Translations under genes and position numbers: made by a program | Notes under the pieces: generated by a model | Database searches by the model: none | What the model was told of the DNA's origin: nothing | Seen by the model: the letters and a program-made list of their open reading frames with translations, nothing else | Origin: an actinobacterium acAMD-2 | GTDB lineage: Bacteria > Actinomycetota > Actinomycetes > UBA12327 | Direction: 5' to 3' | Assembly: GCA_000754455.1 (NCBI GenBank) | Contig: JNSE01000021.1 | Coordinates: 1-49,738 of the forward strand | Length of the DNA: 49,738 nt | Part shown: positions 1 to 49,738 of the stretch, one piece after another | Position numbering within the stretch: the first letter of the stretch is position 1 | Layout of the letters: every line of letters starts with the position of its first letter

Positions 1-776
1 AGGCCTGCGTCTGCTCACCTACCTCGGCCAGGGTGCCGGCCAAGTCCTTGCGCTGAGCCGAACTCAGGGCGGTCAATGGGGACACCGTGGTCCCAATCGT
101 GAAAAGAACTCCGCCCGAATCAGGAAGGCGGCGCAGGGTCTGGCGCTCGATCCGCAGGTGAAGGGTTTCGCCGATCCGGGATGGGTCCATTGTGCGGTCA
201 CGCGCTCGCCCTGCACTGACGGGCTGAAAGAGAGTCTCATCATCAATCAACGTCCAATTGACCCGTTGGGCAGGACGGTCGATGGTGATCGCATCAAAGA
301 AACGGTTCGTTGCCTCAGCGATGGATTCGAAGCCTGGCACCGGCGCATGGATCGCACTCAAAGACGTCCCGATTTTCTCTGACAAAACCCAACGGCTCGG
401 AAAGCACACGGATGCAGCGGTCAGGAAGTAGCCCCCCGAGCTCGGGACGTTGCTCCATTAAGCACAAGTCTTCGCCGACGAGCCGTCCAGCGCGGTCAAT
501 GGGATGCAACGACGACTGTTCCGACGTTGACTGCGAGTCGTCGGCGATGCCGTGGTGTCGAAGTTCGGCCTTTACTAAACCGAGGACTTCTTCCGCGCCC
601 ACCTCGGAACCTGGAATGGTGGCCACGACTTCGGCGTGATGGGACTGCAAGAGTGGCAATTTCTGCGCTAGTAATTCCGTTCGAGAATCTAGATCTAGCC
701 AGTTCTCTAGATCCAGCCGACGCACACCAATAGAGATCGCGTAAGGACTGCCGTCAAACGGTACGGGCTGGTCCAC
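1..776 (-). pseudogene. DUF3445 / heme-dependent oxidative N-demethylase alpha-subunit-like gene, frameshifted at a G6 run (432-437) and running off the window edge
   Basis: ORF 315..776 gives LHPIDRAGRLVGEDLCLM then drifts. Removing one G from the minus-strand GGGGGG restores GGYFLTAASVCFPSRWVLSEKIG...RVNWTL...LRIERQTLRRLP...VLFTI, open to base 1. These motifs are typical of DUF3445. Could be an assembly error rather than a true pseudogene. Confidence 0.8.
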
Positions 777-793
777 GTCAGGTTTTGGTTCCG

Positions 794-1492
794 TTACCGC
801 TGACCGCTTGAGGGGTCAGGAACAGATGGAGCCTTGATATCAATGGGGCTCGACAGATCGTTAGCAGCATCAACCACGCGAACTTGTGCCGCGTCCCAGG
901 CACCGTAGCGCGGGGAGACATAGACACCTTCGGACTGAGACGCCTTGGCCAAAGCCTTGTTCAGCGCCAAGGACCGAGCCGTGGTGCCGCCACGAGGCAA
1001 CAACTTCGCCTTGATCGCCTGCTGTTGCAAATAGGTCAAGGTAAAGGTCGTCAATTGTTCGGGGACAACCCAGGTGCCTTGTTGGATGGCAAACTGCTGA
1101 GCGAATTGCTCACGCGTTAGTCCACTTTCGCGAACGACCTTGACGAGAAACTGATCGACCTGAGCCGCAGACACGGTGACCTTGAGCTCCTTGGCCACGG
1201 CCGCAGTGAGTTGTTCCTCAATCCACACGGCTACCTGAGCCCGATTGACCGCGGCACCATCTGGTGCACCTGCTTGGGTGGCACGGGTGAGGTCATCAAT
1301 GACCGCTGCTTGGCTAAGAACGGTTCGGATCGAAAGGTCAGCCTGACCCACCCGAGCAGCATCGGAAGCAGTTGCTGCACCACAGGCACTCGTCACGACA
1401 GCAACCATCACGAGGACTACCGCAGTGCTGGTTGCTTTGACCCACATCGGCGCTGACTTCACAAGAGCCCTTTCGATTACATTCGCGAACAC
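794..1492 (-). CDS. SurA N-terminal-domain-like lipoprotein (putative extracytoplasmic chaperone)
   Basis: Hydrophobic signal with lipobox VTSA-C; helical QLxIxxQLL/xAxxLGVTVSxAQVD pattern; located directly after mfd as in other Actinobacteria. True start may be GTG 1462. Confidence 0.65.
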   Translation of the reverse strand: MFANVIERALVKSAPMWVKATSTAVVLVMVAVVTSACGAATASDAARVGQADLSIRTVLSQAAVIDDLTRATQAGAPDGAAVNRAQVAVWIEEQLTAAVAKELKVTVSAAQVDQFLVKVVRESGLTREQFAQQFAIQQGTWVVPEQLTTFTLTYLQQQAIKAKLLPRGGTTARSLALNKALAKASQSEGVYVSPRYGAWDAAQVRVVDAANDLSSPIDIKAPSVPDPSSGQR

Positions 1493-4400
1493 TTAATTGT
1501 CGCCCAAGACTTCTAACAACAGAGTACGTGTCCATTCAATGACGTCATTATCGCGCACTAGTTGACCGCCAACGCGAGACGTCTTGGGCGCGGGGACGAT
1601 GATGAGTGACGTCGCTGGCTTGACCAGAGTCCCCGGGTAAAGCCGCTCAAGTTTGAGGCGGCGTGAATCGGGGAGGTCAACGGGCGAAAATCGGATGGTT
1701 TGGCCCGTGAGTTGGATCTCCTGGACACCTACCCGAGCCGCCACCTGCCTCAATTGAGCCACGTGTAGGAGGCGATCCACCTGATCAGGCAAATTGCCAT
1801 AGCGGTCCAGCAACTCCGTGTGAACTGACGCAGCTTGTTCGTCATTGGTGATGGCTGCGATTTGCTTGTACACCTGCAATCGAAGTCGCTCTTCAGCGAT
1901 GTAGTCCTGCGGAATGCGTGCATCAACGGGGAGCTCAATGCGAATGGGCGGAGGTTCAACTGTTGCACCATCGCCTGCGCGGAACTCGGCCACGGCTTCA
2001 CCAACCATGCGCACATACAGATCAAAGCCCACGCCGGCAATGTGACCGGACTGCTCACCGCCCAGCAAGTTACCCGCACCGCGAATTTCCAAGTCCTTCA
2101 TCGCCACGGCCATTCCGCCACCGAGTTCGGAATGCTGAGCGATCGTGCTCAAACGATCATGCGCTGTTTCGGTCAAAGGAATGTCGTGGGGGTAGAGGAA
2201 GTAGGCATACGCACGTTCGCGACCGCGCCCTACTCGACCACGTAATTGGTGTAGTTGGGATAAGCCCAAGCGATCTGCTCGTTCCACGATCAGTGTGTTG
2301 GCATTGGCAATGTCTAGGCCATTTTCCACGATCGTGGTACAGACCAGGACGTCAAAGGCGCGCTCCCAGAAATCAACGATCACCTGTTCAAGGGCAGCTT
2401 CGCTCATCTGACCGTGCGCAATGGCGATCCGGGCTTCAGGAACCAGCTCACGCAGACGGAGTGCGGCTGCATCAATGGACTCAACCCGGTTATGAAGGTA
2501 GAACACCTGGCCCTCGCGCAAGAGTTCTCGGCGAATCGCCGCCGCGACCTGTCGATCCTCATAGGGACCGACATAGGTCAACACCGGGTGGCGCTCCTCG
2601 GGTGGTGTTTGGATCGTGGACATCTCACGAATGCCCGTCACTGCCATTTCCAAGGTGCGCGGAATCGGGGTTGCCGACATCGCTAGTACATCGACATCGG
2701 CGCGCATCTGCTTGAGGTGTTCCTTGTGCTCCACACCAAAGCGCTGTTCCTCGTCAACGATCACGAGCCCTAAGTCTTTGAAGGAAATTTCCGCTGAGAA
2801 CAAACGGTGTGTCCCAATAACTACGTCGACCGTGCCGTCAGCCAGTCCCGCGATCACAGCTCGTGCTTCGCGTTCGGTTTGAAACCGCGATAAGCCAGCA
2901 ACCTTCACCGGAAAGTTCGCGTACCGATCACTGAACGTGACGAAGTGTTGCTGCGAGAGCAAAGTCGTGGGAACGATGACGGCAACTTGCTTTCCATCTT
3001 GGACCGCTTTGAATGCTGCGCGCACCGCAATTTCGGTCTTGCCGTAGCCCACATCACCACATATCAATCGATCCATGGGGACGGGGCGTTCCATGTCCGC
3101 CTTCACTTCATCAATGGAGGCAAGCTGGTCGATGGTCTCGTTGTAGGGGAAAGCGTCTTCAAGTTCGCGTTGCCAGGGCGTATCGGGACTAAAGGCAAAA
3201 CCTGGGGCTGCCATCCGTGCCGAATACAGTCGGATCAGCCCAGCGGCGATCTCTTTGACCGCCTTACGGGCTCGGCCCTTGGTCTTGACCCAGTCTGCTC
3301 CACCCATCCGCGACAAAGCGGGGGCTTCACCGCCCGAATATCGCGTCACCTGATCAAGTTGGTCGGTGGGGACAAACAATCGATCCGCTGGTCCCCCACG
3401 CTTACTGGGCGCATACTCCACGACGAGGTACTCACGCATCGAACCTTGGACCTCACGGCTCACCATCTCGACATAGCGACCTACGCCGTGCTGTTCATGA
3501 ACAACGAAGTCACCTGGAGTCAGTGCCATGGCATCGATGCCGCCGCGTCTACGCGAGGGCATGCGCTGCATGTCCTTGGTCGCCACTCGCTCGCCGGAAA
3601 TATCGGCTTGAGTAACCACCATTAACTTGGCGCTCGGGGCCAAAAAGCCAGCCTCAAGATTGGCCGTTGTCACTGTCACCAGATTGGGCTCAGGGGCAGC
3701 GTCTAGTTCATCAACCAATCGCGCCGCGATGTCGGCTCCATTGAGGACCTCACACATACGCTCTGCTGAACCATGCCCCTCGGTCAACACCACCACGGCC
3801 CAGTTCAGGTCAAGGTGTGCACGCAGGTCAGCCAATAATTCGTCGGTGTTCTTGCGATAGCGCACACCCAGCTCTAGGCCGGAGTCCACCCGATGCACAT
3901 CACCGCTTTCTTGCAGTTCAGCATCAAAACCAAAACCAGATGTTGACCACCAGGTGCGATCTCCGGCCAAATCTCTGGCTTCATCCCAGGTGTAGAACTG
4001 TGAACCTTCGAATTCCATCGGCAACTGGCCACCATCGGCGGCAATCAACCACGAAGCCTTGAGAAATTCCTCGCTTGTGGTGAGGAGGTCGTGCGCTCTC
4101 GTCCGCACACGTTCGGGGTCGCACACCACTACGACCGCATCGCCACTGAACTGATCGAACAGTGACTCCATCGAGTCGACCAATACCGGCGCTAAGGCTT
4201 CCATGCCTTCAACAGCAATCCCGGCTTCAAGCTTGGTGCAAATGTCACTCAACTGCGGATGCGTTTCACGCAATGCAGCCGCGCGTTCTCGCACCTGATC
4301 AGTCAAAACAAGTTCTCTACACACCGGAGCCCAGAGGCTCTCCTCAGGAGCAACGGCCCGACTACGTTGATCCGCAACCGCAAAGCTACGGATCTCTTCT

Positions 4401-5020
4401 ACGGTGTCACCCCACAATTCGGTGCGCAATGGGTGATCCACAGTCGGTGGGAAGACATCGAGAATCCCACCACGTACGGCAAACTCGCCACGATGTTCAA
4501 CTAGTTCGCTGCGCACATAACCGGCCATCACTAACTTGTTGAGAACATCCTCAACATTGATCTCGTCTCCCACCTTCCAGGCGACAGGTTCAAGATCACC
4601 TAAACCGGCAACGATGGGTTGCAGTACCGAACGCACGGGAGCAACCACCACGCGAATCGGGCCGTCAGATTCATCGGGGTGACGCAAGCGGCGCAGCACC
4701 GCAAGGCGTTGACCCACGGTGTCCGCACGGGGGGACAAACGCTCATGGGGCAATGTCTCCCACGAAGGAAATTCAACAACGGATTCAGCCGGCAAAAAAC
4801 CGCGTAATGATTGCGTCAAGTCCTGGGCTTCGCGTGTAGTGGCGACGATAGCCAAAACTGTTTGTCCCGAATTCGCCGTTCCCGCTAATTGAGCAACCAC
4901 AAAAGGTCGAATAGCATCCGGGCCAACTACTTCGCCACCCTTGAGCCCACCATCATCAGGGATGATCCCTCGGCTGGCTAGGACTGGATCAAGTGCTGTC
5001 AGGAGCCCGCGAATTTTCAT
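1493..5020 (-). CDS. mfd: Transcription-repair coupling factor
   Basis: 1175 aa; PHERLSP, VVHEQHGVGRY (CarD-like RID), GDVGYGKTE Walker A, DEEQRFG, QLRGRVGR, DLEIRGAGNLLG, C-terminal TRCF domain. Confidence 0.98.
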   Translation of the reverse strand: MKIRGLLTALDPVLASRGIIPDDGGLKGGEVVGPDAIRPFVVAQLAGTANSGQTVLAIVATTREAQDLTQSLRGFLPAESVVEFPSWETLPHERLSPRADTVGQRLAVLRRLRHPDESDGPIRVVVAPVRSVLQPIVAGLGDLEPVAWKVGDEINVEDVLNKLVMAGYVRSELVEHRGEFAVRGGILDVFPPTVDHPLRTELWGDTVEEIRSFAVADQRSRAVAPEESLWAPVCRELVLTDQVRERAAALRETHPQLSDICTKLEAGIAVEGMEALAPVLVDSMESLFDQFSGDAVVVVCDPERVRTRAHDLLTTSEEFLKASWLIAADGGQLPMEFEGSQFYTWDEARDLAGDRTWWSTSGFGFDAELQESGDVHRVDSGLELGVRYRKNTDELLADLRAHLDLNWAVVVLTEGHGSAERMCEVLNGADIAARLVDELDAAPEPNLVTVTTANLEAGFLAPSAKLMVVTQADISGERVATKDMQRMPSRRRGGIDAMALTPGDFVVHEQHGVGRYVEMVSREVQGSMREYLVVEYAPSKRGGPADRLFVPTDQLDQVTRYSGGEAPALSRMGGADWVKTKGRARKAVKEIAAGLIRLYSARMAAPGFAFSPDTPWQRELEDAFPYNETIDQLASIDEVKADMERPVPMDRLICGDVGYGKTEIAVRAAFKAVQDGKQVAVIVPTTLLSQQHFVTFSDRYANFPVKVAGLSRFQTEREARAVIAGLADGTVDVVIGTHRLFSAEISFKDLGLVIVDEEQRFGVEHKEHLKQMRADVDVLAMSATPIPRTLEMAVTGIREMSTIQTPPEERHPVLTYVGPYEDRQVAAAIRRELLREGQVFYLHNRVESIDAAALRLRELVPEARIAIAHGQMSEAALEQVIVDFWERAFDVLVCTTIVENGLDIANANTLIVERADRLGLSQLHQLRGRVGRGRERAYAYFLYPHDIPLTETAHDRLSTIAQHSELGGGMAVAMKDLEIRGAGNLLGGEQSGHIAGVGFDLYVRMVGEAVAEFRAGDGATVEPPPIRIELPVDARIPQDYIAEERLRLQVYKQIAAITNDEQAASVHTELLDRYGNLPDQVDRLLHVAQLRQVAARVGVQEIQLTGQTIRFSPVDLPDSRRLKLERLYPGTLVKPATSLIIVPAPKTSRVGGQLVRDNDVIEWTRTLLLEVLGDN

Positions 5021-5025
5021 GATGG

Positions 5026-5781
5026 CTACGAGTTCACCGCGGCCAAGAGATCATCGGCAAGTTCAGCTCGACACATCAATATGCCGCCAGTAACCGGGAC
5101 TCGTTGATTGAAGGTGAAGGCCGAACCATCCAGACGACTCACATGCAAGCCGTTAGCCAGAGCAACCGCGATTGGTGCGGCGGAATCCCACTCATTCAAA
5201 TCCGAATCATGAATGTACGCATCCACATCGCCGGTGATAACCCGAGCCGCCTTCGCACCGGCTGAACCCCACAAGACGATTTCAATAGGCATCGCTTCGC
5301 CTACAGCCTGCAAGATCTCTGGCGTGCGGCTTTGGCTTGCCACAATGCGCACGACCTGACTCGATTGTGGTGCACGGTTTACCTGTTCATCGGTGGCAAA
5401 CAGCACGCCCTGGGCTGGCAACGCAACGGCGGCAGCCGTAAGGGCACCTTGGCTGGCATCCCACAACGCAATGTGCACACCCCAGTCGATGCGCCCTTGG
5501 CGAGCAAACTCGCGCGTGCCGTCCAGAGGATCAACAATCCAGACTCGATCAGCCGTCAAGCGGGAGAGATCGTCAACTGCTTCCTCCGACAACACCGCAT
5601 CAAGCGGTCGTCGTGCTCGCATCTGGCGATCGATGATGGCCTGAGCCAAAGCATCGCCGCGGTCTTTGATCTCTTGCCCTTCATAACGAGCAAAAAGTTC
5701 ATCGCGAACAGCCAAGAGTGCATCGCCGATTTCGGTGGCTAACGCCCGAGCAAATTGAACATCGGATTCCACACTCGCCAT
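5026..5781 (-). CDS. cysQ: 3'(2'),5'-bisphosphate nucleotidase CysQ / inositol monophosphatase family
   Basis: VLSEE, WIVDPLDGTREF, GSAGAKA, EWDSAAP motifs of the FIG superfamily, CysQ-like. Confidence 0.8.
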   Translation of the reverse strand: MASVESDVQFARALATEIGDALLAVRDELFARYEGQEIKDRGDALAQAIIDRQMRARRPLDAVLSEEAVDDLSRLTADRVWIVDPLDGTREFARQGRIDWGVHIALWDASQGALTAAAVALPAQGVLFATDEQVNRAPQSSQVVRIVASQSRTPEILQAVGEAMPIEIVLWGSAGAKAARVITGDVDAYIHDSDLNEWDSAAPIAVALANGLHVSRLDGSAFTFNQRVPVTGGILMCRAELADDLLAAVNS

Positions 5782-5793
5782 TGTAGTAATCGC

Positions 5794-6372
5794 CTACTTG
5801 ACCACGTCGGTGTGAAAAGTATTTTGTGCGCTCTCTAAACCATCGCGGATCAGAGATTCCACCGAGTCGGCCGCGCGGTCTACGAGAAACTCGAGTTCCT
5901 TGCGCTCTGCGGATGCAAACGGCTTCAAAACAAATGCTGCTGGATCCATCCGGCCTGGTGGTCGGCCGATTCCAAAGCGCACTCGCAGAAATTCCCCGGA
6001 ACCGATGGACTGGCGAATCGACTTCAAACCATTGTGGCCATTGTCACCGCCGCCCAACTTCAGTCGCAAGGCGCCGAAATCGATATCGAGTTCGTCGTGG
6101 ATGACGATGATGTTTTCAATCTCGGCCTTGTAATAGTCACGCAGGCCGGCCACAGGACCGCCGGACTCATTCATAAACGATTTGGGCTTCGCGATCACTG
6201 TGCGCTGATCTGCCAGCCGGATTTCGGCTACATCGCTTCGGGACTTGTGCACTTTCCACTTCGAACCGGTGCGTCGGGCCAATTCATCCACCACAAAAAA
6301 GCCAGCATTGTGACGGGTAGATGCGTAGGTTTCACCAGGATTACCTAGTCCGACAACTAACCAAGTCGTCAT
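5794..6372 (-). CDS. pth: Peptidyl-tRNA hydrolase
   Basis: [34 protein letters not shown]. Confidence 0.97.
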
Positions 6373-6423
6373 AACTCACCTCAATGGTGTTGTGGCAAAA
6401 CTGAGCACACAAGAAAGCGGTGG

Positions 6424-7020
6424 TTACGCCTCAGCAGGTGCGGCGTCGGCTGCAGCGTCAGCGGCCGGTGCGGCAGCTTCCTCAGTTTGAGGAGCCACAA
6501 TGTGAACCACGGAAACATCACCATCGGCAGCAAGCTCAACGCCCTCAGGCAGCTTCACATCGGAAGCGTGAACCGTGGATCCAATAGGCAAACCAGCAAT
6601 GTCGACTTCAATTGAGGTCGGGATGTTGGTAGCAAGTGCGAGGACCGTGAGGTTGTCAGCGTGCTCAACCAAACTGCCAGGCTCAGCAGAGCCCACGGTG
6701 ATAACGGGAACTTCAACGATGACCTTTTCGTTGGCGTTAATCACCACGAGGTCAACATGCTCAATGATCTGACGAAGTGGGTCTCGCTGAATGGACTTCG
6801 GCAACGTCAGCTGCGTCTTGCCATCACCGAGCTGCAACTGGATCAACACGTTCTGTTGCTTCAGAGCACGCGTGAGGTCGCGACCAGGCAGGGTGATGTG
6901 GATCGGGTCGGTGCCGTGGCCATAAATGACCGCAGGAATATTGCCGTCACGGCGGATTCGGCGGGCTGCACCCTTACCGAACTCATCACGCGGCTGCGCA
7001 TCGATGCGGACCTCGGACAC
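6424..7020 (-). CDS. rplY: 50S ribosomal protein L25 / Ctc (long form)
   Basis: GKGAARRIRR..IPAVIYGHG, HVDL, C-terminal TL5 domain; prs-rplY-pth synteny. Confidence 0.96.
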   Translation of the reverse strand: MSEVRIDAQPRDEFGKGAARRIRRDGNIPAVIYGHGTDPIHITLPGRDLTRALKQQNVLIQLQLGDGKTQLTLPKSIQRDPLRQIIEHVDLVVINANEKVIVEVPVITVGSAEPGSLVEHADNLTVLALATNIPTSIEVDIAGLPIGSTVHASDVKLPEGVELAADGDVSVVHIVAPQTEEAAAPAADAAADAAPAEA

Positions 7021-7131
7021 TGACTACTCCTCAAATCATGGTGACGTGGTGGAAAGAGCTTTCCACGTCTACGGTGAACACACCTTACGCGAGGTCAAAT
7101 CAGACGATTTCCTCGGGTCTAGGCAGGGGAA

Positions 7132-8109
7132 TTACGAGTGCCCATCAAACAGGCTTGTGACCGAGCCTTCGTCAAATACTTCATGAATGGCCCGCGCGAG
7201 CAAGGGCGCAATCGACAGCACGGTCAGCTTGTCAAAAGTGTGCTCCGGCGGAATAGGCAAGGTGTCAGTGATGACGACTTCCGAGATCCGACTGTTGGTC
7301 AAGCGCTCAACAGCCGGACCGGACAACACTCCATGAGTAGAAGTCGCAATGACTTCAATGGCGCCATTTTCGAACAGTGCATCCGCTGCCTTGGTGATCG
7401 TTCCGGCAGTGTCAATCATGTCGTCAACGATGACGCACACCCGGCCCTTGACGTCACCGACGACTTCCAAAACTTTGGCTTCGTTAGGAATGTCAGGGTC
7501 GCGACGCTTGTGGATGATGGCCAACGGAGCATCCAAGATGTCGGTCCAGCGTTCGGCAACGCGAACCCGGCCGGCATCAGGGGAAACCACAGTGATGTTG
7601 CTGCGATCGTATTTTTCCTCGACATGACCGGCCAAAAGCGGCAAGGCGAACAGGTGGTCCACCGGGCCATCAAAGAAACCTTGGATCTGCGAGGTGTGCA
7701 GGTCAACGGACATCAAGCGGTCTGCGCCAGCAGTCTTAAACAAGTCAGCCATCAAACGTGCACTGATCGGTTCGCGACCACGGTGCTTCTTGTCTTGGCG
7801 AGCGTAGGCATAAAACGGAACGATGACCGTGATGCGCTTGGCCGATGCGCGCTTAAGCGCATCAATCATGAGCAGTTGTTCCATGATCCACTTGTTCACG
7901 GGCTCGGTGTGACTTTGCAGAACGAACGCATCGCAACCACGAACCGATTCCTCAAAGCGCACGAAGATCTCGCCATTGGCGAAGTCATAGGCACTGGTGG
8001 GCACAATTTCAACGCCCAGTTGCTCGGCAACTGCTTCAGCTAGTGCTGGGTGGGCGCGGCCCGTGAAGAGCATGAGCTTCTTATGGCCCGTGGTCTTAAT
8101 GCCGGTCAC
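7132..8109 (-). CDS. prs: Ribose-phosphate pyrophosphokinase
   Basis: FANGEIFVR, YARQDKK, DLHTSQIQGFF, VSPDAG, IVDDMIDTAGT. Confidence 0.98.
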   Translation of the reverse strand: MTGIKTTGHKKLMLFTGRAHPALAEAVAEQLGVEIVPTSAYDFANGEIFVRFEESVRGCDAFVLQSHTEPVNKWIMEQLLMIDALKRASAKRITVIVPFYAYARQDKKHRGREPISARLMADLFKTAGADRLMSVDLHTSQIQGFFDGPVDHLFALPLLAGHVEEKYDRSNITVVSPDAGRVRVAERWTDILDAPLAIIHKRRDPDIPNEAKVLEVVGDVKGRVCVIVDDMIDTAGTITKAADALFENGAIEVIATSTHGVLSGPAVERLTNSRISEVVITDTLPIPPEHTFDKLTVLSIAPLLARAIHEVFDEGSVTSLFDGHS

Positions 8110-8213
8110 TTCAAGCCTCTCGGTCGTGTGATCAAGTGCAGGAGTCCATCCTGCCGTTCTGCTCGCACGGTAGCGGAAGTGGGTCGCCTAGATCCGCGCT
8201 ATGACAAAGATTG

Positions 8214-9665
8214 TTACTCGTCGGGGGTCTGAGTCGAGGCTGAACCCTGTGCCGCATCCGCGGCTCGTGCGGACGAACTACCGGGGCGCTTTCGCTGAAC
8301 CCAGCCATTGATGATCTTTTGCCGAGCACGTGCAACGGCCATCGCACCGGGTGGAACATCCTCGGTGATGACCGATCCTGCTGCCGTGTACGCGCCATCG
8401 CCAATCGTTACCGGCGCCACCAACATCGTGTCGCTGCCGATGCGCACAGAATCACCGATCACCGTGCGGTGCTTGTTTTCCCCATCGAAATTAACAAAGA
8501 CTGTGGCCGCTCCGATGTTGGTATCGGCACCGATCTCAGCATCCCCAACGTAGGAAAGGTGCGGCACCTTGGAGCCTTCACCCACTCGCGAGTTCTTGAT
8601 CTCGACAAATCCACCGGCCTTAGCGCCGCGTTCTAACGTGGTCCCCGGTCGTAAGTAGGTGTACGGACCAACGGTTGCGTCGGAGCCAATCACGGCGAGC
8701 TCGCACGTGGCATCACGAACCTGTGCGTTTTCACCGACTTCGGTGTCTACCAACGTCACTCGCGGTCCGATGATGGCACCGCTAGCGATGGATGTGGCAC
8801 CGACTAGGTGCGTCTCAGGCAGCAAGACTGCCTCGGGTGCGACATCCACATTGACATCAACCCACGTCGTGGCCGGATCAATGATGGTCACACCAGAAAG
8901 CATCAGCTCACGGGTGCGACGGTCGCGCATCACCTGGCCAGCATGAGCTAGTTGGGCTCGGTCATTAATTCCAAGGATTTCGTCGGGGTGGGCCGCGGAT
9001 ACGGCTGACACACGCAATGAAGCCGTGCGCATTAATGCCACAACATCGGTGAGGTACTCCTCGCCCTGCGCATTGTCAGTGCTGATCTTGTTGAGCGCCT
9101 CGCGCAATGGTCCGAGTGCAAAGGCGTACATCCCGGAATTGACTTCGCGAACAGCGCGTTGGTCATCATCAGCATCGCTTTGTTCAACGATTGCCTCGAC
9201 TGTGCCATCAAAGGATCGAATCACTCGCCCATAGCCGGTGGGGTCTTTCAGTGTTGCCGTCAAAACTGTGGCGCTATTGAGTTCACCTTCATGTGATTCA
9301 ACCAATGCCATCAACGTCTCAGTGGTCATCAGCGGGCTATCGCCGGACAAGACCACCACCGTGCCTTCGATGCCTTCAAGTGCTTCCAAGGCGATGCGAA
9401 CAGCGTGGCCGGTTCCGTTTTGCTCAACTTGAACAACCGTGGCTACATCAGGATCAATATCAGCGAGATGGGAAATGACCTGGTCGCGTCCGTGACCCAC
9501 AACCGCGACGATGCGGTCAGGATGCAAAGTGCGCGAGACATGAACCACGTGACCGAGGAGCGTGCGTCCCGCTAGTGCATGCAACACCTTGGGGGTTGTC
9601 GAACGCATCCGCGTTCCCTCGCCAGCAGCGAGGATGACAATGGCAGCGGGTCGGGTCTGGCTCAC
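8214..9665 (-). CDS. glmU: Bifunctional UDP-GlcNAc pyrophosphorylase / glucosamine-1-phosphate N-acetyltransferase
   Basis: ILAAGEGTRM, QNGTGHA, EYLTD, hexapeptide repeats, KVPHLSYVGDA. Start reset to GTG 9665 because the longer ORF overlaps tRNA-Gln; TAAGGT -10 lies 7 nt upstream. Confidence 0.96.
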   Translation of the reverse strand: MSQTRPAAIVILAAGEGTRMRSTTPKVLHALAGRTLLGHVVHVSRTLHPDRIVAVVGHGRDQVISHLADIDPDVATVVQVEQNGTGHAVRIALEALEGIEGTVVVLSGDSPLMTTETLMALVESHEGELNSATVLTATLKDPTGYGRVIRSFDGTVEAIVEQSDADDDQRAVREVNSGMYAFALGPLREALNKISTDNAQGEEYLTDVVALMRTASLRVSAVSAAHPDEILGINDRAQLAHAGQVMRDRRTRELMLSGVTIIDPATTWVDVNVDVAPEAVLLPETHLVGATSIASGAIIGPRVTLVDTEVGENAQVRDATCELAVIGSDATVGPYTYLRPGTTLERGAKAGGFVEIKNSRVGEGSKVPHLSYVGDAEIGADTNIGAATVFVNFDGENKHRTVIGDSVRIGSDTMLVAPVTIGDGAYTAAGSVITEDVPPGAMAVARARQKIINGWVQRKRPGSSSARAADAAQGSASTQTPDE

Positions 9666-9703
9666 GCGCTCAACCTTAGCGAGAAATCCGCCACGGACAG
9701 GAG

Positions 9704-9775
9704 CTCCCGGACGAGGATTCGAACCTCGGTTCTCGGCACCAAAGGCCGGCGTCCTGCCAGCTAGACGATCCGGGA
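9704..9775 (-). tRNA. tRNA-Gln(TTG)
   Basis: TCCCGGATCGTCTAGCTGGCAGGACGCCGGCCTTTGGTGCCGAGAACCGAGGTTCGAATCCTCGTCCGGGAG: U1-A72 acceptor stem, anticodon TTG, TTCGAAT T-loop; CCA not encoded. Confidence 0.95.
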
Positions 9776-9854
9776 TTGGCGCGGAAACCACGCCTGAATG
9801 AGGCCAAGCCTAGAACGCTGCACCTCGCGCAGTGACATTGGGCATGATGGGCAC

Positions 9855-10496
9855 GTGAGTAACCAGTCCGAGACCATCCAGCCGTCATCACGGCCACGAA
9901 CCCGCATGAGCGGGAACGAACGACGTGAACAGCTCTTGGATATCGGTCGGTCCCTCTTCGCCGAACGCGGATTTGACGCCACCTCCGTTGAGGAGATCGC
10001 CACCAAGGCTGGGGTTTCCAAGCCCGTCGTGTACGAACACTTCGGCGGCAAAGAAGGCCTCTACGCGGTCGTCGTAGATCGTGAAGTGCAAAAACTCCTT
10101 GAAGCCATCAAGGGCTCGCTGACCGCTGGTCACCCGCGTGAGGTTCTTGAACGCGTGGCTTTCGCCCTGTTGGGTTACGTTGAGCAAAACTCCGATGGCT
10201 TTCGCATCTTGGTTCGCGATTCGCCCGTGGCAACGTCCACCGGTACGTTTTCTAGTTTGATCAGCGATGTGGCATCGCAAGTGGAACACCTGTTGTTCGA
10301 ACAGTTCCGCATGCGCGGCTTTGATACCCGTTACGCCCCGATGTATTCGCAGATGCTCGTTGGCATGGTTGCGCTCACCGGTCAGTGGTGGCTGGATGTG
10401 CGAGAGCCCAGCAAAGAAGAAGTCGTAGCCCACTTGGTGAACTTGTCGTGGAATGGATTGTCGGGTCTAGAAGCTGACCCACAACTCACTGACTAA
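9855..10496 (+). CDS. TetR/AcrR family transcriptional regulator
   Basis: RREQLLDIGRSLFAERGFDATSVEEIA..AGVSKPVVYEHFGGKEGLY HTH; usual position beside tRNA-Gln; GTG 9855 with CATGAT 6 nt upstream. Confidence 0.93.
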   Translation: MSNQSETIQPSSRPRTRMSGNERREQLLDIGRSLFAERGFDATSVEEIATKAGVSKPVVYEHFGGKEGLYAVVVDREVQKLLEAIKGSLTAGHPREVLERVAFALLGYVEQNSDGFRILVRDSPVATSTGTFSSLISDVASQVEHLLFEQFRMRGFDTRYAPMYSQMLVGMVALTGQWWLDVREPSKEEVVAHLVNLSWNGLSGLEADPQLTD

Positions 10497-11435
10497 CTAA
10501 TGGCCCGGGCTAATCACGCGTGCGCCCTGGGCTGGGCCTTCAGCAGTTTTCACCGTCCGGCACACACCAGCAGAACTCAAGTTCACCGCGATATCCACTG
10601 CATGTGCGTGGTCTCGGGCTAGAAACGCACAGGTGGGTCCAGACCCAGAAACTAATCCCGCCAAAGCACCGGCTTCAAGCCCTGCATTAAGCACTCGTTG
10701 CAAATCCGCGCGCAAAGCCACCGCGGGTGCCTGCAAATCGTTGAGCAAAGCACTGGCCAAAGCCGTGGTGTCGCCAGAGCTGAGCGCTGTCAGGACGGCA
10801 TCAGGCACTCGCGGTTCAGGGATCGCGCGATCACCGCGCAGTTCGTCAAGTTTGGAATACACACTTGGGGTAGATAAGCCGCCCATGGCCAAGGCGAATA
10901 CCCAGTGGAATCCCCCACGTACCAACACCGAGGTCAATTGATCCCCACGACCTAATCCCAGCGCTGTTCCGCCGTGCAAGGAGAACGGCACATCAGCACC
11001 AAGTTCGGAAGCAAGCTGATACAACACCTCGCGGGGAACGTGTGACTCCCACAATGCATCGCACGCGACCAGAGTTCCGGCCGCATCGGCGCTGCCGCCG
11101 GCCATTCCCCCAGCAACCGGAATTCCTTTAGCAATGTGAATCGAAACATCAGCCACTGTGCCTAGGTGTCGGGCTAAGAGTTCGGCTGCGCGCCAAGCAA
11201 TGTTGGTGTGATCAGTGGGAACAACATCAGCACCCTCACCGGAAATGGTGAGTTCGATGCCACCACCAGGATTCGGGCTCACCGTGATGTCGTCAAAAAG
11301 TGACACGGCTTGAAAGACCGTCGCGAGATCGTGATAGCCATGTTCATCGAGTCCACCCACACACAAGGCCAGATTGACTTTGCCGGGAGCGCGCACCACA
11401 ACGGTTTCGGAAAACTCTGGGAGGGCGGCGGTCAT
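10497..11435 (-). CDS. ispE: 4-diphosphocytidyl-2-C-methyl-D-erythritol kinase
   Basis: [41 protein letters not shown]. Confidence 0.97.
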
Positions 11436-12301
11436 GAGCCCATTGTGCGCTGTCGGGCGATCGCAATCGCGACGAATTGGGCAACATCAAGGGCTTCGCC
11501 TCGAAGCGAGGGGTCGACTCCTGCCGTCTCGAGCAAAGCATCCACGGCTTCACGCGAGCCAGCCCACTGCGCAAGGGTTGAGCGCAAGGTCTTGCGGCGT
11601 TGGGCAAAAGCGGCATCGACGACAGCGAAGACTTGCTGTCGAGTGACTTCAGTTGTGATTGGCGCATGACGTTGGAGTGCCACCAATCCCGAATCCACGC
11701 GCGGCTGCGGCCAAAAGACTGTGGTTCCTACTGATCCAACCCGCGAAACTTCTCCGAACCATCGCGCCTTCACCGAGGGCACACCGTAGGTTCGCGAACC
11801 AGGTGGAGCCGCAAGACGATCAGCAACTTCTGACTGCACCATCACCAGCACCTTGGTTATCGAATCAAACGTCGCCAGCAAGTGAAGCAACACCGGCACA
11901 GAAACGTTGTACGGAAGGTTGGCTACCAATGCGGTTGGTTCTCGATCTAATGAATTGACCTGTAACGCATCGGCATTGATGATCTGTAGCCGATCGACCA
12001 ACGTCGGGGCTTGCTCGCTAACGGTCTTGGGCAAAGCACCAGCAAGAACATCATCAATTTCGACCGCGATAACGCGTTGCACCCGCGGAAGAAGTCCCAG
12101 TGTTAACGAACCCAGCCCTGGGCCTACTTCAAGGACGACATCTTGAGCGTCAACATCGGCCAGCTGCACAATCCGGCGGACCGTATTGGCATCGACAACA
12201 AAGTTTTGGCCACGTTGCTTGGTGGGACGCAGATTCAATTCGCTGGCTAACTGCCGAATGCGCACGGCACCTAGAAGTTGCGCGGCCTCATCAGCACTCA
12301 T
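11432..12301 (-). CDS. rsmA: 16S rRNA m6(2)A1518/1519 dimethyltransferase
   Basis: [36 protein letters not shown]. Confidence 0.97.
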
Positions 12302-12304
12302 GGG

Positions 12305-13192
12305 CTACCACGGTCCAAAGACCCGCTCGGAGTTTGCCGAAATCGCCGCACATAGTTCCGCTTCGCTGCAATCCAAGGTCTGTGCCATGACGCGAACAGT
12401 GTGCGGAATCAAATAGGACGCATTAGGGCGGCCGCGAAATGGTGCTGGGGTGAGAAAGGGCGCATCGGTTTCGACCAAGATGCTGGTCAAGGGAGTAACA
12501 GCCAACGCTTCCCGCAACGAGTCGGCGTTCTTAAAGGTCACAGTGCCAGCAAAGGACAACATAAAGCCGCGATCAATGCACTCACGGGCAAAGGTGGCAT
12601 CCCCTGAGAAGCAATGCATCACCACAGTGTGAGGAGCACCGACCTCATCCACGATCGCCAACACATCATCGTGGGCATCGCGATCGTGAATCACGACCGG
12701 CTTGTTGACTTGCTTAGCAATAGCGATGTGCTGCTTGAACGAATGGTGCTGAGCCGCTCTACCCGACTCGTCGGTGCGGAAGTAGTCCAAACCTGTTTCG
12801 CCAACGGCACGTACTCGCTCATGCATCGCCAGCTCGGCGATCTCTGCTAACGCAGCATCGAGTTGATCCGCAGATTCAGCCGCTAGCCGGGGTGCCTCAT
12901 TGGGGTGCAGGGCCACAGCCGCCAGAACCGAGGGATGGGACTTTGCGGCCTCCACCGACCAGCGAGCACTCGGCAGGTCGCAACCAATTTGCACCACACG
13001 GTCGATACCGACAGCCGCCGCGGAACTCAGGGCTTCGGTGACATCCATCCACGTATCACCGTCACGAATATCGAGGTGGCAGTGACTGTCAGCGACTGCA
13101 ACGGCGAGTGGTTCAGGAGCAGGCGGGTACGAGGTATCGCGGGTTCGACCTTCATTTCGGCGCTCACGAACCGGTTGGAGGTCCTCACTCAT
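12305..13192 (-). CDS. tatD: TatD family nuclease
   Basis: DSHCHLD, LHPNE, GETGLDY, IHDRDAH, HCFSG, ETDAPFLTP. Confidence 0.95.
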   Translation of the reverse strand: MSEDLQPVRERRNEGRTRDTSYPPAPEPLAVAVADSHCHLDIRDGDTWMDVTEALSSAAAVGIDRVVQIGCDLPSARWSVEAAKSHPSVLAAVALHPNEAPRLAAESADQLDAALAEIAELAMHERVRAVGETGLDYFRTDESGRAAQHHSFKQHIAIAKQVNKPVVIHDRDAHDDVLAIVDEVGAPHTVVMHCFSGDATFARECIDRGFMLSFAGTVTFKNADSLREALAVTPLTSILVETDAPFLTPAPFRGRPNASYLIPHTVRVMAQTLDCSEAELCAAISANSERVFGPW

Positions 13193-14805
13193 GAAGAAAA
13201 TTCCTCAGGATCTTCCAACCGTGGGAACAGCGAATCACCCTTAGTCAACACGCTGCCCGCAGGAAGCAGACCCCATTGGCCACAGTCTTGAATGCGTTGA
13301 CTGGCCAGCGATCCAAGCGCAACTTCGGCACCTAACTGCGACCACAACGATGCGCACGCCTTCGGCATCACCGGATTGAGCAGAACGGACAAGATGCGCA
13401 AACCTTCGGCCGCGGCGTACAACGTTGTTGCTACGGAATCACGGGCAGCCTGGTCAGTGTCCATCGTCTTGGCGACTTTCCACGGCTCTTGAATGGTGAG
13501 GTAGCCATTGACCGCATCGACCAGTTCCCACGTGGCATTGATCGCGCCGGAAAAACTCAAGGAGTCAACAGCAGAATCGGCTGCTTGTGCCGCTCGTGCC
13601 GCGACCTGAGCCAATTCCTTCTCAGCATCACCGGACGACACTGCTTCGGGCAACACGCCCTCAAAGTATTTGTTCGTCATCGCGGTCACACGAGAGGCGA
13701 GATTGCCCAATCCATTGGCGAGTTCAGCCGTGTAGCGCGCCGACATGTCTTCCCATGAGAACGATCCATCTTGTCCAAACGAAATCGCGCGCATGAAGTA
13801 GTAGCGAAAGGCATCAGAACCAAAATGATCAATGATCGCACTAGGAGCGATACCCGTCAGCTTGCTCTTACTCATCTTTTCGCCACCGACAAGCAACCAA
13901 CCATGAGCGAACACCTTCGCTGGCAACGGCAAACCCGCAGCCAAGAGCATGGCTGGCCAAATCACCGCGTGAAATCGCAAGATGTCCTTGCCCACCAGGT
14001 GAACATCGGCAGGGAAGGTCGATGCAAATTTTGATTGACCCGGCTCGTCTGTGTCTCCCAGGCCTACCGCCGTTGCGTAGTTAAGCAAGGCGTCAAACCA
14101 CACATACACAACCTGTGATTCGTCCCACGGAACTTTGATCCCCCAGTCAAATGTGGATCGAGAGATCGACAGGTCATCGAGGCCGGAACGAATGAAGGAC
14201 AAGACTTCATTTCGTGCACTGGCCGGTTCAACAGCGCTCGGGTTGGCCTCGTAGTGATCAAGCAATGCTTGGCCATAGCGGCTCAAGGCAAAGAAGTAGT
14301 TGGTCTCCGACAACATTTCCACCGGAGTGCTGTGAATGGGGCAACATTTTTGTCCCGCGTACTCGCCGGTTCCATCAATGAGGTCGCCCGCGACCTTGTA
14401 TTCCTCACACCCCACGCAATAGGGGCCTTCGTAGTCACCTTGATAGATGTGCCCAGCGTCATAGAGGGACTGGAGAAATGCTTGGACACGCTCGGTGTGA
14501 CGCGATTGAGTCGTGCGGATGAAATCGTCATTGGCGACATCGAGGGTGTGCAATACGGGCTTCCACGCCGACTCAACCAAGCGGTCAGCCCAGTCTTGCG
14601 GCGATACCCCGTTTGCTTCTGCAGTTCGCAAAACCTTTTGACCGTGCTCATCGGTTCCGGTCAGAAACCACACGTCTTCGCCACGTTGACGATGCCACCG
14701 CGTCAGCACATCCCCGGCCACGGTGGTGTACGCGTGACCGATGTGGGGAGCGTCGTTGACGTAATAGATAGGCGTCGTGACGAAGTAGGTCTTAGGTGAA
14801 CTCAC
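13189..14805 (-). CDS. metG: Methionyl-tRNA synthetase
   Basis: TTPIYYVNDAPHIGH (HIGH), CVGCEE/CPIH zinc knuckle, YVWFDAL, KMSKS. Confidence 0.98.
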   Translation of the reverse strand: MSSPKTYFVTTPIYYVNDAPHIGHAYTTVAGDVLTRWHRQRGEDVWFLTGTDEHGQKVLRTAEANGVSPQDWADRLVESAWKPVLHTLDVANDDFIRTTQSRHTERVQAFLQSLYDAGHIYQGDYEGPYCVGCEEYKVAGDLIDGTGEYAGQKCCPIHSTPVEMLSETNYFFALSRYGQALLDHYEANPSAVEPASARNEVLSFIRSGLDDLSISRSTFDWGIKVPWDESQVVYVWFDALLNYATAVGLGDTDEPGQSKFASTFPADVHLVGKDILRFHAVIWPAMLLAAGLPLPAKVFAHGWLLVGGEKMSKSKLTGIAPSAIIDHFGSDAFRYYFMRAISFGQDGSFSWEDMSARYTAELANGLGNLASRVTAMTNKYFEGVLPEAVSSGDAEKELAQVAARAAQAADSAVDSLSFSGAINATWELVDAVNGYLTIQEPWKVAKTMDTDQAARDSVATTLYAAAEGLRILSVLLNPVMPKACASLWSQLGAEVALGSLASQRIQDCGQWGLLPAGSVLTKGDSLFPRLEDPEEFSS

Positions 14806-14864
14806 GCGCTGATCTTACGCGTGAACCCACTCAGCCTCCTGCACGCACGCCCACTGGTGCTGGA

Positions 14865-17015
14865 CTAGTGAAGGGTTCCAGCCCATTGACGTGTGCGGTG
14901 TCCGCGCAACCGAACTGATTCCCAACGGGCTCCGGCGATGAGCAAACCCACACCCACCACTGCCAACGACACCCACTGTGGAAGCAGGGCAGCTACGTCG
15001 GCAATTTGCGCAACAGAGATGACGATGACGGCCGCCACACCCGGCCAAAACACTCCGGCCCAATGGTTGCGCCCGCCCACGATGGCTAGGACTAAACCGA
15101 GGATGAGAAAACTGACGATTCGGATAACGGCTTCTGTTGATGGCGCTTCACCAGCACCGGAACTTCGCGTTAAGGAATCCTCCAACACCCACGCGACGGG
15201 AAACAGTAGAGCCGCAGTGATCGCCGGTGCCACACTGCTCCACGTGGAAACCACATGGTCATGAGTGAGCAAGACAACCGATAGACCGACCAACAACAAC
15301 GGCACCGCGATGAAGAGTCCATGCAACTCCGGGCCCAGACCCCACTGATCGATGTTGAGCCACTTCCACGCCAGGTGACCGCCTTCGGCAGCAAGAGCAC
15401 CGGCAAACCACAAAGTCCACACTGCGGAACGCATCCACGCTAATGCAGCGAGCAAACCAAACCCGGCCACGAGAAGCGCTGTAACAGCGGCTGGCTCAGC
15501 AACAGTGATGTCGGCTGGAAAGCGATTGACGTCGTTAAGCAATTGCTGGGACCACAGCAAGATCATGGCGAACGCGGTGAAGGCGGGAAGGCTTGTGGGC
15601 TTGCCGGGGCGTAGGCGAACGAGTACGAGGTGCAACACCACACACACGGCCACCGCTGTCAGCGCCACACCCAATCCAGTCCACCAGGGGTACTCGTCTC
15701 CAATCCACGCCGTGACGTCAGATCGCGGCAGATCGCTGAAGATCTCCTCATTGGTCACTGGTTGCGCGGTGGAAGCAAGGAATGGCAAAACCAGCGCACC
15801 CGCCCCAGCAATTGCGGCGAGGCGAATCAATGAACCGCTAACAAATCGAACGAGTGGCTCTTTACCTAGTTCCTCCTGACTCCATTGAGCGCGCGTCATC
15901 AGATGCGCGCCGGCAGACACCAAAACCACTGTCAAAAGGAACGCGGCAGGAATCAACACAAGGCGGTTGGCGGGATCATGGGCAGCAGCGAAAGTTCCGA
16001 TCGAAGAGACCACTAAGAGCACGGCCGCACCTGTTGGATAGGACCACCAGCGCGCACGCAAAGCGCGGTCTGTCACCAAGTAGGCCAAGGAACCAGCAAG
16101 AGCGATCGTCACAGCCACCAGGGCAATGAATCCACCGTCCGTGCCCGCATCATCAAGCTTGCCAGCAGTCGTCACCGCAATGACGCAAATGCCGATGAAC
16201 CCAGAGACGACCGCAAACCACTGCCACGGGACTCGATGCCAAGCGCGCTGTTGATCACTTAGAGCAAGACCGGTCATCGCAGCAGCGCCGGCGATGCAGA
16301 CTCCGCCAACCCACCAACCCACCCAGTCCGGCGCTTGTTCAGCGTCGAGGATTGGTGCGGAGGCAAATGCCATCAAGGCCATGTGCGAAAAGACCACTGC
16401 AGTCAAAATCGCGGCAGCTGGTTGGCGTTGTGCTTGGCGATAACTCCACAACAAGCCAAGAAGGGCTGCTGCCACAACCGACAATGCCCGTGGCCATGGC
16501 GAGAGCGCATCAGAAGAAATCCAAAAACTTGATGTGACAACCAGCAACAGCACGCCCGTGACTGACAGCGCACTTGCTGTCCCAGGAATTCGACGAGCCA
16601 AGCGATAACCGCCCGCAAGCGCGCCAACACCAGCAACAACAAGCACGAGAAGTTGGCCTATCGCACCCAGAACATCCCAAGCAAAGGCCGTAAAGGCAAT
16701 CGCAGCCGCCACTAAAGCAAAAACACCCGTTCCCAAGATAAATCCGGCAGCCGTGATTCCAGGGCGGGCTGGTCGCGGTTCAGCAATTTCCGGGCGAGCT
16801 TCGTCGGCCGCCACTACCGCGTCGTCAGCACCGTGTTCAAGTACCCATGAACGCTTGGTATCGATCCACTGCTCAAGATCAGTCAGATATTTCAATTCCG
16901 CTTGGGCAGCCGAGGACAGTTGCAGGCCACACGAAGGACATCGCAGGTCCCCGTTGTGTCCTGCGCTGGTCAATCCGTTGGAACAGCGTGGGCAGTGCAC
17001 CAAAGTTGTAGTCAC
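14865..17015 (-). CDS. Large polytopic membrane protein with N-terminal zinc ribbon (DUF2157 / SCO7613 C-terminal-like)
   Basis: CPRC...CPSC at the N-terminus; LVAAAIAFTAFAW DUF2157-like segment; many hydrophobic helices; C-terminal LPQWVSLAVVGVGLLIAGARWE. Confidence 0.65.
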   Translation of the reverse strand: MTTTLVHCPRCSNGLTSAGHNGDLRCPSCGLQLSSAAQAELKYLTDLEQWIDTKRSWVLEHGADDAVVAADEARPEIAEPRPARPGITAAGFILGTGVFALVAAAIAFTAFAWDVLGAIGQLLVLVVAGVGALAGGYRLARRIPGTASALSVTGVLLLVVTSSFWISSDALSPWPRALSVVAAALLGLLWSYRQAQRQPAAAILTAVVFSHMALMAFASAPILDAEQAPDWVGWWVGGVCIAGAAAMTGLALSDQQRAWHRVPWQWFAVVSGFIGICVIAVTTAGKLDDAGTDGGFIALVAVTIALAGSLAYLVTDRALRARWWSYPTGAAVLLVVSSIGTFAAAHDPANRLVLIPAAFLLTVVLVSAGAHLMTRAQWSQEELGKEPLVRFVSGSLIRLAAIAGAGALVLPFLASTAQPVTNEEIFSDLPRSDVTAWIGDEYPWWTGLGVALTAVAVCVVLHLVLVRLRPGKPTSLPAFTAFAMILLWSQQLLNDVNRFPADITVAEPAAVTALLVAGFGLLAALAWMRSAVWTLWFAGALAAEGGHLAWKWLNIDQWGLGPELHGLFIAVPLLLVGLSVVLLTHDHVVSTWSSVAPAITAALLFPVAWVLEDSLTRSSGAGEAPSTEAVIRIVSFLILGLVLAIVGGRNHWAGVFWPGVAAVIVISVAQIADVAALLPQWVSLAVVGVGLLIAGARWESVRLRGHRTRQWAGTLH

Positions 17016-17093
17016 GTATTCATGATGACACCCAACTCCCCCAAACCGAAGGCCTTTAGGGGTGGTCTTAGGTCCGGTCTTTTTGAGGTGGGT

Positions 17094-17936
17094 CTACTGC
17101 TGACCCTTTGCGGCGACGACCGCGTCAAAGACCTCACGCTTTCGCGCACCCGTCGAGTGCGCCACGTCGGCTATGGCTTCTTTACGCGTCATCCCCGCAC
17201 TCTCTAGAGCGTGTACCTGCGCGACCCACTGGGCCGGATCACCGACTGCGGTATCAGTCGAGGCGCCTTGGACCACGATCGTGATTTCACCCTTGACCCC
17301 GTCAGCGGCCCAGAGCTCAAGCTCAGCCAACGTCCCTCGGCGAATCTCCTCGTAGGTCTTGGTCAACTCCCGGCACACTGCAGCGGGTCGATCACTTCCC
17401 AGTACTTCCTTCATCGTGGACAGGCTGGCCGAAAGTCGGTGCGGTGCTTCAAAGAAAATCATCGTTCGGGTTTCTCGCTCCAGTCCATGGAGAGACTTTG
17501 TTCGCTCGCCCGCTTTGCGAGGCAAAAACCCCTCAAAACAAAATCGGTCACTAGGCAATCCGCTCACAGCCAACGCCATCAGCACAGCCGATGGTCCAGG
17601 TAAGGCCGTGACTGCAATTCCAGCTTCCACCGCAGCTGAGACCAACCGAAAACCCGGATCGCTCACCGATGGCATACCGGCATCGGTAATGACGACAACC
17701 GTCAAACCAGCTTTCAAGTCAGCCACCAACCCCGGTGTGCGCTCGACCTCATTGGCTTCAAAGTAGGAAACAACTCGACCGGTGGGCACAATGCCCACAT
17801 CCGAACACAGGCGCTTAAATCTGCGAGTGTCTTCAGCAGCGATCACGTCCGCACTGGCTAGTTCACTGATTAGGCGTGCCGATGCATCCCGAAAGTCACC
17901 AATCGGTGAGGCGGCAAGAACTAGGCGTCCACTCAT
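17094..17936 (-). CDS. rsmI: 16S rRNA C1402 2'-O-methyltransferase
   Basis: SPIGDFRDAS, AAEDTR, TDAGMPSVSDPG, FEGFLPRK, RELTKTYEE; ATG 17936 chosen as start. Confidence 0.96.
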   Translation of the reverse strand: MSGRLVLAASPIGDFRDASARLISELASADVIAAEDTRRFKRLCSDVGIVPTGRVVSYFEANEVERTPGLVADLKAGLTVVVITDAGMPSVSDPGFRLVSAAVEAGIAVTALPGPSAVLMALAVSGLPSDRFCFEGFLPRKAGERTKSLHGLERETRTMIFFEAPHRLSASLSTMKEVLGSDRPAAVCRELTKTYEEIRRGTLAELELWAADGVKGEITIVVQGASTDTAVGDPAQWVAQVHALESAGMTRKEAIADVAHSTGARKREVFDAVVAAKGQQ

Positions 17937-17972
17937 ACCCACATCTTGGCACTGTCGCCCTACGATGAAGTC

Positions 17973-19589
17973 GTGAATGAGGTGGTGGAACGAACGCTGT
18001 ATTTAGCACCCGTTGGTGAAAACACGCCCTCCACCCAATCCAATGACCGAGATGGAAGGCTGCGCCGCCTCAAAGAACAACTGTCAAAGCCCATGCCCAG
18101 CGATGGTGTGTGGGGATGGCTTGGGCCACTGCTGGTTACCGCTATCGCCGCAGGCTTGAGGTTTTATCAGCTTGGTCGCCCCAAGAGAATCACCCTTGAT
18201 GAGACCTATTACGTCAAGGGCGGGTTGTCCTTGTGGGAATTTGGGTTCGAACGCGATGGCGTTGCCAACGCCGACAAACTTTTAGCATTAGGCAAGACCG
18301 GCATCTTTGAAACCACCGCCGACTACGTCGTGCATCCCATGTTTGGCAAATGGGTTATCGGCGCAGGAATTCAAATCTTTGGACCCAACGCCTTCGGTTG
18401 GCGTTTTATGGTCGCGCTTCTAGGAACCCTCGCCGTCTTCGTGATCGCGCGTATTGGGCGCCGAATGTTTCGCTCGACCTTGATTGGTTGCATGGCAGGC
18501 CTACTTCTTGCCGTTGACGGAACCGCGATTGTCATGTCCCGCATCGGCATGCTCGATGGTGTCTTGGCCGCACTACTGGTCTTCGCCTTTGGCTGTTTGC
18601 TCGTGGACCGGGACAAGAGTCGTGAGCTACTAGCCCACCGAATGAAATTCATCGAAATGGGCGAGAACGGTCTGTGGCAGGGGGCAGGGCCACACCTAGG
18701 AGTTCGCCCGTGGCGATTGGCCAGCGGTGTATTTCTTGGCTTGGCCCTGGGAACGAAGTGGAGTGCCCTCTATTTCATCGCTTTCTTCATCATCCTCAGC
18801 GTCCTGTGGGATGCGGGGGCACGTCGTCGTGCTGGCATCAGTTCACCTTTGTTGTCGGCCATCAAACGCGACTTCATTCCAGCAGCACTTTCTTTCGGCG
18901 CGCTCGCTGTGGTGGTGTACGTGATGACCTGGGGTGGCTGGATCCTCACCGATGGTGGCTGGGATCGCCAGTGGGCCGCCGATCGCACGACGTCGTATCC
19001 CTTCATCCCTGATGTGATTCGTAGTTTGTGGCACTACCACGTTGAAATGCTCAAGTTCCACAGCACATTGACCACATCGCACCCGTACGAATCCAATGCG
19101 TGGGGCTGGTTGATTCAAGCTCGACCCACAGCGATCTATTATTCTTCCAACGTTTCGTGTGGTGCCGCGAAGTGCACATCAGCGATCACCTCTATTGGCA
19201 ACCCGATGTTGTGGTGGGCCGGAGTCTTGGCCATGGGCTACTTAGCCATTGAATGGTTGGGCCGCAGAGACTGGCGAGCCGGAGCCATCCTTGGTTGCAT
19301 CGCCGCGGGCTGGCTGCCTTGGGTGGTCTTCTATAACGAGCGAACGGTCTTTGGTTTTTACACCGTGGTCCTGTCGGCATTTATGGCTCTTGCCGTGGCC
19401 TACTGCTTGGGCCGAATCCTTGGTTCATCCGATGCTTCCACGCGCCGGCGCACCATTGGTGCCGGCGTAGTCGGCGCCTATCTGGCCATCGCCGTTGTGG
19501 CCGCTGCCTTCTTTTTGCCCATCTGGATTGCCGACCCGATTTCCTACGCGCAATGGGGTCAACGCATGTGGTTTAAGTCTTGGATTTAG
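17973..19589 (+). CDS. pmt: Dolichyl/polyprenyl-phosphate-mannose--protein O-mannosyltransferase
   Basis: LDETYY (DE motif), VVHPMFGKW, SRIGMLD, TKWS, HPYES, GNP, FYTV; divergent from rsmI as for mycobacterial Rv1002c; leaderless GTG 17973. Confidence 0.92.
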   Translation: MNEVVERTLYLAPVGENTPSTQSNDRDGRLRRLKEQLSKPMPSDGVWGWLGPLLVTAIAAGLRFYQLGRPKRITLDETYYVKGGLSLWEFGFERDGVANADKLLALGKTGIFETTADYVVHPMFGKWVIGAGIQIFGPNAFGWRFMVALLGTLAVFVIARIGRRMFRSTLIGCMAGLLLAVDGTAIVMSRIGMLDGVLAALLVFAFGCLLVDRDKSRELLAHRMKFIEMGENGLWQGAGPHLGVRPWRLASGVFLGLALGTKWSALYFIAFFIILSVLWDAGARRRAGISSPLLSAIKRDFIPAALSFGALAVVVYVMTWGGWILTDGGWDRQWAADRTTSYPFIPDVIRSLWHYHVEMLKFHSTLTTSHPYESNAWGWLIQARPTAIYYSSNVSCGAAKCTSAITSIGNPMLWWAGVLAMGYLAIEWLGRRDWRAGAILGCIAAGWLPWVVFYNERTVFGFYTVVLSAFMALAVAYCLGRILGSSDASTRRRTIGAGVVGAYLAIAVVAAAFFLPIWIADPISYAQWGQRMWFKSWI

Positions 19590-19657
19590 ACCTGTTCCCC
19601 ACGCCATGGCGTCCAACGCTGGCTAATCTTGACGATACCTAGAGGAAAAAGGTTGTT

Positions 19658-21049
19658 GTGGCTAAACAAAAGGCATCGTCGCTGAGTTCAGACATCAGGG
19701 ATACGTCAATCCTTGGCGTGGTCACTTGGATCATCTATGCGGTCACCGCGACAGTGACTGCCACGGTTGGTCCCAAGGGACTGGTGTTTAGCAATGACAC
19801 CTTCTTTAGCGCTTACCCGGCTTGGACGATTGCTCAACTTCAGACGATCAACATCGACACCGTCACCCAATTCACTAGCAGTGGATGGGCCTTCATCCTT
19901 GATGGCAACTTGCGAAGTGACCGCTTCCCTGGCGCGATTTTTTGGGCTGTTCCGTTCTATCTCATCGGCGGCGGTGACACGTTTTCGATCGGACCCTCAG
20001 CCATCGCTGCGGCAACTGCTTCGGCGATCACCATCGTCTTTATGCATCGTGCGTTCTTGAGCCTGGTCAATCGCAAGACCGCTTTGGCAGCCGCTGTTCT
20101 ATTAGCTTTTGGTACCGCCATGTGGTCTGTCTCAGCAGACTCGTTGTGGACGCACCCCACGACGTTGATGGGATTGGCCATCGGCTCATGGGCCATGACG
20201 CGTTCCCACTTCGCCATTGCTGGCTTGGGCTATGCGGTGGCGATCTTGAGTCGACCGCACACGGCTGTGGTCGCAGCGGCCGTGGGGATCTGGGAGTCCA
20301 TCACCCGCAAGTCCATTCGCCCGGCACTCCTGGTGGGCGCCACCAGCCTGCTGGGCCTGATCGGATTGGTCGCCTGGAACAAGATCAATGCCAACTCATG
20401 GGACATTTTTCCGGGTACCTACGGCGGACGATTCGATGCAGCAATCAGTGGCGGGGACGGCGGGCAAGCCAAACCCAATCTGTGGAGCGCTGACCTGGCC
20501 GCCACTTTCTTTTCCCCCTTACGCGGAATCTTTATCTACTCCCCCTTCCTCCTGGCTTTGCTGCCCGGGGTAATCAAGGCGTGGCGCGTGGCACCGGCTT
20601 GGGTCCGCTCAAGCACCGTGGGTGCTGGCTTGTACTTGCTCGTTCAACTTGCGGGCAACGTGTGGATCGGCGCAACTGGCTTCTTTGGTTACCGGCTCAC
20701 GCTTGAGCCATTGCTGCTCGTCACACCACTGCTTGCTTTGGCATGGCAAGAATGGACATCTCAGATCACTATCGCTCGACGAGCCTTTGGAACACTCGCA
20801 GCCGTGTCGCTCTGGTGGTTTGCGGTGGCTTCAATCACACGCAGCCCTGACCTCAATGGGCTCTCACAAGAACTGCCGTGGACACAGTGGCAAGTGCCGC
20901 TGGCGATCCAAGCTCAACAACCTGGAGTCTGGTTGGCAGCCACCGCCTTTGTTGCCGCGGTGGGCTACCTGGTGTGGCCGCCGATGACGGGTCCACCGGT
21001 TGTTGCTGCCAAGCCTGAAGGCAAAACCAAGAAGGGCAAGAAGAACTAG
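19658..21049 (+). CDS. GT-C-fold polytopic membrane protein (putative glycosyltransferase)
   Basis: About 10-12 hydrophobic helices, early acidic SND loop, LSRP motif, SPLRGIFIYSPFLL, GYRLTLE; follows pmt. Confidence 0.55.
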   Translation: MAKQKASSLSSDIRDTSILGVVTWIIYAVTATVTATVGPKGLVFSNDTFFSAYPAWTIAQLQTINIDTVTQFTSSGWAFILDGNLRSDRFPGAIFWAVPFYLIGGGDTFSIGPSAIAAATASAITIVFMHRAFLSLVNRKTALAAAVLLAFGTAMWSVSADSLWTHPTTLMGLAIGSWAMTRSHFAIAGLGYAVAILSRPHTAVVAAAVGIWESITRKSIRPALLVGATSLLGLIGLVAWNKINANSWDIFPGTYGGRFDAAISGGDGGQAKPNLWSADLAATFFSPLRGIFIYSPFLLALLPGVIKAWRVAPAWVRSSTVGAGLYLLVQLAGNVWIGATGFFGYRLTLEPLLLVTPLLALAWQEWTSQITIARRAFGTLAAVSLWWFAVASITRSPDLNGLSQELPWTQWQVPLAIQAQQPGVWLAATAFVAAVGYLVWPPMTGPPVVAAKPEGKTKKGKKN

Positions 21050-21876
21050 TCCTTCTTAGGTCCGCCAAAGCGCGCCATCAAAGCCTCGTCCATGCCGAAC
21101 TCGGCCATCAGCTCACTCATGTGCGTCATGGTGACTTCTTCTGCGCCTTTGCCCTTGGCATATGTCTCAACCTGGGTCATGACCATTTCCCGAACCATGG
21201 GTGGAATCTGCATTAAGCCTTCCATCGAGTCCTTGTCCCAGTGCATCGTTGGGTCAATACTCTCCGCCTGAATGCCACGGGGGGTTTCCTTCAGACCAAA
21301 GCTCACCACATCGCTGGGGATGGCATAGAAATACTCGAACCGATTTTCGTCGCCCAAACCAATGGGCAGGTTCATCGCCGGGATGCGGTCTGCGCGACTC
21401 ATCTTTTCCAAACCCTCATCCATGATGATGGCCTTGATGTCGGCGTAAACAATTCCGCTGCTCTTGTCCAACTCAACGATGCGATCAACCGTGCATTCCA
21501 TGATCTGTGGCGCTTGCTCAAGGCTAGGCGGCTTGACATAGCGAGAAGGAATCGCGGTGAAGCGAGTGTGCTCCAACTCGTTGACGCCCTCAGGATAAAA
21601 GCGCGCTGTTTCCATCAAGTCTTCGAGGTATTCCGATGATGGGCAGTTAATGACAAACTCGCCCGTTGCCTTGATGTTTTTGAACGTGTGCGAATCCTGG
21701 CGAAATCCCATCATCATCTGGGGAGTCTTGGCCATCACGTCATATTGCATGATGTGTGAATAGGGAGCAGCGTTCACGCGACCGTCTTTGTCCATCGTGG
21801 TGATCACGGTGATGAGCTTGGGAAAGATCCAGGCATCTGAATACCAAAACGGACGGATGGGAATTTCTTCCTTCAC
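21046..21876 (-). CDS. Flavin-reductase-like (flavoredoxin/DIM6-NtaB split-barrel) protein fused to a C-terminal PCP_red-like domain
   Basis: VITTMDKDGRVNAAPYS, SHTFKNIKATGEFVIN, PSRYVKPPSL..APQIMEC; tail W.KDSMEGLMQIPPMVREMV...YAKGKGAEEVT. Start reset to GTG 21876 with AAGGAG RBS. Confidence 0.8.
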   Translation of the reverse strand: MKEEIPIRPFWYSDAWIFPKLITVITTMDKDGRVNAAPYSHIMQYDVMAKTPQMMMGFRQDSHTFKNIKATGEFVINCPSSEYLEDLMETARFYPEGVNELEHTRFTAIPSRYVKPPSLEQAPQIMECTVDRIVELDKSSGIVYADIKAIIMDEGLEKMSRADRIPAMNLPIGLGDENRFEYFYAIPSDVVSFGLKETPRGIQAESIDPTMHWDKDSMEGLMQIPPMVREMVMTQVETYAKGKGAEEVTMTHMSELMAEFGMDEALMARFGGPKKD

Positions 21877-22037
21877 AACAACTCCTTTAGCGCTCCCCGA
21901 TGATGTGGCAAGTGTGCCCTGTTCAGCGAGACCTGTCATCTGCAGTGCGTGCAAACGCCACCAATCCGCCTGCCTCAAGCCATAATTGGCAGGTGAACAC
22001 CGGATATGCCGCTGCCTCCCGAGACCTCGGGCGCGAA

Positions 22038-23084
22038 GTGGTCAAGATTGAACGCGAACTGGTCCACTTCTTTTACCCAGTGGTTGCCGGCGTCACCGTC
22101 TTGGTGGCCGTGATCGTGTGCGACAAGCTGGAGAGCCCGCAGTTAGCGATCCCCTTCGCCATTGGGGCCACGCTTACTCCGCTTGCATCCACCAGGGAAC
22201 CGTCACCGCGCCGAACCTTTACCTATCTGTGGGCCTTGGTCTGGATCACCCTTTCCGTTCTCCTGGGAAGCTTGCTGTCGCGCGATGCATTTGCCTTTGC
22301 CCTCATCGGAATTGTCGTGTCGGGTCTGTATGGAATTGCCTGTGGACTAGTCGGGCGCATCAGCGCAAACGCACGAATCATCGGCGTGCTTTCTTTAGTC
22401 TTCTTTGCCATCTACTTGGGTTCTCCGGAGACGCGGCTAGGTGCGCTAGAGAGCACGGCCATGGTGGCCTTAGGCGGCTTCTTGCAAATCGGGGTCTTGA
22501 CCTTGCTCAGTCTTCGCCGCGAACCACCCAGTACGTGGGCTATCTCCGCTGTCACGTCATCTGCTCTGCAGAGATTGCGCGATGGCTTGTCGTGGGATGA
22601 GCGCTACGTCCGGCATGCACTGCGGCTCGGCGCTGCCATGGCGACAGGTACCGCTCTGGCGCTTTTCCTCGCCCACACCTTTTCCTGGCCCCACCAATAT
22701 TGGCTTCCGATGACCATCGCATGGATCCTGCTCCCCGACGCCCAAGCGACGACGACGAAGACTGCATCGCGCATCCTCGGAACTTTCATTGGGGTGGGCC
22801 TCATCGCCATCGTGGTGGGTGTAATTCTTGGCGCCGAGCCATCGCTGCTTCAAAGCGCGCTGATCGCTGGCTTTGGCGCCTTTTTGATGCTCGCCTTCAT
22901 CTTCGCCAACTACACCGCAACAACCACTGGGATTACGATTTTCGCGATGACCATTTTTACTTTGGTCGAGGATCCCCTCAATTCGACACTTCCCTATCGA
23001 CTAGCCCTTACTGTTATGGCTGGCGCCATTGCACTGACGTTTGCTCAGTTCTGGCGCGATGAATCCGTACCCACGCAAGTGTGA
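22038..23084 (+). CDS. FUSC family membrane protein (aromatic acid exporter-like)
   Basis: Hydrophobic; RHALR, HQYWLPMTIAWILLP, RILGTFIGV motifs of FUSC_2. Start GTG 22038 inferred. Confidence 0.8.
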   Translation: MVKIERELVHFFYPVVAGVTVLVAVIVCDKLESPQLAIPFAIGATLTPLASTREPSPRRTFTYLWALVWITLSVLLGSLLSRDAFAFALIGIVVSGLYGIACGLVGRISANARIIGVLSLVFFAIYLGSPETRLGALESTAMVALGGFLQIGVLTLLSLRREPPSTWAISAVTSSALQRLRDGLSWDERYVRHALRLGAAMATGTALALFLAHTFSWPHQYWLPMTIAWILLPDAQATTTKTASRILGTFIGVGLIAIVVGVILGAEPSLLQSALIAGFGAFLMLAFIFANYTATTTGITIFAMTIFTLVEDPLNSTLPYRLALTVMAGAIALTFAQFWRDESVPTQV

Positions 23085-23095
23085 GGAGAACCTCG

Positions 23096-23962
23096 GTGTT
23101 TGGACGTAAGAAAGACGAAGCCTTCGTCTCAAGCCCAATGCGCGACAACTGGTATCAATCCAGTTCGTACTGGCCCTCATCATTTGCCCTGGTCACCACT
23201 GTTGATGAGGATGGCAACACCAACATCGGGCCGTACCAACTCAGCTTCCCGTTTGAGATCATCACCGGGCGATCGTTCTTGGTTATCAGCCGACAAAACT
23301 CCAATACTGACCAAAACATCAAGCGCACCGGTAAAGCCGCGATGAACTTTGTCGAATTCGATCGCAAGACGTTGTCGAAAATTGTCGGAATGGGTTACCC
23401 CGGGCAGTTGACCAACGAAAAGATGAAGGACAACCCCTACACGCTGATTCCCAGTCCCACCCCGGGGCGCGAGCCTGACGGCAAAGTCATGCCACACATT
23501 CTCAAAGAGGCATTCCAGGTTTATGAAGTCACCTGGGATGACCAGCAGCCCATCCGCGATGACGGCAAGACCCCGGAGTACTTCGTTCTTCGCATCGAAA
23601 ACATCCTTCTGAAGGAACAGTGGGCTGACAACCTCGCCAATGGCACGAAGAAGATGCCACGCATGCCCATCACCTTTGGGTTCCGCGATGGTGGGAAGTT
23701 TTGGTTCGCCGAACTCAAGAAACCCTTTTGGATCCCCACTCCGACGGACAAGGGACCTAAAGAAGAGGCGATCTTGTACGAGGCCAATCGCATTGACCCG
23801 GAGATCCAATTCACCCGTGATGCGTGCAAGCAACTCACCGGCATCCCTCGACCCTTCGTCAAGACGGCCCTAAAGGGAATCGTGAAGCAGGCTAAGGAAC
23901 AAGGCGTCACCCTGGTGGATGAGGAATTCGTCACCAAGATCAACGCCGAGCGAAACGCTTAA
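23096..23962 (+). CDS. Second flavin-reductase-like protein fused to a PCP_red-like C-terminal domain
   Basis: LVTTVDEDGNTNIGPY, SNTDQNIKRTGKAAMN; tail FTRDACKQLTGIPRPFVKTALKGIVKQAKEQGVTLVD. GAGGAG RBS before GTG 23096. Confidence 0.72.
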   Translation: MFGRKKDEAFVSSPMRDNWYQSSSYWPSSFALVTTVDEDGNTNIGPYQLSFPFEIITGRSFLVISRQNSNTDQNIKRTGKAAMNFVEFDRKTLSKIVGMGYPGQLTNEKMKDNPYTLIPSPTPGREPDGKVMPHILKEAFQVYEVTWDDQQPIRDDGKTPEYFVLRIENILLKEQWADNLANGTKKMPRMPITFGFRDGGKFWFAELKKPFWIPTPTDKGPKEEAILYEANRIDPEIQFTRDACKQLTGIPRPFVKTALKGIVKQAKEQGVTLVDEEFVTKINAERNA

Positions 23963-24115
23963 CCATCATTGGGGAACATCCCAACGATGGTTTTGTAGAG
24001 CTGAGGGGAACCGTCGAACGCTACGCGTTCTCCTCCCAAATCCCCGCCACTTCATCTCCACCAAAAAACCATCATTGGGGAACATCCCAACGATGGTTTT
24101 GTGGAGCTGAGGGGA
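23961..24115. repeat. 49-bp direct repeat (23961-24009 and 24067-24115, one mismatch) covering the tRNA-Ala 3' end and its terminator; att-like
   Basis: AACCATCATTGGGGAACATCCCAACGATGGTTTTGT(A/G)GAGCTGAGGGGA occurs twice, 106 bp apart. Confidence 0.92.
24063..24100 (-). terminator. Intrinsic terminator after tRNA-Ala; the copy at 23961-23994 probably terminates the plus-strand gene
   Basis: 15-bp arms 24065-24079 and 24086-24100 (one G-U pair on the minus strand), 6-nt loop, U-tract. Confidence 0.8.
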
Positions 24116-24175
24116 TTTGAACCCCTGACCCCCTCGTTGCGAACGAGGTGCGCTACCGAACTGCGCCACAGCCCC
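24102..24175 (-). tRNA. tRNA-Ala(CGC)
   Basis: GGGGCTGTGGCGCAGTTCGGTAGCGCACCTCGTTCGCAACGAGGGGGTCAGGGGTTCAAATCCCCTCAGCTCCA: G3-U70 pair, anticodon CGC. Confidence 0.96.
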
Positions 24176-24250
24176 TTGGAACTGCCGAAGGTTAGCACCG
24201 AGTCAGTTAATGCAGGAAGGGCGGATCACACCCCCAACGTCACGGGCGCG

Positions 24251-25270
24251 TTATTCGTTGACAGCGCGGCGACGTGGCGAGTAACGCCGAGCGTCTTCTT
24301 CGACCAACTGCTCTGCAGTGGTGGAGTCAAAATCGGCGGCAAACATTTCGCGGTCAAAGATGGCATCGCGGTCAGGGGCACCGGCCGTAGCGCGGGACCA
24401 GACATCTTCGGCCACCGGTGCATCGAGTTCACGTAGGTCTTCGGCTTCGGCGGCCCGGGTTTCGGCCACGTGGTCCAGCATTCCCTGAGCGCTCCAGCCA
24501 CCTTCGTGGCGGCGGTCAATCTCGCGGGGAACCATCGTGGCCGGCGGGGCGGTGACATAACGGGGAACCGGGATAGGCGTGGGGTCCCAGCCCACCTGCT
24601 CAGACTCACGAACACCCTGGGCCCGAGCAGTCGCGGCGCGATCCGTGCGAATCTGTGGAGTTTGTGTCGATCCCACACGATCACGACGAACGTTCGGTGC
24701 CTCAGCACTTCGTTCCCGTTGCGTGTCACGCAATTGCGCACGACGTTGCGACTCACGTTGACGTTGTTGCGCCGATGCTTGCACCACCATCAAGGCAATA
24801 AAAGTGCCACCTGCAACGAACGCAAGCAGAGGCACCCACCCTGGGAACAATCCAACAGCAAAACCTAAAGCCGCAAACAAAACGACCGCAGCAAGACCAT
24901 ACAATGTTTTGCGTCGACGATTATGTGATGCGCCGGCTCGCTCAACAGAACGTTCGCGTGGAGTCTGCGGTGCAGTTCGTGGAGCCGCGCGCGAAATTAA
25001 AAGTTCAGGAGCAGGCAATTGCACGGGGCGTTTAGTGGGCTTGATGAAAGCCGATTGAGCGCTTTGTTCAGAAGCTTCAGGAACGCCCAGCAACTGGTTC
25101 TCGCGTGAGGTGGTGCGCGCGGTCGGGCGGCGAGACAAGATCTTCATGGCTGAGCTAAAACGGTCAACGCTTCGGGACTCTGTTTCAGCATCGTGACGAC
25201 GAAGCCACATGGGAACGAGGACACCCGCCCACAGTGCCACGATCACGGCATAGACGAGTCCACTTCCCAC
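24251..25270 (-). CDS. sepX: Divisome membrane protein GlpR/SepX family
   Basis: GSGLVYAVIVALWAGVLVPMWLRR, RSVDRFSSAMKILSRR, RRRKTL plus TM pair, WDPTPIPVPRYVTAP, terminal RRAVNE; synteny with GNAT-moeA-galU. Confidence 0.85.
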   Translation of the reverse strand: MGSGLVYAVIVALWAGVLVPMWLRRHDAETESRSVDRFSSAMKILSRRPTARTTSRENQLLGVPEASEQSAQSAFIKPTKRPVQLPAPELLISRAAPRTAPQTPRERSVERAGASHNRRRKTLYGLAAVVLFAALGFAVGLFPGWVPLLAFVAGGTFIALMVVQASAQQRQRESQRRAQLRDTQRERSAEAPNVRRDRVGSTQTPQIRTDRAATARAQGVRESEQVGWDPTPIPVPRYVTAPPATMVPREIDRRHEGGWSAQGMLDHVAETRAAEAEDLRELDAPVAEDVWSRATAGAPDRDAIFDREMFAADFDSTTAEQLVEEDARRYSPRRRAVNE

Positions 25271-25362
25271 AGGCACAAAACTACGGCGTTTTCTGGGCTC
25301 TAGGCCTGATCAGAGGCGGTGTGTCGCGATTTGTCCGCTTTCGAAAAATTGATGCAGCGACC

Positions 25363-25962
25363 TCACGCGAGAGTGGATTTCCATCGTGCGAGGAGTCCAG
25401 CAGGAACCACTTCTTCGCGAGTCACGACATAGGTCATGTGGTCGCGCCAGTCACCATCGATGTGTAAATAGGCACGACGAACGCCTTCGTAGCGCAGTCC
25501 CAGCTTCTCGACAACGCGCAAACTAGCCGAGTTTTCCGGGCGGATGTGGATCTCGACTCGGTGCAAACCCAGTCCGATAAAGCAGTGGTCGATGGCTAAC
25601 GCGACGGCCGTGGGGGTGATGCCTCGACCGGCTACTCGTTGATCAATCCAATACCCAAGGTGAGCCATCGACGCTGATCCATGAGTGATCCCGGCCACCG
25701 TGAGCTGACCGACAAAAGCCCCGTCCAAGGTGATCGCAAAGGGGAGGCAACGACCGGCCCGGGCTTCGGCGCGAAGGCGACCGACCATTTGGCTATAGGT
25801 GGGCAGCAGCCCTATCTCGTTAGGAGGCGCGGTGGCTTCCCAGGGGCGAAGCCAATCGTCATTGCGCGAGCGCACCTCACGCCAAGCCGCCACGTCGCTG
25901 CGTTTGATCGGCCGCAATCCCACCGGTCCGTCCTGCAAGGTGACAGGCCAACGATCGCTCAT
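25363..25962 (-). CDS. RimJ-like GNAT N-acetyltransferase
   Basis: WLRPWEAT, LGYWID..AGRG, LHRVEI.IRPEN.ASLRVVEKLG, HIDGDWRDH. Confidence 0.92.
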   Translation of the reverse strand: MSDRWPVTLQDGPVGLRPIKRSDVAAWREVRSRNDDWLRPWEATAPPNEIGLLPTYSQMVGRLRAEARAGRCLPFAITLDGAFVGQLTVAGITHGSASMAHLGYWIDQRVAGRGITPTAVALAIDHCFIGLGLHRVEIHIRPENSASLRVVEKLGLRYEGVRRAYLHIDGDWRDHMTYVVTREEVVPAGLLARWKSTLA

Positions 25963-27182
25963 GCGTGGCGTCGTTCTAACACCACGACATCCACTGTCGC
26001 ATCAACTCCGGCTTTACCCACTCCTTCAGGAATGATCAACAACGCATTCGATTGAGACGATGCGATCAATGCGTGCTCACGATCGGCTGTAGGTCGCACT
26101 GCGTACACGCCGTCTTCGACATCAAGGTTTGCCGGAATGAAACTGCGCGCGTTGACCTGCGTATCAACATCACCTTTGAGCAGCGCTCTGACGATGGGTT
26201 GATGTACGGGCTCAAGTCCGAGCATGCGTCGAACCACTGGCCGCAAAATCATTTCAATGGAAACAAACGCTGCAGCCGGTTCGCACGGCACGATGATGAC
26301 GGGGATGGAGTCCGGCCCCACCCGGCCATGCCCCACCACGGAAATCGGCTCGGCGGACACGTCGGTGAACTCCACGCCGCCCACGCGATTGAGAACATCG
26401 CGTACCACGCCACGGGTGCGGGCTCCCGCGCCGTCAATGAGGACCACGAGGTCAGCGCGAACCAGTTGATCCTCAATCGTGGCGGCCAAGGTGCGCGCAT
26501 CAGTGGGTAAGGCAGGTATTCGGAAGGCCAAAGCACCAGCATCTCGTAGGGCCGCGGTCACTAAAGAGCCTGCGGATTCACTGACCTGTCCCGCGCCTAA
26601 CGCGTGCCCTGGTTCAACGAGTTCGGAGCCAACCGGGATCACCACTACACGCGGTCGCGGATTGACCGAAACGCGATCTGACCCCGCGGCAGCAATGAGT
26701 CCAAGGTGTGAGGATCGCAGTCGCGTATGAGCTGGAACCAACACCATCGACTTGCCGAGCACTCCACCAGCAGGAATGACAAAACTTTCTTGCGTCGGTG
26801 CCTGCTTAATGCTGACGCGAGCCACACCACCATCGGTCCACTCCGTGGGGATTACATACTCGGTGCCTTCGGGAATAGCAGAGCCAGCAGTAATGCGAGC
26901 ACCGAAACCAGACTGCACAGAAACTGCAGACGCGTCACCGGGGACGACATCGGCAACGATGGGCACTACGACAGGTGAGTCAGCTGAGGCACCTTGAACA
27001 TCGACCAACCGCACGCAATAACCATCGACTGAGGCGATCGCAACGGCGGGCACATCCACAGCGGAGACAACATCCGAAGCAACCGAACAACCCATGGCCT
27101 CGAGCAACGGAATCTCCAGCGACTCCAACGGTTTTACAGAGTCCACTATCGAGGAGACGAAAGCGTCAAAGCTTGCGCTCAT
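25959..27182 (-). CDS. glp: Gephyrin-like MoeA/Glp protein with degenerate catalytic motifs
   Basis: Four-domain MoeA layout (DGYCVR, RITAGSAIPEG, RPRVVVI..GSEL, QLVRADLVV); position between galU and GNAT/glpR. Confidence 0.82.
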   Translation of the reverse strand: MSASFDAFVSSIVDSVKPLESLEIPLLEAMGCSVASDVVSAVDVPAVAIASVDGYCVRLVDVQGASADSPVVVPIVADVVPGDASAVSVQSGFGARITAGSAIPEGTEYVIPTEWTDGGVARVSIKQAPTQESFVIPAGGVLGKSMVLVPAHTRLRSSHLGLIAAAGSDRVSVNPRPRVVVIPVGSELVEPGHALGAGQVSESAGSLVTAALRDAGALAFRIPALPTDARTLAATIEDQLVRADLVVLIDGAGARTRGVVRDVLNRVGGVEFTDVSAEPISVVGHGRVGPDSIPVIIVPCEPAAAFVSIEMILRPVVRRMLGLEPVHQPIVRALLKGDVDTQVNARSFIPANLDVEDGVYAVRPTADREHALIASSQSNALLIIPEGVGKAGVDATVDVVVLERRHA

Positions 27183-28084
27183 CCGCTGGAGTCCTGACGC
27201 ACGAAATCGCGCAGCCAGTGGCTGAAGGCCGGTCCTAGATCTTGATGTTCCATGGCCAATTGGACGACGGCCTTGAGGTATTCCAAGCGATCGCCGGTGT
27301 CATAGCGCCGACCACTGAAGACCACACCCGTTAGACCCCCGCCAGCACCATCGAATCCTCGAGTTGCGAGCACATCGAGAGCATCCGTGAGTTGAATCTC
27401 ACCACCGCGACCAGGAGGTGTCGCCGCCAAGACATCAAAGACTGCAGGATCGAGCACGTAGCGTCCGATGACGGCTAAGTCGCTGGGAGCATCATCAACC
27501 GCAGGCTTTTCCACCAGGCCATCAATGGTCACTGCATCACCGATGAGCTCGCCGACTTTGGCAGAGCCATACTTTGAAATTTCGGACTCAGGAACGCGCA
27601 TCAAAGCCACGACGCTGCCGCCTCGCTCGGCACGCACCTCGAGCATTCTTTGCAAGAGTGGATCACGAGCATCAATGAGGTCGTCACCGAGCAGGACAGC
27701 GAAAGGTTCATCTCCAACCACATCTTTGGCACACAACACTGCATGCCCCAAACCGCGCGGTTCGTCCTGGTCAACCGTGGAGACCTGTGCCAATTGCGAA
27801 GCAACGTGGACTCGCGCCAACAATTCGGCATTGCCGCTGCGTTCAAGGGCAGCTTCTAGATCCGGGTTGGGTTGAAAGTGAGCCAGCACCGAACTCTTGC
27901 TCGCATTCGTCACCAAGACGACCTGATCTAAGCCCGCGGCCGCTGCCTCTTCGACGACGTACTGCAGTGCGGGCTGGTCGACTACGGGCAAGAGCTCTTT
28001 GGGAACGGCTTTGGTGGCAGGCAGGAACCGCGTCCCTAGCCCAGCGGCTGGAATCACCGCCTTGCGCACTTGAGCACTCGTCAT
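27179..28084 (-). CDS. galU: UTP--glucose-1-phosphate uridylyltransferase
   Basis: KAVIPAAGLGTRFLPATKAVPKELLPVVD, GLGHAV, LGDD, VEKP, EIQLTDA, YDTG; ATG 28084 start. Confidence 0.97.
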   Translation of the reverse strand: MTSAQVRKAVIPAAGLGTRFLPATKAVPKELLPVVDQPALQYVVEEAAAAGLDQVVLVTNASKSSVLAHFQPNPDLEAALERSGNAELLARVHVASQLAQVSTVDQDEPRGLGHAVLCAKDVVGDEPFAVLLGDDLIDARDPLLQRMLEVRAERGGSVVALMRVPESEISKYGSAKVGELIGDAVTIDGLVEKPAVDDAPSDLAVIGRYVLDPAVFDVLAATPPGRGGEIQLTDALDVLATRGFDGAGGGLTGVVFSGRRYDTGDRLEYLKAVVQLAMEHQDLGPAFSHWLRDFVRQDSSG

Positions 28085-28119
28085 GGCACCGAGCCTACCG
28101 AGCGCAGTACCGTCAGGGC

Positions 28120-28755
28120 ATGAGCGAAGGCATGGAGGCGGCCACAATCGGTGCCCAAAAGAGCACTCTGCGTGATTCATTGCGGGCCCAACGTCACACA
28201 TTCGTGGCCTCGCATGCCGATGCACTTCACGACAGTGCGCTTGAGCTTGCTGAACGACTGGCTTGGTGGACGATGGTTCGGGGCGCAGGAACGGTTACGG
28301 CGTATGCCTCGCGTGGCGACGAACCACACACCGATGCCCTTCTTGATGCCATCAAGGCCCAAAGTGTTCGCGTGCTTCTCCCAGTGGTCACCTCTCCAAC
28401 GCAACTGCAGTGGAGTCCCTACCTTTCGTCAAGTGACCTCGAACTCAGCGAACGAGGAATCCGCGAACCGAACGGACCTCGATACGAATCCAACGTGCTT
28501 TCCGGCGTTGACTTGATGATCGTGCCGGCACTTGCCATAACCACCGACGGAGTGCGACTGGGTCAAGGTGGCGGGTATTACGACCGCGTGCTTTCGCTGG
28601 TTCGACCCGACGTGCCCATCATCGCCATGATTTACGACCACGAACTATTACCGGCCGGAGCCATTCCCCATGAGGCTCACGATGTTCGGGTGACCCACGT
28701 CTGCACCCCCAACGACGGCCTGCGCGCGGTGAAACCGGCTAGCGCAACGCCTTAA
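28120..28755 (+). CDS. 5-formyltetrahydrofolate cyclo-ligase
   Basis: KSTLR, EP.T, VLLPV, VPALA....G.RLGQGGGYYDR, PHEAHD; ATG 28120. Confidence 0.93.
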   Translation: MSEGMEAATIGAQKSTLRDSLRAQRHTFVASHADALHDSALELAERLAWWTMVRGAGTVTAYASRGDEPHTDALLDAIKAQSVRVLLPVVTSPTQLQWSPYLSSSDLELSERGIREPNGPRYESNVLSGVDLMIVPALAITTDGVRLGQGGGYYDRVLSLVRPDVPIIAMIYDHELLPAGAIPHEAHDVRVTHVCTPNDGLRAVKPASATP

Positions 28756-28867
28756 CGAGTCAAGGTCAGGGCGGGCATCAGCACCGAACCGGCTGTGGGG
28801 CATCATCGTGAGTAGTAAAAAGTGCAGCCCCGGCTGCAAGAGGTTCACCATCAGTCTTGGAGCGCAA

Positions 28868-29164
28868 GTGCCCACCTACGAATACGCATGTAATGCGTGT
28901 GGCCATCAGTTTGAAGCCGTGCAGTCCTTTAGCGACGATGCATTGACCTCATGCCCTCAGTGCCAAGGCGAATTGCGCAAACTCTTCTCTTCTGTTGGTG
29001 TGGTCTTCAAAGGCTCTGGTTTTTACCGCACGGATAGTCGTAGCAGCCAATCAGCCAGCGAAACAGCCACGCCCGCGGCTTCTAGCTCGACAAGCACCAC
29101 AGACTCCACACCTGCTAAGCCAGCCGATAAACCTGCACCGGCCGCACCATCTGGGGATGCTTAA
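28868..29164 (+). CDS. FmdB family zinc-ribbon protein (Rv0991c/Ruc-like)
   Basis: PTYEYACNACGH.FE..QSFSD..LT.CPQC.G.LRK.FS.VGVVFKGSGFYRTDSR plus low-complexity tail. Confidence 0.93.
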   Translation: MPTYEYACNACGHQFEAVQSFSDDALTSCPQCQGELRKLFSSVGVVFKGSGFYRTDSRSSQSASETATPAASSSTSTTDSTPAKPADKPAPAAPSGDA

Positions 29165-29230
29165 CCCCTGCGCTGACGCCGTCATTCCTCGGCCAGTCAC
29201 GATCATCTGAACCGCGCTTAGGTTTGGGCA

Positions 29231-29884
29231 ATGGCCGTCAGGATCGATCCTCGGGAGTACCTCGCCACTGCGATCATCGCGCTTCGGCGCTATTCCTCAC
29301 AACGCAATCGTCGGATCGTGGCAGCACTTTGTGCTGTGTTCGCGGTGTTCCTCACACTTTCCAACCCCGAGGGTTCAGGGCAACAACGATCCGTGGTTGT
29401 CGCGCAGCGAGCCATTTCCGCTGGTGAAGTTCTCCGCCTTACCGACCTCACAACAGTGACGGTCTCCGGTGCACCATTGCCTCAGTCATTGACCGATCCC
29501 GTGGCCGGCGCCGGCCAACGTGCCGCTATTCCCATCCCTGCTGGCGGATTGATCACCACTAACCAACTCATCGGACCCGGACTGCTCGACAACGATCAAT
29601 ACGCGCTGGTGCCGCTACGACTGTCCGATGTGTCCCTGAGCAGCGTTCTGTCTGTGGGCGACTGGATCGACATCTTTGCGACCAAGGAAGGCAAAGAGTC
29701 GTCCCTGGTTGCATCCCGAGTGCGAGTGGCCGCGCTGCCACGTCGCACGACCAGCACAGGATTCGCCTCTACTTCAACAGAAAACTCCGTGGTACTCGTT
29801 GCCATCGTTCGCTCGCTCGCTGGGATGCTTGCTAGTGCTGGAGCTTCCGAGCAACTTTCGATCGCTATCCGCGCTTCTGACTAA
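29231..29884 (+). CDS. SAF-domain / RcpC-CpaB-like protein (Rv0990c-like)
   Basis: N-terminal TM, VVVAQRAISAGEVL, VGDWIDIFA; between FmdB and mscL. Confidence 0.8.
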   Translation: MAVRIDPREYLATAIIALRRYSSQRNRRIVAALCAVFAVFLTLSNPEGSGQQRSVVVAQRAISAGEVLRLTDLTTVTVSGAPLPQSLTDPVAGAGQRAAIPIPAGGLITTNQLIGPGLLDNDQYALVPLRLSDVSLSSVLSVGDWIDIFATKEGKESSLVASRVRVAALPRRTTSTGFASTSTENSVVLVAIVRSLAGMLASAGASEQLSIAIRASD

Positions 29885-29921
29885 TCCAGCAGACACTTCG
29901 CGCTAACGTGGCAACACATTC

Positions 29922-30320
29922 ATGGCGGGAGTAACAGTGCTTCAGGGTTTTAAGGCTTTTGTCCTTCGCGGAAATGTTCTCGACCTAGCGGTCGCGGTGG
30001 TCATCGGTGCTGCATTTACCGCCATCGTCAACTCACTTCTGCGGGGCTTAGTCAATCCCCTCGTCGCCGCAATCTTGGGTCAACCCAACCTCGATAGTGT
30101 CGGGACCTTCACTGTTAATGGTGCTGACTTCAGCGTCGGCATCGTCTTGACGGCAATCATTAATTTCCTCGTCGTTGCGGCGGCAATCTATTTCATCGTG
30201 GTCTTGCCGATGAACAAACTGATGACCAGCCGGTTACTGCGCACCGAAGAAACAGTCGAGGATGCCTCAGAAGAAGTTGTCTTGCTACGTGAAATTAGAG
30301 ACGCGCTGAAAAACCGTTAA
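29922..30320 (+). CDS. mscL: Large-conductance mechanosensitive channel
   Basis: GFKAFVLRGNVLDLAVAVVIGAAFTAIV, INFLVVAAAIYF, LLREIRDAL. Confidence 0.97.
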   Translation: MAGVTVLQGFKAFVLRGNVLDLAVAVVIGAAFTAIVNSLLRGLVNPLVAAILGQPNLDSVGTFTVNGADFSVGIVLTAIINFLVVAAAIYFIVVLPMNKLMTSRLLRTEETVEDASEEVVLLREIRDALKNR

Positions 30321-30454
30321 CCGTGATGAGGTGGCACTTCGCGCAGGAAGCGCTCGTCATCTTCGCGATCAGCACCGCGCCAATCATCTGAGCCCGAATC
30401 AGCGGGATCATTTTCGTCCGAGGTTGTTTCTGGAAACAACGGATCGTGGATCAC
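30317..30454 (-). CDS. Small acidic protein, 45 aa, absent from the ORF track: VIHDPLFPETTSDENDPADSGSDDWRGADREDDERFLREVPPHHG
   Basis: GTG 30454 to TAA 30317; stop overlaps the mscL stop (TTAA); C-terminal DERFLREVPPHHG resembles small actinobacterial proteins I recall next to mscL. Confidence 0.7.
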   Translation of the reverse strand: MIHDPLFPETTSDENDPADSGSDDWRGADREDDERFLREVPPHHG

Positions 30455-30489
30455 ATGGATAGTCTGGCACGATTGACGAAGGGGTTGCC

Positions 30490-31479
30490 ATGGCCATCAC
30501 TGGGCTGAACCACGTCGGGCTGTCCACGCCTGACCTTGATCGGGCCAATGCGTTTTACAGAGACGGATTGGGCTTTAGCGAGATCATCTCGTTCGCTTGG
30601 CCGGTGGGCACCCCAGGAGCTGATGCTGGTTTGGGACTTACCGATACGGCAGCCAGCGTGACCGTGCTCTTAACCGGCAATTCCTACCTTGAGGTCCTGC
30701 AATTTGATAGCCCCCAACCGATCGCTTTTGATTCCCCACCCACGCTGCGTCGTGAGGGGATTAGCCATATCGGATTGGAAGTTACTGACCTAGACAGTGC
30801 GACTGACCTGGTGGTTGCTAGCGGTGGAGCTGTTGATGCGAGCTTGCCAGCCACGAATAACTCGCGACTCGTCCGCGACCCTGATGGCAACATCATCGAG
30901 TTACACACGTCATCACCAGACGATCCACTCGACTACCGCCAATTGCGCGTTCACACCCCCGGTGGACTTGACGGGGAACCGCAGCCATTCACACCGGCCC
31001 GAAGAGACGTGGTGAAGGGCTTAAGTTTCGCCGGGATCACCACCGCGCGCACTGCGGATCTCACTGATTTCTACAAGCACGCCAATCTCAACCCAAACGT
31101 CACATCGTCGTGGGAATCCAGTGCGGGTGCCCCGCGCGCGGCACTCGCCACTGCAGAGAGCGGAACCTCAACCCCTGTGAACATTGGTAACTCCTACTTA
31201 GAGTTCATTGAATTTCGTGACCAACCAATTGCCCTCAAACCAACGGACGCGCGCATCATTGAGTACGGGTTTAACCACCTGTGCTTTGACGTGGTGGCGA
31301 TTGAATCGACTCATCAAGCCTTAACCCAGGCCGGAATGACCTGCTTTGCTCCCTGGATCAACATGCCCGGGGGAACCTCAGCTATGGGCTACGCACTCGA
31401 TGTGTCCCGAAATCCCGTTGAGTTGCTTGAGCACCTCAGTGCACGCTCAATCATGTGGCCAGGCCACCTGTCCGTCTAG
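30490..31479 (+). CDS. Tandem VOC (glyoxalase/bleomycin resistance/dioxygenase) domain protein
   Basis: LNHVGL..PDLDRA..FY, LEVLQF, ISHIGLEV.D, RDPDGNIIEL; second domain with YLEFIEF, FNHLCFDV, NPVELLE. Confidence 0.85.
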   Translation: MAITGLNHVGLSTPDLDRANAFYRDGLGFSEIISFAWPVGTPGADAGLGLTDTAASVTVLLTGNSYLEVLQFDSPQPIAFDSPPTLRREGISHIGLEVTDLDSATDLVVASGGAVDASLPATNNSRLVRDPDGNIIELHTSSPDDPLDYRQLRVHTPGGLDGEPQPFTPARRDVVKGLSFAGITTARTADLTDFYKHANLNPNVTSSWESSAGAPRAALATAESGTSTPVNIGNSYLEFIEFRDQPIALKPTDARIIEYGFNHLCFDVVAIESTHQALTQAGMTCFAPWINMPGGTSAMGYALDVSRNPVELLEHLSARSIMWPGHLSV

Positions 31480-32138
31480 GAAGCTACAAGGCCTGCGGGT
31501 GTCAGCGAGGCGTTGCGTACCGAATCCAACCGCGTTGAGTCCGCCATGATCGCTCGCAAGATGTAGTCAGCACCCTTTTCCGCATCCAGTTCGACGGTCT
31601 CGCTCGGAGCCATGGTCTTGATGCGGTGATGAGCATTCAAACTGCCCACGACCATGAGACGAATGAACTCCGGGTCTTCATTGATAAACACACCACTAGC
31701 AACGCCATCTGTGATGATGTCGCGCATGTACCTGGTGATCGCTTCAAAACGTGGCAGCCAATGCTGGCCATCAACGGAGTTCAAAAAGTCGTAGTCCATG
31801 AGACCAACGAGTTGGTATGGCGAAGTGACGACATGCACCATGGCCCATCGACAGAAGGTGTAGAGACGAACATCGGCTGGTTCATCAAGGGCAGCCACCT
31901 GGCGCAAATGCGTCAACGTTGAGCCCCAGGCATATTCCAGAAGCTCCTCGGCGATGGCGGCCTTGTTGTCAAAGTGGTGGAACAGCGAGGGCTGGCGAAT
32001 TCCTACGGCACCGGCGATATCGCGTGTTGAGGTGCCGAAATATCCATGCTGGGTAAACAGGATGGACGCCTCGCGCAAAATACGTTCGCGCGTGGAGGAC
32101 GCCTGGGCAGTGGGGCGGGAAAACTCAGTCATAGTCAC
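31476..32138 (-). CDS. TetR/AcrR family regulator
   Basis: RERILREASILFTQHGYFGTSTRDIAGAVGIRQPSLFHHFDNK HTH. Confidence 0.92.
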   Translation of the reverse strand: MTMTEFSRPTAQASSTRERILREASILFTQHGYFGTSTRDIAGAVGIRQPSLFHHFDNKAAIAEELLEYAWGSTLTHLRQVAALDEPADVRLYTFCRWAMVHVVTSPYQLVGLMDYDFLNSVDGQHWLPRFEAITRYMRDIITDGVASGVFINEDPEFIRLMVVGSLNAHHRIKTMAPSETVELDAEKGADYILRAIMADSTRLDSVRNASLTPAGLVAS

Positions 32139-32219
32139 CCCGCCAACCTAGGGGCCGTGGTTTGTCAGCCTATCGGGAGGGGGTAGTTCTGCCTATCATT
32201 ACTGCCCAAACGATAGGGG

Positions 32220-33902
32220 TCACGAGCCGGAAAGGCTCACCACGTCCAACGGGATCGAACCGTCAAGACGGACCACTAAGCCAGTGAGCGCACCTTCACG
32301 AACCAAGGCGCTGTGCGCTCGCGCAGTCAGCGCGAGCGCCTGAATGGGATCAAGAACGACGCGAACGAAATCTCCAGAACCCTTGTCCGCAGCTGGACCA
32401 AAGGCAGGTGCCGACAACTGCACGCCATAGCTTGTGGTGGCATCGGTTACCGGCCAACCCGATCCTTGTCCGCCCGTGATCGCCCACTGCCTGGTGACAT
32501 CAGCAGCAAGTCCTACGCGCGGTGAAAAAGAAACGATCGCCAGTTGAAAGTTCCCGGAGGCAAGTGCCGCGGCATAGCGACCAGTTGAACGCGATTTCAC
32601 CGTAATGGTTAAGCCCGCCGACTTCGCCTGACGAGCAACGAGTGTGGCTTGTGCCAACGCGTCAGGATTGCCTGATCGAACCAACAGCGACAACTTGCGC
32701 GATTTTTTGGGCAACAATGACACTGCAGTTTTCGCGAGTTCAAGATCGCGGGTGGGAATAGCAACATCCACGGCACCTGGCCAACCCGGAGGCACCAAAC
32801 CACCCGTGGGCTTAACTGCTCCCTCTTGACTATCTACCAGCGCGGCAATATCGAGACTGGCCTCAACGGCAATGCGAACGTTGTTATCGCGGGTGGGGCG
32901 ATCAGATCGAAACAAGAGGGCGCTTACGCGTCCGGGCAAGGACGAATTGACCAGAGACCCGGTTCCCGAGCCTGCAGGCGAGGGAAAAACGGGGGTGGGG
33001 CTGGCCGTCGGGGCAGGTGACTTCGTCGAACTCGGTTGTGGGCTGGCGCTGGCCGAAGGGCTCGCGCTGGGGCTGACTGCGGTGTTCACCGGATTTGCTT
33101 TACGCGGATCAACCACCACATCACCACCGTCAGCGATGAAAGATTCAGCGCTGGCCGAATCACTTAACTTTTGTACCGTGATCGTGTTTGGCCCTACTTG
33201 TGTGGGTGCGTAGTACATCGAATTTCGACGCAGAACCAACTCGTCAGAAGACTTCTTTAACTTGTCCGCGACATAGGGCCCACATGAAACAGGATTCCTA
33301 AAGTACGTTTCGCGATCCGTGCCCCCGTAGTTGTCCTGGATGCAACCAAACTCAGGAGCGGCAAAGACCGTTCGATCCAACAACGCATTGGCGGCTCGAA
33401 GTTTGACCACCACCGTTTGCGGATCTGTGGCTGTGGCCGAAACAAAGAAGGAGCCTTGATTGTCAGCGCCAAAGCGACCGGTGAGCGATTGCTGGGCTGC
33501 GCCTTGCGTTAAACCAAAGGCGATGTCCTCGGAATTCAGCGTGCTGCCATCGGCAAACATCAGACCTGACCGCACAGCCACAGTCCAGTTAAGGCCAGCA
33601 GCATCTGAACTCACCGACGTCGCCAGTCCAGCGCTAGGAGCCGAGCCATCAGCAGCCGGTCGCAATAACGGAGCCATTACCAAGGGGCCCAACGTTCGCA
33701 CTGTTGAATCCGGTGCCAGGGTTGGATCCCACGTCGTGGTCGGAAGTGCGTCAACCACTGCAACTGACAGCGCTCCGCCAGCAACAACATTGGCTGACGA
33801 AGTCTCAATGATGGTGGGAGATGCCACTGGGTCATTAGAAGAACAACCGGCCATCACTACTGCTAAGCAAACGAGTGCCACGAGTTGAATCGGCCGCTTC
33901 AC
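32220..33902 (-). CDS. Divergent ABC transporter family-5 substrate-binding lipoprotein
   Basis: Lipobox MAG-C; W...VRSGLMFADGS.L.SEDI.F (SBP_bac_5 signature); PVSCGPY; NVRIAV..SLD; central S/P/A/T-rich insertion. Confidence 0.75.
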   Translation of the reverse strand: MKRPIQLVALVCLAVVMAGCSSNDPVASPTIIETSSANVVAGGALSVAVVDALPTTTWDPTLAPDSTVRTLGPLVMAPLLRPAADGSAPSAGLATSVSSDAAGLNWTVAVRSGLMFADGSTLNSEDIAFGLTQGAAQQSLTGRFGADNQGSFFVSATATDPQTVVVKLRAANALLDRTVFAAPEFGCIQDNYGGTDRETYFRNPVSCGPYVADKLKKSSDELVLRRNSMYYAPTQVGPNTITVQKLSDSASAESFIADGGDVVVDPRKANPVNTAVSPSASPSASASPQPSSTKSPAPTASPTPVFPSPAGSGTGSLVNSSLPGRVSALLFRSDRPTRDNNVRIAVEASLDIAALVDSQEGAVKPTGGLVPPGWPGAVDVAIPTRDLELAKTAVSLLPKKSRKLSLLVRSGNPDALAQATLVARQAKSAGLTITVKSRSTGRYAAALASGNFQLAIVSFSPRVGLAADVTRQWAITGGQGSGWPVTDATTSYGVQLSAPAFGPAADKGSGDFVRVVLDPIQALALTARAHSALVREGALTGLVVRLDGSIPLDVVSLSGS

Positions 33903-34693
33903 TGGTTATCGCCTTCCACTAACGCGTCCAAAAGACCAAGTGAAGGCCCAGTGGTTAATCCGCCATCGACAACAAGTGTTTGTCCAGTGATCATCTGACA
34001 ATCGTCACTAGCGAGGAAGTGAACAACTGCTGCGATTTCCTCCGGCTCAGCCATCCGACCAAAAGCCCCTGCAGCCTTGACCCAGGCCAATTCACGCTCA
34101 ACAAAGGGTGCACCTGAGTCATTCATGGCGGTTCGAACCGCGCCTGGAGCTACTTCATTGACTCGGATGCCGCGCGGAGCCAATTCCAGCGCACTGGTGC
34201 GAGTTACCGCCGCCAACGCTGCCTTGCTCGCGGCATAGGCGCCCAGCAACGGGGCTCCCAGCAGTGATGACAGCGATGAGATGGTGATGATGGAACTGCC
34301 CTCGGGCATCACCGGTGCAACACACCGAATCCCGTGCACAACTCCCAAGGTATTGACTCTAAAAGCGCGTAAGTAAGCGGCATCGGAGTCGTCAAGGATG
34401 GATTCGTTACTGACCGAAACGCCAGCGTTGTTAACCAAGATGTCAATGTGCCCATGCGCGGCAACTGCCTGCTTCACCGCTGCGGCGTATTGATCTTCGC
34501 GAGCGACGTCACACTGAATAAAACTGGCATTGAGTTCGGCGGCTAGATCAGACGCATCGGCGATGTCGATCAGGATGAGCGACGAACCGGCCTGCGCCAA
34601 TCGAATCGAAATGGCACGCCCAATTCCCGATGCTGCTCCGGTGACAAGGGCTACTTTGCCGGCGACCGAGAAGTCGACCTGACCTGTGGTCAC
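33899..34693 (-). CDS. Short-chain dehydrogenase/reductase
   Basis: TGAASGIG, LVNNAG, YAASK, VNEVAPG, ITGQTLVVDGG. Confidence 0.95.
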   Translation of the reverse strand: MTTGQVDFSVAGKVALVTGAASGIGRAISIRLAQAGSSLILIDIADASDLAAELNASFIQCDVAREDQYAAAVKQAVAAHGHIDILVNNAGVSVSNESILDDSDAAYLRAFRVNTLGVVHGIRCVAPVMPEGSSIITISSLSSLLGAPLLGAYAASKAALAAVTRTSALELAPRGIRVNEVAPGAVRTAMNDSGAPFVERELAWVKAAGAFGRMAEPEEIAAVVHFLASDDCQMITGQTLVVDGGLTTGPSLGLLDALVEGDNQ

Positions 34694-34914
34694 GGGGTCT
34701 GGTTAACTCCCGCGTCAAGAGCGTTCGGAACCAAGGAAGCCAAGGTGTCAGCGCTCAAAATTGAAGACAGCGGGCTGCCCGTGCTGTCCGCTTGATGCAC
34801 GGCCAAAAGAACCAGTCCCAACGCCACGGCAGGAATCAGCAAGAGAAGGTCACGAGGACGAATGCCTCGGAACGGGGCTGATTCGCGCGCGTTAGCAGCA
34901 GGATAGGTACTCAA
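34690..34914 (-). CDS. Small membrane protein, 74 aa
   Basis: TTG start with GGGAG RBS 6 nt upstream; one hydrophobic helix (LLLLIPAVALGLVLLAV); GTGA overlap with the SDR start. Confidence 0.5.
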   Translation of the reverse strand: MSTYPAANARESAPFRGIRPRDLLLLIPAVALGLVLLAVHQADSTGSPLSSILSADTLASLVPNALDAGVNQTP

Positions 34915-35016
34915 GGGTTACTCCCGGGGAAGAAGTCAGGACATTCAAGGTAAATCGGGGCAGGGCAAGGATTGGCCAGCGACACGCCCAAAGGCCGCCC
35001 GATACGCTCAGCCATC

Positions 35017-36138
35017 ATGACAATCGTGGTGAATGACCCCCAGGCCGCCGAATTTGGTCGCGCCGTGAGCCAGTTTGCTCAAGACATTCACCTCATTGAC
35101 CAACCGGTGGATCGTCAGGCCTGGAAGCGTGCCGGTGCATTAGGTCTGACCGGTTTGGAAATCCCTGCCGCGTTTGGTGGCTCAGCTGGCGCTACCTATG
35201 CATGGAACGCAGCCGCAGTAGATGCACTTGCCACCGTCTCCCACGGACTGTCCTCCACCTTCACCATTTCCTTTGACATTGCCACTCCCTATTTAGTCGA
35301 CCTGGGAACTCCTGAGATTCACCAACGCTGGCTCCCGGTCTTGGCTCAAGGTGAGGCAATCGCCGCTTTAGCTTTGACCGAACCAGGTGCGGGATCAGAC
35401 CTTGCAGCACTAACGACGCGGGCCGAGCTAAAGGCTGATCACTACTTGATCACTGGATCAAAGACTTTCATCACCAACGGATCAATTGCTGATGTGATCG
35501 TGGTCGCTGCCCGCACCAGCCCACAAGCCGGTGCCCGCGGAATCAGCCTTTTCGCTGTTGACGCAAATGCAGCCGGTTTAACGCGACGTCGCATCACCAC
35601 GATTGGCCAAAGCGACTGCGATACGGCGGAGTTGTTCTTTGATCAAGTGAAGGTTCCGCTCTCTCACTTACTGGGCACCCTTGACGACGGTTTCTTGCAC
35701 CTGATGGAGCGTCTTCCCCAGGAGCGGATTACCTCATCGATTGCCAACTTGGCTCAGGCAGATGTCGCTATGAACCTGACCTTGGCTCAGGTTCGGGAAC
35801 GACAAGCATTCGGCCGACCCCTGGGCTCACTTCAACACAATGCCTTCCGCCTGGCTGAGCTCGACGCGCAACGCAGCGCCGTGCGAGCACATGTCGATGC
35901 GTGCATTGAGCGCCTAATAAATAGGACAATGAGCACAGCGGATGGGGCTCGTGCGAAGTTGCTGTCCGCGCGACTCGAGAACGACATCCTTGACCTAGGT
36001 ATGCAACTACACGGCGGTTCGTCGTTCCTTGAAGGCACCGAAATCAATCAACGCTGGATTGATGGACGCATTACGCGCATCTGGGCCGGAGCAGACGAGA
36101 TCATGCTTCACCTCATCGCCAAGGACCTTGGGCTGTAG
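35017..36138 (+). CDS. Acyl-CoA dehydrogenase (LCAD-like)
   Basis: ALTEPGAGSDLA, GSKTFITNG, DTAELFFD, LPQER, RQAFGRPL, QLHGG, RIWAG..EIM; ORF may start at TTG 34972. Confidence 0.9.
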   Translation: MTIVVNDPQAAEFGRAVSQFAQDIHLIDQPVDRQAWKRAGALGLTGLEIPAAFGGSAGATYAWNAAAVDALATVSHGLSSTFTISFDIATPYLVDLGTPEIHQRWLPVLAQGEAIAALALTEPGAGSDLAALTTRAELKADHYLITGSKTFITNGSIADVIVVAARTSPQAGARGISLFAVDANAAGLTRRRITTIGQSDCDTAELFFDQVKVPLSHLLGTLDDGFLHLMERLPQERITSSIANLAQADVAMNLTLAQVRERQAFGRPLGSLQHNAFRLAELDAQRSAVRAHVDACIERLINRTMSTADGARAKLLSARLENDILDLGMQLHGGSSFLEGTEINQRWIDGRITRIWAGADEIMLHLIAKDLGL

Positions 36139-36141
36139 ACC

Positions 36142-37362
36142 ATGGTCAACGACGTTGTCATAGTTGCTGCGGCACGCACTCCCATCACCAAAGCTATTCG
36201 CGGCACATTCGCCAACGTTCGAGCCGAAGACTTAGCCATTGCGGCTATAGCCGGGGCCTTGGACAAAGTTCCCGCAGTGGACCGAGCCAGCATTGATGAC
36301 TTCATCACCGGAAGCTGGATGCACGCGGGCAGTCAAGGCGGAAACATGGCACGCCGAATCGCAGTAATGATGGGACACGACGCCGTGCCTGGCGTCACCG
36401 TCAACCGAGCATGCGCCTCTTCCCTTCAAGCCATTCGCATGGCTCACCATGCAATTGCGCTAGGGGAAGCCGACGTTGTGGTTGCCTCTGGCGTGGAATC
36501 AATTTCGGGGTACACCGAACCCACCGGTGCCGGATCTACCCCAGATCACGAACGACACCCGTTCTTCAACCAAGCAGCGCAACGTACGCGACTGGCCGTT
36601 GGCGACAACGCGACGTGGGCGGATCCTCGCGAGGCCGGTGAATCGCCAGACATCTACTTGGCGATGGGACACACAGCCGAAAACGTCGCTTCATTACGCG
36701 GCATCACGCGAGAAGAGCAAGATGCCTTCGCACTGCGATCTCAACGACTCGCGAATCAAGCCATCGCGGAAGGATTCTTTGCACGCGAAATTGTCCCCGT
36801 CACCGTCGGTCACGACATCGTGTTGTCTGACGAATCCGTGCGGAGCGAGACCACCGCTGAAGGCCTGGCTTCACTTAAACCGGTTTTTCGGCCACAGGGA
36901 ACGATTACAGCCGGTAACTGTTGCCCGCTCAGCGATGGAGCCGCTGCGGTCGTGGTGATGAGCGCCGACAAAGCAAGGGCTTTGCAGCTTTCTCCGTTAG
37001 CGCGCATTCGCAGCTACGGGGTATCTGCGCTCTCCCCCGAGGTCATGGGTTTGGGGCCGGTCGAGTCAACACGCAAGGCATTACTCCAAGCCAACATGAG
37101 CATCGATGACATCGACCTAGTGGAAATGAATGAAGCCTTTGCTGCTCAAGTCTTGCCGAGTTGTCATGATCTGGGTCTGGACCTTGACAGCGTGAACGTT
37201 CATGGCGGTGCCATTGCCTTAGGGCACCCCTTCGGCATGGGTGGAGCTCGATTGACCACCACATTGCTTAACGGACTGATAGCGCGCGATGTGAACGTAG
37301 GCCTGGTCACCATGTGTGCCGCTGGCGGTCAAGGTATGAGCATGATTGTTGAGCGGATCTAG
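36142..37362 (+). CDS. Acetyl-CoA C-acyltransferase (thiolase)
   Basis: VNRACASS (Cys), NEAFA, GHPFGMGG (His), TMCAAGGQG (Cys). Confidence 0.95.
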   Translation: MVNDVVIVAAARTPITKAIRGTFANVRAEDLAIAAIAGALDKVPAVDRASIDDFITGSWMHAGSQGGNMARRIAVMMGHDAVPGVTVNRACASSLQAIRMAHHAIALGEADVVVASGVESISGYTEPTGAGSTPDHERHPFFNQAAQRTRLAVGDNATWADPREAGESPDIYLAMGHTAENVASLRGITREEQDAFALRSQRLANQAIAEGFFAREIVPVTVGHDIVLSDESVRSETTAEGLASLKPVFRPQGTITAGNCCPLSDGAAAVVVMSADKARALQLSPLARIRSYGVSALSPEVMGLGPVESTRKALLQANMSIDDIDLVEMNEAFAAQVLPSCHDLGLDLDSVNVHGGAIALGHPFGMGGARLTTTLLNGLIARDVNVGLVTMCAAGGQGMSMIVERI

Positions 37363-37460
37363 TTCGGCGAGTACTACTGCGCGAATGCTCTGCACCTCTT
37401 ACCCTTAATCACGACAGCATGCTTGTCAGTACCCCCGCGCTTCAAGGAGTGAGATTCTCA

Positions 37461-38375
37461 ATGGCAACAAACCACAGCGGACGCACCCGTCAACGCAATG
37501 GCATCGCCATCGGCGAGGGCGCCATCCGTAAGATCTTTCCGGCCTTTGTGTTGTTGATGTGGATCACCGCGGGGATTTGGATTGCCAACGGTCAGTGGAC
37601 CACTCTGAACACCATCTTGGCGCTTGAGGCCCTAGCCATTTGCTCCGTGGTCTTTGTCAACTTTGTGCATGTGTTTAATTTCGGGTACGCGGCATGTGTC
37701 GTTGTTTTGAACACGACCATCTTGGTCGCCAAGGGCGCACCGTTGGGCTCCATCATCGTGGGTGGACTCCTCATGATTTATGGAATTCGCTTATTTACCT
37801 TTGTTGCTAACCGCTACCGCCACGCGTCTTATGCTCAACGCCGGGCCGGCACGGTCATCGCGCATAAGCAACTTCCATTGCCGATTAAGATTCTTCTCCT
37901 CATCAACACCGCGACCCTCATGACCTTCCACGCCATGACGACCTACAACGTGGCAACGAAGGCGGCCGATGAGGGCAACAGCGGCCTGAATGGCTGGCTC
38001 ATCATCGGAGGTCTCGTCCTTGCCCAAGGCATCGCCATCGAGGCTCGTGCGGACTACGAGAAGCAGCAAGTCAAGCGAAACAATGGTGACAAGTGGATCA
38101 GCTCAGGCTTGTTTGCTCGTACCCGTCACCCCAACTACCTGGGCGAAATCATGATGCAGGTCGGCGTCATCTTGTGTGGAATCGGTGCTGCCAGCAATTG
38201 GTACGGCTACGCGGCAGGATTCTTAGCCCCGACCTACATCATTATCTTGATGTTGTCGGCGACAACAGGTGGCGAAAAGTCCAAGCGTGACAAGTACAGC
38301 GAGGACCCCGAATTCCGTGCTTACTTGCGTCGTTCCAATGCGTTGTTGCCAAAGTTTCGCAAAGTCAACGTTTAA
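37461..38375 (+). CDS. DUF1295 / steroid 5-alpha-reductase-like membrane protein
   Basis: Multiple TMs; EARADYEK, GLFARTRHPNYLGE, Y..Y.RRSN.LLP; GGAG RBS before ATG 37461. Confidence 0.85.
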   Translation: MATNHSGRTRQRNGIAIGEGAIRKIFPAFVLLMWITAGIWIANGQWTTLNTILALEALAICSVVFVNFVHVFNFGYAACVVVLNTTILVAKGAPLGSIIVGGLLMIYGIRLFTFVANRYRHASYAQRRAGTVIAHKQLPLPIKILLLINTATLMTFHAMTTYNVATKAADEGNSGLNGWLIIGGLVLAQGIAIEARADYEKQQVKRNNGDKWISSGLFARTRHPNYLGEIMMQVGVILCGIGAASNWYGYAAGFLAPTYIIILMLSATTGGEKSKRDKYSEDPEFRAYLRRSNALLPKFRKVNV

Positions 38376-38410
38376 CTCGCACCCCGCTTCACACCATGTC
38401 TTTGACTTGC

Positions 38411-38627
38411 TAGCCTTTCGCGCATGTCATCGACGTCACAGCCTTCCGTGCACCTAGTGGTTAGGCGCCACGTTGACCTCATGCGGATTTGTTCCAGCTC
38501 GTGTTGTTGCTGTAACTAATCCGCCGTCCAAGAAAACCCTGGGCGCTGCGGCGCTTGATGGATGTTTTCTTGACCTCCTCTGTCTTTCTTGCGTCGTTGC
38601 GTCTTCCTAACTGGAGGAAACTAAGCA
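38411..38627 (+). promoter_or_regulatory. Putative cysteine-responsive attenuator leader
   Basis: Hairpin 38483-38524 over the Cys codons; hairpin 38529-38537/38564-38572; alternative partner 38585-38591; CCTCC 38574-38578 complementary to SD GGAGG 38613-38617. Confidence 0.65.
38424..38519 (+). CDS. Leaderless cysteine-rich leader peptide MSSTSQPSVHLVVRRHVDLMRICSSSCCCCN (31 aa)
   Basis: TAGCCT (38411-38416) + 7 nt + ATG; RRHVDL..R motif of actinobacterial leader peptides; TGT-TGT-TGC-TGT run just before the stop; 108 nt upstream of the next gene. Confidence 0.85.
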   Translation: MSSTSQPSVHLVVRRHVDLMRICSSSCCCCN

Positions 38628-39116
38628 ATGAGCGTTACTGACGAATACTTGAAGAACAACGAGGCCTACGCCGCGAATTTCTCAGGACCCCTTCCCCTGC
38701 CTCCATCACGCAACATCGCCGTCGTTGCCTGCATGGACGCTCGATTGGATGTCTACGGGATTTTGGGGCTTGGCCAAGGCGAATCCCACGTGATTCGCAA
38801 TGCTGGTGGAGTCGTCACCGATGACGAGATCCGCTCGCTGGCCATCAGCCAACGTCTGCTCGGCACCAAGGAAATCATCCTCATCCACCACACGGACTGC
38901 GGAATGTTGACCTTCACCGACGACGAGTTCAAGGCCGGTATCCAAGCCGAGACAGGCATCAAGCCCGAGTGGGCTGCCGAGGCCTTCCCCGATCTGGACG
39001 ACGACGTGCGCCAGTCCATCAAGCGCATCAAGAACAGCCCCTTCATTCCGCACACCGATGCGGTTCGAGGATTCGTTTTCGATGTGGCCACTGGCAAGCT
39101 CAACGAAGTCAAGTAA
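38628..39116 (+). CDS. Beta-class carbonic anhydrase, Rv1284/clade-D-like (possible COS hydrolase)
   Basis: ACMDARLD (Cys-x-Asp-x-Arg), HVIRNAGG, HHTDCGM (His-x-x-Cys), RGFVFDVATGKL; 162 aa. Confidence 0.93.
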   Translation: MSVTDEYLKNNEAYAANFSGPLPLPPSRNIAVVACMDARLDVYGILGLGQGESHVIRNAGGVVTDDEIRSLAISQRLLGTKEIILIHHTDCGMLTFTDDEFKAGIQAETGIKPEWAAEAFPDLDDDVRQSIKRIKNSPFIPHTDAVRGFVFDVATGKLNEVK

Positions 39117-39124
39117 GTCAGGCA

Positions 39125-39164
39125 GATGCGGGAATGCAATCCGAACCGGATGCATTCCCGCATC
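39125..39164 (+). terminator. Long hairpin after the carbonic anhydrase (likely terminator without U-tract)
   Basis: GATGCGGGAATGCA-A-TCCG-AAC-CGGA-TGCATTCCCGCATC: 14+4 bp stem. Confidence 0.75.
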
Positions 39165-39240
39165 ATTGCCGTGAGGCGAAAACTGGTCTCATCACGGCGT
39201 GGGTGAAATCGAGTTCACCGGCTCCCACTAAGTTTGTTGT

Positions 39241-40023
39241 GTGCAAGTACTCACCACGCTGACGTCCTTTAGCGACGACCAAGGCAACGTCATCGAATAC
39301 GACGGCATGGTCGAAGGCGAAATCAAGATCAAATTCAAAGGCAACAACAACCGCCTCACCATCCATCCTGGGGCAAAGATTCAGCGTCTCTTTGTTGACT
39401 TTGACTGCGACAACGGCGTATTGACCATTGATGAAAACTTGGGCGGCCCACCCTTTCGAGCCAACATCCGCGTTGGGCAGGACTCAACGGTGACAGTAGG
39501 CAAGAACGTCTCCGCCACCTCTGCAGTAGCCATCTCCGCTACCGAAGGCACCACGGTTGCCATCGGTGACGATGTGATGTTTGCCAGCGAAAATGAAGTG
39601 CGGGCCGACGATGGCCACCCCATCTTTGACGTACGCACGGAAAAACGTGTCAACGTCTCAAGGTCAATAACCATCGGCAATCACGTATGGGTGGCTCGCG
39701 AAGCGGTCTTGCTCGGAGGAGCAACCATCGGCGAGGGTTCGGTTATCGGTTACCGCAGTCTGGTCACCGGAAAAATCCCGAACAACTGCATTGCCGTGGG
39801 TATCCCAGCCAAGGTCGTACGAAAGAGCATCGCGTGGGAGCGCCCCCACCTTTCGCTGATCAAGCCTTATTACAAACCCGACAGTCGAAGCATCAAGAAG
39901 AGCCCGTACTGGAACGTGACCGAGGGTGACATTCAGGTAGGACCTAGGCTGACACCCAAGGCCATCCTCAAGCGCGCGCGACGGGTAGCCGGCAAGGTCA
40001 AGCGAAGGCTGCAGCGCAGGTAG
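39241..40023 (+). CDS. Hexapeptide-repeat O-acyltransferase
   Basis: IGDDVMFA, DGHPIF, ITIGNHVWV, GATIGEGSVIG, NCIAVGIPAKVV. Confidence 0.88.
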   Translation: MQVLTTLTSFSDDQGNVIEYDGMVEGEIKIKFKGNNNRLTIHPGAKIQRLFVDFDCDNGVLTIDENLGGPPFRANIRVGQDSTVTVGKNVSATSAVAISATEGTTVAIGDDVMFASENEVRADDGHPIFDVRTEKRVNVSRSITIGNHVWVAREAVLLGGATIGEGSVIGYRSLVTGKIPNNCIAVGIPAKVVRKSIAWERPHLSLIKPYYKPDSRSIKKSPYWNVTEGDIQVGPRLTPKAILKRARRVAGKVKRRLQRR

Positions 40024-40037
40024 TCCAAGGCCAGATG

Positions 40038-40110
40038 GCCCCCGTAGCTCAGGGGATAGAGCAACGGTTTCCTAAACCGTGTGCCGCAGGTTCGAATCCT
40101 GCCGGGGGCA
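40038..40110 (+). tRNA. tRNA-Arg(CCT)
   Basis: GCCCCCGTAGCTCAGGGGATAGAGCAACGGTTTCCTAAACCGTGTGCCGCAGGTTCGAATCCTGCCGGGGGCA, anticodon CCT. Confidence 0.96.
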
Positions 40111-40140
40111 CAAATCCGATAACGAACAATCCCAACCAAA

Positions 40141-40190
40141 AGATCAGCGGCTGCGATTTTCCAATCCCAGCCGCTGATCTATGTAACGAG
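40141..40190. terminator. Hairpin between tRNA-Arg and the convergent SBP gene
   Basis: AGATCAGCGGCTG (40141-40153) and CAGCCGCTGATCT (40178-40190), perfect 13-bp arms. Confidence 0.7.
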
Positions 40191-40196
40191 GTATTT

Positions 40197-41378
40197 CTAG
40201 TAGTCGGCTCCAACAGCCTTTGACCATGCCTCATTGATCGCCAACGCACCAGCGTCAGTGACGTCGAGCACGACCAGCGTTGCTGGATCACGGTTACCGT
40301 TGGCAGCGTCGATCGTCACCGAACCGGTCACGCCTTCCCAGCCCTTGACCGCGTCCAAGTTGGCCTTGAGTTTCTTGGCATCAAAGCCACCCGTCTCCTC
40401 GGCGGCCTTAGCCAGCAAGTTCAACGAGTCAAAGGTGTACGGGCTCCACGTGCCGGGCTCTTCGCCAAAAGCGGCCTTGTACTGACTAACAAAGTCAGGA
40501 CCGTTGGGGAATTCGCTTGGCGAGGGAACTCCAATGACGGGGCACGCCTTGGCCGCAGGGATTCCCGCAGTCGTGACGAAGATCGGGTCGGCTGCTGCGT
40601 AGTCCGCAACGCACTTCGCGGGGACCTTCGTGTCGTACATCGTCTTGGCAATCAATCCAGCCTGAGGTGAATACATCACCAAGTACACGACATCAGGGTT
40701 CAACGCAGCTGCGGCTTTCACCTGCGCCGCGTAGGACTTAGCTCCAGGAGTAATGCCCACATTGGCCTTGACCGTGACGCCGGCCTTTTCCAAACTTGCC
40801 TTCAATTTGGCATTAGTGGTAGCCGTGTAGCCAGGAGTTGAATCAAACACCAAGACTGCGGTCTTGGCCTTCAACCACTTAGTGACTGCTTCGGTTGCCA
40901 CAGGAACGATTTGATAGTCCATCGGCTGGAGGGTGTAACCCAATCCATTGGTCGTGGTGCTGTTGGACGTCAAGCGAATAGGGGTGAGACCAGCCTTGAT
41001 GTACAACGGCAAAGTCTTGGCGCCTGCACCGGAGTTGTAGGGGCCAACGACCCCATCAAGGCCGGCCTTAATCGCAGCGGTAGCCGCTTTGACACCGACG
41101 ACGGCATCTGCTGCATCGTCAATAGGAACGATGACGACCTTCTTACCGTTAATGCCGCCCTTGGCATTGAGCTGATCGGCCGCCAGTTGGGCACCGTTGA
41201 TCATGCCTTTGCCAGTATCGGCCTGGTCGCCGGAAATCGGCGCTTCCACACCAATGCGGACAGTGCCGGTCAGCGCGGGGGTAGCCGTGGCATTGGAATC
41301 ACTTGAAGAGCTCGAGCACCCAGCCACGGCCAACGAAACGAGTGCGCACAGCGCAAGAATCTTGGAGGTTTTTGTCAT
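40197..41378 (-). CDS. Branched-chain amino acid (LivJ/K-like) ABC substrate-binding lipoprotein
   Basis: Lipobox VAG-C; RIGVEAPISG, GAQLAADQLNAKGGING, VVGPYNSG, Y.FDSLNLLAKA; ATG 41378. Confidence 0.88.
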   Translation of the reverse strand: MTKTSKILALCALVSLAVAGCSSSSSDSNATATPALTGTVRIGVEAPISGDQADTGKGMINGAQLAADQLNAKGGINGKKVVIVPIDDAADAVVGVKAATAAIKAGLDGVVGPYNSGAGAKTLPLYIKAGLTPIRLTSNSTTTNGLGYTLQPMDYQIVPVATEAVTKWLKAKTAVLVFDSTPGYTATTNAKLKASLEKAGVTVKANVGITPGAKSYAAQVKAAAALNPDVVYLVMYSPQAGLIAKTMYDTKVPAKCVADYAAADPIFVTTAGIPAAKACPVIGVPSPSEFPNGPDFVSQYKAAFGEEPGTWSPYTFDSLNLLAKAAEETGGFDAKKLKANLDAVKGWEGVTGSVTIDAANGNRDPATLVVLDVTDAGALAINEAWSKAVGADY

Positions 41379-41520
41379 GGCGAAAACCTTACCTAAGGAC
41401 CAAAAGAAAGCAGGGGCATCCCTCGGGCAACGCGCCAAGGACGTTAATCCCACGTCCACGCGGACAAATCCCTCTCCTCGCCTACATTGACTCAAGGGAA
41501 AACAGGGAGGGCACCACCGA

Positions 41521-43002
41521 ATGAGAGAACCCAGTGATTCGACTGGCGACGATGAGTGGGGTTTCATTACCGCGCGCGCCAAGCCCTCACCACAGACAGC
41601 GACGAACAAAGAAGCCCTCGCTGATCTGATCGAATCGGAAAGTTCTACCCCAGCCGAACCAAAGAAGAACGTGGTGGGAAGCCGCCTCGAATCCTGGGGT
41701 GATCAATCGTCGATTGAACAACTTCGTGGTCGGGCTCGACCCCTCTCGTGGGCCATCGCCGCAGTGTTCGTCATCGGCTACATCAACGAAATCGTCGCTG
41801 GTTCTCGATTTGTTTCCCTACTGGGCCTCAAAGCAGTCATCATCATTTATCCACTGGCAGGCCTAGGCCTCATTGCCGTTGCTTTGTTGCAGATCACATG
41901 GATTGATCGCCTCCCGCGCGACAAAGCACTCTCGCGCGTCACCAAGATTTATGCCGGTGGTTTCGTCATCGGATTGATCCTTGTGGCCATTCCCCAGACC
42001 ACCATCATTGGCTCAGGGGTGATCTGGCTTTTCGCTGACCAATTGAACTTCCTGCTGCCGCTCATCATCTGGACTATGACCAGCGATGTGTTCAATGCCG
42101 GTGAGGGGCGCAAGATTTATCCGTCCATTACGCAGTGGCAATACGGTGGCCAACTCACCGGTCTAGCCATCAGCGCGTTAGCACCCTTCCTCTTTATCCC
42201 CCTAGGGATTCCTCTGCCCTACCTGCTCCTGATCTGCCCTATTGGTCTGTTGCTGATCGGGGTACTGCTGCCACGAGCGCTCAAAGACTCGGCTTTGAGC
42301 CAAGGCCATGGTCGCGACGAAAACGTCGTTGAGTCACTGAAATCAGCCTGGAGTTTCGTCGGCGGAGTGAAGGCCTTCACCGCGATGTTCTCGACCTCGG
42401 TTGCTGTCTTTACCGCCGGAATGATTTACAAAGGCGCCTTCCTCAGCAACAGCGAGGTGATTGTCAACGATCCAGCGAAGCTGCAAGTGATCTACGGGCT
42501 CACGATGATCGCCGTGTTCATCATGTGTGGACTCCTCCAAAAATTCTTCGTTACCAAAATCTTGGAGAAATTCACCATCCCTGGCTCATTGCTCCTCTTG
42601 CCAATCTTTGCCACCGCTTGCGGAGTCTTCATGGCATGGGGCCTCATCGGCGGGCTGGGCATTAAGCCGCAATACTTGCCATTCCTGATAATCGGCATCA
42701 TCTTGTGGTGGGTGCCTCGCTGGAGCATCGATGACGTTGCTCGCCGCACCGCGCTAGCCGTTGTCCCCAACGAACGTCGGGCACGTGTTTCCTTCATCAT
42801 TGACCTACTCCCCATCTGCGTTGGTCTTATTGCGGCCGGTCTGGTTCTAGGACTCACCTACGCAACCGGTCTCACCCAGTTGGCACCGCTCATCGCCTTA
42901 CCCTTTGCGCTCTTTGCGATCTTCCCTGCGCGGGTCATGGCCAAGGAGTGGGACAAGGCCCTGTTGAGCCCCTTGCTGCGGATTCGCAAACGCCTGAACT
43001 AG
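41521..43002 (+). CDS. About 12-TM MFS-fold transporter, Npt1/Npt2 (TLC) family-like
   Basis: W.MTSDVFNAGEGRKIYP.I...Q.GGQL.G motif; WSIDDVARR.AL..VP...R.R motif; GGAGG RBS. Confidence 0.55.
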   Translation: MREPSDSTGDDEWGFITARAKPSPQTATNKEALADLIESESSTPAEPKKNVVGSRLESWGDQSSIEQLRGRARPLSWAIAAVFVIGYINEIVAGSRFVSLLGLKAVIIIYPLAGLGLIAVALLQITWIDRLPRDKALSRVTKIYAGGFVIGLILVAIPQTTIIGSGVIWLFADQLNFLLPLIIWTMTSDVFNAGEGRKIYPSITQWQYGGQLTGLAISALAPFLFIPLGIPLPYLLLICPIGLLLIGVLLPRALKDSALSQGHGRDENVVESLKSAWSFVGGVKAFTAMFSTSVAVFTAGMIYKGAFLSNSEVIVNDPAKLQVIYGLTMIAVFIMCGLLQKFFVTKILEKFTIPGSLLLLPIFATACGVFMAWGLIGGLGIKPQYLPFLIIGIILWWVPRWSIDDVARRTALAVVPNERRARVSFIIDLLPICVGLIAAGLVLGLTYATGLTQLAPLIALPFALFAIFPARVMAKEWDKALLSPLLRIRKRLN

Positions 43003-43118
43003 GTAAAACTGGCTCCTTGCGAGCCAGCAATCTCATCAAAAGAGCTGGTTTCCCTTGCCTGCCATTGGTCAAGCACGTCAGACTGAGGGGGGGCCTGAAG
43101 ACGCGGAAGGAGAAAAGC

Positions 43119-43916
43119 GTGACAAGCGACCTGTCCGCTGTACCTTCCATGCGCGAGCATCAATGGGCCAGCATTCGCCTGGCCTACCAGCCCGTTCATC
43201 ATGTGGTGTGCCGGCAACCGGCTGGAGCCGAAGCGCTTCTGCGTCGCCTTGAACCTGACGGCAGCGTCTTGGGTCCGCAGGTCGTTTTGGAGCAGTCGGA
43301 TCGAGATGGCACCGACTTTGAACTCGCGTGCTACATCGTTTCGCTGGCAGCCCAACAAGCTAAAACGTGGGCCGGAGACAACTGGCTCACTGGATATCGC
43401 GTCGGCATCAACGTCAGCCCTCGAGTTTTGGGAAGAACCGACTTTGCAGCCAGTGTCTTACACATCCTTGAACAACATGAGTGTGATCCCAGAAATATCT
43501 TGATAGAGCTAACCGAAACGCAATACCTTGACCACTTCCGATCCGCTCTTGATCAAATCCGTCAATTGCGAGCAGCCGAAATCTTGGTCGCCCTTGATGA
43601 CTTCGGAGCCGGCTATTCCAATATTGGACTATTGCGCTCGCTACCTATCGACATGATCAAGATTGATCCGGTTGTCTTCGGCGATGAACCCAAAGCACGC
43701 GAGATCTCCGTGGTCTCTCACGTCGTTGGTATGGCACAGGCGGTGGGTGCCGTCGTTGTGGCTGAGGGAATTGAGACTGAAACTCAACTCGCGTGTGTCG
43801 AAACTGCTGGTGTGGACTACGTGCAGGGCTGGCTCTTTTCCCGAGCCACCTTGGCCGGCCAAGTCGCTCCCGGCTGGGGACCTTCGGGCCAGGCCCCCTG
43901 CACCTGCTGGGCCTAA
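43119..43916 (+). CDS. Stand-alone EAL-domain c-di-GMP phosphodiesterase
   Basis: YQP, GAEALLR, INVS, IELTE, LDDFGAGYS, IKID, AEGIET, VQGW; GAAGGAG RBS before GTG 43119. Confidence 0.92.
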   Translation: MTSDLSAVPSMREHQWASIRLAYQPVHHVVCRQPAGAEALLRRLEPDGSVLGPQVVLEQSDRDGTDFELACYIVSLAAQQAKTWAGDNWLTGYRVGINVSPRVLGRTDFAASVLHILEQHECDPRNILIELTETQYLDHFRSALDQIRQLRAAEILVALDDFGAGYSNIGLLRSLPIDMIKIDPVVFGDEPKAREISVVSHVVGMAQAVGAVVVAEGIETETQLACVETAGVDYVQGWLFSRATLAGQVAPGWGPSGQAPCTCWA

Positions 43917-43922
43917 GTCGCG

Positions 43923-45056
43923 CTAAGGGCTCGTTGAACCTTCAGGCGTGGCCGGCAAGATCCAAGAGTTCTCTAAGCCTTCTTCGCGACGGTAAGGGCT
44001 CGCGATGATGGTCTTCATACTCTTAGTTCCTTCGGAAGTTCCCAGCACCGAGTAACCCAAGTCCACTGCCTTTTGCTTAATCTTGCGGAACTCAAGAGAC
44101 ATTTGGTCTGAACGAAGGTGCAGTTCGCCATTGAGTTCGGTGGGGATCAACTCAGGAGCGATCTCATTGACGACGACGTCGTCCTGGGCAAACACCTTTT
44201 CAATCATCTTTTTGGCAATGCGGTCAGCCCACGGCGTCTTGTAGAAGTTCCGGTAGCCCTTCCACTTAGTCAGCGTGGTGTATTCATCGACGGGAATATT
44301 GGTGTCCCAGATGACCTGGCGACCCAGCTTGGGAATCGTGAGGTCAATCATGACGATGGAGGGGAAGAAGAACGCGGTCTTGACCAACACCGGTGGCGTG
44401 GGTTCGTCCTCCTTGTAGGCACGTGACTTAGGGAACAACTGCGTCAATTTGCCAGCGGGCTTATTTGGCGAGAACTGCTCGACGGTAAGGCGAGCCCACC
44501 ATTCACCGACTTCAATTTCAAACTCTTCAACCGGCGGAGCCTTGGGGTCACCGAAGACGCCACCGTGGACGAACGGGGTGTGCGATTGGTCCGTTCCGTT
44601 TTCTACTACGCGCTCGTAGTTTGCATTCCACGTCCACTCACCACTGACCGAGCGATACTCCGGGTCATCCATGAAGGACAGATCAGGAATGGGCACGCGC
44701 TCTTCTTCGGGAATATCTCCCGGGAATACCCAGATCCAGCCATAGCGCTCTTCGACCGGGTAGCTATCAACTCGTGCGCGCTTGGAGATCGGCTTCCCAC
44801 GACCGTTGGCCGGAATGATGGTGCAAGCACCGTCGCCACCAAATCCCCAACCGTGATACGGACACGTAATGTTGTCGTCTTCGACCTTGCCCTGCGACAA
44901 GCTGCCGCCGCGGTGAATGCAGGTGTTGCTCAGCGCACGCACCTCACCATTGCTCGCGCGCCACAAGACAAGGTCCTGCGCCAACAAGCGGTGCTTGGAA
45001 GGAGCCGCAGTGATTTCTTCGCTGAACGCAATCGCGTACCAAAAGTTTTTGAACAT
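43923..45056 (-). CDS. Rieske non-heme iron oxygenase, alpha subunit (VanA/KshA-like)
   Basis: CIHRGGSL...CPYHGW Rieske motif; ENGTDQSHTPFVH iron motif; C-terminal VFAQDD Asp. Confidence 0.92.
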   Translation of the reverse strand: MFKNFWYAIAFSEEITAAPSKHRLLAQDLVLWRASNGEVRALSNTCIHRGGSLSQGKVEDDNITCPYHGWGFGGDGACTIIPANGRGKPISKRARVDSYPVEERYGWIWVFPGDIPEEERVPIPDLSFMDDPEYRSVSGEWTWNANYERVVENGTDQSHTPFVHGGVFGDPKAPPVEEFEIEVGEWWARLTVEQFSPNKPAGKLTQLFPKSRAYKEDEPTPPVLVKTAFFFPSIVMIDLTIPKLGRQVIWDTNIPVDEYTTLTKWKGYRNFYKTPWADRIAKKMIEKVFAQDDVVVNEIAPELIPTELNGELHLRSDQMSLEFRKIKQKAVDLGYSVLGTSEGTKSMKTIIASPYRREEGLENSWILPATPEGSTSP

Positions 45057-45120
45057 GTCTGTAAGTGTGGCCGATGAATGAGGATCTCGCGCCCTCGGGG
45101 CACCAAAATGGGCCGAAGGA

Positions 45121-45999
45121 CTAGTCCCAGGCTCCGTAGACAGTCACGCGCAGGGGTTGGTTACGCGTGAGGTTAAACAAGACCTTGGCATCTTTGATGT
45201 ACATGTTGATACAGCCGTGGGAGTGACCCACCCACGGATCGACCATGAATCCAGAGCCATGCTGACCCTGCCCCCCCGAATGCGGCATGAAGTAGTACAT
45301 CTTCACGTCGTAAAGCGAGGACACCTTTTCCTTGTAACGAGCAGTCACTTTGTAGTTTCCGGTACGGGTCTGAGTTGAGTACGCACCCCCACGAACCAGC
45401 CACACGTTCCACAACTTCCCATTCTTAAACAAGAAGTCTTGGTGCGATGCTCGGTCGTAGCAGGAGTGCCAACCTGCACCCCGGCACACTGTGGGAATCG
45501 ATGACTTAAATCGAATGGTGCGCTGAATCAATACGGCCCAAGTCTGCACATTCACGTTCCCCGTTGGGGCCAAGCAATTCTTAGACTGGAAGGTGCGTAC
45601 CGCTCGCCGAGTGGCCGGTCCGTAAGAACCAGTGACCGAGCCCTTGTAGACCTTGGCCCATCGCAGTCGGTACTGCGCCTCACGCACGTGATTGATCGAC
45701 TTGGGCCCACCATCGCGCATGCCAAATTTTGTGGCCGCACGGTAGAACGGTTTAGACGGGGTGGTGTTCTTCGCTTGAGCAGCGATTTGACACTTAGTCA
45801 GGGCGCGTGGGGTGGGCTTTGGTGTCGGCTTCGGAGTGGGCCGAGGAGTTGGACTCGGTGACATCGTCGGCGGTGGCGTTGTCGGTGGCGCAATGACCGC
45901 GGCACCAGCTGTAGGAACGGTAAGAGCGCTTAGCCCCAGGGCAGCCACAGCACACATGCTTGCCCTCGCCCCAGCCCTGCGCATGTCTTGGCCCTTCAC
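45121..45999 (-). CDS. L,D-transpeptidase (YkuD) with peptidoglycan-binding domain
   Basis: Signal peptide, PT/PK repeats, PG_binding_1-like segment (G.YGPATRRAVRTFQ), HG...SHGCINM. Confidence 0.9.
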   Translation of the reverse strand: MKGQDMRRAGARASMCAVAALGLSALTVPTAGAAVIAPPTTPPPTMSPSPTPRPTPKPTPKPTPRALTKCQIAAQAKNTTPSKPFYRAATKFGMRDGGPKSINHVREAQYRLRWAKVYKGSVTGSYGPATRRAVRTFQSKNCLAPTGNVNVQTWAVLIQRTIRFKSSIPTVCRGAGWHSCYDRASHQDFLFKNGKLWNVWLVRGGAYSTQTRTGNYKVTARYKEKVSSLYDVKMYYFMPHSGGQGQHGSGFMVDPWVGHSHGCINMYIKDAKVLFNLTRNQPLRVTVYGAWD

Positions 46000-46071
46000 C
46001 CGTCCTGAGCGGCCAGATCATCATGGCCTCAGATAAGTGTGCCCTACCGCGGGCAAGGTCCGCAAAAGTCC

Positions 46072-46869
46072 TTAGACCACACGACCGAAAAAGACGTTCC
46101 CGGAGAAGATCGGGCCCAAGCCGGAACGAGTGCCCGGTACTGAGGCGTGGTACAGCCGACTTCCACCCGCATAGATCCCCACGTGATAGACACGTCCGCC
46201 CTTGGTGAAGAACACCAAGTCACCCGGACGGGCCTGCGAGCGCGAGATTCGGCGCACGCTAGAAGCTTGCTGACCAGATTGATGGGGCAAGCTGCGTCCG
46301 ATGGCCCGTTCAATGACGTAGCTCGTGAATCCAGAGCAGTCAAACGAACCAGGACCGGCGGCACCGGCGACATAGGGGCGACCGGAATAGCGTCGCGCCA
46401 TGTCAATAATGCGACCGAGGCGAGAGGTGGTACGCACTTGTGCGGCAACGGTCTTGCCAGCGCGCGATCGATTCCACTGGGAAATGATGCGATCGGTGGA
46501 AGTATCAACAGCCCCGGTGCGTGAAACCTTGGCCCACTTTTGGATTTGCTTGACGCGAACAACCGTCTTGGCGTCATAGACGCGGTCGGGCTTGAGCATG
46601 TGAACGCGTTGTTCCAACTTCAAGACAGCAATTCCGCGCGAACCCTTTTTCAACAAGACTTTGGCTGGCTTCGGGTGAGCCAGCGGAGGGGTGACCGGAG
46701 CAATAACCTCAACGGCCGGCGGCTTCGTGGATGGTCCTTGGACTGACGATTCAGGACCCGAGACACTGCCAGCATTGGCTTGTGCGGATGCCACAACAGG
46801 ACTGACCAACGAGGCCAAAAGCCCAGCGCTAATAGCAAGCGCCAACGAGCGACGTGATGTTTTGAGCAT
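46072..46869 (-). CDS. NlpC/P60 peptidoglycan endopeptidase
   Basis: Signal peptide; PG-binding-like segment; YV.GA.GPGSFDCSGF, RPGDLVFF, HVGIY, HAS (Cys-His-His). Confidence 0.93.
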   Translation of the reverse strand: MLKTSRRSLALAISAGLLASLVSPVVASAQANAGSVSGPESSVQGPSTKPPAVEVIAPVTPPLAHPKPAKVLLKKGSRGIAVLKLEQRVHMLKPDRVYDAKTVVRVKQIQKWAKVSRTGAVDTSTDRIISQWNRSRAGKTVAAQVRTTSRLGRIIDMARRYSGRPYVAGAAGPGSFDCSGFTSYVIERAIGRSLPHQSGQQASSVRRISRSQARPGDLVFFTKGGRVYHVGIYAGGSRLYHASVPGTRSGLGPIFSGNVFFGRVV

Positions 46870-46885
46870 GTCGAAGATGCCCTCT

Positions 46886-47049
46886 CCGACGCCTTCGAGG
46901 TGAGCTGTCGGGTTCGGGCCGGAGTATGGCCCGGCCGGCTAGTTTCCTAGTCGGCTTCACCCCAAGGCCCAAAAATCTGGGCCACTTTCATGGGTCCCCC
47001 GCTCCTGCCAAGCGGTTTTTCTTTGCTACCAGGCAGGATTCGGCGTCGG
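46886..47049 (-). ncRNA. c-di-AMP (ydaO/yuaA) riboswitch
   Basis: CCGACGCC/GGCGTCGG closing helix; GAATCCTGC, GCAGGAGCGGGGGACCCA, GGGGTGAA, CCGAACCCGACAGCT conserved blocks; upstream of a cell-wall hydrolase. Confidence 0.92.
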
Positions 47050-47215
47050 TATCAAAGACCCCCGAACTGATCTTCGGGTTGCTAACACCCTAGACGATGG
47101 ATTCCGCAAGTGCCCATTGGGCACGGTTTTAGGCACAAATCGGGCACCACAGGCCCGAAATCGGACATTTCGGGCGGCGGGTAAAGCCCCACCAGGAATC
47201 TGAGTGTGGGCGCGT

Positions 47216-47908
47216 TCAGTGAGTCCCAGCAGCAACAAAAACGTGGGCGGCTGTTTCATCATCGAGTTCGGCGTATTCGCCAGCGCTGCCGACCATGACA
47301 CCGCCGTCTGACCGCGTTACCGAAACAATTTCGCCGGGCTGAACCCCTGCCCGCCGCAAAGCCGTCATCAATTCACTGTCTTCTTGCACCGGTTCGGCTA
47401 TGCGCCGCACCGTGACTCTCTTGGGCTCACTACCCGCAACTGAGTCAAGCCCTACCAACGCTTCGGTTGATGTGTCATGGGCAGCTTCATCAAAAAGTTC
47501 AGCGAGACCTGGGATGGGATTGCCGTAGGGCGACTCGGTCGGATGATCGAGCAATTCGACGATGCGTCGCTCCACGTCTTCACTCATCACGTGTTCCCAG
47601 CGACAAGCCTCCGCGTGCACGGTTTCCCACGGCAGGCCAATGATCTGAATGAGCATGCACTCCGACAATCGGTGCTTGCGCATCACGCGCACGGCCATGG
47701 CTCGACCCGCAGGCGTGAACTCCAAGTGGCGATCGTCTTGCAGGATCAAGAGGCCATCGCGCTCAAGACGAGCAACGGTCTGGCTCACCGTTGGGCCGCT
47801 TTGGCCTAAGCGCTCCGTAATCCGCGCACGCATGGGACGAATGCCTTCTTCTTCTAACTCATACACCGTGCGCAAATACATTTCGGTGGTATCAATCAGT
47901 CCGCTCAC
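47216..47908 (-). CDS. ideR: DtxR/IdeR metal-dependent regulator
   Basis: LIDTTEMYLRTVYELEEEG..P.RARI.ERL.QSGPTVSQTVAR, RKHRLSE, EACRWEHVMS, FeoA/SH3 tail. Confidence 0.94.
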   Translation of the reverse strand: MSGLIDTTEMYLRTVYELEEEGIRPMRARITERLGQSGPTVSQTVARLERDGLLILQDDRHLEFTPAGRAMAVRVMRKHRLSECMLIQIIGLPWETVHAEACRWEHVMSEDVERRIVELLDHPTESPYGNPIPGLAELFDEAAHDTSTEALVGLDSVAGSEPKRVTVRRIAEPVQEDSELMTALRRAGVQPGEIVSVTRSDGGVMVGSAGEYAELDDETAAHVFVAAGTH

Positions 47909-47992
47909 CCCCTAACCGTACCGACTCATACGCGGTTGCGTCGCCTTCTCGCTTCAGGTGCGTGGGAGGGCGAAGCCCTCTAGCGTGGGGAC

Positions 47993-49330
47993 ATGACTTC
48001 GGTGATGTGGTTTCGGCGGGACTTGCGCCTCAATGACCATGCGGCTCTGGCTCGTGCCGCGGAAGCCGGGCCAGTCCTTGGCCTGTTTGTCATTGACCCG
48101 CATCTGTGGGACAAGTCCGGTGCCGTCCGGCGCGTGTGCCTCCTGCGCAGTCTTGATGCACTCAACGAAGCAATGGGCGGCGAACTCGTCGTGCGGGTAG
48201 GAAGCCCCACCGAGGTGGTGCCAGCAGTAGCGAAGGACGTTGGCGCGAGCACCGTCTTTATCAGCGCCGACTTTGCTCCCTATGGTCAACAGCGCGATGC
48301 AGATGTCGAACGCGCCCTGCTGGACGACCAGGTAGCACTGGAATCTGTGGGGTCGCCGTATGCCGTCAACCCAGGGGTTGTGCGCAAGTCGGATGGAACG
48401 CCCTACCAAGTCTTCACCCCGTTTTATCGAGCGTGGTGTGACAGTGGCTGGTTGGCACCGGTGGCAAACACCCCTCCGTCGTGGCTCAACCTCGTCAGTG
48501 ATCCGTGGCCAACGGCGGAACTCCCTGCTGGCGTGACACTTCCCGCTATCGGGGAACAAGCAAGTTTGGATCTTTGGCGGACATTCCACACCGACCTCAT
48601 CGACGAGTACCCAGACCGCCGGGACAGACCTGATCTTGCGGGAACCTCGAGCTTGTCCATGGCTCTTCGCTGGGGGCACGTGCACCCGCGCACCTTGCTC
48701 GCCGAGCTCAACGATTCCAGGGCGCACGATGTCTACCGGCGAGAGTTGTGCTGGCGAGAGTTCTACGCCGATGTGCTGTTCCACGTCCCGCAATCTGCCC
48801 GCAACAGCCTTAAACCCACCATGCAAGCCATGCGAACAGATAGCGGAGCGACGGCAGATGCTCGATTCACTGCCTGGGCTGAAGGCCGAACTGGCTATCC
48901 GTTTGTTGACGCGGGTATGCGCCAACTTGTAGCCGAAGGCTGGATTCACAATCGCGTGCGCATGGTCGTGGCTTCGTTCTTGGTTAAGGACCTGCACTTG
49001 GACTGGCAACGTGGTGCCTCGCACTTCATGCAGTGGTTGCGCGACGGCGACATCGCGAGCAATCAACACGGCTGGCAATGGGCTGCCGGAACGGGAACAG
49101 ATGCGGCGCCGTACTTTCGAGTTTTTAACCCTGTAATGCAAGGCATAAAATTTGATCCCGATGGTGACTATGTGCGCAAATACATTCCCGAACTTGCCCA
49201 ACTTCCCGGAGCAAGTGCACACACACCGTGGGACGCACCACTGCTTGCCGCTGAATATCCCGAGCGCATTGTTGATCACAGCGTTGAACGCAATGAAGCT
49301 CTCGCGCGACTAGCGGAACTGAAGAACTAG
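47993..49330 (+). CDS. phr: Class I CPD DNA photolyase / cryptochrome family
   Basis: WFRRDLRLNDH.AL, GTSSLS..LRWG, WREFY, GRTGYPFVDAGMRQL, HNRVRM, DGDIASNQHGWQW, FNP..Q..KFDPDG.YV. Confidence 0.94.
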   Translation: MTSVMWFRRDLRLNDHAALARAAEAGPVLGLFVIDPHLWDKSGAVRRVCLLRSLDALNEAMGGELVVRVGSPTEVVPAVAKDVGASTVFISADFAPYGQQRDADVERALLDDQVALESVGSPYAVNPGVVRKSDGTPYQVFTPFYRAWCDSGWLAPVANTPPSWLNLVSDPWPTAELPAGVTLPAIGEQASLDLWRTFHTDLIDEYPDRRDRPDLAGTSSLSMALRWGHVHPRTLLAELNDSRAHDVYRRELCWREFYADVLFHVPQSARNSLKPTMQAMRTDSGATADARFTAWAEGRTGYPFVDAGMRQLVAEGWIHNRVRMVVASFLVKDLHLDWQRGASHFMQWLRDGDIASNQHGWQWAAGTGTDAAPYFRVFNPVMQGIKFDPDGDYVRKYIPELAQLPGASAHTPWDAPLLAAEYPERIVDHSVERNEALARLAELKN

Positions 49331-49342
49331 ACCTACTCGGAC

Positions 49343-49738
49343 CTAGTTCCGCACTGCCTGCGGTCGTCGCACGCGCTGCATCGCAGCACCCACACCGATC
49401 AGTGCCAGTCCAGCGATTAACATTCCCAGCGCTCCAGCACCAGTTTCAGCCAACGGCTTGGGGACGATGATTTGTGCATCATCACTGACCGTGACACTGG
49501 AATCGTTGTCCACATTGCCACCGGTCACATCAGCGACATTGACGATGGTGCCGCTCGCACCCACCTTCACGGAGGTAGTGATGTTGACCGAGATCGTTCG
49601 ACCCACGGCGAGCGGCTGATTGTTCGTGCAGGTGACGGTTTGACCCACTGCGCCGCACGCCCAATAGATTCCCGCTGAGGAAACATAGGTGAGTTCGGCT
49701 GGCAAGTAGTCACGGATGATTACCTGCGTCGTGGTCAC
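49343..49738 (-). CDS. C-terminal part of a DUF11-domain, sortase-anchored surface protein (5' end outside window)
   Basis: V.IRDYLPAELTYVS..G.W.C...V.C; NVADV; LAETG followed by a TM helix and an RVRR tail. Confidence 0.85.
   Translation of the reverse strand: MTTTQVIIRDYLPAELTYVSSAGIYWACGAVGQTVTCTNNQPLAVGRTISVNITTSVKVGASGTIVNVADVTGGNVDNDSSVTVSDDAQIIVPKPLAETGAGALGMLIAGLALIGVGAAMQRVRRPQAVRN

Follow-up and report, generated by a model that had tools for sequence, protein, structure and literature searches.

The locus considered here raises the question of why two strongly diverged flavin-reductase-like genes, both ending in a short helical tail, lie on either side of a gene for a membrane protein in the actinobacterium acAMD-2 (UBA12327), and of what the encoded proteins could do together. 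The window, by which we mean the whole stretch of DNA analysed, is 49,738 nt long and comprises positions 1-49,738 of the forward strand of contig JNSE01000021.1 (assembly GCA_000754455.1). We refer to the two flavin-reductase-like genes as A and B (Table 1) and to an FDBR/RCCR-like domain encoded elsewhere as X. The explanation that we favour, tentatively and with slightly more doubt than belief, is that A and B are partner subunits of one conserved, uncharacterised FMN-flavoprotein module that is linked to X-type proteins.

Organization of the locus

Table 1. Features of the A-FUSC-B locus, in window coordinates
Feature	Positions	Strand	Basis
Gene A, flavin-reductase-like split barrel with PCP_red tail, 276 aa	21046..21876	-	Pfam, AF2 fold
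Divergent A/FUSC control region	21877..22037	.	Window aligned with L021 and L070
FUSC_2-family polytopic membrane protein, at most 394 aa, putative carboxylate transporter	21900..23084	+	Pfam
GAGGAG ribosome-binding site of B	23083..23088	+	Sequence reading
Gene B, diverged paralogue of A, 288 aa	23096..23962	+	BLASTP, hhalign, AF2
Terminator-like hairpin with T run	23969..23994	+	Immediately 3' of B

A sequence-only reading of this DNA had described A and B as divergently transcribed, with the FUSC gene between them, in surroundings free of regulators and photosynthesis genes; all three genes were confirmed as described, and neither a regulator nor a photosynthesis gene was found within the window. 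The neighbours are of housekeeping type (TP_methylase/RsmI-like, PMT, GNAT, MoeA-like, NTP_transferase and tRNA-Ala), and the terminator-like hairpin belongs to a 49-nt direct repeat, which copies the 3' end of tRNA-Ala. A starts with GTG six bases 3' of an AAAGGAG ribosome-binding site, and B with GTG 7 nt after its GAGGAG. Because this GAGGAG overlaps the TGA stop of FUSC, with a gap of 11 nt between the two genes, the arrangement implies that FUSC and B would be co-translated, in line with the coupling of FUSC to one of the flavoprotein genes noted earlier. The start of FUSC is ambiguous (21900, 21993 or 22038, with in-frame GTG codons at the latter two) and may in truth lie inside the divergent control region, in which positions of about 21900-21941 are near-invariant in three genomes of the genus and the part beyond them varies more; a search of this region for a sigma-70 consensus found none. 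The FUSC protein, with about eight hydrophobic spans, matches FUSC_2 (PF13515) at 61.2 bits, above the cut-off of 25.6. A full-length YccS/YhfK-type architecture was rejected for it, since the match reached 47.5 bits against a model cut-off of 470 and covered the C-terminal half of the model only.

Fold and tails of A and B

Protein A matches Flavin_Reduct (PF01613) at 63.6 bits, above the Pfam cut-off of 27, and its tail (approximately residues 211-258) matches PCP_red (PF08369; cut-off 32.5) at 31.3 bits within the whole protein, 34.6 bits when taken alone and 34.9 bits in the genome scan, where the profile search gave a single PF08369 match in the whole genome. A profile built from A tails also finds the C-termini of BchB/ChlB in the PDB (2KRU, 2XDQ_B, 2YNM_D and 3AEK_B; E 1.4e-6 to 1.5e-3), and by these profile scores the tail is a genuine canonical PCP_red. 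We also considered A as subunit B of DPOR (BchB/ChlB) and rejected this assignment, because the NCBIfam BchB models cover only the last ~50 residues, with 23 bits against a cut-off of 509. The Pfam matches of B are weak (PNPOx_N, 21.3 bits; Flavin_Reduct, 19.3 bits against the cut-off of 27), and Flavin_Reduct is matched by 31 of the 35 B-family members at E <= 0.1, with a best value of 1e-8. The tail of B (approximately residues 237-284) alone scores 14.3 bits against PCP_red (E 0.043), below the cut-off of 32.5; just 4 of the 35 family members match PCP_red (best E 0.018), and a B-tail profile gave no BchB match in the PDB. The proposal that both tails are PCP_red therefore holds for A but not for B, whose tail, judged from sequence, is PCP_red-like solely through its homology to the tail of A and never by its own score.

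The homology of the two proteins extends over their full length, tail aligned with tail (BLASTP, 25% identity, E 1e-16), and the profiles of the two families match each other in hhalign with a probability of 98.2% (E 4e-14), while the profile comparison of the tails only is weak (probability 31%). The AF2 models (pLDDT 81.7 for A and 85.4 for B) both have 1EJE as the best fold match (for A, TM 0.76 on the target and fold E 3e-14, with a sequence E of 4e-21; for B, TM 0.69 and E 1e-8), followed in both by 3BPK, 4Z85, 2R6V and 2D5M. According to these models, A and B are split barrels of the flavoredoxin/MTH152 type, and the view that they share one architecture and have diverged strongly agrees with the alignment, the folds and the family profiles alike.

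The average net charge of the tails is opposite in the two families, +3.3 for B versus -1.4 for A, and they are one helical tail in two versions, a mostly acidic, canonical PCP_red in A and a basic, diverged one in B. Some actinobacterial A proteins, which we call long A, have two tails in succession, the first of A type and the second of B type, this second tail being 57% identical to that of B (E 2e-23). In 16 loci, B has as its divergent neighbour a gene for a DUF169 protein that ends in PCP_red. The combination of Flavin_Reduct and PCP_red is already present in Pfam annotations, and the public annotation for these families is 'flavin reductase (DIM6/NTAB)'; a search for a characterised family with this architecture found no characterised member. 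A has at least 561 homologues (60-78% identity) and B at least 386 (54-81%), the identities inside the genus being 95-97% and 97-99%, respectively. Each thus forms a large and highly conserved family, as yet uncharacterised.

Pairing of A and B across genomes

Of 80 B loci, 19 have a true A in their flanks, with four arrangements among them, and the two genes are adjacent or near each other in 17 loci beyond this genus, as divergent pairs, as tandems or in operons. Of the 34 B genomes that lack a nearby A, 26 carry one at another position, and the background rate of A is 1 in 300 Gammaproteobacteria. Among 121 genomes of one gammaproteobacterial order, 18 have both genes and 94 neither, with 4 having A only and 5 having B only (odds ratio 85, Fisher p 1.6e-13, with shared ancestry ignored and many of the genomes being incomplete MAGs). 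Co-occurrence and clustering span Actinomycetota and Gammaproteobacteria, and together they support the earlier suggestion that A and B are partners, which behave as a functional pair and not as chance neighbours. An obligate pair goes too far, because strong co-occurrence is accompanied by the A-only and B-only genomes mentioned above. One genome has three B paralogues.

The main alternative casts both proteins as ordinary NAD(P)H:flavin reductases, independent of each other, that feed reduced FMN to two-component monooxygenases such as luciferase-like enzymes, with a merely structural tail and an unrelated FUSC. Besides the Flavin_Reduct membership and the public annotation, five gammaproteobacterial operons contain an alpha/beta hydrolase gene together with A and B, and four of these (L067, L069, L091 and L094) add a luciferase-like oxidoreductase gene, a composition that fits the role of an ordinary two-component flavin reductase. 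A luciferase-like gene is also found near A in L003/L004, the genus has 2-3 such genes, on contigs other than those of A/B, and A and B are each met alone in some genomes, also in unrelated contexts. However, 85-fold co-occurrence is not expected of independent enzymes, nor is a long A with an added B-type tail; 1EJE and the flavoredoxins rank above HpaC-type reductases as structural relatives; and no monooxygenase gene was found beside the pair in the window. We consider this alternative unlikely, with a real chance of being right.

Association with X

The link to FDBR/RCCR-like proteins, which was absent from the earlier reading, is the strongest lead that the analysis gave. X is either fused to an epimerase-like NAD(P)-binding domain or paired with one. 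In L005, L001/G007 and G015 the gene for such a fusion runs into the start of B or long A, so that X is translationally coupled to B or A in other actinobacteria, and in G343 and G347 it lies directly upstream of B. All 9 actinobacterial genomes that have A or B also have X, versus 0 of 32 without them; in Gammaproteobacteria, X occurs in 15 of 15 genomes that carry A together with B and in 1 of 15 without, shared ancestry being ignored in both comparisons and many of the genomes being incomplete MAGs. The top four PDB matches of an X profile are HY2 (6KMD, E 7e-4) and RCCR (3AGA, 3AGB and 2ZXK, E 0.07-0.11), with 150-190 residues aligned, and these matches are marginal; the Pfam family RCC_reductase is matched by 2 of 6 X members (E 0.008), and single-sequence searches with X gave no match to bilin or RCC reductases. 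In acAMD-2 the NAD and X domains are encoded by a split pair of genes, and three further X paralogues are present. The genes for X and the NAD(P)-binding domain in this genus are on contig C33, away from A/B, and neither an X nor an NAD gene adjoins the pair in the window. One MFS subfamily neighbours A in some genomes and the X/NAD pair in G481. The presence of A/B tracks that of X, which is probably a remote relative of bilin reductases and RCCR; this association is new here and suggests that planktonic bacteria have a redox system that is as yet unstudied.

The transporter gene

The A-FUSC-B order is retained in the genus (G003/L021, and L070 and G004 as far as the contigs reach). Examination of other genomes for co-occurrence of both paralogues with FUSC, as the sequence-only reading had suggested, showed FUSC in this genus only: apart from L021 and L070, it is absent beside B from the other 78 of the 80 B loci. 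The gammaproteobacterial locus L063 has a geometry identical to that of the window, A(-)|MFS(+)-B(+), with an MFS gene in the slot of FUSC, and other transporters near A are an RND pump in L002 and MFS proteins in L003 and L063-L094. The FUSC link is therefore specific to the genus; in Gammaproteobacteria the equivalent position is taken by an MFS transporter. Of the proposed module of a pair plus a transporter, the recurrence of a transporter beside the pair stands but FUSC as its general component does not, MFS or nothing being found elsewhere; efflux as the direction of transport is unsupported as stated.

Detoxification of xenobiotics or of quinone or nitro compounds, in which the reductase or reductases would modify a toxic aromatic that FUSC exports, corresponds to the efflux idea of the sequence-only reading, with no tetrapyrrole link; it would account for the similarity of A to the nitroreductase NbaA (4Z85, E 7e-12), for the naming of the FUSC_2 family after fusaric acid resistance, for the transporters recurring beside A and for a MarR gene near long A in L001. 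We consider it improbable, because the window lacks a regulator, the type of transporter varies and the associations with X and with DUF169-PCP_red proteins are left unexplained; moreover, the small genomes of the genus (~1.2-1.7 Mb) retain A and B as well as several paralogues of X, and this suggests that the function is a core one and not occasional.

Quite unlikely, too, is a lineage-specific insertion accident at tRNA-Ala, with FUSC functionally unrelated to A or B: the duplicated tRNA-Ala 3' end directly after B, the restriction of FUSC to this genus, its lower identity (88-91% in L021 and L070) than that of A or B and the housekeeping flanks are in its favour, but the overlap of the FUSC stop with the B ribosome-binding site, the retention of the arrangement within the genus and the MFS gene in the identical slot of L063 argue against it.

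A possible mechanism

In split-barrel flavin reductases, flavin is bound at the dimer interface. For the X-linked module that we favour, we infer that A and B pair as a heterodimeric barrel and that the complementary tails either join A to B or dock both onto an X-type reductase. The second tail of long A, the DUF169-PCP_red neighbours of B and the opposite tail charges speak for such pairing and docking indirectly only. The flavin would accept hydride from NAD(P)H and give single electrons to the X-type reductase, replacing ferredoxin. The substrate would be a tetrapyrrole-type or other planar carboxylate, and the co-translated FUSC protein may move substrate or product across the membrane, as an MFS protein may do in Gammaproteobacteria. 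In the most specific form of this proposal, planktonic heterotrophs of at least two phyla would perform a hitherto undescribed, ferredoxin-independent reduction of a linear tetrapyrrole or of a chlorophyll/heme breakdown product, in which an A:B FMN heterodimer, assembled and docked by acidic and basic PCP_red tails, carries NAD(P)H electrons to RCCR/bilin-reductase-like enzymes, and FUSC or MFS moves a pigment-derived carboxylate; we regard this full version as rather doubtful. If it is true, PCP_red would be a transferable module that serves to dock proteins or to cap the pocket of a pigment, and DUF169 proteins would use it too.

Comparison with known systems

The FMN-binding protein MTH152 (1EJE), the flavoredoxins (2D5M and 3BNK), NbaA (4Z85) and the NtaB-type protein (3BPK) have the split-barrel fold and motifs in common with A and B. 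Unlike A, none of the solved Flavin_Reduct relatives (180-216 aa) has a C-terminal PCP_red tail, and, unlike A/B, none is described in its PDB entry as half of a diverged paralogue pair. PCP_red itself has been solved alone (2KRU) and as the stand-alone protein Asr4154 (2L09).

The tail of A resembles the BchB/ChlB C-terminus both above the Pfam cut-off and in the PDB, whereas that of B is far outside the score range of the PCP_red family. In DPOR structures, the C-terminal part of BchB crosses to the partner half and helps to enclose the pigment, which fits a docking or lid role of the tails. The nitrogenase-like domain, BchN and BchL of DPOR are all absent here, the one PF08369 match in the genome being that of A.

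The FUSC protein has the FUSC_2 domain and polytopic topology in common with the aromatic acid exporter family and is about half as long as YccS/YhfK. To two-component systems such as NtaA/NtaB and SsuD/SsuE, the likeness lies in the luciferase-like gene of the four gammaproteobacterial A/B operons; those systems have one small reductase versus the two diverged, tailed paralogues here, and no monooxygenase gene adjoins the latter in the window.

FDBRs and RCCR (HY2, RCCR) are relatives of X and not of A or B; their similarity to X is marginal (E 7e-4 to 0.1), and they are without the fusion to, or pairing with, an NAD(P)-binding domain that X has. Bilin and RCC reductases need an external one-electron donor, and by analogy the A/B flavoprotein pair could fill this role for X-type reductases, some of whose genes adjoin Rieske oxygenase genes in a manner that recalls the plant PAO-RCCR pair.

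Gene organization of the locus

Gene A, a FUSC_2 membrane-protein gene and gene B (see the table for coordinates) form a group of three genes flanked by housekeeping genes on either side, and no regulator or photosynthesis gene was found around them, as had been noted in the sequence-only reading. The source is a small uncultured actinobacterium whose genome is about 60% complete; complete genomes of relatives in the genus have sizes of about 1.2–1.7 Mb, and public record titles refer to freshwater and other metagenome-assembled genomes (MAGs). The stop of gene A overlaps by 4 nt that of a convergent membrane-protein gene, and gene B is followed by a terminator-like hairpin and then by tRNA-Ala.

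Two features of the noncoding sequence should be mentioned. A block between gene A and the FUSC coding region is almost invariant in three genomes of the genus and the next approximately 100 nt vary freely; the block represents either an operator common to the divergent genes or the start of the FUSC gene itself, conserved at its 5′ end. A 49-nt direct repeat (98% identity) duplicates the tRNA-Ala(CGC) 3′ end and a terminator hairpin; its first copy starts at the stop codon of gene B, and this could be the scar of an old integration at the tRNA. We have rejected the duplication as the border of an island, since no matching repeat was found upstream of gene A.

Coordinates of the features in the window, on other contigs of the same genome and in other genomes (L numbers, fetched loci; C numbers, contigs; G numbers, other genomes)
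Feature	Location	Strand	Remarks
Gene A	window 21046-21876	minus	276 aa; GTG start six bases past AAAGGAG
FUSC_2 membrane-protein gene	window, end 23084; start uncertain (21900, 21993 or 22038)		between A and B
Gene B	window 23096-23962	plus	288 aa; GAGGAG ribosome-binding site overlaps FUSC stop codon
Conserved block	window 21900-21941
49-nt direct repeat	window 23961-24009 and 24067-24115
Rieske [2Fe-2S] oxygenase gene	window 43923-45056	minus	377 aa; VanA_C domain; 70% identical to the Rieske gene closing the X/B/long-A cluster of L005
NAD/X pair, own genome	contig C33, L118 6173-7802	minus	start of X gene (259 aa; C33 86175-86951) overlapped by gene for an NAD(P)-binding epimerase-like protein (285 aa)
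Three further X paralogues, own genome	L118 14282-15106; L119 1492-2238; L120 2324-2944
Long A genes	L005 2369-3469; G007:C11 262305-263381 (L001 8001-9080)		canonical PCP_red tail, then B-type tail copy including the preceding helix
DUF169-PCP_red gene (example)	L086 6139-7104	minus	series within L075-L098
Luciferase-like oxidoreductase genes	L067 8868-9884; L091 6953-7975

Family membership and fold of the two proteins

Gene A matched the Pfam family Flavin_Reduct with 63.6 bits and PCP_red (PF08369), the C-terminal domain of subunit B (BchB/ChlB) of dark-operative protochlorophyllide reductase (DPOR), with 31.3 bits in context and 34.6 bits for the tail alone, the cut-off being 32.5; this tail is the only PF08369 match in the whole genome. 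A profile of the A-family tail detected the BchB/ChlB C-termini in solved structures (2KRU, 2XDQ_B, 2YNM_D and 3AEK_B) and the stand-alone protein Asr4154 (2L09), with E values from 1.4e-6 to 1.5e-3. Gene B scored lower throughout: 19–21 bits against Flavin_Reduct and PNPOx_N and an E value of 0.043 for its tail against PCP_red, and a profile of the B tail did not find BchB in solved structures. The two proteins are related to each other over their length, with 25% identity in BLASTP (E 1e-16, tails in register) and 98.2% probability in the profile-profile comparison of the families; the tails alone gave a weak match (E 5e-4) in an unchanged register. AlphaFold2 models (pLDDT 81.7 for A and 85.4 for B) consist of a split barrel and, after it, three or four helices, and the closest fold for both was the FMN-binding protein 1EJE, followed by flavoredoxins, NtaB-type proteins and NbaA, these Foldseek matches of whole models being dominated by the barrel portion rather than the tail.

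Because the profile, BLASTP, profile-profile and fold evidence agree, the paired architecture proposed from the sequence-only reading, i.e., two flavin-reductase proteins each ending in a PCP_red tail, is confirmed for both domains of A and for B as a full-length paralogue of A, as judged by these comparisons. The part that did not hold is the identification of the B tail as PCP_red by its own score; this tail is PCP_red-like by descent only.

Pairing of the two families across genomes

We found at least 561 homologues of A and at least 386 of B, with 54–81% identity between Actinomycetota, Gammaproteobacteria and Alphaproteobacteria. In the contexts inspected first, A and B each stood alone in unrelated neighbourhoods. 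The B loci compared here number 80, from species-representative genomes, many genomes in the comparisons being MAGs, and open reading frames in GC-rich loci were chosen by the GC content of the third codon position. A true A gene lay within the flanks of B in 19 of the 80 loci, 17 of them outside this genus, where A is 51–61% identical. The arrangements include head-to-head pairs (L043, L047, L049, L052 and L055), a tandem pair (L066) and operons of A, an alpha/beta hydrolase gene and B (L064, L067, L069, L091 and L094), four of which, all except L064, also carry a luciferase-like gene. One locus (L063) has the geometry of the window, A on the minus strand and then a transporter gene and B on the plus strand, with an MFS transporter replacing FUSC.

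Where B had no A next to it (34 genomes), A was encoded elsewhere in 26, and the background is very low: A was present in one of 300 evenly drawn Gammaproteobacteria, that one being the seed genome. In one gammaproteobacterial order (121 genomes), 18 genomes have both genes, 94 have neither, and A stands alone in 4 and B in 5, giving an odds ratio of 85 (p 1.6e-13, uncorrected for phylogeny). Of the check suggested earlier, co-occurrence of both paralogues with FUSC in other genomes, the part on the two paralogues was thus borne out, and A and B are probably functional partners. In marine Gammaproteobacteria, the majority of the conserved genes around B (by eye a kinase gene, a methyltransferase gene, aceE, nadB, SCO1 and a cytochrome c gene) were rejected as partners; they resemble housekeeping genes held by shared ancestry.

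The likeliest alternative is that A and B are ordinary flavin reductases serving luciferase-like monooxygenases, as the gammaproteobacterial operons with a luciferase-like gene would suggest; it is weakened by the co-occurrence of A with B and by the fusion in long A described below. The luciferase-like oxidoreductases of these operons scored highest with models of the F420-type methylene-tetrahydromethanopterin reductase, and to our knowledge an F420-type cofactor is unusual in Gammaproteobacteria.

MAG records titled "Bifidobacterium breve" (L062, L065 and L070) contain A and B proteins 97–99% identical to those of this freshwater-type actinobacterial genus, and are probably mislabelled or contaminated bins.

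Types of tail

Actinobacterial long A proteins (359–372 aa) carry their own A tail and then a second tail 57% identical to the B tail (E 2e-23), and are thus partial fusions that unite the two tail types within a single chain. The divergent neighbour of B in 16 loci of low-GC marine Gammaproteobacteria is a DUF169 protein (85 bits) ending in a PCP_red tail (E 5.6e-6); A was found elsewhere in 8 of 9 such genomes tested. The mean net charge of the tail core is −1.4 for A, −4.2 for the DUF169 proteins and +3.3 for B, which is compatible with canonical acidic tails binding to the basic tail of B.

Association with an X domain and with transporters

Contig L005 has, in order, a protein of at least 476 aa, B (whose start overlaps it), long A, a 257-aa protein and a Rieske oxygenase. 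In the first protein, an NAD(P)-binding epimerase-like domain (NAD) is fused to an unannotated domain, designated here as X, of which the 257-aa protein represents another copy; single-sequence searches of Pfam, NCBIfam and PDB with these neighbour proteins gave no match. The NAD::X fusion also precedes B in G343, G347 and G015/G355 (about 20 nt upstream in the last); in G007/L001 it precedes, and overlaps, the gene for long A. In the genome studied here, two overlapping genes on contig C33 correspond to this fused protein of other actinobacteria. Three more X paralogues occur in it, a number unusual for so small a genome.

An X profile built from six sequences had as its best four PDB matches the phytochromobilin synthase HY2, aligned over about 190 residues (E 7e-4), and three entries of red chlorophyll catabolite reductase (RCCR; E 0.07–0.11), and Pfam RCC_reductase matched two of the six members (E 0.008), marginally suggesting that X is a remote relative of the bilin-reductase/RCCR fold. 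The phyletic link of X with A and B is strong: X is present in 9 of 9 actinobacterial relatives with A or B versus 0 of the 32 others (41 relatives in total; p 2e-7), and in 15 of 15 gammaproteobacterial genomes with A and B versus 1 of 15 from that order lacking them (p 3e-9), both values being uncorrected for phylogeny. An NAD(P)-binding epimerase-like gene adjoins X in five of six gammaproteobacterial X loci fetched. The Rieske gene of the window has two paralogues elsewhere in this genome, one on contig C5 and one on contig C32, the latter directly upstream of one of the three further X genes. An analogy of the Rieske oxygenases with PAO was not confirmed; VanA_C was matched and no PaO domain was.

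FUSC adjoins A or B only in this genus, where its conservation is somewhat below that of A or B. Other transporters recur elsewhere: a divergent MamH/MamZ-like MFS gene beside A (L025, L063, L064, L067, L069, L091 and L094), an RND pump preceding A (L002), an MFS gene abutting A (L003) and, in G481, a further gene of this MamH/MamZ-like subfamily (36% identity) that adjoins the X/NAD pair. In general terms these neighbours support a reductase pair with a transporter; they do not support the specific link to FUSC or the direction of transport in the earlier reading of an efflux module. The second alternative, a detoxification and efflux unit, would draw on the same neighbours. A third, chance insertion beside tRNA-Ala, has in its favour the 49-nt duplication of the tRNA end 3′ of gene B.

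Possible mechanism

Two paralogous split barrels with related tails co-occur and cluster across phyla, in association with X/NAD genes and transporters. Split-barrel flavin reductases are dimeric and bind the flavin where the two subunits meet, and A and B may form a heterodimeric FMN protein in the same manner. Their tails would bind one another or serve to dock the proteins onto a partner; in the structures of DPOR, the corresponding portion of BchB extends to the opposite half of the enzyme and helps enclose the pigment. A physical A:B heterodimer held through the tails is conceivable, although we lean slightly against it. The flavin might turn the hydride of NAD(P)H into single electrons for X-type enzymes; bilin reductases and RCCR work in successive one-electron steps and need ferredoxin. 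Their substrates are dicarboxylate pigments, and such a substrate would suit a carrier of the FUSC type or MFS. That the substrate is of tetrapyrrole type is a speculative and rather unlikely proposal.

Relation to known proteins and significance

The A and B families are highly conserved and have been kept in small planktonic genomes, and the names given to their homologues in public annotation go no further than "hypothetical", "flavin reductase" or "DUF447 family protein". Partner paralogues, two complementary types of BchB tail and the link to X can convert this anonymous annotation into a testable hypothesis on the handling of pigment-like molecules by abundant aquatic heterotrophs. If the hypothesis is true, it would give a first function also to the X domain hidden in proteins annotated as "epimerases".

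Among solved structures, we found none with the tail on such a barrel, and no functional study of PCP_red (PF08369), of DUF169 or of the fusion architecture turned up in the literature searched. The A/B module is not a new kind of protein, because its domains are known and Pfam already records the Flavin_Reduct plus PCP_red architecture for nearly all A homologues. In the literature searched, four features seem to be undescribed: that two diverged paralogues pair in a seemingly obligate way, that the tail comes in two types, that a variant with DUF169 exists, and that there is a link to RCCR/bilin-reductase-like proteins; if the proposed role is true, it would be the first function of PCP_red outside chlorophyll synthesis.

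Follow-up and report, generated by a model that had tools for sequence, protein, structure and literature searches.

A conserved polycysteine leader of the Ms4527A/Rv2391A family precedes a stand-alone beta-carbonic anhydrase gene in an uncultured actinobacterial genus

A short open reading frame (ORF) ending in a run of cysteine codons was found in front of a beta-carbonic anhydrase gene in the window, i.e. the whole 49,738-nt stretch of DNA that was analysed. With a probability of about 0.7, this ORF is a translated and probably leaderless leader of the Ms4527A/Rv2391A family, which here controls a stand-alone carbonic anhydrase of the Rv1284 type and not sirA. Polycysteine leaderless short ORFs are known from mycobacteria. 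Ms4527A of Mycobacterium smegmatis and Rv2391A of M. tuberculosis, which belong to what is called the 'Cys ribulon', have been published as the leaderless, translated and cysteine-responsive leader of sirA (nirA) (Shell et al. 2015, PMC4633059; Canestrari et al. 2020, 10.1101/834739; PMC13096801). The first-pass annotation had compared the window ORF with these mycobacterial attenuators, and the kinship proved to be one of descent, the ORF being homologous to Ms4527A/Rv2391A. The cysteine attenuator of mycobacterial sirA is no mycobacterial speciality, but one member of a class-wide family that has become re-attached to different sulfur-related genes.

The short ORF and its promoter

The elements at the 5' end of the locus are as follows.

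38408..38416, + strand: -10 element as read, TGC (38408-38410) plus TAGCCT (38411-38416), resembling an extended -10 (TGn)
38424..38519, + strand: leader short ORF of 31 codons, MSSTSQPSVHLVVRRHVDLMRICSSSCCCCN, start ATG at 38424, unannotated
38463..38492, + strand: codons for the family signature R-R-H-V-D-L-M-R-I-C
38502..38513, + strand: Cys codons TGT TGT TGC TGT (Cys27-30), the presumed sensing site

The arrangement described in the first-pass annotation, TAGCCT followed after seven nucleotides by the ATG of a 31-codon ORF, was borne out to the base (38411-38416, 7 nt, 38424-38519). The four Cys codons that it had placed one codon ahead of the stop were likewise found, at 38502-38513, followed by an AAC codon and then the TAA stop. 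The motif that it had written as RRHVDL..R is present as RRHVDLMR, residues 14-21 of the peptide, and is the signature of the Ms4527A/Rv2391A family. From the end of the ORF to the start of the carbonic anhydrase gene on the same strand is 108 nt. Runs of CCCC occurred about 15 times in a six-frame translation of the 974-kb assembly, so one or two would be expected in intergenic DNA and CCCC alone is weak evidence; the window ORF was the sole intergenic one in the assembly with at least four consecutive Cys residues beside the stop. The only other CCC candidate for a second poly-Cys leader in the assembly, on contig C37, was rejected as a duplicated tRNA-end/terminator hairpin. Pfam gave no match to the short ORF and an Rfam scan of 37900-39300 returned matches at chance level only.

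TAGCCT is separated from the ATG at 38424 by TTCGCGC, and no purine-rich Shine-Dalgarno sequence lies in front of this start. Across the genus the hexamer reads TAGCCT, TAACCT or TAATCT, in every case 7 nt before the ATG, and 22 of 28 loci of the wider family carried a -10-like hexamer at exactly this distance before an in-frame start. The hexamer was found at 7 nt from 24 of 53 in-frame starts at family loci, as against 2 of 46 out-of-frame starts. The 7-nt geometry first noted at this locus is thus conserved both in the genus and across the family. The conserved spacing supports leaderless transcription, the short ORF is probably leaderless at this locus, and we infer that it is both transcribed and translated in this form. 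A promoter scan of the locus detected no consensus sigma-70 promoter. There is also no terminator between the upstream DUF1295 gene, which ends at 38375, and the short ORF, so that read-through transcripts carrying the short ORF in non-leaderless form are possible.

The carbonic anhydrase gene

Two further features lie downstream.

38628..39116, + strand: regulated gene, an Rv1284-type (clade D, Cab-type) beta-carbonic anhydrase of 162 aa; Pfam PF00484 (Pro_CA), E 4.5e-13
39128..39161, + strand: strong hairpin (GCGGGAAUGCA...UGCAUUCCCGC) 3' of the carbonic anhydrase gene; it has no U-tract and was not called as a terminator

The identification of the downstream gene as a beta-carbonic anhydrase was upheld by the Pro_CA match and by an E value of about 1e-75 to Rv1284. 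The zinc ligands are C35, H88 and C91 and the dyad is D37/R39. The closest structure was that of M. tuberculosis Rv1284 (1ylk), which matched residues 2-161 at E 1.2e-75 and shares CMDAR and HHTDCG; a COS hydrolase (3vqj; E 4.5e-40) and a CS2 hydrolase (3ten; E 8.5e-26) matched as well. Carbonic anhydrase is not a recognised cysteine-pathway gene, which counts against the main reading. The hairpin at 39128..39161 likely ends a monocistronic unit.

A search for the peptide upstream of beta-carbonic anhydrase homologues, proposed in the first-pass annotation, showed the ORF in all six genomes of the genus; none of 182 other loci of close relatives with enough upstream sequence carried a comparable ORF (79 genome loci together with 103 further genome and metagenome loci). 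Relatives from the one metagenome scan all came from soil and were no more than 86% identical, so that the genus itself gained no further sequences by it. Loci of other actinobacteria in which a carbonic anhydrase gene adjoins cysDN showed no consistent upstream Cys leader. The suggestion that an attenuator on a stand-alone beta-carbonic anhydrase had not been described before agrees both with this survey and with the literature searched, in which we came upon no carbonic anhydrase under a leader of this kind.

RNA structure and proposed mode of action

The leader RNA is predicted to form three hairpins.

38483..38524, + strand: predicted hairpin P1 (GCGGAUU...AAUCCGC), -17.4 kcal/mol, z -5.0, enclosing the Cys codons and the stop
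38517..38529, + strand: UAAUCCGCCGUCC, made up of the stop codon and the post-stop strand; it serves as the 3' arm of P1 and has the P2 core as alternative partner
38526..38574, + strand: predicted hairpin P2, -20.5 kcal/mol, z -3.0, with a near-invariant core GGGCGCUGCGGCGCUUGAUGGAU (38541-38563)
38591..38633, + strand: predicted hairpin P3, -16.4 kcal/mol, z -3.0, sequestering the ribosome-binding site

P1 is invariant in the genus, and across the family an arm-pair permutation test for covariation in P1 was not significant (p = 0.26). The P2 core (scored over 38540-38563) was 92% identical between genomes G000 and G003, and the outer arms differed yet could still pair. In P3, CGUUGC (38595-38600) pairs with GCAAUG, which includes the start codon, and UCUUCC (38602-38607) pairs with the Shine-Dalgarno sequence GGAGGA (38613-38618); this bipartite pairing also forms in G003 although the loop differs. 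The carbonic anhydrase gene's ribosome-binding site is accordingly predicted to be structurally sequestered, with an opening cost of about 12.5 kcal/mol, and comparable sequestration (6-15 kcal/mol) was predicted for 14 other leaders of the family.

A mode of action can be proposed from these elements. The transcript would begin at or next to the A of the ATG at 38424 and the short ORF would be translated by 70S ribosomes. When Cys-tRNA is plentiful the ribosome would clear the four Cys codons, terminate and depart, upon which P1, P2 and P3 would form, P3 would lock the Shine-Dalgarno sequence and the AUG, and the carbonic anhydrase would be off. When Cys-tRNA is scarce the ribosome would pause at the Cys codons (38502-38513) within P1, which would hold P1 open and leave the conserved post-stop strand free. 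This strand might then invade the conserved P2 core. P3's 5' strand, GCGUCGUUGC, might in turn be bound by the displaced core strand, which would release the ribosome-binding site and turn expression on. The sequences implicated in such a relay are UCCGCCGUCC and the GGGCGCUGCGGCGC core. A cysteine response of the leader, and with it induction of the carbonic anhydrase by cysteine starvation, is what we infer, and the passage from P1 through P2 to P3 is a proposed sequence of events. In equilibrium folding the opening cost of the ribosome-binding site was the same, about 12.5 kcal/mol, with or without a ribosome on the Cys codons, so that the relay would need to be kinetic. The equilibrium ribosome-placement test produced only noisy effects on mycobacterial and other homologues, and as a method it cannot decide the matter.

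The same cysteine-sensing leader might instead take its decision at transcription, as in attenuation of the trp/his type. P2 would then terminate weakly or serve for the entry of Rho, P1 would be the anti-antiterminator, and the helix between post-stop strand and P2 core the antiterminator, whose post-stop strand would be masked by a ribosome at the stop codon and left free by a stall at the Cys codons. The geometry is the classical one: since the conserved strand UAAUCCGCCGUCC opens with the UAA stop, a ribosome terminating there would cover it, and the strand is able to pair with the P2 core. A co-transcriptional decision would account for equilibrium folding without a switch, the spacer 3' of P2 is C/U-rich and G-poor like a Rho utilisation site, and the mode of attenuation at other loci, transcriptional or translational, was called undetermined by Canestrari et al. 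However, the antiterminator helix (-13.2 kcal/mol) is not exceptional, being no more stable than that of shuffled sequences (z -0.3). A scan of 38200-39400 detected 0 terminator-like sites, P2 is followed by CUCCUCUG and not by a U-tract, and the homologous sirA leaders similarly have no U-tracts after their GC hairpins. As no terminator was found, the element was not filed as a classical transcription attenuator, and a transcriptional decision is held to be unlikely.

A peptide family found across the class

By sequence, the core LVxRRHVD(L/F)xRxC defines a family of short ORFs in the class. Of 301 genomes sampled from the class, 44 matched the back-translated pattern (46 matches, against 2 in the control), and the LV dipeptide, which lies on the N-terminal side of the searched pattern and outside it, was likewise conserved. 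In a dozen or more families of this class the core residues have been kept through synonymous change. The best-conserved pair of cysteines is spaced C-x3-C and is not consecutive.

At 25 family loci the downstream gene was sirA in 16 cases, a TauE-like permease in four, a TcyP-like symporter in two and a peroxiredoxin in one. Only in the present genus, among the family loci, does the leader stand ahead of an Rv1284-type carbonic anhydrase; in a sister genus it sits on sirA-cysH-cysD-cysN. Within one family of genera, genus g3 bears the same leader on sirA, whose product makes sulfide from sulfite, and g1, the genus of the window, bears it on the carbonic anhydrase. Similarity of the spacer to that of other family leaders was not above the reversed control in blastn-short, so the idea that the carbonic anhydrase took the place of sirA exactly at the ribosome-binding site is unproven.

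Since residues other than Cys are conserved, one may ask if the nascent peptide contributes to ribosome stalling. It also admits a reading in which the peptide itself is the functional product, either as a ribosome-arrest peptide that senses a small molecule or the redox state and not Cys-tRNA supply, or as a free micropeptide, rich in Cys, with a metal-binding role or an action in trans. A motif such as LVxRRHVD(L/F)xRxC, kept through synonymous change, is not seen in classical leader peptides, the C-x3-C pair is better conserved than a consecutive run, and the same possibilities were raised by Canestrari et al. Against this, the family peptides always lie some 90-125 nt ahead of a sulfur-related gene with a sequestered ribosome-binding site, the Ms4527 protein is cysteine-responsive, and Cys-rich leader peptides have been described as probably unstable. 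A motif that enhances arrest would moreover be compatible with a cysteine-sensing leader and not opposed to it. A peptide with a function of its own is considered improbable.

Conservation within the genus

The short ORF was present in six of six genomes of the genus, a comparison that amounts to five distinct sequences with almost no informative covarying pairs. The alignment contains an in-frame indel of 9 nt (three codons) in the short ORF, and the C-terminal half is invariant. The Cys run, whose conservation in orthologous leaders the first-pass annotation had made a test of its proposal, is kept as Cys in all six, with one synonymous change of TGT to TGC in G005. Between G000 and G003 the carbonic anhydrase gene differed at 60 of its 162 third positions (37%), whereas in the 3' half of the short ORF none of the 16 conserved codons showed a synonymous change (a rough P of ~6e-4), and the 10 nt 3' of the stop were 100% identical. 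Synteny between these two genomes is lost directly behind the carbonic anhydrase gene. When the signature codons were compared with those of genus g3, synonymous changes made up 5 of the 7 nucleotide differences.

These data bear on whether the leader is an evolutionary relic, i.e. an old promoter and leader that outlasted the loss of sirA-cysH-cysDN and remained ahead of a carbonic anhydrase of unrelated, housekeeping function, merely driving or dampening expression with no physiological link to cysteine. Genes for sulfite reductase (NIR_SIR) and PAPS/APS reductase (PAPS_reduct) were not found in the genomes of the genus, a sister genus carries the leader on sirA-cysH-cysD-cysN, and textbooks assign carbonic anhydrase no part in cysteine synthesis, all of which would suit a relic. 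It is at odds with a relic that constraint across the genus is stronger on the Cys codons, on the stop and the strand that follows it and on the P2 core than on synonymous sites in the neighbouring gene. A second beta-carbonic anhydrase (33-36% identical), which might serve for housekeeping, is present in five of the six genomes; G000, which is 60% complete, yielded only the leader-bearing enzyme. In addition, the same carbonic anhydrase clade directly precedes cysD-cysN at 19 of 183 other actinobacterial loci. A relic is very improbable on this evidence. That the ORF arose by chance, whether inside an element that acts at the RNA level alone or with no element there, is effectively refuted by comparison of the sequences: the ~15 CCCC runs of the assembly and the want of any Rfam family or Pfam match would fit, but start, stop, frame and Cys codons are kept in six species with an in-frame indel, the amino acids are kept via synonymous changes across genera and families, and a homologue is a ribosome-profiled ORF, so that conservation in the genus and beyond rules chance out.

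Carbonic anhydrase and sulfur metabolism

The genus has a cysteine synthase cluster of the mec-cysO-cysM type. The adjacency to cysD-cysN in other actinobacteria, together with the literature on carbonyl sulfide (COS), suggests a link between this carbonic anhydrase and sulfur, and the arrival of a new target in a genus without sulfate reduction hints at a part for the enzyme in sulfur scavenging. A possible, though tentative, reading is that the enzyme is a COS hydrolase induced by cysteine starvation (COS + H2O -> H2S + CO2), which would provide sulfide for cysteine synthesis. Placement under the leader amounts to a regulatory argument that an Rv1284-type carbonic anhydrase belongs to the cysteine-starvation response. 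The recurrence of the clade beside cysD-cysN fits this argument, as does the position of COS hydrolases in the same clade and the growth of a fungus on COS as sole sulfur source. If true, COS would be a sulfur source for bacteria unable to use sulfate, and a host without sulfate reduction makes this a sharper and directly testable hypothesis.

Comparison with known systems

Clade D enzymes available for comparison were Rv1284 (1ylk), the COSase of Thiobacillus thioparus (3vqj) and that of Trichoderma harzianum (PMC8209446, PMC10880591, PMC12035519). Rv1284 is a good CO2 hydratase. The fungal COSase is of the same size as the window enzyme (163 and 162 aa), whereas that of T. thioparus (219 aa), whose alignment covers residues 3-110 only, has an extra loop and a C-terminal extension that are absent from the window enzyme. 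In a published comparison no residue or tunnel feature separated the COS hydrolases of the clade from its Rv1284-type carbonic anhydrases. None of the clade D enzymes has been reported under a cysteine leader.

Of the systems already studied, Ms4527A/Rv2391A stands nearest to the leader. Ms4527A, located upstream of MSMEG_4527/Rv2391, was listed as a leaderless short ORF by Canestrari et al. (2020, 10.1101/834739), who could detect the downstream protein only at low cysteine; Rv2391A has been termed a Cys-responsive attenuator and ribosomes were stalled at its Cys codons. Shared with the window leader are a length of about 30 codons, the core LV(V/A)RRHVD(L/F)xRxC with a Cys-rich tail and the stop, a -10-like hexamer 7 nt before the start, a spacer of some 110-125 nt ahead of the downstream gene and, in that gene, a predicted sequestration of the ribosome-binding site. 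The window peptide ends in ...LVVRRHVDLMRICSSSCCCCN and the Ms4527A peptide, 'VTSARNSITGSLVARRHVD(F)KRVCSCCCLP', in ...LVARRHVD(F)KRVCSCCCLP, with intermediates across the class. The tails differ, being CCCC in the window, CCC in Ms4527A and only C-x3-C in many members of the family, and the spacers are not recognisably similar. The mycobacterial leader targets sirA-cysH, whereas that of the window precedes a stand-alone beta-carbonic anhydrase in a small-genome, uncultured genus without sulfate reduction.

Ms5788A/Rv0815A is the polycysteine leaderless short ORF that has been mechanistically dissected (Canestrari et al. 2020, 10.1101/834739). Its peptide is not homologous to that of the window, but both have a C-terminal Cys run and a downstream Shine-Dalgarno sequence sequestered in RNA structure, which in the window is predicted. 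In Ms5788A the sequestered ribosome-binding site was shown to be the effector, and ribosome pausing for Cys-tRNA was proposed as the means of sensing (10.1101/834739). There the Cys-codon tract pairs with the Shine-Dalgarno region, which a stalled ribosome frees directly, whereas in the window the Cys tract pairs inside P1 and a separate local hairpin holds the Shine-Dalgarno sequence, so that at least one relay helix would be needed.

With the trpL leader of Escherichia coli and hisL of Salmonella the window leader shares end-product codons near the end of a short ORF and a stop codon that abuts a strand with two alternative pairing partners. It differs from them in having no intrinsic terminator, in an ORF that is probably leaderless and not led by a Shine-Dalgarno sequence, in a peptide conserved beyond the regulatory codons, and in its likely output, which is the initiation of translation.

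The short ORF and its neighbourhood

The short ORF ahead of the beta-carbonic anhydrase gene is probably a cysteine-sensing leader peptide (probability about 0.7). The first-pass annotation had described a 31-codon ORF behind TAGCCT-N7-ATG, with four consecutive Cys codons one codon short of the stop and followed by a beta-carbonic anhydrase gene, and the sequence bore this out exactly. No Shine-Dalgarno sequence was found ahead of the ATG on inspection of the locus. The enzyme matches M. tuberculosis Rv1284 (1ylk) with E 1.2e-75 and has all zinc ligands.

Features of the locus (the promoter, ORF and Cys codons were read from the sequence, the two genes assigned by Pfam and P1-P3 predicted)
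37419-38375: upstream gene, DUF1295, ending 48 nt ahead of the short ORF
38408-38416, + strand: extended -10-like TGC-TAGCCT
up to ATG at 38424, + strand: 7-nt spacer TTCGCGC between -10 hexamer and ATG
38424 to TAA 38517-38519, + strand: short ORF, 31 codons, product MSSTSQPSVHLVVRRHVDLMRICSSSCCCCN
38502-38513, + strand: four consecutive Cys codons
38483-38524: hairpin P1, -17.4 kcal/mol, z -5.0, containing Cys codons and stop
38526-38574: hairpin P2, -20.5 kcal/mol, z -3.0, core near-invariant
38591-38633: hairpin P3, -16.4 kcal/mol, z -3.0, CGUUGC:GCAAUG and UCUUCC:GGAGGA
38628-39116, + strand: beta-carbonic anhydrase gene (Pro_CA), 162 aa, 108 nt 3' of the short ORF
39128-39161: strong hairpin 3' of the carbonic anhydrase gene

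A CCCC run by itself is not significant: the window's own 974-kb, 60%-complete assembly yields about 15 of them on six-frame translation. This, however, is its only intergenic short ORF with at least four Cys at the C-terminus. The sole other CCC candidate was rejected as a terminator artefact; the spurious ORF ending in CCC (MAPPGGAIQSLSCCCIS; contig C37:23891-24117, outside the window) derives from a duplicated tRNA 3' end and terminator hairpin.

Conservation within the genus

The short ORF is retained in all six genomes of the genus, ahead of an orthologous carbonic anhydrase of 97-99% identity. Its peptides (MSTTSQPSVHLVVRRHVDLMRMCSSSCCCCN, MSTKSQPSVHLVVRLHVDLMRMCSSSCCCCN, MSTKSLSSVHLVVRHHVDLMRMCSSFCCCCN, MSTTSIVLVVRHHVDLMRICSSFCCCCN) vary only in the N-terminal half and at three later positions, and the differences include one in-frame 9-nt indel and one synonymous Cys change; the Cys run, whose loss from orthologous leaders would have told against the proposal, is kept in 6/6. 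Between the two most distant genomes, the window's own (G000) and G003, 60 of 162 third codon positions of the carbonic anhydrase gene differ and the gene upstream of the leader is only 66% identical. In the 3' half of the short ORF, synonymous changes are absent from 16 conserved codons (P roughly 6e-4); the stretch of 10 nt 3' of the stop is identical and the 24-nt core of P2 is 92% identical. Constraint on the RNA is therefore present in addition to coding constraint, and the short ORF is real and under selection. Comparison of window positions 39117-39600 with G003 (L086) shows that synteny, which spans the DUF1295 gene, leader and carbonic anhydrase, stops right after the latter; the hexapeptide acetyltransferase of the window (39241-40023) is not the neighbouring gene there.

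A family of cysteine leaders

A degenerate core pattern also matched a genome of the sister genus g3 (G007), in an ORF (MAASVHLVVRRHVDLMRVCAMMCRPVA) ahead of sirA-cysH-cysD-cysN, and peptide-level selection is indicated because five of the seven core nucleotide differences are synonymous. The sirA frame 3' of this leader (L196/L227, contig C1, about 141400-143100) is broken over several frames, through assembly frameshift errors or decay of the gene. A search of 301 genomes, an even sample of the class, with the back-translated pattern RxHVD(L/F)xRxC gave 46 matches in 44 genomes (reversed control, 2). At the matching loci a short ORF carries a further conserved LV ahead of the pattern and ends in a Cys-rich tail (VCSAAC, VCGMSC, VCSCCC, LCGMCC and others). 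At one locus, L200, the RRLVQRRHVDLLRVCSAAC core comes just after an in-frame repeat expansion, in which a 9-codon unit (VPSPAFHAA) is present four times in tandem.

Mycobacterial-type members (LVARRHVDFKRVCSCCCLP) match Ms4527A, which Canestrari et al. (bioRxiv 10.1101/834739, supplementary Table S1) list as 'VTSARNSITGSLVARRHVDKRVCSCCCLP' (one letter is evidently missing from the stored text), with MSMEG_4527 downstream and Rv2391 as M. tuberculosis ortholog. Ms4527A was identified as leaderless and translated, and its operon protein, Ms4527, was undetectable with cysteine and induced without it. Rv2391A has been named a Cys-response attenuator, ribosomes stalling at its Cys codons upon tRNA-Cys cleavage. 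Because the family core is common to these experimentally supported elements, the window ORF is their homologue, and the kinship with mycobacterial leaderless polycysteine attenuators proposed in the first-pass annotation finds support.

Genes downstream of family leaders (25 loci)
sirA: 16
TauE/SafE-like permease: 4
DAACS/TcyP-like symporter: 2
peroxiredoxin: 1
other genes: 2

The converse scan, starting from the enzyme, drew on 79 species genomes, 24 relatives and 80 metagenome contigs, of which one locus dropped out because its upstream sequence was too short. The peptide, expected upstream of homologous beta-carbonic anhydrase genes, was present there in all six genus genomes, and no comparable ORF preceded the closest relatives at the 182 other scannable loci; in the sampled data the junction is specific to the window's genus. 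On metagenome contig Ga0172382_10006582 (L158) an ORF ending in MILNRDFGRACC and a stop lies directly ahead, 12 nt before the start of a carbonic anhydrase gene followed by cysD-cysN; this single Cys-ended ORF could be unrelated.

Leaderless promoter geometry

Within the genus the -10 hexamer is TAGCCT, TAACCT or TAATCT, in every case with its 3' end 7 nt from the ATG. Among ATG/GTG candidate starts of 28 family loci, NANNNT at exactly -13..-8 was found at 24 of 53 in-frame starts as against 2 of 46 out-of-frame, mostly preceded by TGG or TGC, and 22 of the 28 loci have at least one such in-frame start. On comparative grounds, this conserved spacing gives good support to transcription from the start codon throughout the family, the window member included. 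The near-perfect -35 hexamer TTGACT (38402-38407) cannot serve the leader promoter, being just 3 nt from the -10 hexamer; it is conserved in 4/6 genus genomes, reads TTGGCT in G002 and is absent from G003.

RNA structure and mode of attenuation

Folding predicts that P3 buries the start codon and Shine-Dalgarno sequence of the carbonic anhydrase gene, at a cost of about 12.5 kcal/mol for opening the ribosome-binding site, and that these sites are sequestered in all 14 other family leaders tested (6-15 kcal/mol). The same bipartite pairing, with a different loop, is found in G003; the outer arms of P2 differ there and could still pair. The main rival to translational attenuation is a co-transcriptional decision, terminator- or Rho-based. 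Translational attenuation is favoured on the predicted sequestration, and because a terminator scan of the locus found none between leader and carbonic anhydrase and homologous leaders are without U-tracts.

Under translational attenuation, a ribosome paused in P1 would set off a relay of alternative pairings reaching the ribosome-binding site, first of the post-stop strand UCCGCCGUCC with the P2 core, then of the P2 core GCUGCGGCGC with GCGUCGUUGC, the 5' strand of P3. We only infer this relay, as placing a ribosome on the Cys codons left ribosome-binding-site accessibility unchanged in equilibrium folding (the mycobacterial homologues were uninformative in the same test), P1 covariation across the family was not significant, genus sequences are too similar for testing of covarying pairs and the window spacer has no recognisable homology to other family spacers. 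During decoding of the tail Cys codons, RRHVD(L/F)xR would already be about 5-12 residues past the peptidyl-transferase centre, a position which suggests that the nascent chain may enhance stalling.

In mycobacterial-type sirA leaders (L218-L223), the strand pairing with the sirA Shine-Dalgarno AAGGAGC is GCCAGCUCC. Its complement UUCAGCUGGC lies about 35-45 nt 3' of the short-ORF stop and is therefore a candidate anti-sequestor for the Ms4527A leader, whose mechanism was published as undetermined.

Sulfur metabolism and the enzyme

NIR_SIR and PAPS_reduct domains (the latter covering CysH and CysD) were absent from all six genus genomes, two of them 100% and 93% complete; of 14 reference genomes used as controls, the same searches recovered the two families from 11 and 14. 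A cysteine synthase is present (TIGR01136, 350.9 bits, above cut-off). A MoaD/ThiS-like sulfur carrier with a terminal GG and a JAMM protease adjoin it, as in the mec-cysO-cysM arrangement of M. tuberculosis. In the window's assembly this cluster lies outside the window on one strand (contig C12:5214-6912), and it is the only cysteine-synthesis route found in the genus, which is without sirA and cysH/cysD. With synthase present and both domains absent, the organism can make cysteine from reduced sulfur, not sulfide from sulfate.

A second beta-carbonic anhydrase, 33-36% identical, occurs in each of G001-G005 and could cover housekeeping there; in the 60%-complete G000 only the leader-linked enzyme was found. 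COS and CS2 hydrolases belong to clade D beta-carbonic anhydrases by sequence comparison and the literature, according to which it is not known what COS degradation does for heterotrophic bacteria. COS hydrolases and Rv1284-type carbonic anhydrases share their sequence features to the point that no signature tells them apart, so sequence does not reveal the substrate. COS-to-sulfide scavenging is a tentative role for the enzyme, somewhat less probable than not; the absence of sirA/cysH, the second carbonic anhydrase and the cysD-cysN adjacency of this enzyme type each add to its plausibility.

Comparison with known systems

An Rv1284-type gene is followed by cysD-cysN on the same strand at 19 of 183 other actinobacterial loci, as it is in M. 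tuberculosis. The searchable literature does not mention carbonic anhydrase among targets of polycysteine ORFs, in keeping with the first-pass annotation's claim of novelty for a stand-alone beta-carbonic anhydrase. New here are this clade D target, a host context without sulfate reduction and, as judged by comparison of sequences, the extension of the family and its promoter geometry across the class. The window element has the sequence traits of the Ms4527A/Rv2391A family. It differs from classical attenuators in that no terminator was found, and resembles Ms5788A, where attenuation was shown to act at translation (Canestrari et al., bioRxiv 10.1101/834739), the mode favoured for the window leader.

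What the first reader, a model, noticed from the sequence alone, without database searches (positions are those of the whole stretch)
38424..39164. Candidate sulfur-scavenging system: cysteine-gated clade-D beta-CA as a carbonyl sulfide hydrolase
Seen: a 162-aa beta-CA with CMDAR and HHTDC zinc ligands, downstream of the Cys-rich leader and closed by a strong hairpin, so apparently a monocistronic unit. Known: COS and CS2 hydrolases (Thiobacillus, Acidianus) belong to beta-CA clade D, clade-D enzymes of soil Actinobacteria degrade COS to H2S + CO2, and mycobacterial Rv1284 lies beside cysD/cysNC. Inference: a cysteine sensor makes little sense for CO2 hydration but good sense if the enzyme supplies sulfide from COS. 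That would link a trace gas to sulfur assimilation.
Basis: inference. Interest (0 to 1): 0.8.

Follow-up and report, generated by a model that had tools for sequence, protein, structure and literature searches.

The report
Cysteine-gated beta-carbonic anhydrase gene unit
A small uncultured actinobacterium that cannot reduce sulfate puts one of its two carbonic anhydrases behind a tiny cysteine-sensing leader gene, which suggests, without proving it, that the enzyme is switched on under cysteine shortage to release sulfide from the gas carbonyl sulfide.

Summary
Window 38628-39116 encodes a 162-aa beta-carbonic anhydrase, 75% identical to M. tuberculosis Rv1284/CanA. A 31-codon sORF ending CSSSCCCCN (38424-38519) precedes it and a strong hairpin (39125-39164) follows it.

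New evidence:
- The sORF, its TANNCT-N7-ATG start context and all five Cys codons are kept in 9 sequence variants of one genus. The Cys-codon core is 95% identical between the two most distant genomes, against 86% for the enzyme gene.
- It is the only genuine run of four Cys codons in the genus's 100%-complete genome.
- It is absent upstream of about 230 other CanA-type genes.
- All six genus genomes lack PAPS-reductase/CysD and sulfite-reductase domains and a sulfate-binding protein. They keep the sulfide-dependent mec-cysO-cysM operon and metY.
- A second, leaderless clade-D carbonic anhydrase is present.
- In a tree the enzyme groups with both Rv1284 (a true carbonic anhydrase) and the Thiobacillus COS hydrolase.

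Not shown: COS activity (sequence cannot tell it from CO2 hydration), the direction of regulation, and any ribosome-dependent RNA switch in equilibrium folding.

Verdict: a new variant of the mycobacterial polycysteine-leader attenuator with a new target. The COS-to-sulfide reading is plausible (about 0.4-0.45) and directly testable.

The parts
38411..38416 (+). -10-like hexamer TAGCCT, 7 nt before the sORF ATG (leaderless-type start context)
   Evidence: Read from sequence. TAGCCT/TAACCT/TAATCT-N7-ATG is kept in all genus genomes, including the divergent G003. No sigma-70 consensus promoter was found by the scan. The transcription start is not mapped.
38424..38519 (+). Leader sORF, 31 codons, MSSTSQPSVHLVVRRHVDLMRICSSSCCCCN. 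Cys23 is at 38490-38492, Cys27-30 at 38502-38513, stop TAA at 38517-38519.
   Evidence: Nine nucleotide variants all keep the frame (one with a 9-nt in-frame deletion), all five Cys, and a TAA or TAG stop. Core nt 46-105 is 95% identical between G000 and G003, against 44% for the sORF 5' part and 86% for the CA gene.
38476..38482 (+). ACCUCAU inside the sORF, complementary to the CA start region AUGAGCGU (38628-38635)
   Evidence: Long-range helix in the RNAalifold consensus, paired in 7 of 7 sequences, but both sides are invariant, so there is no covariation evidence.
38483..38524 (+). Hairpin spanning the Cys codons and the stop codon (GCGGAUU...AAUCCGC)
   Evidence: Present in the single-sequence MFE and in the consensus structure. 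One U-A to U-G change occurs in G003.
38545..38600 (+). GC-rich segment GCUGCGGCGC...(38545-38564). It can form a local hairpin or pair with GCGUCGUUGCG (38581-38600), which alternatively pairs with the CA start region.
   Evidence: Alternative pairings seen. Only 2 pairs of the whole consensus structure have compensatory changes, one of them in this helix.
38562..38611 (+). Pyrimidine-rich, G-poor spacer (C15 G8 T23 A4; in G003 C22 G6 T14 A8)
   Evidence: The composition is conserved although the sequence is only 56% identical. Compatible with a Rho-loading site (inference).
38602..38635 (+). Sequestered translation initiation region of the CA: anti-SD UCUUCC 38602-38607, SD GGAGGA 38613-38618, AUG 38628-38630
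   Evidence: P(unpaired) of the SD is about 0.1 and of the AUG about 0. The cost of opening it is 10.3-13.6 kcal/mol in all 9 variants.
38628..39116 (+). Beta-carbonic anhydrase, 162 aa, CanA/Rv1284 type (Cab-type, clade D)
   Evidence: PF00484. 1YLK E 1.2e-75, about 75% identity. Tree placement.
39125..39164 (+). Strong stem-loop closing the unit (probable U-tract-less terminator)
   Evidence: -46.5 kcal/mol, z -6.1. A hairpin of different sequence sits at the same place in G003, G004 and G005. The arm occurs only here in the genome.

Best explanation
This is a self-contained, single-gene sulfur-starvation unit. Transcription probably starts at or next to the sORF ATG (38424). Ribosomes translate a 31-codon leader with one Cys codon, then four consecutive Cys codons one codon before the stop. 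The ribosome-binding site and start codon of the downstream CanA-type (clade D) beta-carbonic anhydrase are buried in RNA structure by default. When charged tRNA-Cys is scarce, ribosomes pause on the Cys codons and remodel the leader. They most likely uncover the start region, which can pair with the sORF segment just upstream of the first Cys codon, and the enzyme is then made. This follows the proven mycobacterial polycysteine leaders. The genus cannot reduce sulfate but makes cysteine and homocysteine with sulfide-dependent enzymes (Mec-CysO-CysM, MetY), and it has a second, unregulated beta-CA. The most coherent job for the induced enzyme is therefore hydrolysis of dissolved carbonyl sulfide (COS + H2O -> CO2 + H2S) to feed sulfide into cysteine synthesis. 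Shown: the anatomy, its conservation, its uniqueness in the genome, the family placement and the genomic sulfur context. Inferred: translation of the sORF, the direction of regulation, the RNA switch and COS as the physiological substrate.
For: Enzyme identity and clade. In the tree the window's CA lies in a 34-row clade (SH-aLRT 95) that contains both Rv1284 and the T. thioparus COSase. Leader conservation, frame-preserving indel and synonymous Cys change. Core 95% identical against 86% for the gene. Only genuine polycysteine sORF in G000 and in the 100%-complete G003. One copy per genome in 6 of 6 genus genomes, none in the two other genera of the order. Default-closed initiation region (10.3-13.6 kcal/mol to open). 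sORF segments complementary to the SD and start region: -12.7 to -16.1 kcal/mol duplexes and a consensus long-range helix 38476-38482 with 38628-38635. Mechanistic precedent with mutational proof in M. smegmatis: bioRxiv 10.1101/834739. Sulfur context: PF01507 0 of 6, PF01077 0 of 6, sulfate-binding protein 0 of 6. cysKM is over cut-off in 5 of 6 and split over two contigs in the sixth. It sits in a Prok-JAB/ThiS/PALP operon. metY is over cut-off in 3 of 6, with fragments at contig ends in two more. Second leaderless clade-D CA in the five congeners. Precedent for COS as a sulfur source through a clade-D enzyme in a fungus and in engineered E. coli, with the role in heterotrophic bacteria stated as unknown: PMC10880591. 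COS degradation by Actinomycetes carrying clade-D beta-CAs: cited in PMC8209446.
Against: The protein is 75% identical to Rv1284, reported as a highly active CO2 hydratase. It lacks the roughly 48-residue insertion, including the tunnel-narrowing loop, of the bacterial COSase. No known sequence feature separates COSases from CAs in clade D. Equilibrium folding shows no relief of the buried start region when ribosome footprints are masked (changes mostly 0 to -2.4 kcal/mol). The consensus structure has no covariation support (covariation term +0.74, 2 compensatory pairs). No intrinsic terminator lies between the sORF and the gene. The leader is confined to one genus. None was found upstream of 79 other genome homologues (the 80th locus is the congener G003), 77 metagenome homologues or 24 homologues from other genera. 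Cys-rich sORFs are not enriched there (6 sense against 7 antisense). So there is no independent evolutionary replicate. Other reduced-sulfur routes exist, with several rhodanese-domain proteins. Gene absences rest on MAGs, though one is 100% and one 93% complete.
Confidence: 0.43

Rival explanations
1. The leader is a genuine cysteine-responsive attenuator, but the enzyme works as an ordinary carbonic anhydrase (CO2/HCO3- interconversion). The link to cysteine would then be indirect, for example extra bicarbonate or pH control during a starvation or oxidative-stress programme that lowers charged tRNA-Cys, or replacement of the other CA under such stress.
For: 75% identity to Rv1284, a highly active CA. 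All catalytic residues are of the CA type. No COSase-specific insertion. Neighbours of CanA-type genes in other Actinomycetota are mostly unrelated to sulfur (PAC2 10, LytB 9, release factor 7).
Against: No step of the Mec-CysO-CysM or MetY routes is known to need bicarbonate (general knowledge). The genus already has a leaderless beta-CA. It is hard to see why the single polycysteine sensor of the genome would serve CO2 hydration.
Confidence: 0.25
2. The induced enzyme releases sulfide from a different small thiocarbonyl compound, such as CS2 or a thiocarbonate/thiocarbamate, or it acts on COS generated inside the cell (for example from thiocyanate) and not on environmental COS.
For: Clade D also holds CS2 hydrolases (3TEN, E 8.5e-26). 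In Thiobacillus the COSase sits in sulfur-oxidising energy metabolism, downstream of thiocyanate hydrolase (general knowledge).
Against: CS2 hydrolases are more distant than Rv1284 or the COSase. Fungal clade-D COSases show little or no CS2 hydrolysis. No thiocyanate hydrolase was looked for here.
Confidence: 0.08
3. The sORF product is itself functional: a 31-residue peptide with a C-terminal CxxxCCCC cluster that binds zinc or another metal, or acts as a thiol/persulfide carrier for the zinc enzyme encoded next to it. It would not be a sensor of tRNA-Cys charging.
For: The reading frame and all Cys are conserved, and HVDLMR[IM]CSS is also kept at the peptide level. The neighbour is a zinc enzyme.
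Against: Conservation of the core extends to synonymous positions and past the stop codon into TCCGCCGTCC, which points to an RNA-level constraint. The N-terminal half is free to vary and carries a deletion. No Pfam family matches. Canestrari et al. traced the effect of comparable mycobacterial sORFs to ribosome occupancy of the sORF RNA.
Confidence: 0.07
4. The conserved core is a structured regulatory RNA (a riboswitch-like element or protein-binding site), and the Cys codons are incidental to a U/G-rich helix.
For: The core forms a conserved hairpin and is more conserved than the coding sequence.
Against: No Rfam family matches at E <= 1. The in-frame ATG with a fixed -10 spacing, the frame-preserving 9-nt deletion and a TGT-to-TGC change that keeps Cys are what a translated ORF predicts. 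Four consecutive in-frame Cys codons one codon before the stop match the known attenuator design.
Confidence: 0.05

Closest known systems
Polycysteine leaderless sORF attenuators of mycobacteria (the 'Cys ribulon', e.g. Ms5788A/Rv0815A, Rv2334A; Canestrari et al. 2020, bioRxiv 10.1101/834739)
   Same: An unannotated sORF of about 30 codons at the very 5' end of the transcript. Consecutive Cys codons sit at its C-terminus. About 100 nt of structured spacer follows, the SD of the downstream gene is buried, and no intrinsic terminator is present.
   Different: It lies in a different, uncultured actinobacterial order with 1.2-1.7 Mb genomes. The target is a beta-carbonic anhydrase, which is not among the listed regulon members. 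It is a single-gene unit, and it is the only such leader in the genome, not one of six to eight. The Cys tract itself is not the obvious partner of the SD, and equilibrium folding gives no switch.
M. tuberculosis Rv1284 / CanA (PDB 1YLK), Cab-type beta-carbonic anhydrase
   Same: About 75% identity over 160 residues, the same length and the same zinc ligands. Same clade in the tree.
   Different: Rv1284 has Cys at the position of Gly61 here (NAGC against NAGG). From memory, unchecked, that Cys takes part in the redox inactivation of Rv1284. No polycysteine leader was found upstream of the Mycobacterium homologues sampled.
Carbonyl sulfide hydrolase of Thiobacillus thioparus THI115 (PDB 3VQJ)
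   Same: Strong similarity over residues 3-110 (E 4.5e-40) and the same catalytic residues. It falls inside the same CanA-type clade, on a long branch.
   Different: The COSase is 219 aa, with an insertion of about 48 residues where this protein has 14. That insertion includes the loop said to narrow the substrate tunnel. It serves energy metabolism, not assimilation.
Fungal COSases of Trichoderma harzianum and Gloeophyllum trabeum (clade D, about 163 aa), used to assimilate COS sulfur (PMC10880591, PMC12035519)
   Same: Same size class, no extra loop, tunnels like that of Rv1284. COS-derived sulfide enters cysteine/glutathione, which is the physiological role proposed here.
   Different: Eukaryotic, reported as constitutively highly active, and phylogenetically distinct from prokaryotic clade-D enzymes. 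Here the link to sulfur is regulatory and genomic, not biochemical.

Membership tests
Beta-class carbonic anhydrase (Pfam PF00484) | Profile match above the curated cut-off | tested here: met
   50.2 bits against a cut-off of 25.7, E 4.5e-13.
Beta-class carbonic anhydrase (Pfam PF00484) | Zinc ligands Cys-His-Cys plus the Asp-Arg dyad (CxDxR ... HxxC) | tested here: met
   C35, D37, R39, H88 and C91 align with those of Rv1284.
Clade D / Cab-type beta-CA | Groups with Cab, Rv1284, COSase and CS2 hydrolase, apart from other beta-CA types | tested here: met
   PDB hits for Cab-type and clade-D chains are at E <= 7.6e-15, and the next chains at E >= 3.9e-4. In a tree of 53 sequences, the Cab-type set of 47 rows is split from CanB-type and other beta-CAs with SH-aLRT 98. 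Named clade A-C reference sequences were not included.
Bacterial COS hydrolase (T. thioparus type) | Additional loop/insertion (Gly150-Pro158) that narrows the substrate tunnel | tested here: not met
   The alignment to 3VQJ breaks at residue 110. The COSase has about 48 residues where this protein has 14. The role of the loop is described in PMC12035519.
COS hydrolase (any type) | High COS hydrolysis with low CO2 hydration | not testable with these tools
   The literature states that sequence cannot yet distinguish the two.
Polycysteine leaderless sORF attenuator (Cys ribulon) | Short ORF with at least two consecutive Cys codons near its 3' end, upstream of and on the same strand as the regulated gene | tested here: met
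   Four consecutive Cys one codon before the stop, plus Cys23, 108 nt before the CA start. Conserved in 9 variants.
Polycysteine leaderless sORF attenuator (Cys ribulon) | Leaderless transcript (transcription starts at the A/G of the start codon) | tested here: inconclusive
   A conserved TANNCT lies 7 nt before the ATG, and no SD precedes the sORF.
Polycysteine leaderless sORF attenuator (Cys ribulon) | RNA structure that buries the downstream SD and is opened by a ribosome paused on the Cys codons | tested here: inconclusive
   The SD and AUG are buried. sORF segments are complementary to the SD and start region. Ribosome masks do not open them at equilibrium, and there is no covariation.
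Polycysteine leaderless sORF attenuator (Cys ribulon) | Expression responds to cysteine supply | not testable with these tools
   Needs reporter or transcript data.
Classical leader-peptide transcription attenuator (trp/his type) | Intrinsic terminator (GC hairpin plus U tract) between the leader ORF and the gene | tested here: not met
   No terminator-like site in 38200-39400. The hairpins after the sORF have no adjoining U tract.

The most novel reading that the evidence does not exclude
An uncultured, genome-streamlined actinobacterial genus, probably from lake water, has lost sulfate reduction. It uses a ribosome-based tRNA-Cys sensor to switch on a dedicated clade-D beta-carbonic anhydrase that harvests sulfide from dissolved carbonyl sulfide. 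This would be the first regulated COS-assimilation system in bacteria. It would give the long-observed COS degradation by heterotrophic Actinomycetota a physiological purpose and would make planktonic bacteria a biological sink for aquatic COS.
Probability: 0.4. Interest if true: 0.8.

Novelty: new variant of a known kind. Interest (0 to 1): 0.62.

Why it matters
[quoted passage not shown] A 2024 paper that demonstrated COS assimilation in a fungus states that the purpose of this degradation in heterotrophic bacteria is unknown (PMC10880591).

Here the only cysteine-starvation sensor in the genome is wired to exactly such an enzyme. The organism cannot reduce sulfate and must obtain sulfide. 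That turns a vague association into a testable hypothesis, using one small gene and a 200-nt leader that can be moved into laboratory strains.

It also extends polycysteine-leader control beyond mycobacteria and to a new class of target. It bears on COS budgets, because COS is used as a tracer of photosynthesis. And it bears on how streamlined freshwater bacteria meet their need for reduced sulfur.

Tried and rejected
- Rfam, permissive search of 36000-42000 and of the cysM and metY loci: only the tRNA matched, no riboswitch or known leader.
- Consensus promoter and terminator scan of 38200-39400: nothing found.
- Ribosome-footprint-constrained folding of two and then nine leader variants: the start region stays closed, so no equilibrium switch was demonstrated.
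- RNAalifold on seven variants: a plausible architecture, but no covariation.
- Search for further polycysteine leaders. In G000, in G003 and by pattern in six genomes, all other TGYx4 hits are off-frame inside long ORFs. A CCC sORF on contig C37 runs through a duplicated tRNA end and terminator and was rejected.
- Search for the leader elsewhere. 80 genome loci gave only the congener. 77 metagenome loci gave none. 24 homologues from other genera gave none. A core-DNA pattern across the whole 8-genome order hit only the genus. A looser Cys-rich sORF screen with an antisense control gave 6 against 7.
- The metagenome scan returned no relatives above 86% identity, so it added no leader variants. 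Exact-protein look-up gave three more.
- Synteny of CanA-type genes with sulfate-assimilation genes in other Actinomycetota: present but rare (PAPS_reduct 4, SBP56 2 of 146 neighbours). The one Mycobacterium locus inspected had none.
- Literature: no paper was found that links a cysteine leader to a carbonic anhydrase.
Full report
**1. What is there.**
The window holds, on the + strand, ORF 38628..39116 of 162 aa. It matches Pfam Pro_CA above the cut-off. It is about 75% identical over 160 residues to M. tuberculosis Rv1284/CanA (PDB 1YLK, E 1.2e-75).

Upstream, ORF 38424..38519 encodes MSSTSQPSVHLVVRRHVDLMRICSSSCCCCN. Nine bases after the enzyme's stop codon, a 40-nt stem-loop (39125-39164) folds at -46.5 kcal/mol, z = -6.1.

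**2. The host.**
The window is contig 21 of a metagenome-assembled genome of 0.97 Mb, 60% complete, 57% G+C. Five congeners are held, of 1.2-1.7 Mb, one 100% and one 93% complete. The whole order holds only eight genomes in three genera. One congener's record is titled 'uncultured actinobacterium'. Contigs carrying the identical protein come from environmental metagenome assemblies. A freshwater origin is my inference from the sample names, not a tool result.

**3. The leader is real and under selection.**
Nine distinct nucleotide variants of the region were collected, six from genomes and three more from metagenome contigs.
- All keep an ATG preceded at exactly 7 nt by TAGCCT, TAACCT or TAATCT.
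- All keep the reading frame, including across a 9-nt deletion in the most divergent genome, G003.
- All keep the five Cys codons. One TGT-to-TGC change is synonymous.
- All keep a TAA or TAG stop one codon after the Cys run.

Between G000 and G003 the conservation differs sharply by segment:

| Segment | Identity |
|---|---|
| sORF 5' part | 44% |
| Core, leader nt 46-105 (CACGTTGACC through the Cys codons to TCCGCCGTCC) | 95% |
| Spacer | 56% |
| Enzyme gene | 86% |

TGYx4 runs are no more frequent in these genomes than a reversed control. In the complete genome G003, however, every other hit is an off-frame read inside a long ORF. A scan of G000 for sORFs with Cys-rich tails outside long ORFs leaves only this one as convincing. 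So this is the single polycysteine sORF of the genome.

**4. The unit is monocistronic.**
In G003, G004 and G005 a hairpin of different sequence follows the stop codon, and tRNA-Arg(CCT) follows directly after it. In G000 and G002 a hexapeptide acetyltransferase gene is inserted between the hairpin and the tRNA. The conserved module is therefore the -10 element, the sORF, the 108-nt spacer, the enzyme gene and the hairpin.

**5. How the leader may work.**
Canestrari et al. (bioRxiv 10.1101/834739) showed by mutation in M. smegmatis that leaderless sORFs ending in Cys runs relieve sequestration of the downstream SD when ribosomes pause for tRNA-Cys. Six or more cysteine-related loci are controlled this way. 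A carbonic anhydrase is not among them.

In this window the enzyme's SD (38613-38618) and AUG are buried.
- P(unpaired) is about 0.1 for the SD and about 0 for the AUG.
- Opening the initiation region costs 10.3-13.6 kcal/mol in all nine variants.
- No intrinsic terminator lies between the sORF and the gene.

Several sORF segments are complementary to the initiation region:
- UGUUCCAGC (the Cys23-Ser-Ser codons) pairs with CUGGAGG.
- GUUGCU in the Cys run pairs with AGCAAU at the start codon.
- These duplexes score -12.7 to -16.1 kcal/mol.
- The RNAalifold consensus pairs ACCUCAU (38476-38482, just 5' of the first Cys codon) with AUGAGCGU (38628-38635) in 7 of 7 sequences.

A GC-rich segment (38545-38564) can pair either with itself or with 38581-38600. 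The latter segment in turn competes for the start region. The anatomy thus allows a ribosome-dependent switch.

I could not show such a switch. Masking ribosome footprints changes the opening cost by only about 0 to -2.4 kcal/mol in most variants, and raises it in G003 for late stalls. The consensus structure has no covariation support because the paired columns hardly vary. The pyrimidine-rich, G-poor spacer is conserved in composition though not in sequence, which would also fit a Rho-dependent component. The regulatory direction (pausing turns the gene on) is inferred from the mycobacterial precedent and from the default-closed start site.

**6. Which enzyme.**
PDB similarity ranks as follows:

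| Chain | E-value |
|---|---|
| Rv1284 (1YLK) | 1.2e-75 |
| Small clade-D/Cab-like enzymes 3LAS, CafC 6JQC, 5ZTP | about 1e-41 |
| T. thioparus COS hydrolase 3VQJ | 4.5e-40 |
| CS2 hydrolase 3TEN | 8.5e-26 |
| Cab 1G5C | 1.5e-24 |
| Chains ranked below the Cab-type group | 3.9e-4 or worse |

A 53-sequence tree separates the Cab-type set from CanB-type and other beta-CAs (SH-aLRT 98). It puts the window's enzyme in a 34-row clade (SH-aLRT 95) that holds both Rv1284 and, on a long branch, the COSase. The clade D claim is supported.

The COSase-specific insertion is absent. The alignment breaks after residue 110, and the COSase has about 48 residues where this protein has 14. Fungal COSases also lack that loop yet prefer COS. 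The authors of PMC12035519 state that no known feature separates clade-D COSases from CAs. Sequence therefore cannot decide the substrate. Rv1284 is an active CO2 hydratase, so CO2 activity here is likely too.

**7. Sulfur context, which is the new and most telling evidence.**
All six genus genomes lack:
- any PAPS-reductase/CysD domain (PF01507; found in 14 of 14 control genomes);
- any NIR_SIR sulfite-reductase domain (PF01077; found in 11 of 14 controls);
- a sulfate-binding protein (TIGR00971; found in only 5 of 14 controls, so this absence weighs least).

They keep:
- a cysteine synthase above the cysKM cut-off in 5 of 6 genomes, split over two contigs in the sixth. It lies in a Prok-JAB/ThiS/PALP operon, the Mec-CysO-CysM arrangement of M. 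tuberculosis Rv1334-1336 (the comparison with Rv1334-1336 is from general knowledge);
- O-acetylhomoserine sulfhydrylase MetY, above cut-off in 3 of 6, with fragments at contig ends in two more.

Both routes need sulfide or a sulfide-derived thiocarboxylate.

The five congeners also have a second clade-D beta-CA, 34-36% identical, in an operon with no leader. It is of a type present in most relatives in the class. The CanA-type gene is missing from the two other genera of the order. An accessory CA, gated by the genome's only cysteine sensor, in an organism that must import reduced sulfur, fits sulfide production from COS better than CO2 hydration.

There is precedent. T. harzianum grows on COS as its sole sulfur source through a clade-D COSase, and the enzyme lets E. 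coli do the same. [quoted passage not shown]

**8. Limits.**
- The leader occurs in one genus only. No polycysteine sORF lies upstream of 79 other genome homologues, 77 metagenome homologues or 24 homologues from other genera. Looser Cys-rich sORFs are not enriched (6 sense against 7 antisense).
Among 146 neighbours, PAPS_reduct occurs 4 times, SBP56 twice and Inositol_P 9 times.
- The genus has several rhodanese-domain proteins, so thiosulfate or persulfide routes may also supply sulfur.
- Absences rest on MAGs.

**9. Verdict.**

I put about 0.75 on cysteine-responsive ribosome-mediated control and about 0.43 on the full chain ending in COS-derived sulfide.

Relative to what is known, this is a new variant: a known kind of leader, in a new lineage, with a new kind of target that implies a new physiological role for bacterial clade-D carbonic anhydrases.

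Noticed in passing
Own genome G000, contig C12, minus strand about 15250-15100 (locus L254), and G002 (L253): Upstream of metY (O-acetylhomoserine sulfhydrylase) lies a second Cys/Met-rich sORF: MSSCMCCPSGMDQWCRRA in G000 and MSSCMCCPDGMDRCCQRA in G002. A canonical terminator (GCCGGAAGATTGCTTCCGGCCTTTTGT) follows it, about 100 nt before the metY start. Rfam gives no match. It looks like a classical leader-peptide transcription attenuator for a sulfide-consuming enzyme.
   Followed up: partly
G003:C36:7827-8288 (locus L241 1513-2067, minus strand): The five congeners (not found in the incomplete G000) carry a second clade-D beta-carbonic anhydrase (172-184 aa, 34-36% identical, best PDB hit 3LAS at 2.8e-33). 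Its start overlaps the end of a sucrase/ferredoxin-like gene, and it lies between genes that look like type II topoisomerase subunits (by eye, not scanned). It has no leader. It is probably the housekeeping enzyme.
   Followed up: partly
window 39241-40023: A hexapeptide-repeat acetyltransferase (closest NCBIfam hits are galactoside and maltose O-acetyltransferases, far below cut-off) is present between the CA hairpin and tRNA-Arg only in G000 and G002. G003, G004 and G005 go straight from a different hairpin to the tRNA. This is a small insertion next to a tRNA gene.
   Followed up: partly
window 38628-39116, residue 61: Rv1284 has Cys at the position of Gly61 here (NAGC against NAGG). From memory, unchecked, that Cys forms the disulfide with a zinc ligand that makes Rv1284 redox-sensitive. 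This enzyme has only the two ligand cysteines.
   Followed up: no
Own genome G000, contig C37 about 23890-24100: A duplicated tRNA 3' end plus terminator hairpin (GAATGGCCCCTCCAGGAGGGGCCATTC) produces a spurious 17-codon ORF ending CCCIS. Next to it, on the opposite strand, is a gene encoding a proline/threonine-rich repeat protein.
   Followed up: partly
window 37419-38375: The upstream neighbour is a DUF1295 membrane protein (weak ICMT/ERG4-like matches). It ends 48 nt before the sORF and is conserved at this position in all genus genomes. No terminator is visible between it and the -10-like element.
   Followed up: no
Loci L033-L111 (flanks of CanA-type genes in other Actinomycetota): Recurrent neighbours are PAC2 (10), LytB (9), the inositol-monophosphatase family (9, possibly CysQ-like), peptide release factor (7), PAPS_reduct (4) and SBP56/methanethiol-oxidase-like (2). 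There is a weak but non-zero sulfur association.
   Followed up: partly

What the first reader, a model, noticed from the sequence alone, without database searches (positions are those of the whole stretch)
38483..38627. Mutually exclusive RNA pairings linking the Cys codons to the Shine-Dalgarno site
Seen: hairpin A GCGGATT.GTT.CAGC / GCTG.AAC.AATCCGC (38483-38524) spans the Cys codons and stop. CAAGAAAAC (38529-38537) can pair with GTTTTCTTG (38564-38572), or its first 7 nt with TTTCTTG (38585-38591). CCTCC (38574-38578) and TTCCT (38604-38608) are both complementary to the SD region GGAGGAA (38613-38619). Inference: ribosome stalling on the Cys codons switches the fold and exposes the SD, giving translational attenuation rather than a U-tract terminator.
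Basis: partly seen in the sequence, partly recalled or inferred. Interest (0 to 1): 0.6.

Follow-up and report, generated by a model that had tools for sequence, protein, structure and literature searches.

The report
Cysteine-sensing leader before a carbonic anhydrase

Summary
Hairpin A (z -5.0) and the CAAGAAAAC/GTTTTCTTG helix B (z -3.7) fold better than all 200 shuffles. They lie in a ~205-nt leader at 38424-38627. It holds a probably leaderless 31-codon sORF ending CSSSCCCCN, then a spacer, ahead of an Rv1284-like beta-carbonic anhydrase. This is a new instance of the polycysteine sORF attenuators described in mycobacteria. It occurs only in the window's genus (6 genomes), not before 183 orthologous genes elsewhere.

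The proposed switch is only partly supported. At equilibrium, the cost of opening the ribosome-binding site stays at 13-16 kcal/mol wherever the leader ribosome sits.

Other exclusive pairings do exist. Opening A frees 38521-30 to pair with an invariant core (helix E'). That blocks helix B. The core can also pair with 38591-603 (helix D), which competes with the hairpin covering the SD and AUG.

My best reading (0.35) is a co-transcriptional, kinetically trapped choice between B+C (closed) and D (looser). Premature termination at B is the main rival. The same genus has a second Cys/Met leader with a canonical terminator.

The parts
38408..38416 (+). Promoter -10-like element TGcTAGCCT (extended -10; hexamer 38411-16), 7 nt before the sORF ATG
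   Evidence: TANNNT is kept with the same 7-nt spacing in all six genomes while its inner bases vary (TAGCCT, TAACCT, TAATCT). There are no TSS data, and the sigma-70 scan found nothing.
38424..38519 (+). Leader sORF, 31 codons, MSSTSQPSVHLVVRRHVDLMRICSSSCCCCN*. Cys codons at 38490-92 and 38502-13; stop TAA 38517-19.
   Evidence: It is conserved in six genomes of the genus. G003 has an in-frame 9-nt deletion, a synonymous TGT to TGC change occurs, and the stop is kept as TAA or TAG.
38424..38482 (+). 5' domain P1. It pairs the sORF start region with 38468-81.
   Evidence: -15.1 kcal/mol, but z is only -0.6. The 3' strand CACGTTGACCTCAT is invariant in all six genomes.
38483..38524 (+). Hairpin A (5' arm 38483-98, loop 38499-508, 3' arm 38509-24), spanning the Cys codons and the stop
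   Evidence: -17.4 kcal/mol, z -5.0. 38467-38524 is 91% identical between G000 and G003, although 4-fold sites differ by 47%. One pair changes U-A to U-G; one pair is broken in 3 of 5 distinct sequences.
38521..38551 (+). Helix E' (38521-30 with 38540-51). It can form only when hairpin A is open and 38521-30 is not covered by a ribosome. It excludes helices B and D.
   Evidence: It is the MFE of the nascent RNA (-13.2) until about 38564 if 38521 onward is free, and it collapses to -7.1 if 38521-23 is masked. The same holds in G003, where the loop-closing pair is G-C instead of A-U. On its own z is -1.8.
38526..38574 (+). Helix B: outer A-tract/U-tract stem (38529-37 with 38564-72) around the invariant core hairpin GGGCGC-UGCG-GCGCUU (38541-56)
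   Evidence: -20.4 kcal/mol, z -3.7. The core 38541-63 matches at 22 of 23 positions in G003. The outer stem is replaced by other complementary bases in G003, but no better than shuffled arms (p 0.25).
38542..38603 (+). Helix D: 38542-54 with 38591-603 (12 of 13 pairs). It excludes the core hairpin and helix B, the lower stem of C, and two pairs of the SD hairpin.
   Evidence: It is the RNAalifold consensus of the six genomes. It is within 3.5 kcal/mol of the B state in all six. It is the best fold sharing no pair with the MFE, z -2.8, 3 of 300 shuffles as good.
38574..38591 (+).
   Evidence: Present in the sequence. Mostly unpaired in the MFE. Not conserved in G003, and CCTCC is changed in G005.
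38581..38644 (+). Module C: anti-SD UCUUCC 38602-07 pairs with GGAGGA 38613-18 (-6.7). The lower stem 38590-600 pairs with 38625-34 and covers the AUG at 38628.
   Evidence: -20.4 kcal/mol, z -3.1. Opening cost of 38608-40 is 13.1 kcal/mol. The anti-SD is kept in all six genomes. The lower stem is lost in G001 through a 3-nt deletion.
38628..39116 (+). Regulated gene: 162-aa beta-class carbonic anhydrase of the Rv1284 type
   Evidence: Pfam PF00484, E 4.5e-13. PDB 1ylk (Rv1284), E 1.2e-75. Carbonyl sulfide hydrolase 3vqj, E 4.5e-40 over residues 3-110.
39121..39170 (+). Long, near-perfect hairpin just after the gene's stop codon, with no U-tract. It probably marks the 3' end of the unit. Coordinates are approximate.
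   Evidence: Fold of 39100-39245.

Best explanation
Region 38483-38627 is the sensing and output half of a ~205-nt leader-peptide attenuator for the carbonic anhydrase gene.

Shown by computation: a probably leaderless 31-codon sORF ends in four Cys codons that sit inside hairpin A. The gene's SD and AUG are locked in hairpin C.

Inferred mechanism:
1. With no ribosome on the leader, A forms. With a ribosome at the stop codon, 38521-30 is covered. Either way helix E' cannot form.
2. The core hairpin then zips into helix B as soon as 38574 is transcribed. This locks segment 38542-54.
3. Segment 38591-603 therefore pairs with the AUG region. Hairpin C is complete and the gene is poorly translated.
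4. When Cys-tRNA is scarce, the ribosome waits on the Cys codons. A is open and 38521-30 is exposed.
5. E' forms first and delays B.
6. When 38591-603 emerges it captures the core as helix D. D is the most stable fold of transcripts ending between about 38604 and 38625.
7. D removes the 5' strand of C. This lowers the cost of opening the ribosome-binding site by 2-4 kcal/mol. D is separated from B+C by a barrier of 14 kcal/mol or more.

The decision would thus be kinetic and fixed for the life of the mRNA. The general class (a cysteine-sensing leader peptide) is about 0.8 likely. This particular relay is about 0.35 likely.
For: - sORF with a conserved frame, start, -10 spacing and CCCCN end in six genomes.
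- Precedent in mycobacteria.
- A, B, C and the whole leader fold better than shuffles.
- 38467-524 and the core 38541-63 are 91-96% identical between G000 and G003, against 47% divergence at 4-fold sites. That fits segments which must serve several partners.
- E' is the nascent MFE only when the end of A's 3' arm is free, in G000 and in G003.
- The B and D states are within 3.5 kcal/mol in all six genomes.
- D is the alifold consensus and an unusually stable pair-disjoint fold.
- D is the MFE of transcripts that end before the AUG.
- Estimated barriers: E' to D is no higher than E' to B in the five close genomes; B to D is 13-25 and D to B is 14-25 kcal/mol.
- The D state lowers the RBS opening cost from about 13 to 9-11 kcal/mol.
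- A second Cys/Met leader sORF lies before a sulfhydrylase gene in the same genus.
Against: - At equilibrium no ribosome position changes RBS accessibility by more than about 2 kcal/mol, and the sign differs between genomes.
- The small SD hairpin persists in the D state.
- G001 lacks C's lower stem.
- In G003 the barrier order is reversed and D is already the global MFE.
- No base pair covaries. Five of the six genomes are close kin.
- The compensation in B's outer stem is not significant.
- Barriers are findpath upper bounds. The ribosome footprint edges are assumed.
- There are no expression, TSS or probing data.
- The gene is not an annotated cysteine gene.
Confidence: 0.35

Rival explanations
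1. Classical transcription attenuation. A is the 1:2 hairpin, E' the 2:3 antiterminator, and the core hairpin extended to GGAU the 3:4 terminator. The terminator is followed by GUUUUCUU and preceded by a matching A-tract. Stalling on the Cys codons gives E' and read-through. A ribosome at the stop codon, or no translation, gives the terminator.
For: - The three-way topology and its register with the Cys codons and the stop fit the trp-type scheme.
- E' outlasts the passage of the polymerase: the barrier to B is about 9.5 kcal/mol.
- Six of the eight bases after the stem are U in five genomes.
- The same genus uses a canonical terminator behind a second Cys/Met leader.
- The paper on mycobacteria leaves open whether other polycysteine leaders act on transcription.
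Against: - The terminator scan finds nothing here.
- The stem has an internal loop and the U-tract is interrupted.
- G003 keeps A, E' and the core but has no U-tract.
- It does not explain why the SD and AUG are kept sequestered in the read-through mRNA.
Confidence: 0.2
2. At equilibrium, a ribosome on the Cys codons makes CAAGAAA re-pair with 38585-91 instead of 38564-72. This shifts which of CCTCC or TTCCT covers the SD and so exposes it.
For: All the complementarities exist. G001 carries a U-to-C change that weakens the 38564-72 partner but not the 38585-91 partner.
Against: - The second pairing occurs in no MFE, constrained or alternative fold.
- It has no counterpart in G003, where CCTCC is also absent.
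- Both anti-SD options leave the SD paired.
- Masking the Cys codons changes nothing.
Confidence: 0.07
3. The leader acts through a trans factor rather than an RNA switch. One option is Rho loading on the C-rich RNA after the stop codon and on the pyrimidine tract 38573-611, blocked by a stalled ribosome. Another is RNase III cutting the ~20-bp helix B.
For: - 38573-611 is 77% pyrimidine and G-poor.
- Equilibrium folds give no cis switch.
- The invariant core could be a protein site.
Against: - Most of the leader is base-paired, which is poor for Rho.
- A ribosome on the Cys codons covers only up to about 38525.
- Nothing here tests either factor.
Confidence: 0.1
4. No cysteine sensing. Either the sORF encodes a working Cys/His-rich micropeptide or is not translated, and the hairpins merely stabilise the mRNA or set a constitutive low translation level.
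For: - No covariation and no expression data.
- The regulated gene is not a known cysteine gene.
- Orthologs in 183 other loci do without the leader.
Against: - Four consecutive Cys codons one codon before the stop are the hallmark of a sensor.
- The frame is kept across an indel.
- Synonymous positions of the sORF's 3' half are conserved at the RNA level.
- A second Cys-rich leader with a terminator lies before a sulfur amino-acid gene.
Confidence: 0.12

Closest known systems
Polycysteine leaderless sORF attenuators of mycobacteria (Ms5788A/Rv0815A and five further loci; Canestrari et al. 2020, bioRxiv 10.1101/834739)
   Same: An unannotated ~30-codon sORF that begins right after a -10 element and has a run of Cys codons at its C-terminal end. 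A ~100-nt structured spacer follows, and the downstream SD is sequestered. The instance is locus-specific and phylogenetically narrow.
   Different: In Ms5788A the Cys tract itself pairs with the SD region. Here the Cys tract sits in its own hairpin and the SD pairs with a local anti-SD, so any link needs intermediate helices. The host is a ~1.5-Mb freshwater actinobacterium, not a mycobacterium. The target is a beta-carbonic anhydrase, which is not mentioned in the text of that paper (its Table 1 is an image I could not read).
Leader-peptide transcription attenuators (trp, his, ilv type; ilvB1 of M. tuberculosis, PMC13236596)
   Same: Tandem regulatory codons; the stop codon lies inside the second segment; three successive mutually exclusive hairpins (A, E', core/B).
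   Different: The third hairpin is at best a weak terminator and loses its U-tract in one genome. The downstream RBS is itself sequestered.
ermC / cat-type translational attenuation
   Same: A leader ORF, a stalled ribosome as the proposed signal, and an SD closed in a hairpin.
   Different: The signal is amino-acid supply, not a drug. The stalled ribosome is 80-100 nt from the anti-SD. No equilibrium displacement of the anti-SD is predicted.

Membership tests
Polycysteine leaderless sORF cysteine-responsive attenuators (mycobacterial type) | Short ORF with at least two consecutive Cys codons, upstream of and co-oriented with the regulated gene | tested here: met
   31 codons, CCCC one codon before the stop, 108 nt before the gene's ATG; conserved in six genomes.
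Polycysteine leaderless sORF cysteine-responsive attenuators (mycobacterial type) | Leaderless: transcription starts at the A/G of the start codon | tested here: inconclusive
   TANNNT sits 7 nt upstream with conserved spacing, and there is no SD before the ATG. No TSS data; the promoter scan is negative.
Polycysteine leaderless sORF cysteine-responsive attenuators (mycobacterial type) | The Cys tract base-pairs with the SD region of the downstream gene (shown for Ms5788A only) | tested here: not met
   The Cys codons pair within hairpin A, and the SD pairs with 38602-07. A leader-wide duplex scores -24 against about -58 kcal/mol for the local modules.
Polycysteine leaderless sORF cysteine-responsive attenuators (mycobacterial type) | The downstream genes act in cysteine or sulfur metabolism | tested here: inconclusive
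   The gene is an Rv1284-type beta-CA. Relatives in this enzyme family hydrolyse carbonyl sulfide to H2S (PMC12035519, PMC10880591), but no activity is known for this protein.
Polycysteine leaderless sORF cysteine-responsive attenuators (mycobacterial type) | Expression rises when cysteine is limiting and depends on in-frame Cys codons | not testable with these tools
   Needs reporters or proteomics.
Leader-peptide transcription attenuators | Alternative hairpins 1:2, 2:3 and 3:4 in register with the regulatory and stop codons | tested here: met
   A, E' and the core hairpin overlap pairwise. E' needs A open and 38521-30 uncovered.
Leader-peptide transcription attenuators | The 3:4 hairpin is an intrinsic terminator with a U-tract | tested here: inconclusive
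   GUUUUCUU follows the extended stem in five genomes. The scan finds no terminator, and G003 has no U-tract.
erm/cat-type translational attenuation | A ribosome stalled in the leader frees a segment that displaces the anti-SD | tested here: not met
   At equilibrium the RBS opening cost is flat for all ribosome positions. A kinetic route through E' and D is possible but unproven.
Curated RNA families (riboswitches, T-box, known leaders; Rfam 15) | Match to a covariance model | tested here: not met
   Only two chance-level hits with E above 2 in 37800-39300.

The most novel reading that the evidence does not exclude
A cysteine sensor built as a five-helix relay (A, E', B, D, C). The stalled ribosome never touches the RBS hairpin. 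It biases a co-transcriptional folding race whose outcome is then frozen for the life of the mRNA. The sensor would gate a clade-D beta-carbonic anhydrase that works as a carbonyl sulfide hydrolase. Together with a second, paralogous-looking Cys/Met leader before a sulfhydrylase gene, it would make a ribosome-run sulfur regulon in genome-streamlined freshwater actinobacteria.
Probability: 0.2. Interest if true: 0.65.

Novelty: new member of a known kind. Interest (0 to 1): 0.4.

Why it matters
Polycysteine leader ORFs are so far documented only in mycobacteria. This would be an independent case in a streamlined freshwater actinobacterium. It has different RNA wiring and a second Cys/Met leader in the same genus, which suggests that ribosome-based cysteine sensing is broader among Actinobacteria.

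It also ties an Rv1284-type carbonic anhydrase to cysteine supply. That is circumstantial support for a role of such enzymes in sulfur scavenging from carbonyl sulfide.

The leader is a compact test case for kinetically decided RNA switches.

Tried and rejected
- **Rfam** scan of 37800-39300: nothing.
- **Direct pairing of the Cys tract or sORF with the SD/AUG**, as in Ms5788A. An 8-bp UGUUGCU:AGCAAUG match and a leader-wide discontinuous duplex exist. They are far weaker than the local hairpins.
- **Hungry-codon +1 frameshift** carrying ribosomes to a stop 20 nt before the gene's ATG. That frame is open in five genomes but closes at -61 in G003. Rejected.
- **Homologous leaders before orthologous genes**: none in 24 loci of other genera, 80 metagenome loci or 79 species genomes. 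Two loci (L015, L187) had a CCC in some frame; I did not follow them up. The negative count includes the unpublished genomes G013, G020, G035, G037 and G048. No positive claim rests on them.
- **Covariance model of A plus the core**: strong hits only in the six genus genomes among 151 genomes of the class. The weak hits lie in coding DNA.
- **Survey for other CCCC sORFs** in G001, G003 and G004: hits are no more frequent than for the reversed pattern, and the ones examined look like out-of-frame reads of coding sequence.
- **Compensatory change in B's outer stem** in G003: not better than shuffled arms.
- **First attempt at pair-forbidding constraints** failed technically and was redone.

Full report
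**What is there.** The window comes from a 60%-complete, 57% G+C actinobacterial genome of about 1.5 Mb. Near-identical proteins come from freshwater metagenomes.

They belong to a larger unit:
- An ORF of 31 codons at 38424-38519 reads MSSTSQPSVHLVVRRHVDLMRICSSSCCCCN.
- A 108-nt spacer follows.
- Then comes a 162-aa beta-class carbonic anhydrase at 38628-39116 (Pfam PF00484). Its closest solved relative is Rv1284 of M. tuberculosis (E 1.2e-75). Carbonyl sulfide and CS2 hydrolases are more distant relatives.
- TGcTAGCCT ends 7 nt before the sORF ATG, and no SD precedes that ATG.
- No Rfam family matches. The simple scans report no promoter or terminator.

**Conservation.**
- The sORF and leader are present before this gene in all six genomes of the genus (G000-G005).
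- They are absent before the orthologous gene in 24 loci of other genera, 80 metagenome loci and 79 species genomes.
- A covariance model of the central part finds only the six genus genomes among 151 genomes of the class.
- The -10 hexamer varies inside (TAGCCT, TAACCT, TAATCT) but keeps TANNNT and its spacing.
- G003 has a 9-nt in-frame deletion in the sORF. One Cys codon changes synonymously. The stop changes from TAA to TAG.
- G000 and G003 differ at 47% of 4-fold sites in the enzyme gene. Yet 38467-38524 is 91% identical and the non-coding core 38541-38563 is 96% identical. The arms of helix B, the linker and 38591-607 are near neutral.
- Pairs in hairpin A, the core hairpin and E' never vary, so covariation is silent.

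**Structures**.
- The minimum-energy fold is a row of modules: P1 (38424-82; -15.1, z -0.6), hairpin A (38483-524; -17.4, z -5.0), helix B with an inner GC hairpin (38526-74; -20.4, z -3.7) and module C (38581-644; -20.4, z -3.1).
- In C, UCUUCC 38602-07 covers GGAGGA 38613-18, and 38590-600 covers the AUG region.
- The whole leader has z -3.2.
- CCTCC is changed in G005 and missing in G003.
- The anti-SD next to the SD is kept and even improved (CCCUCC) in G003.

**Test of the proposed switch.** I masked a ribosome footprint at every codon of the sORF and recomputed the ensemble.
- P(unpaired) of the SD stays near 0.2.
- The cost of opening the 30S site stays at 13-16 kcal/mol in four genomes. 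Changes are 2 kcal/mol or less, and the sign is inconsistent.
- This negative is weak evidence against a kinetic switch. The same treatment of a second leader in this genome, which carries an unmistakable terminator, also never removes that terminator at equilibrium.

**Other exclusive pairings.**
- E': 38521-30, the end of A's 3' arm plus the linker, is complementary to 38540-51.
  - This helix (-13.2) is the MFE of the nascent RNA until about 38564, provided 38521 onward is free.
  - That holds when a ribosome waits on the Cys codons. It does not hold when A is closed or a ribosome sits on the stop.
  - G003 behaves the same way, with its closing pair changed from A-U to G-C.
  - E' excludes the core hairpin and B.
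- D: 38542-54 is complementary to 38591-603 (12 of 13 pairs).
  - D excludes B and the lower stem of C.
  - It is the RNAalifold consensus.
  - It lies within 3.5 kcal/mol of the B state in all six genomes.
  - It is the MFE of transcripts that end before the AUG.
  - It is the best fold sharing no pair with the MFE, at z -2.8.
- D lowers the RBS opening cost by 2-4 kcal/mol but does not dissolve the small SD hairpin.
- Estimated refolding barriers:
  - about 8-14 kcal/mol from E' to D in the four closest relatives, and 3-13 in G001;
  - usually a little more from E' to B;
  - 13-25 from B to D;
  - 14-25 from D back to B.
  - G003 does not keep this order, and there D is already the global MFE.

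**Most likely mechanism.** I read the region as a cysteine-sensing leader-peptide attenuator whose sensor is the A/E'/B competition.
- The output I favour (0.35) is a co-transcriptional race. Without a stall, B locks the core and C closes the RBS.
- With a stall, E' holds the core open long enough for 38591-603 to capture it as D. C is then left incomplete, in a trapped state.

Steps shown: the sequences, the energies, the conservation and the exclusivities. Steps inferred: leaderless start, ribosome edges, folding order and the effect on translation.

The chief rival (0.2) uses the same sensor but makes B a weak intrinsic terminator. In five genomes the stem ends ...GGAU and is followed by GUUUUCUU, opposite an A-tract. 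G003 has no U-tract, the scan is negative, and this rival leaves the conserved RBS sequestration unexplained. Trans-factor models and a non-regulatory reading keep about 0.1 each.

**Comparison with known systems.** The closest system is the polycysteine leaderless sORF attenuators of mycobacteria. There a stalled ribosome prevents the Cys tract from pairing with the downstream SD (also cited in PMC13236596).
- This locus shares the sORF design, the dimensions and the sequestered SD.
- It fails the one structural feature shown for Ms5788A, direct pairing of the Cys tract with the SD.
- The authors state that mechanisms at the other loci are undetermined, so I file this as a new member of that kind with different wiring.

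**Context that strengthens the class assignment.** The same genome has a second probable leaderless sORF, VPKPLILISRRTVDFGRMSSCMCCPSGMDQWCRRA.
- It follows TGCTACTTT-N6-GTG and is followed by a canonical terminator.
- A gene follows whose N-terminus looks like an O-acetylhomoserine sulfhydrylase; I did not run a family search on it.
- It is conserved in four other genomes of the genus and has no Rfam match.
- It shares an RRxVDxxR...SSC pattern with the leader studied here.
- Enzymes of the wider beta-CA family hydrolyse carbonyl sulfide and support sulfur assimilation in a fungus (PMC12035519; PMC10880591). A sulfur-scavenging role for the gated enzyme is therefore plausible but untested.

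**Limits.**
- Five of the six genomes are close kin.
- The negative counts of other-genus loci include the unpublished genomes G013, G020, G035, G037 and G048. No positive claim rests on them.

Noticed in passing
G000 contig C12, about 15093-15310, minus strand (locus L229:394-611, minus): A second probable leaderless sORF (GTG start 6 nt after TGCTACTTT) encodes VPKPLILISRRTVDFGRMSSCMCCPSGMDQWCRRA. It is followed by a canonical intrinsic terminator (GGCCGGAAG-ATTG-CTTCCGGCC-TTTTG) and a 431-aa gene whose N-terminus looks like an O-acetylhomoserine sulfhydrylase (no family search was run). It is conserved in G001, G002, G004 and G005, not found in G003 with this DNA query, and has no Rfam match. 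It looks like a classical Cys/Met transcription attenuator.
   Followed up: partly
window 38466-38513 compared with L229 (the second leader): The two leader peptides share RRxVDxxR(I/M).SS..C.CC and the DNA words CGTTGA and TGTTGC. This suggests either common origin or a nascent-peptide motif that aids stalling.
   Followed up: no
window 39121-39170: A near-perfect hairpin of about 18 bp lies directly after the carbonic anhydrase stop codon, with no U-tract. If it ends the transcript, terminators in this organism need not have U-tracts.
   Followed up: no
window 38473-38610: The +1 frame relative to the sORF is open from the Cys codons to a TAA 20 nt before the gene's ATG in five genomes, but it closes early in G003.
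   Followed up: yes
window 39241-40023: A 260-aa hexapeptide-repeat transferase gene lies 125 nt downstream on the same strand. It was not examined for a link to serine acetyltransferase or to the leader.
   Followed up: no
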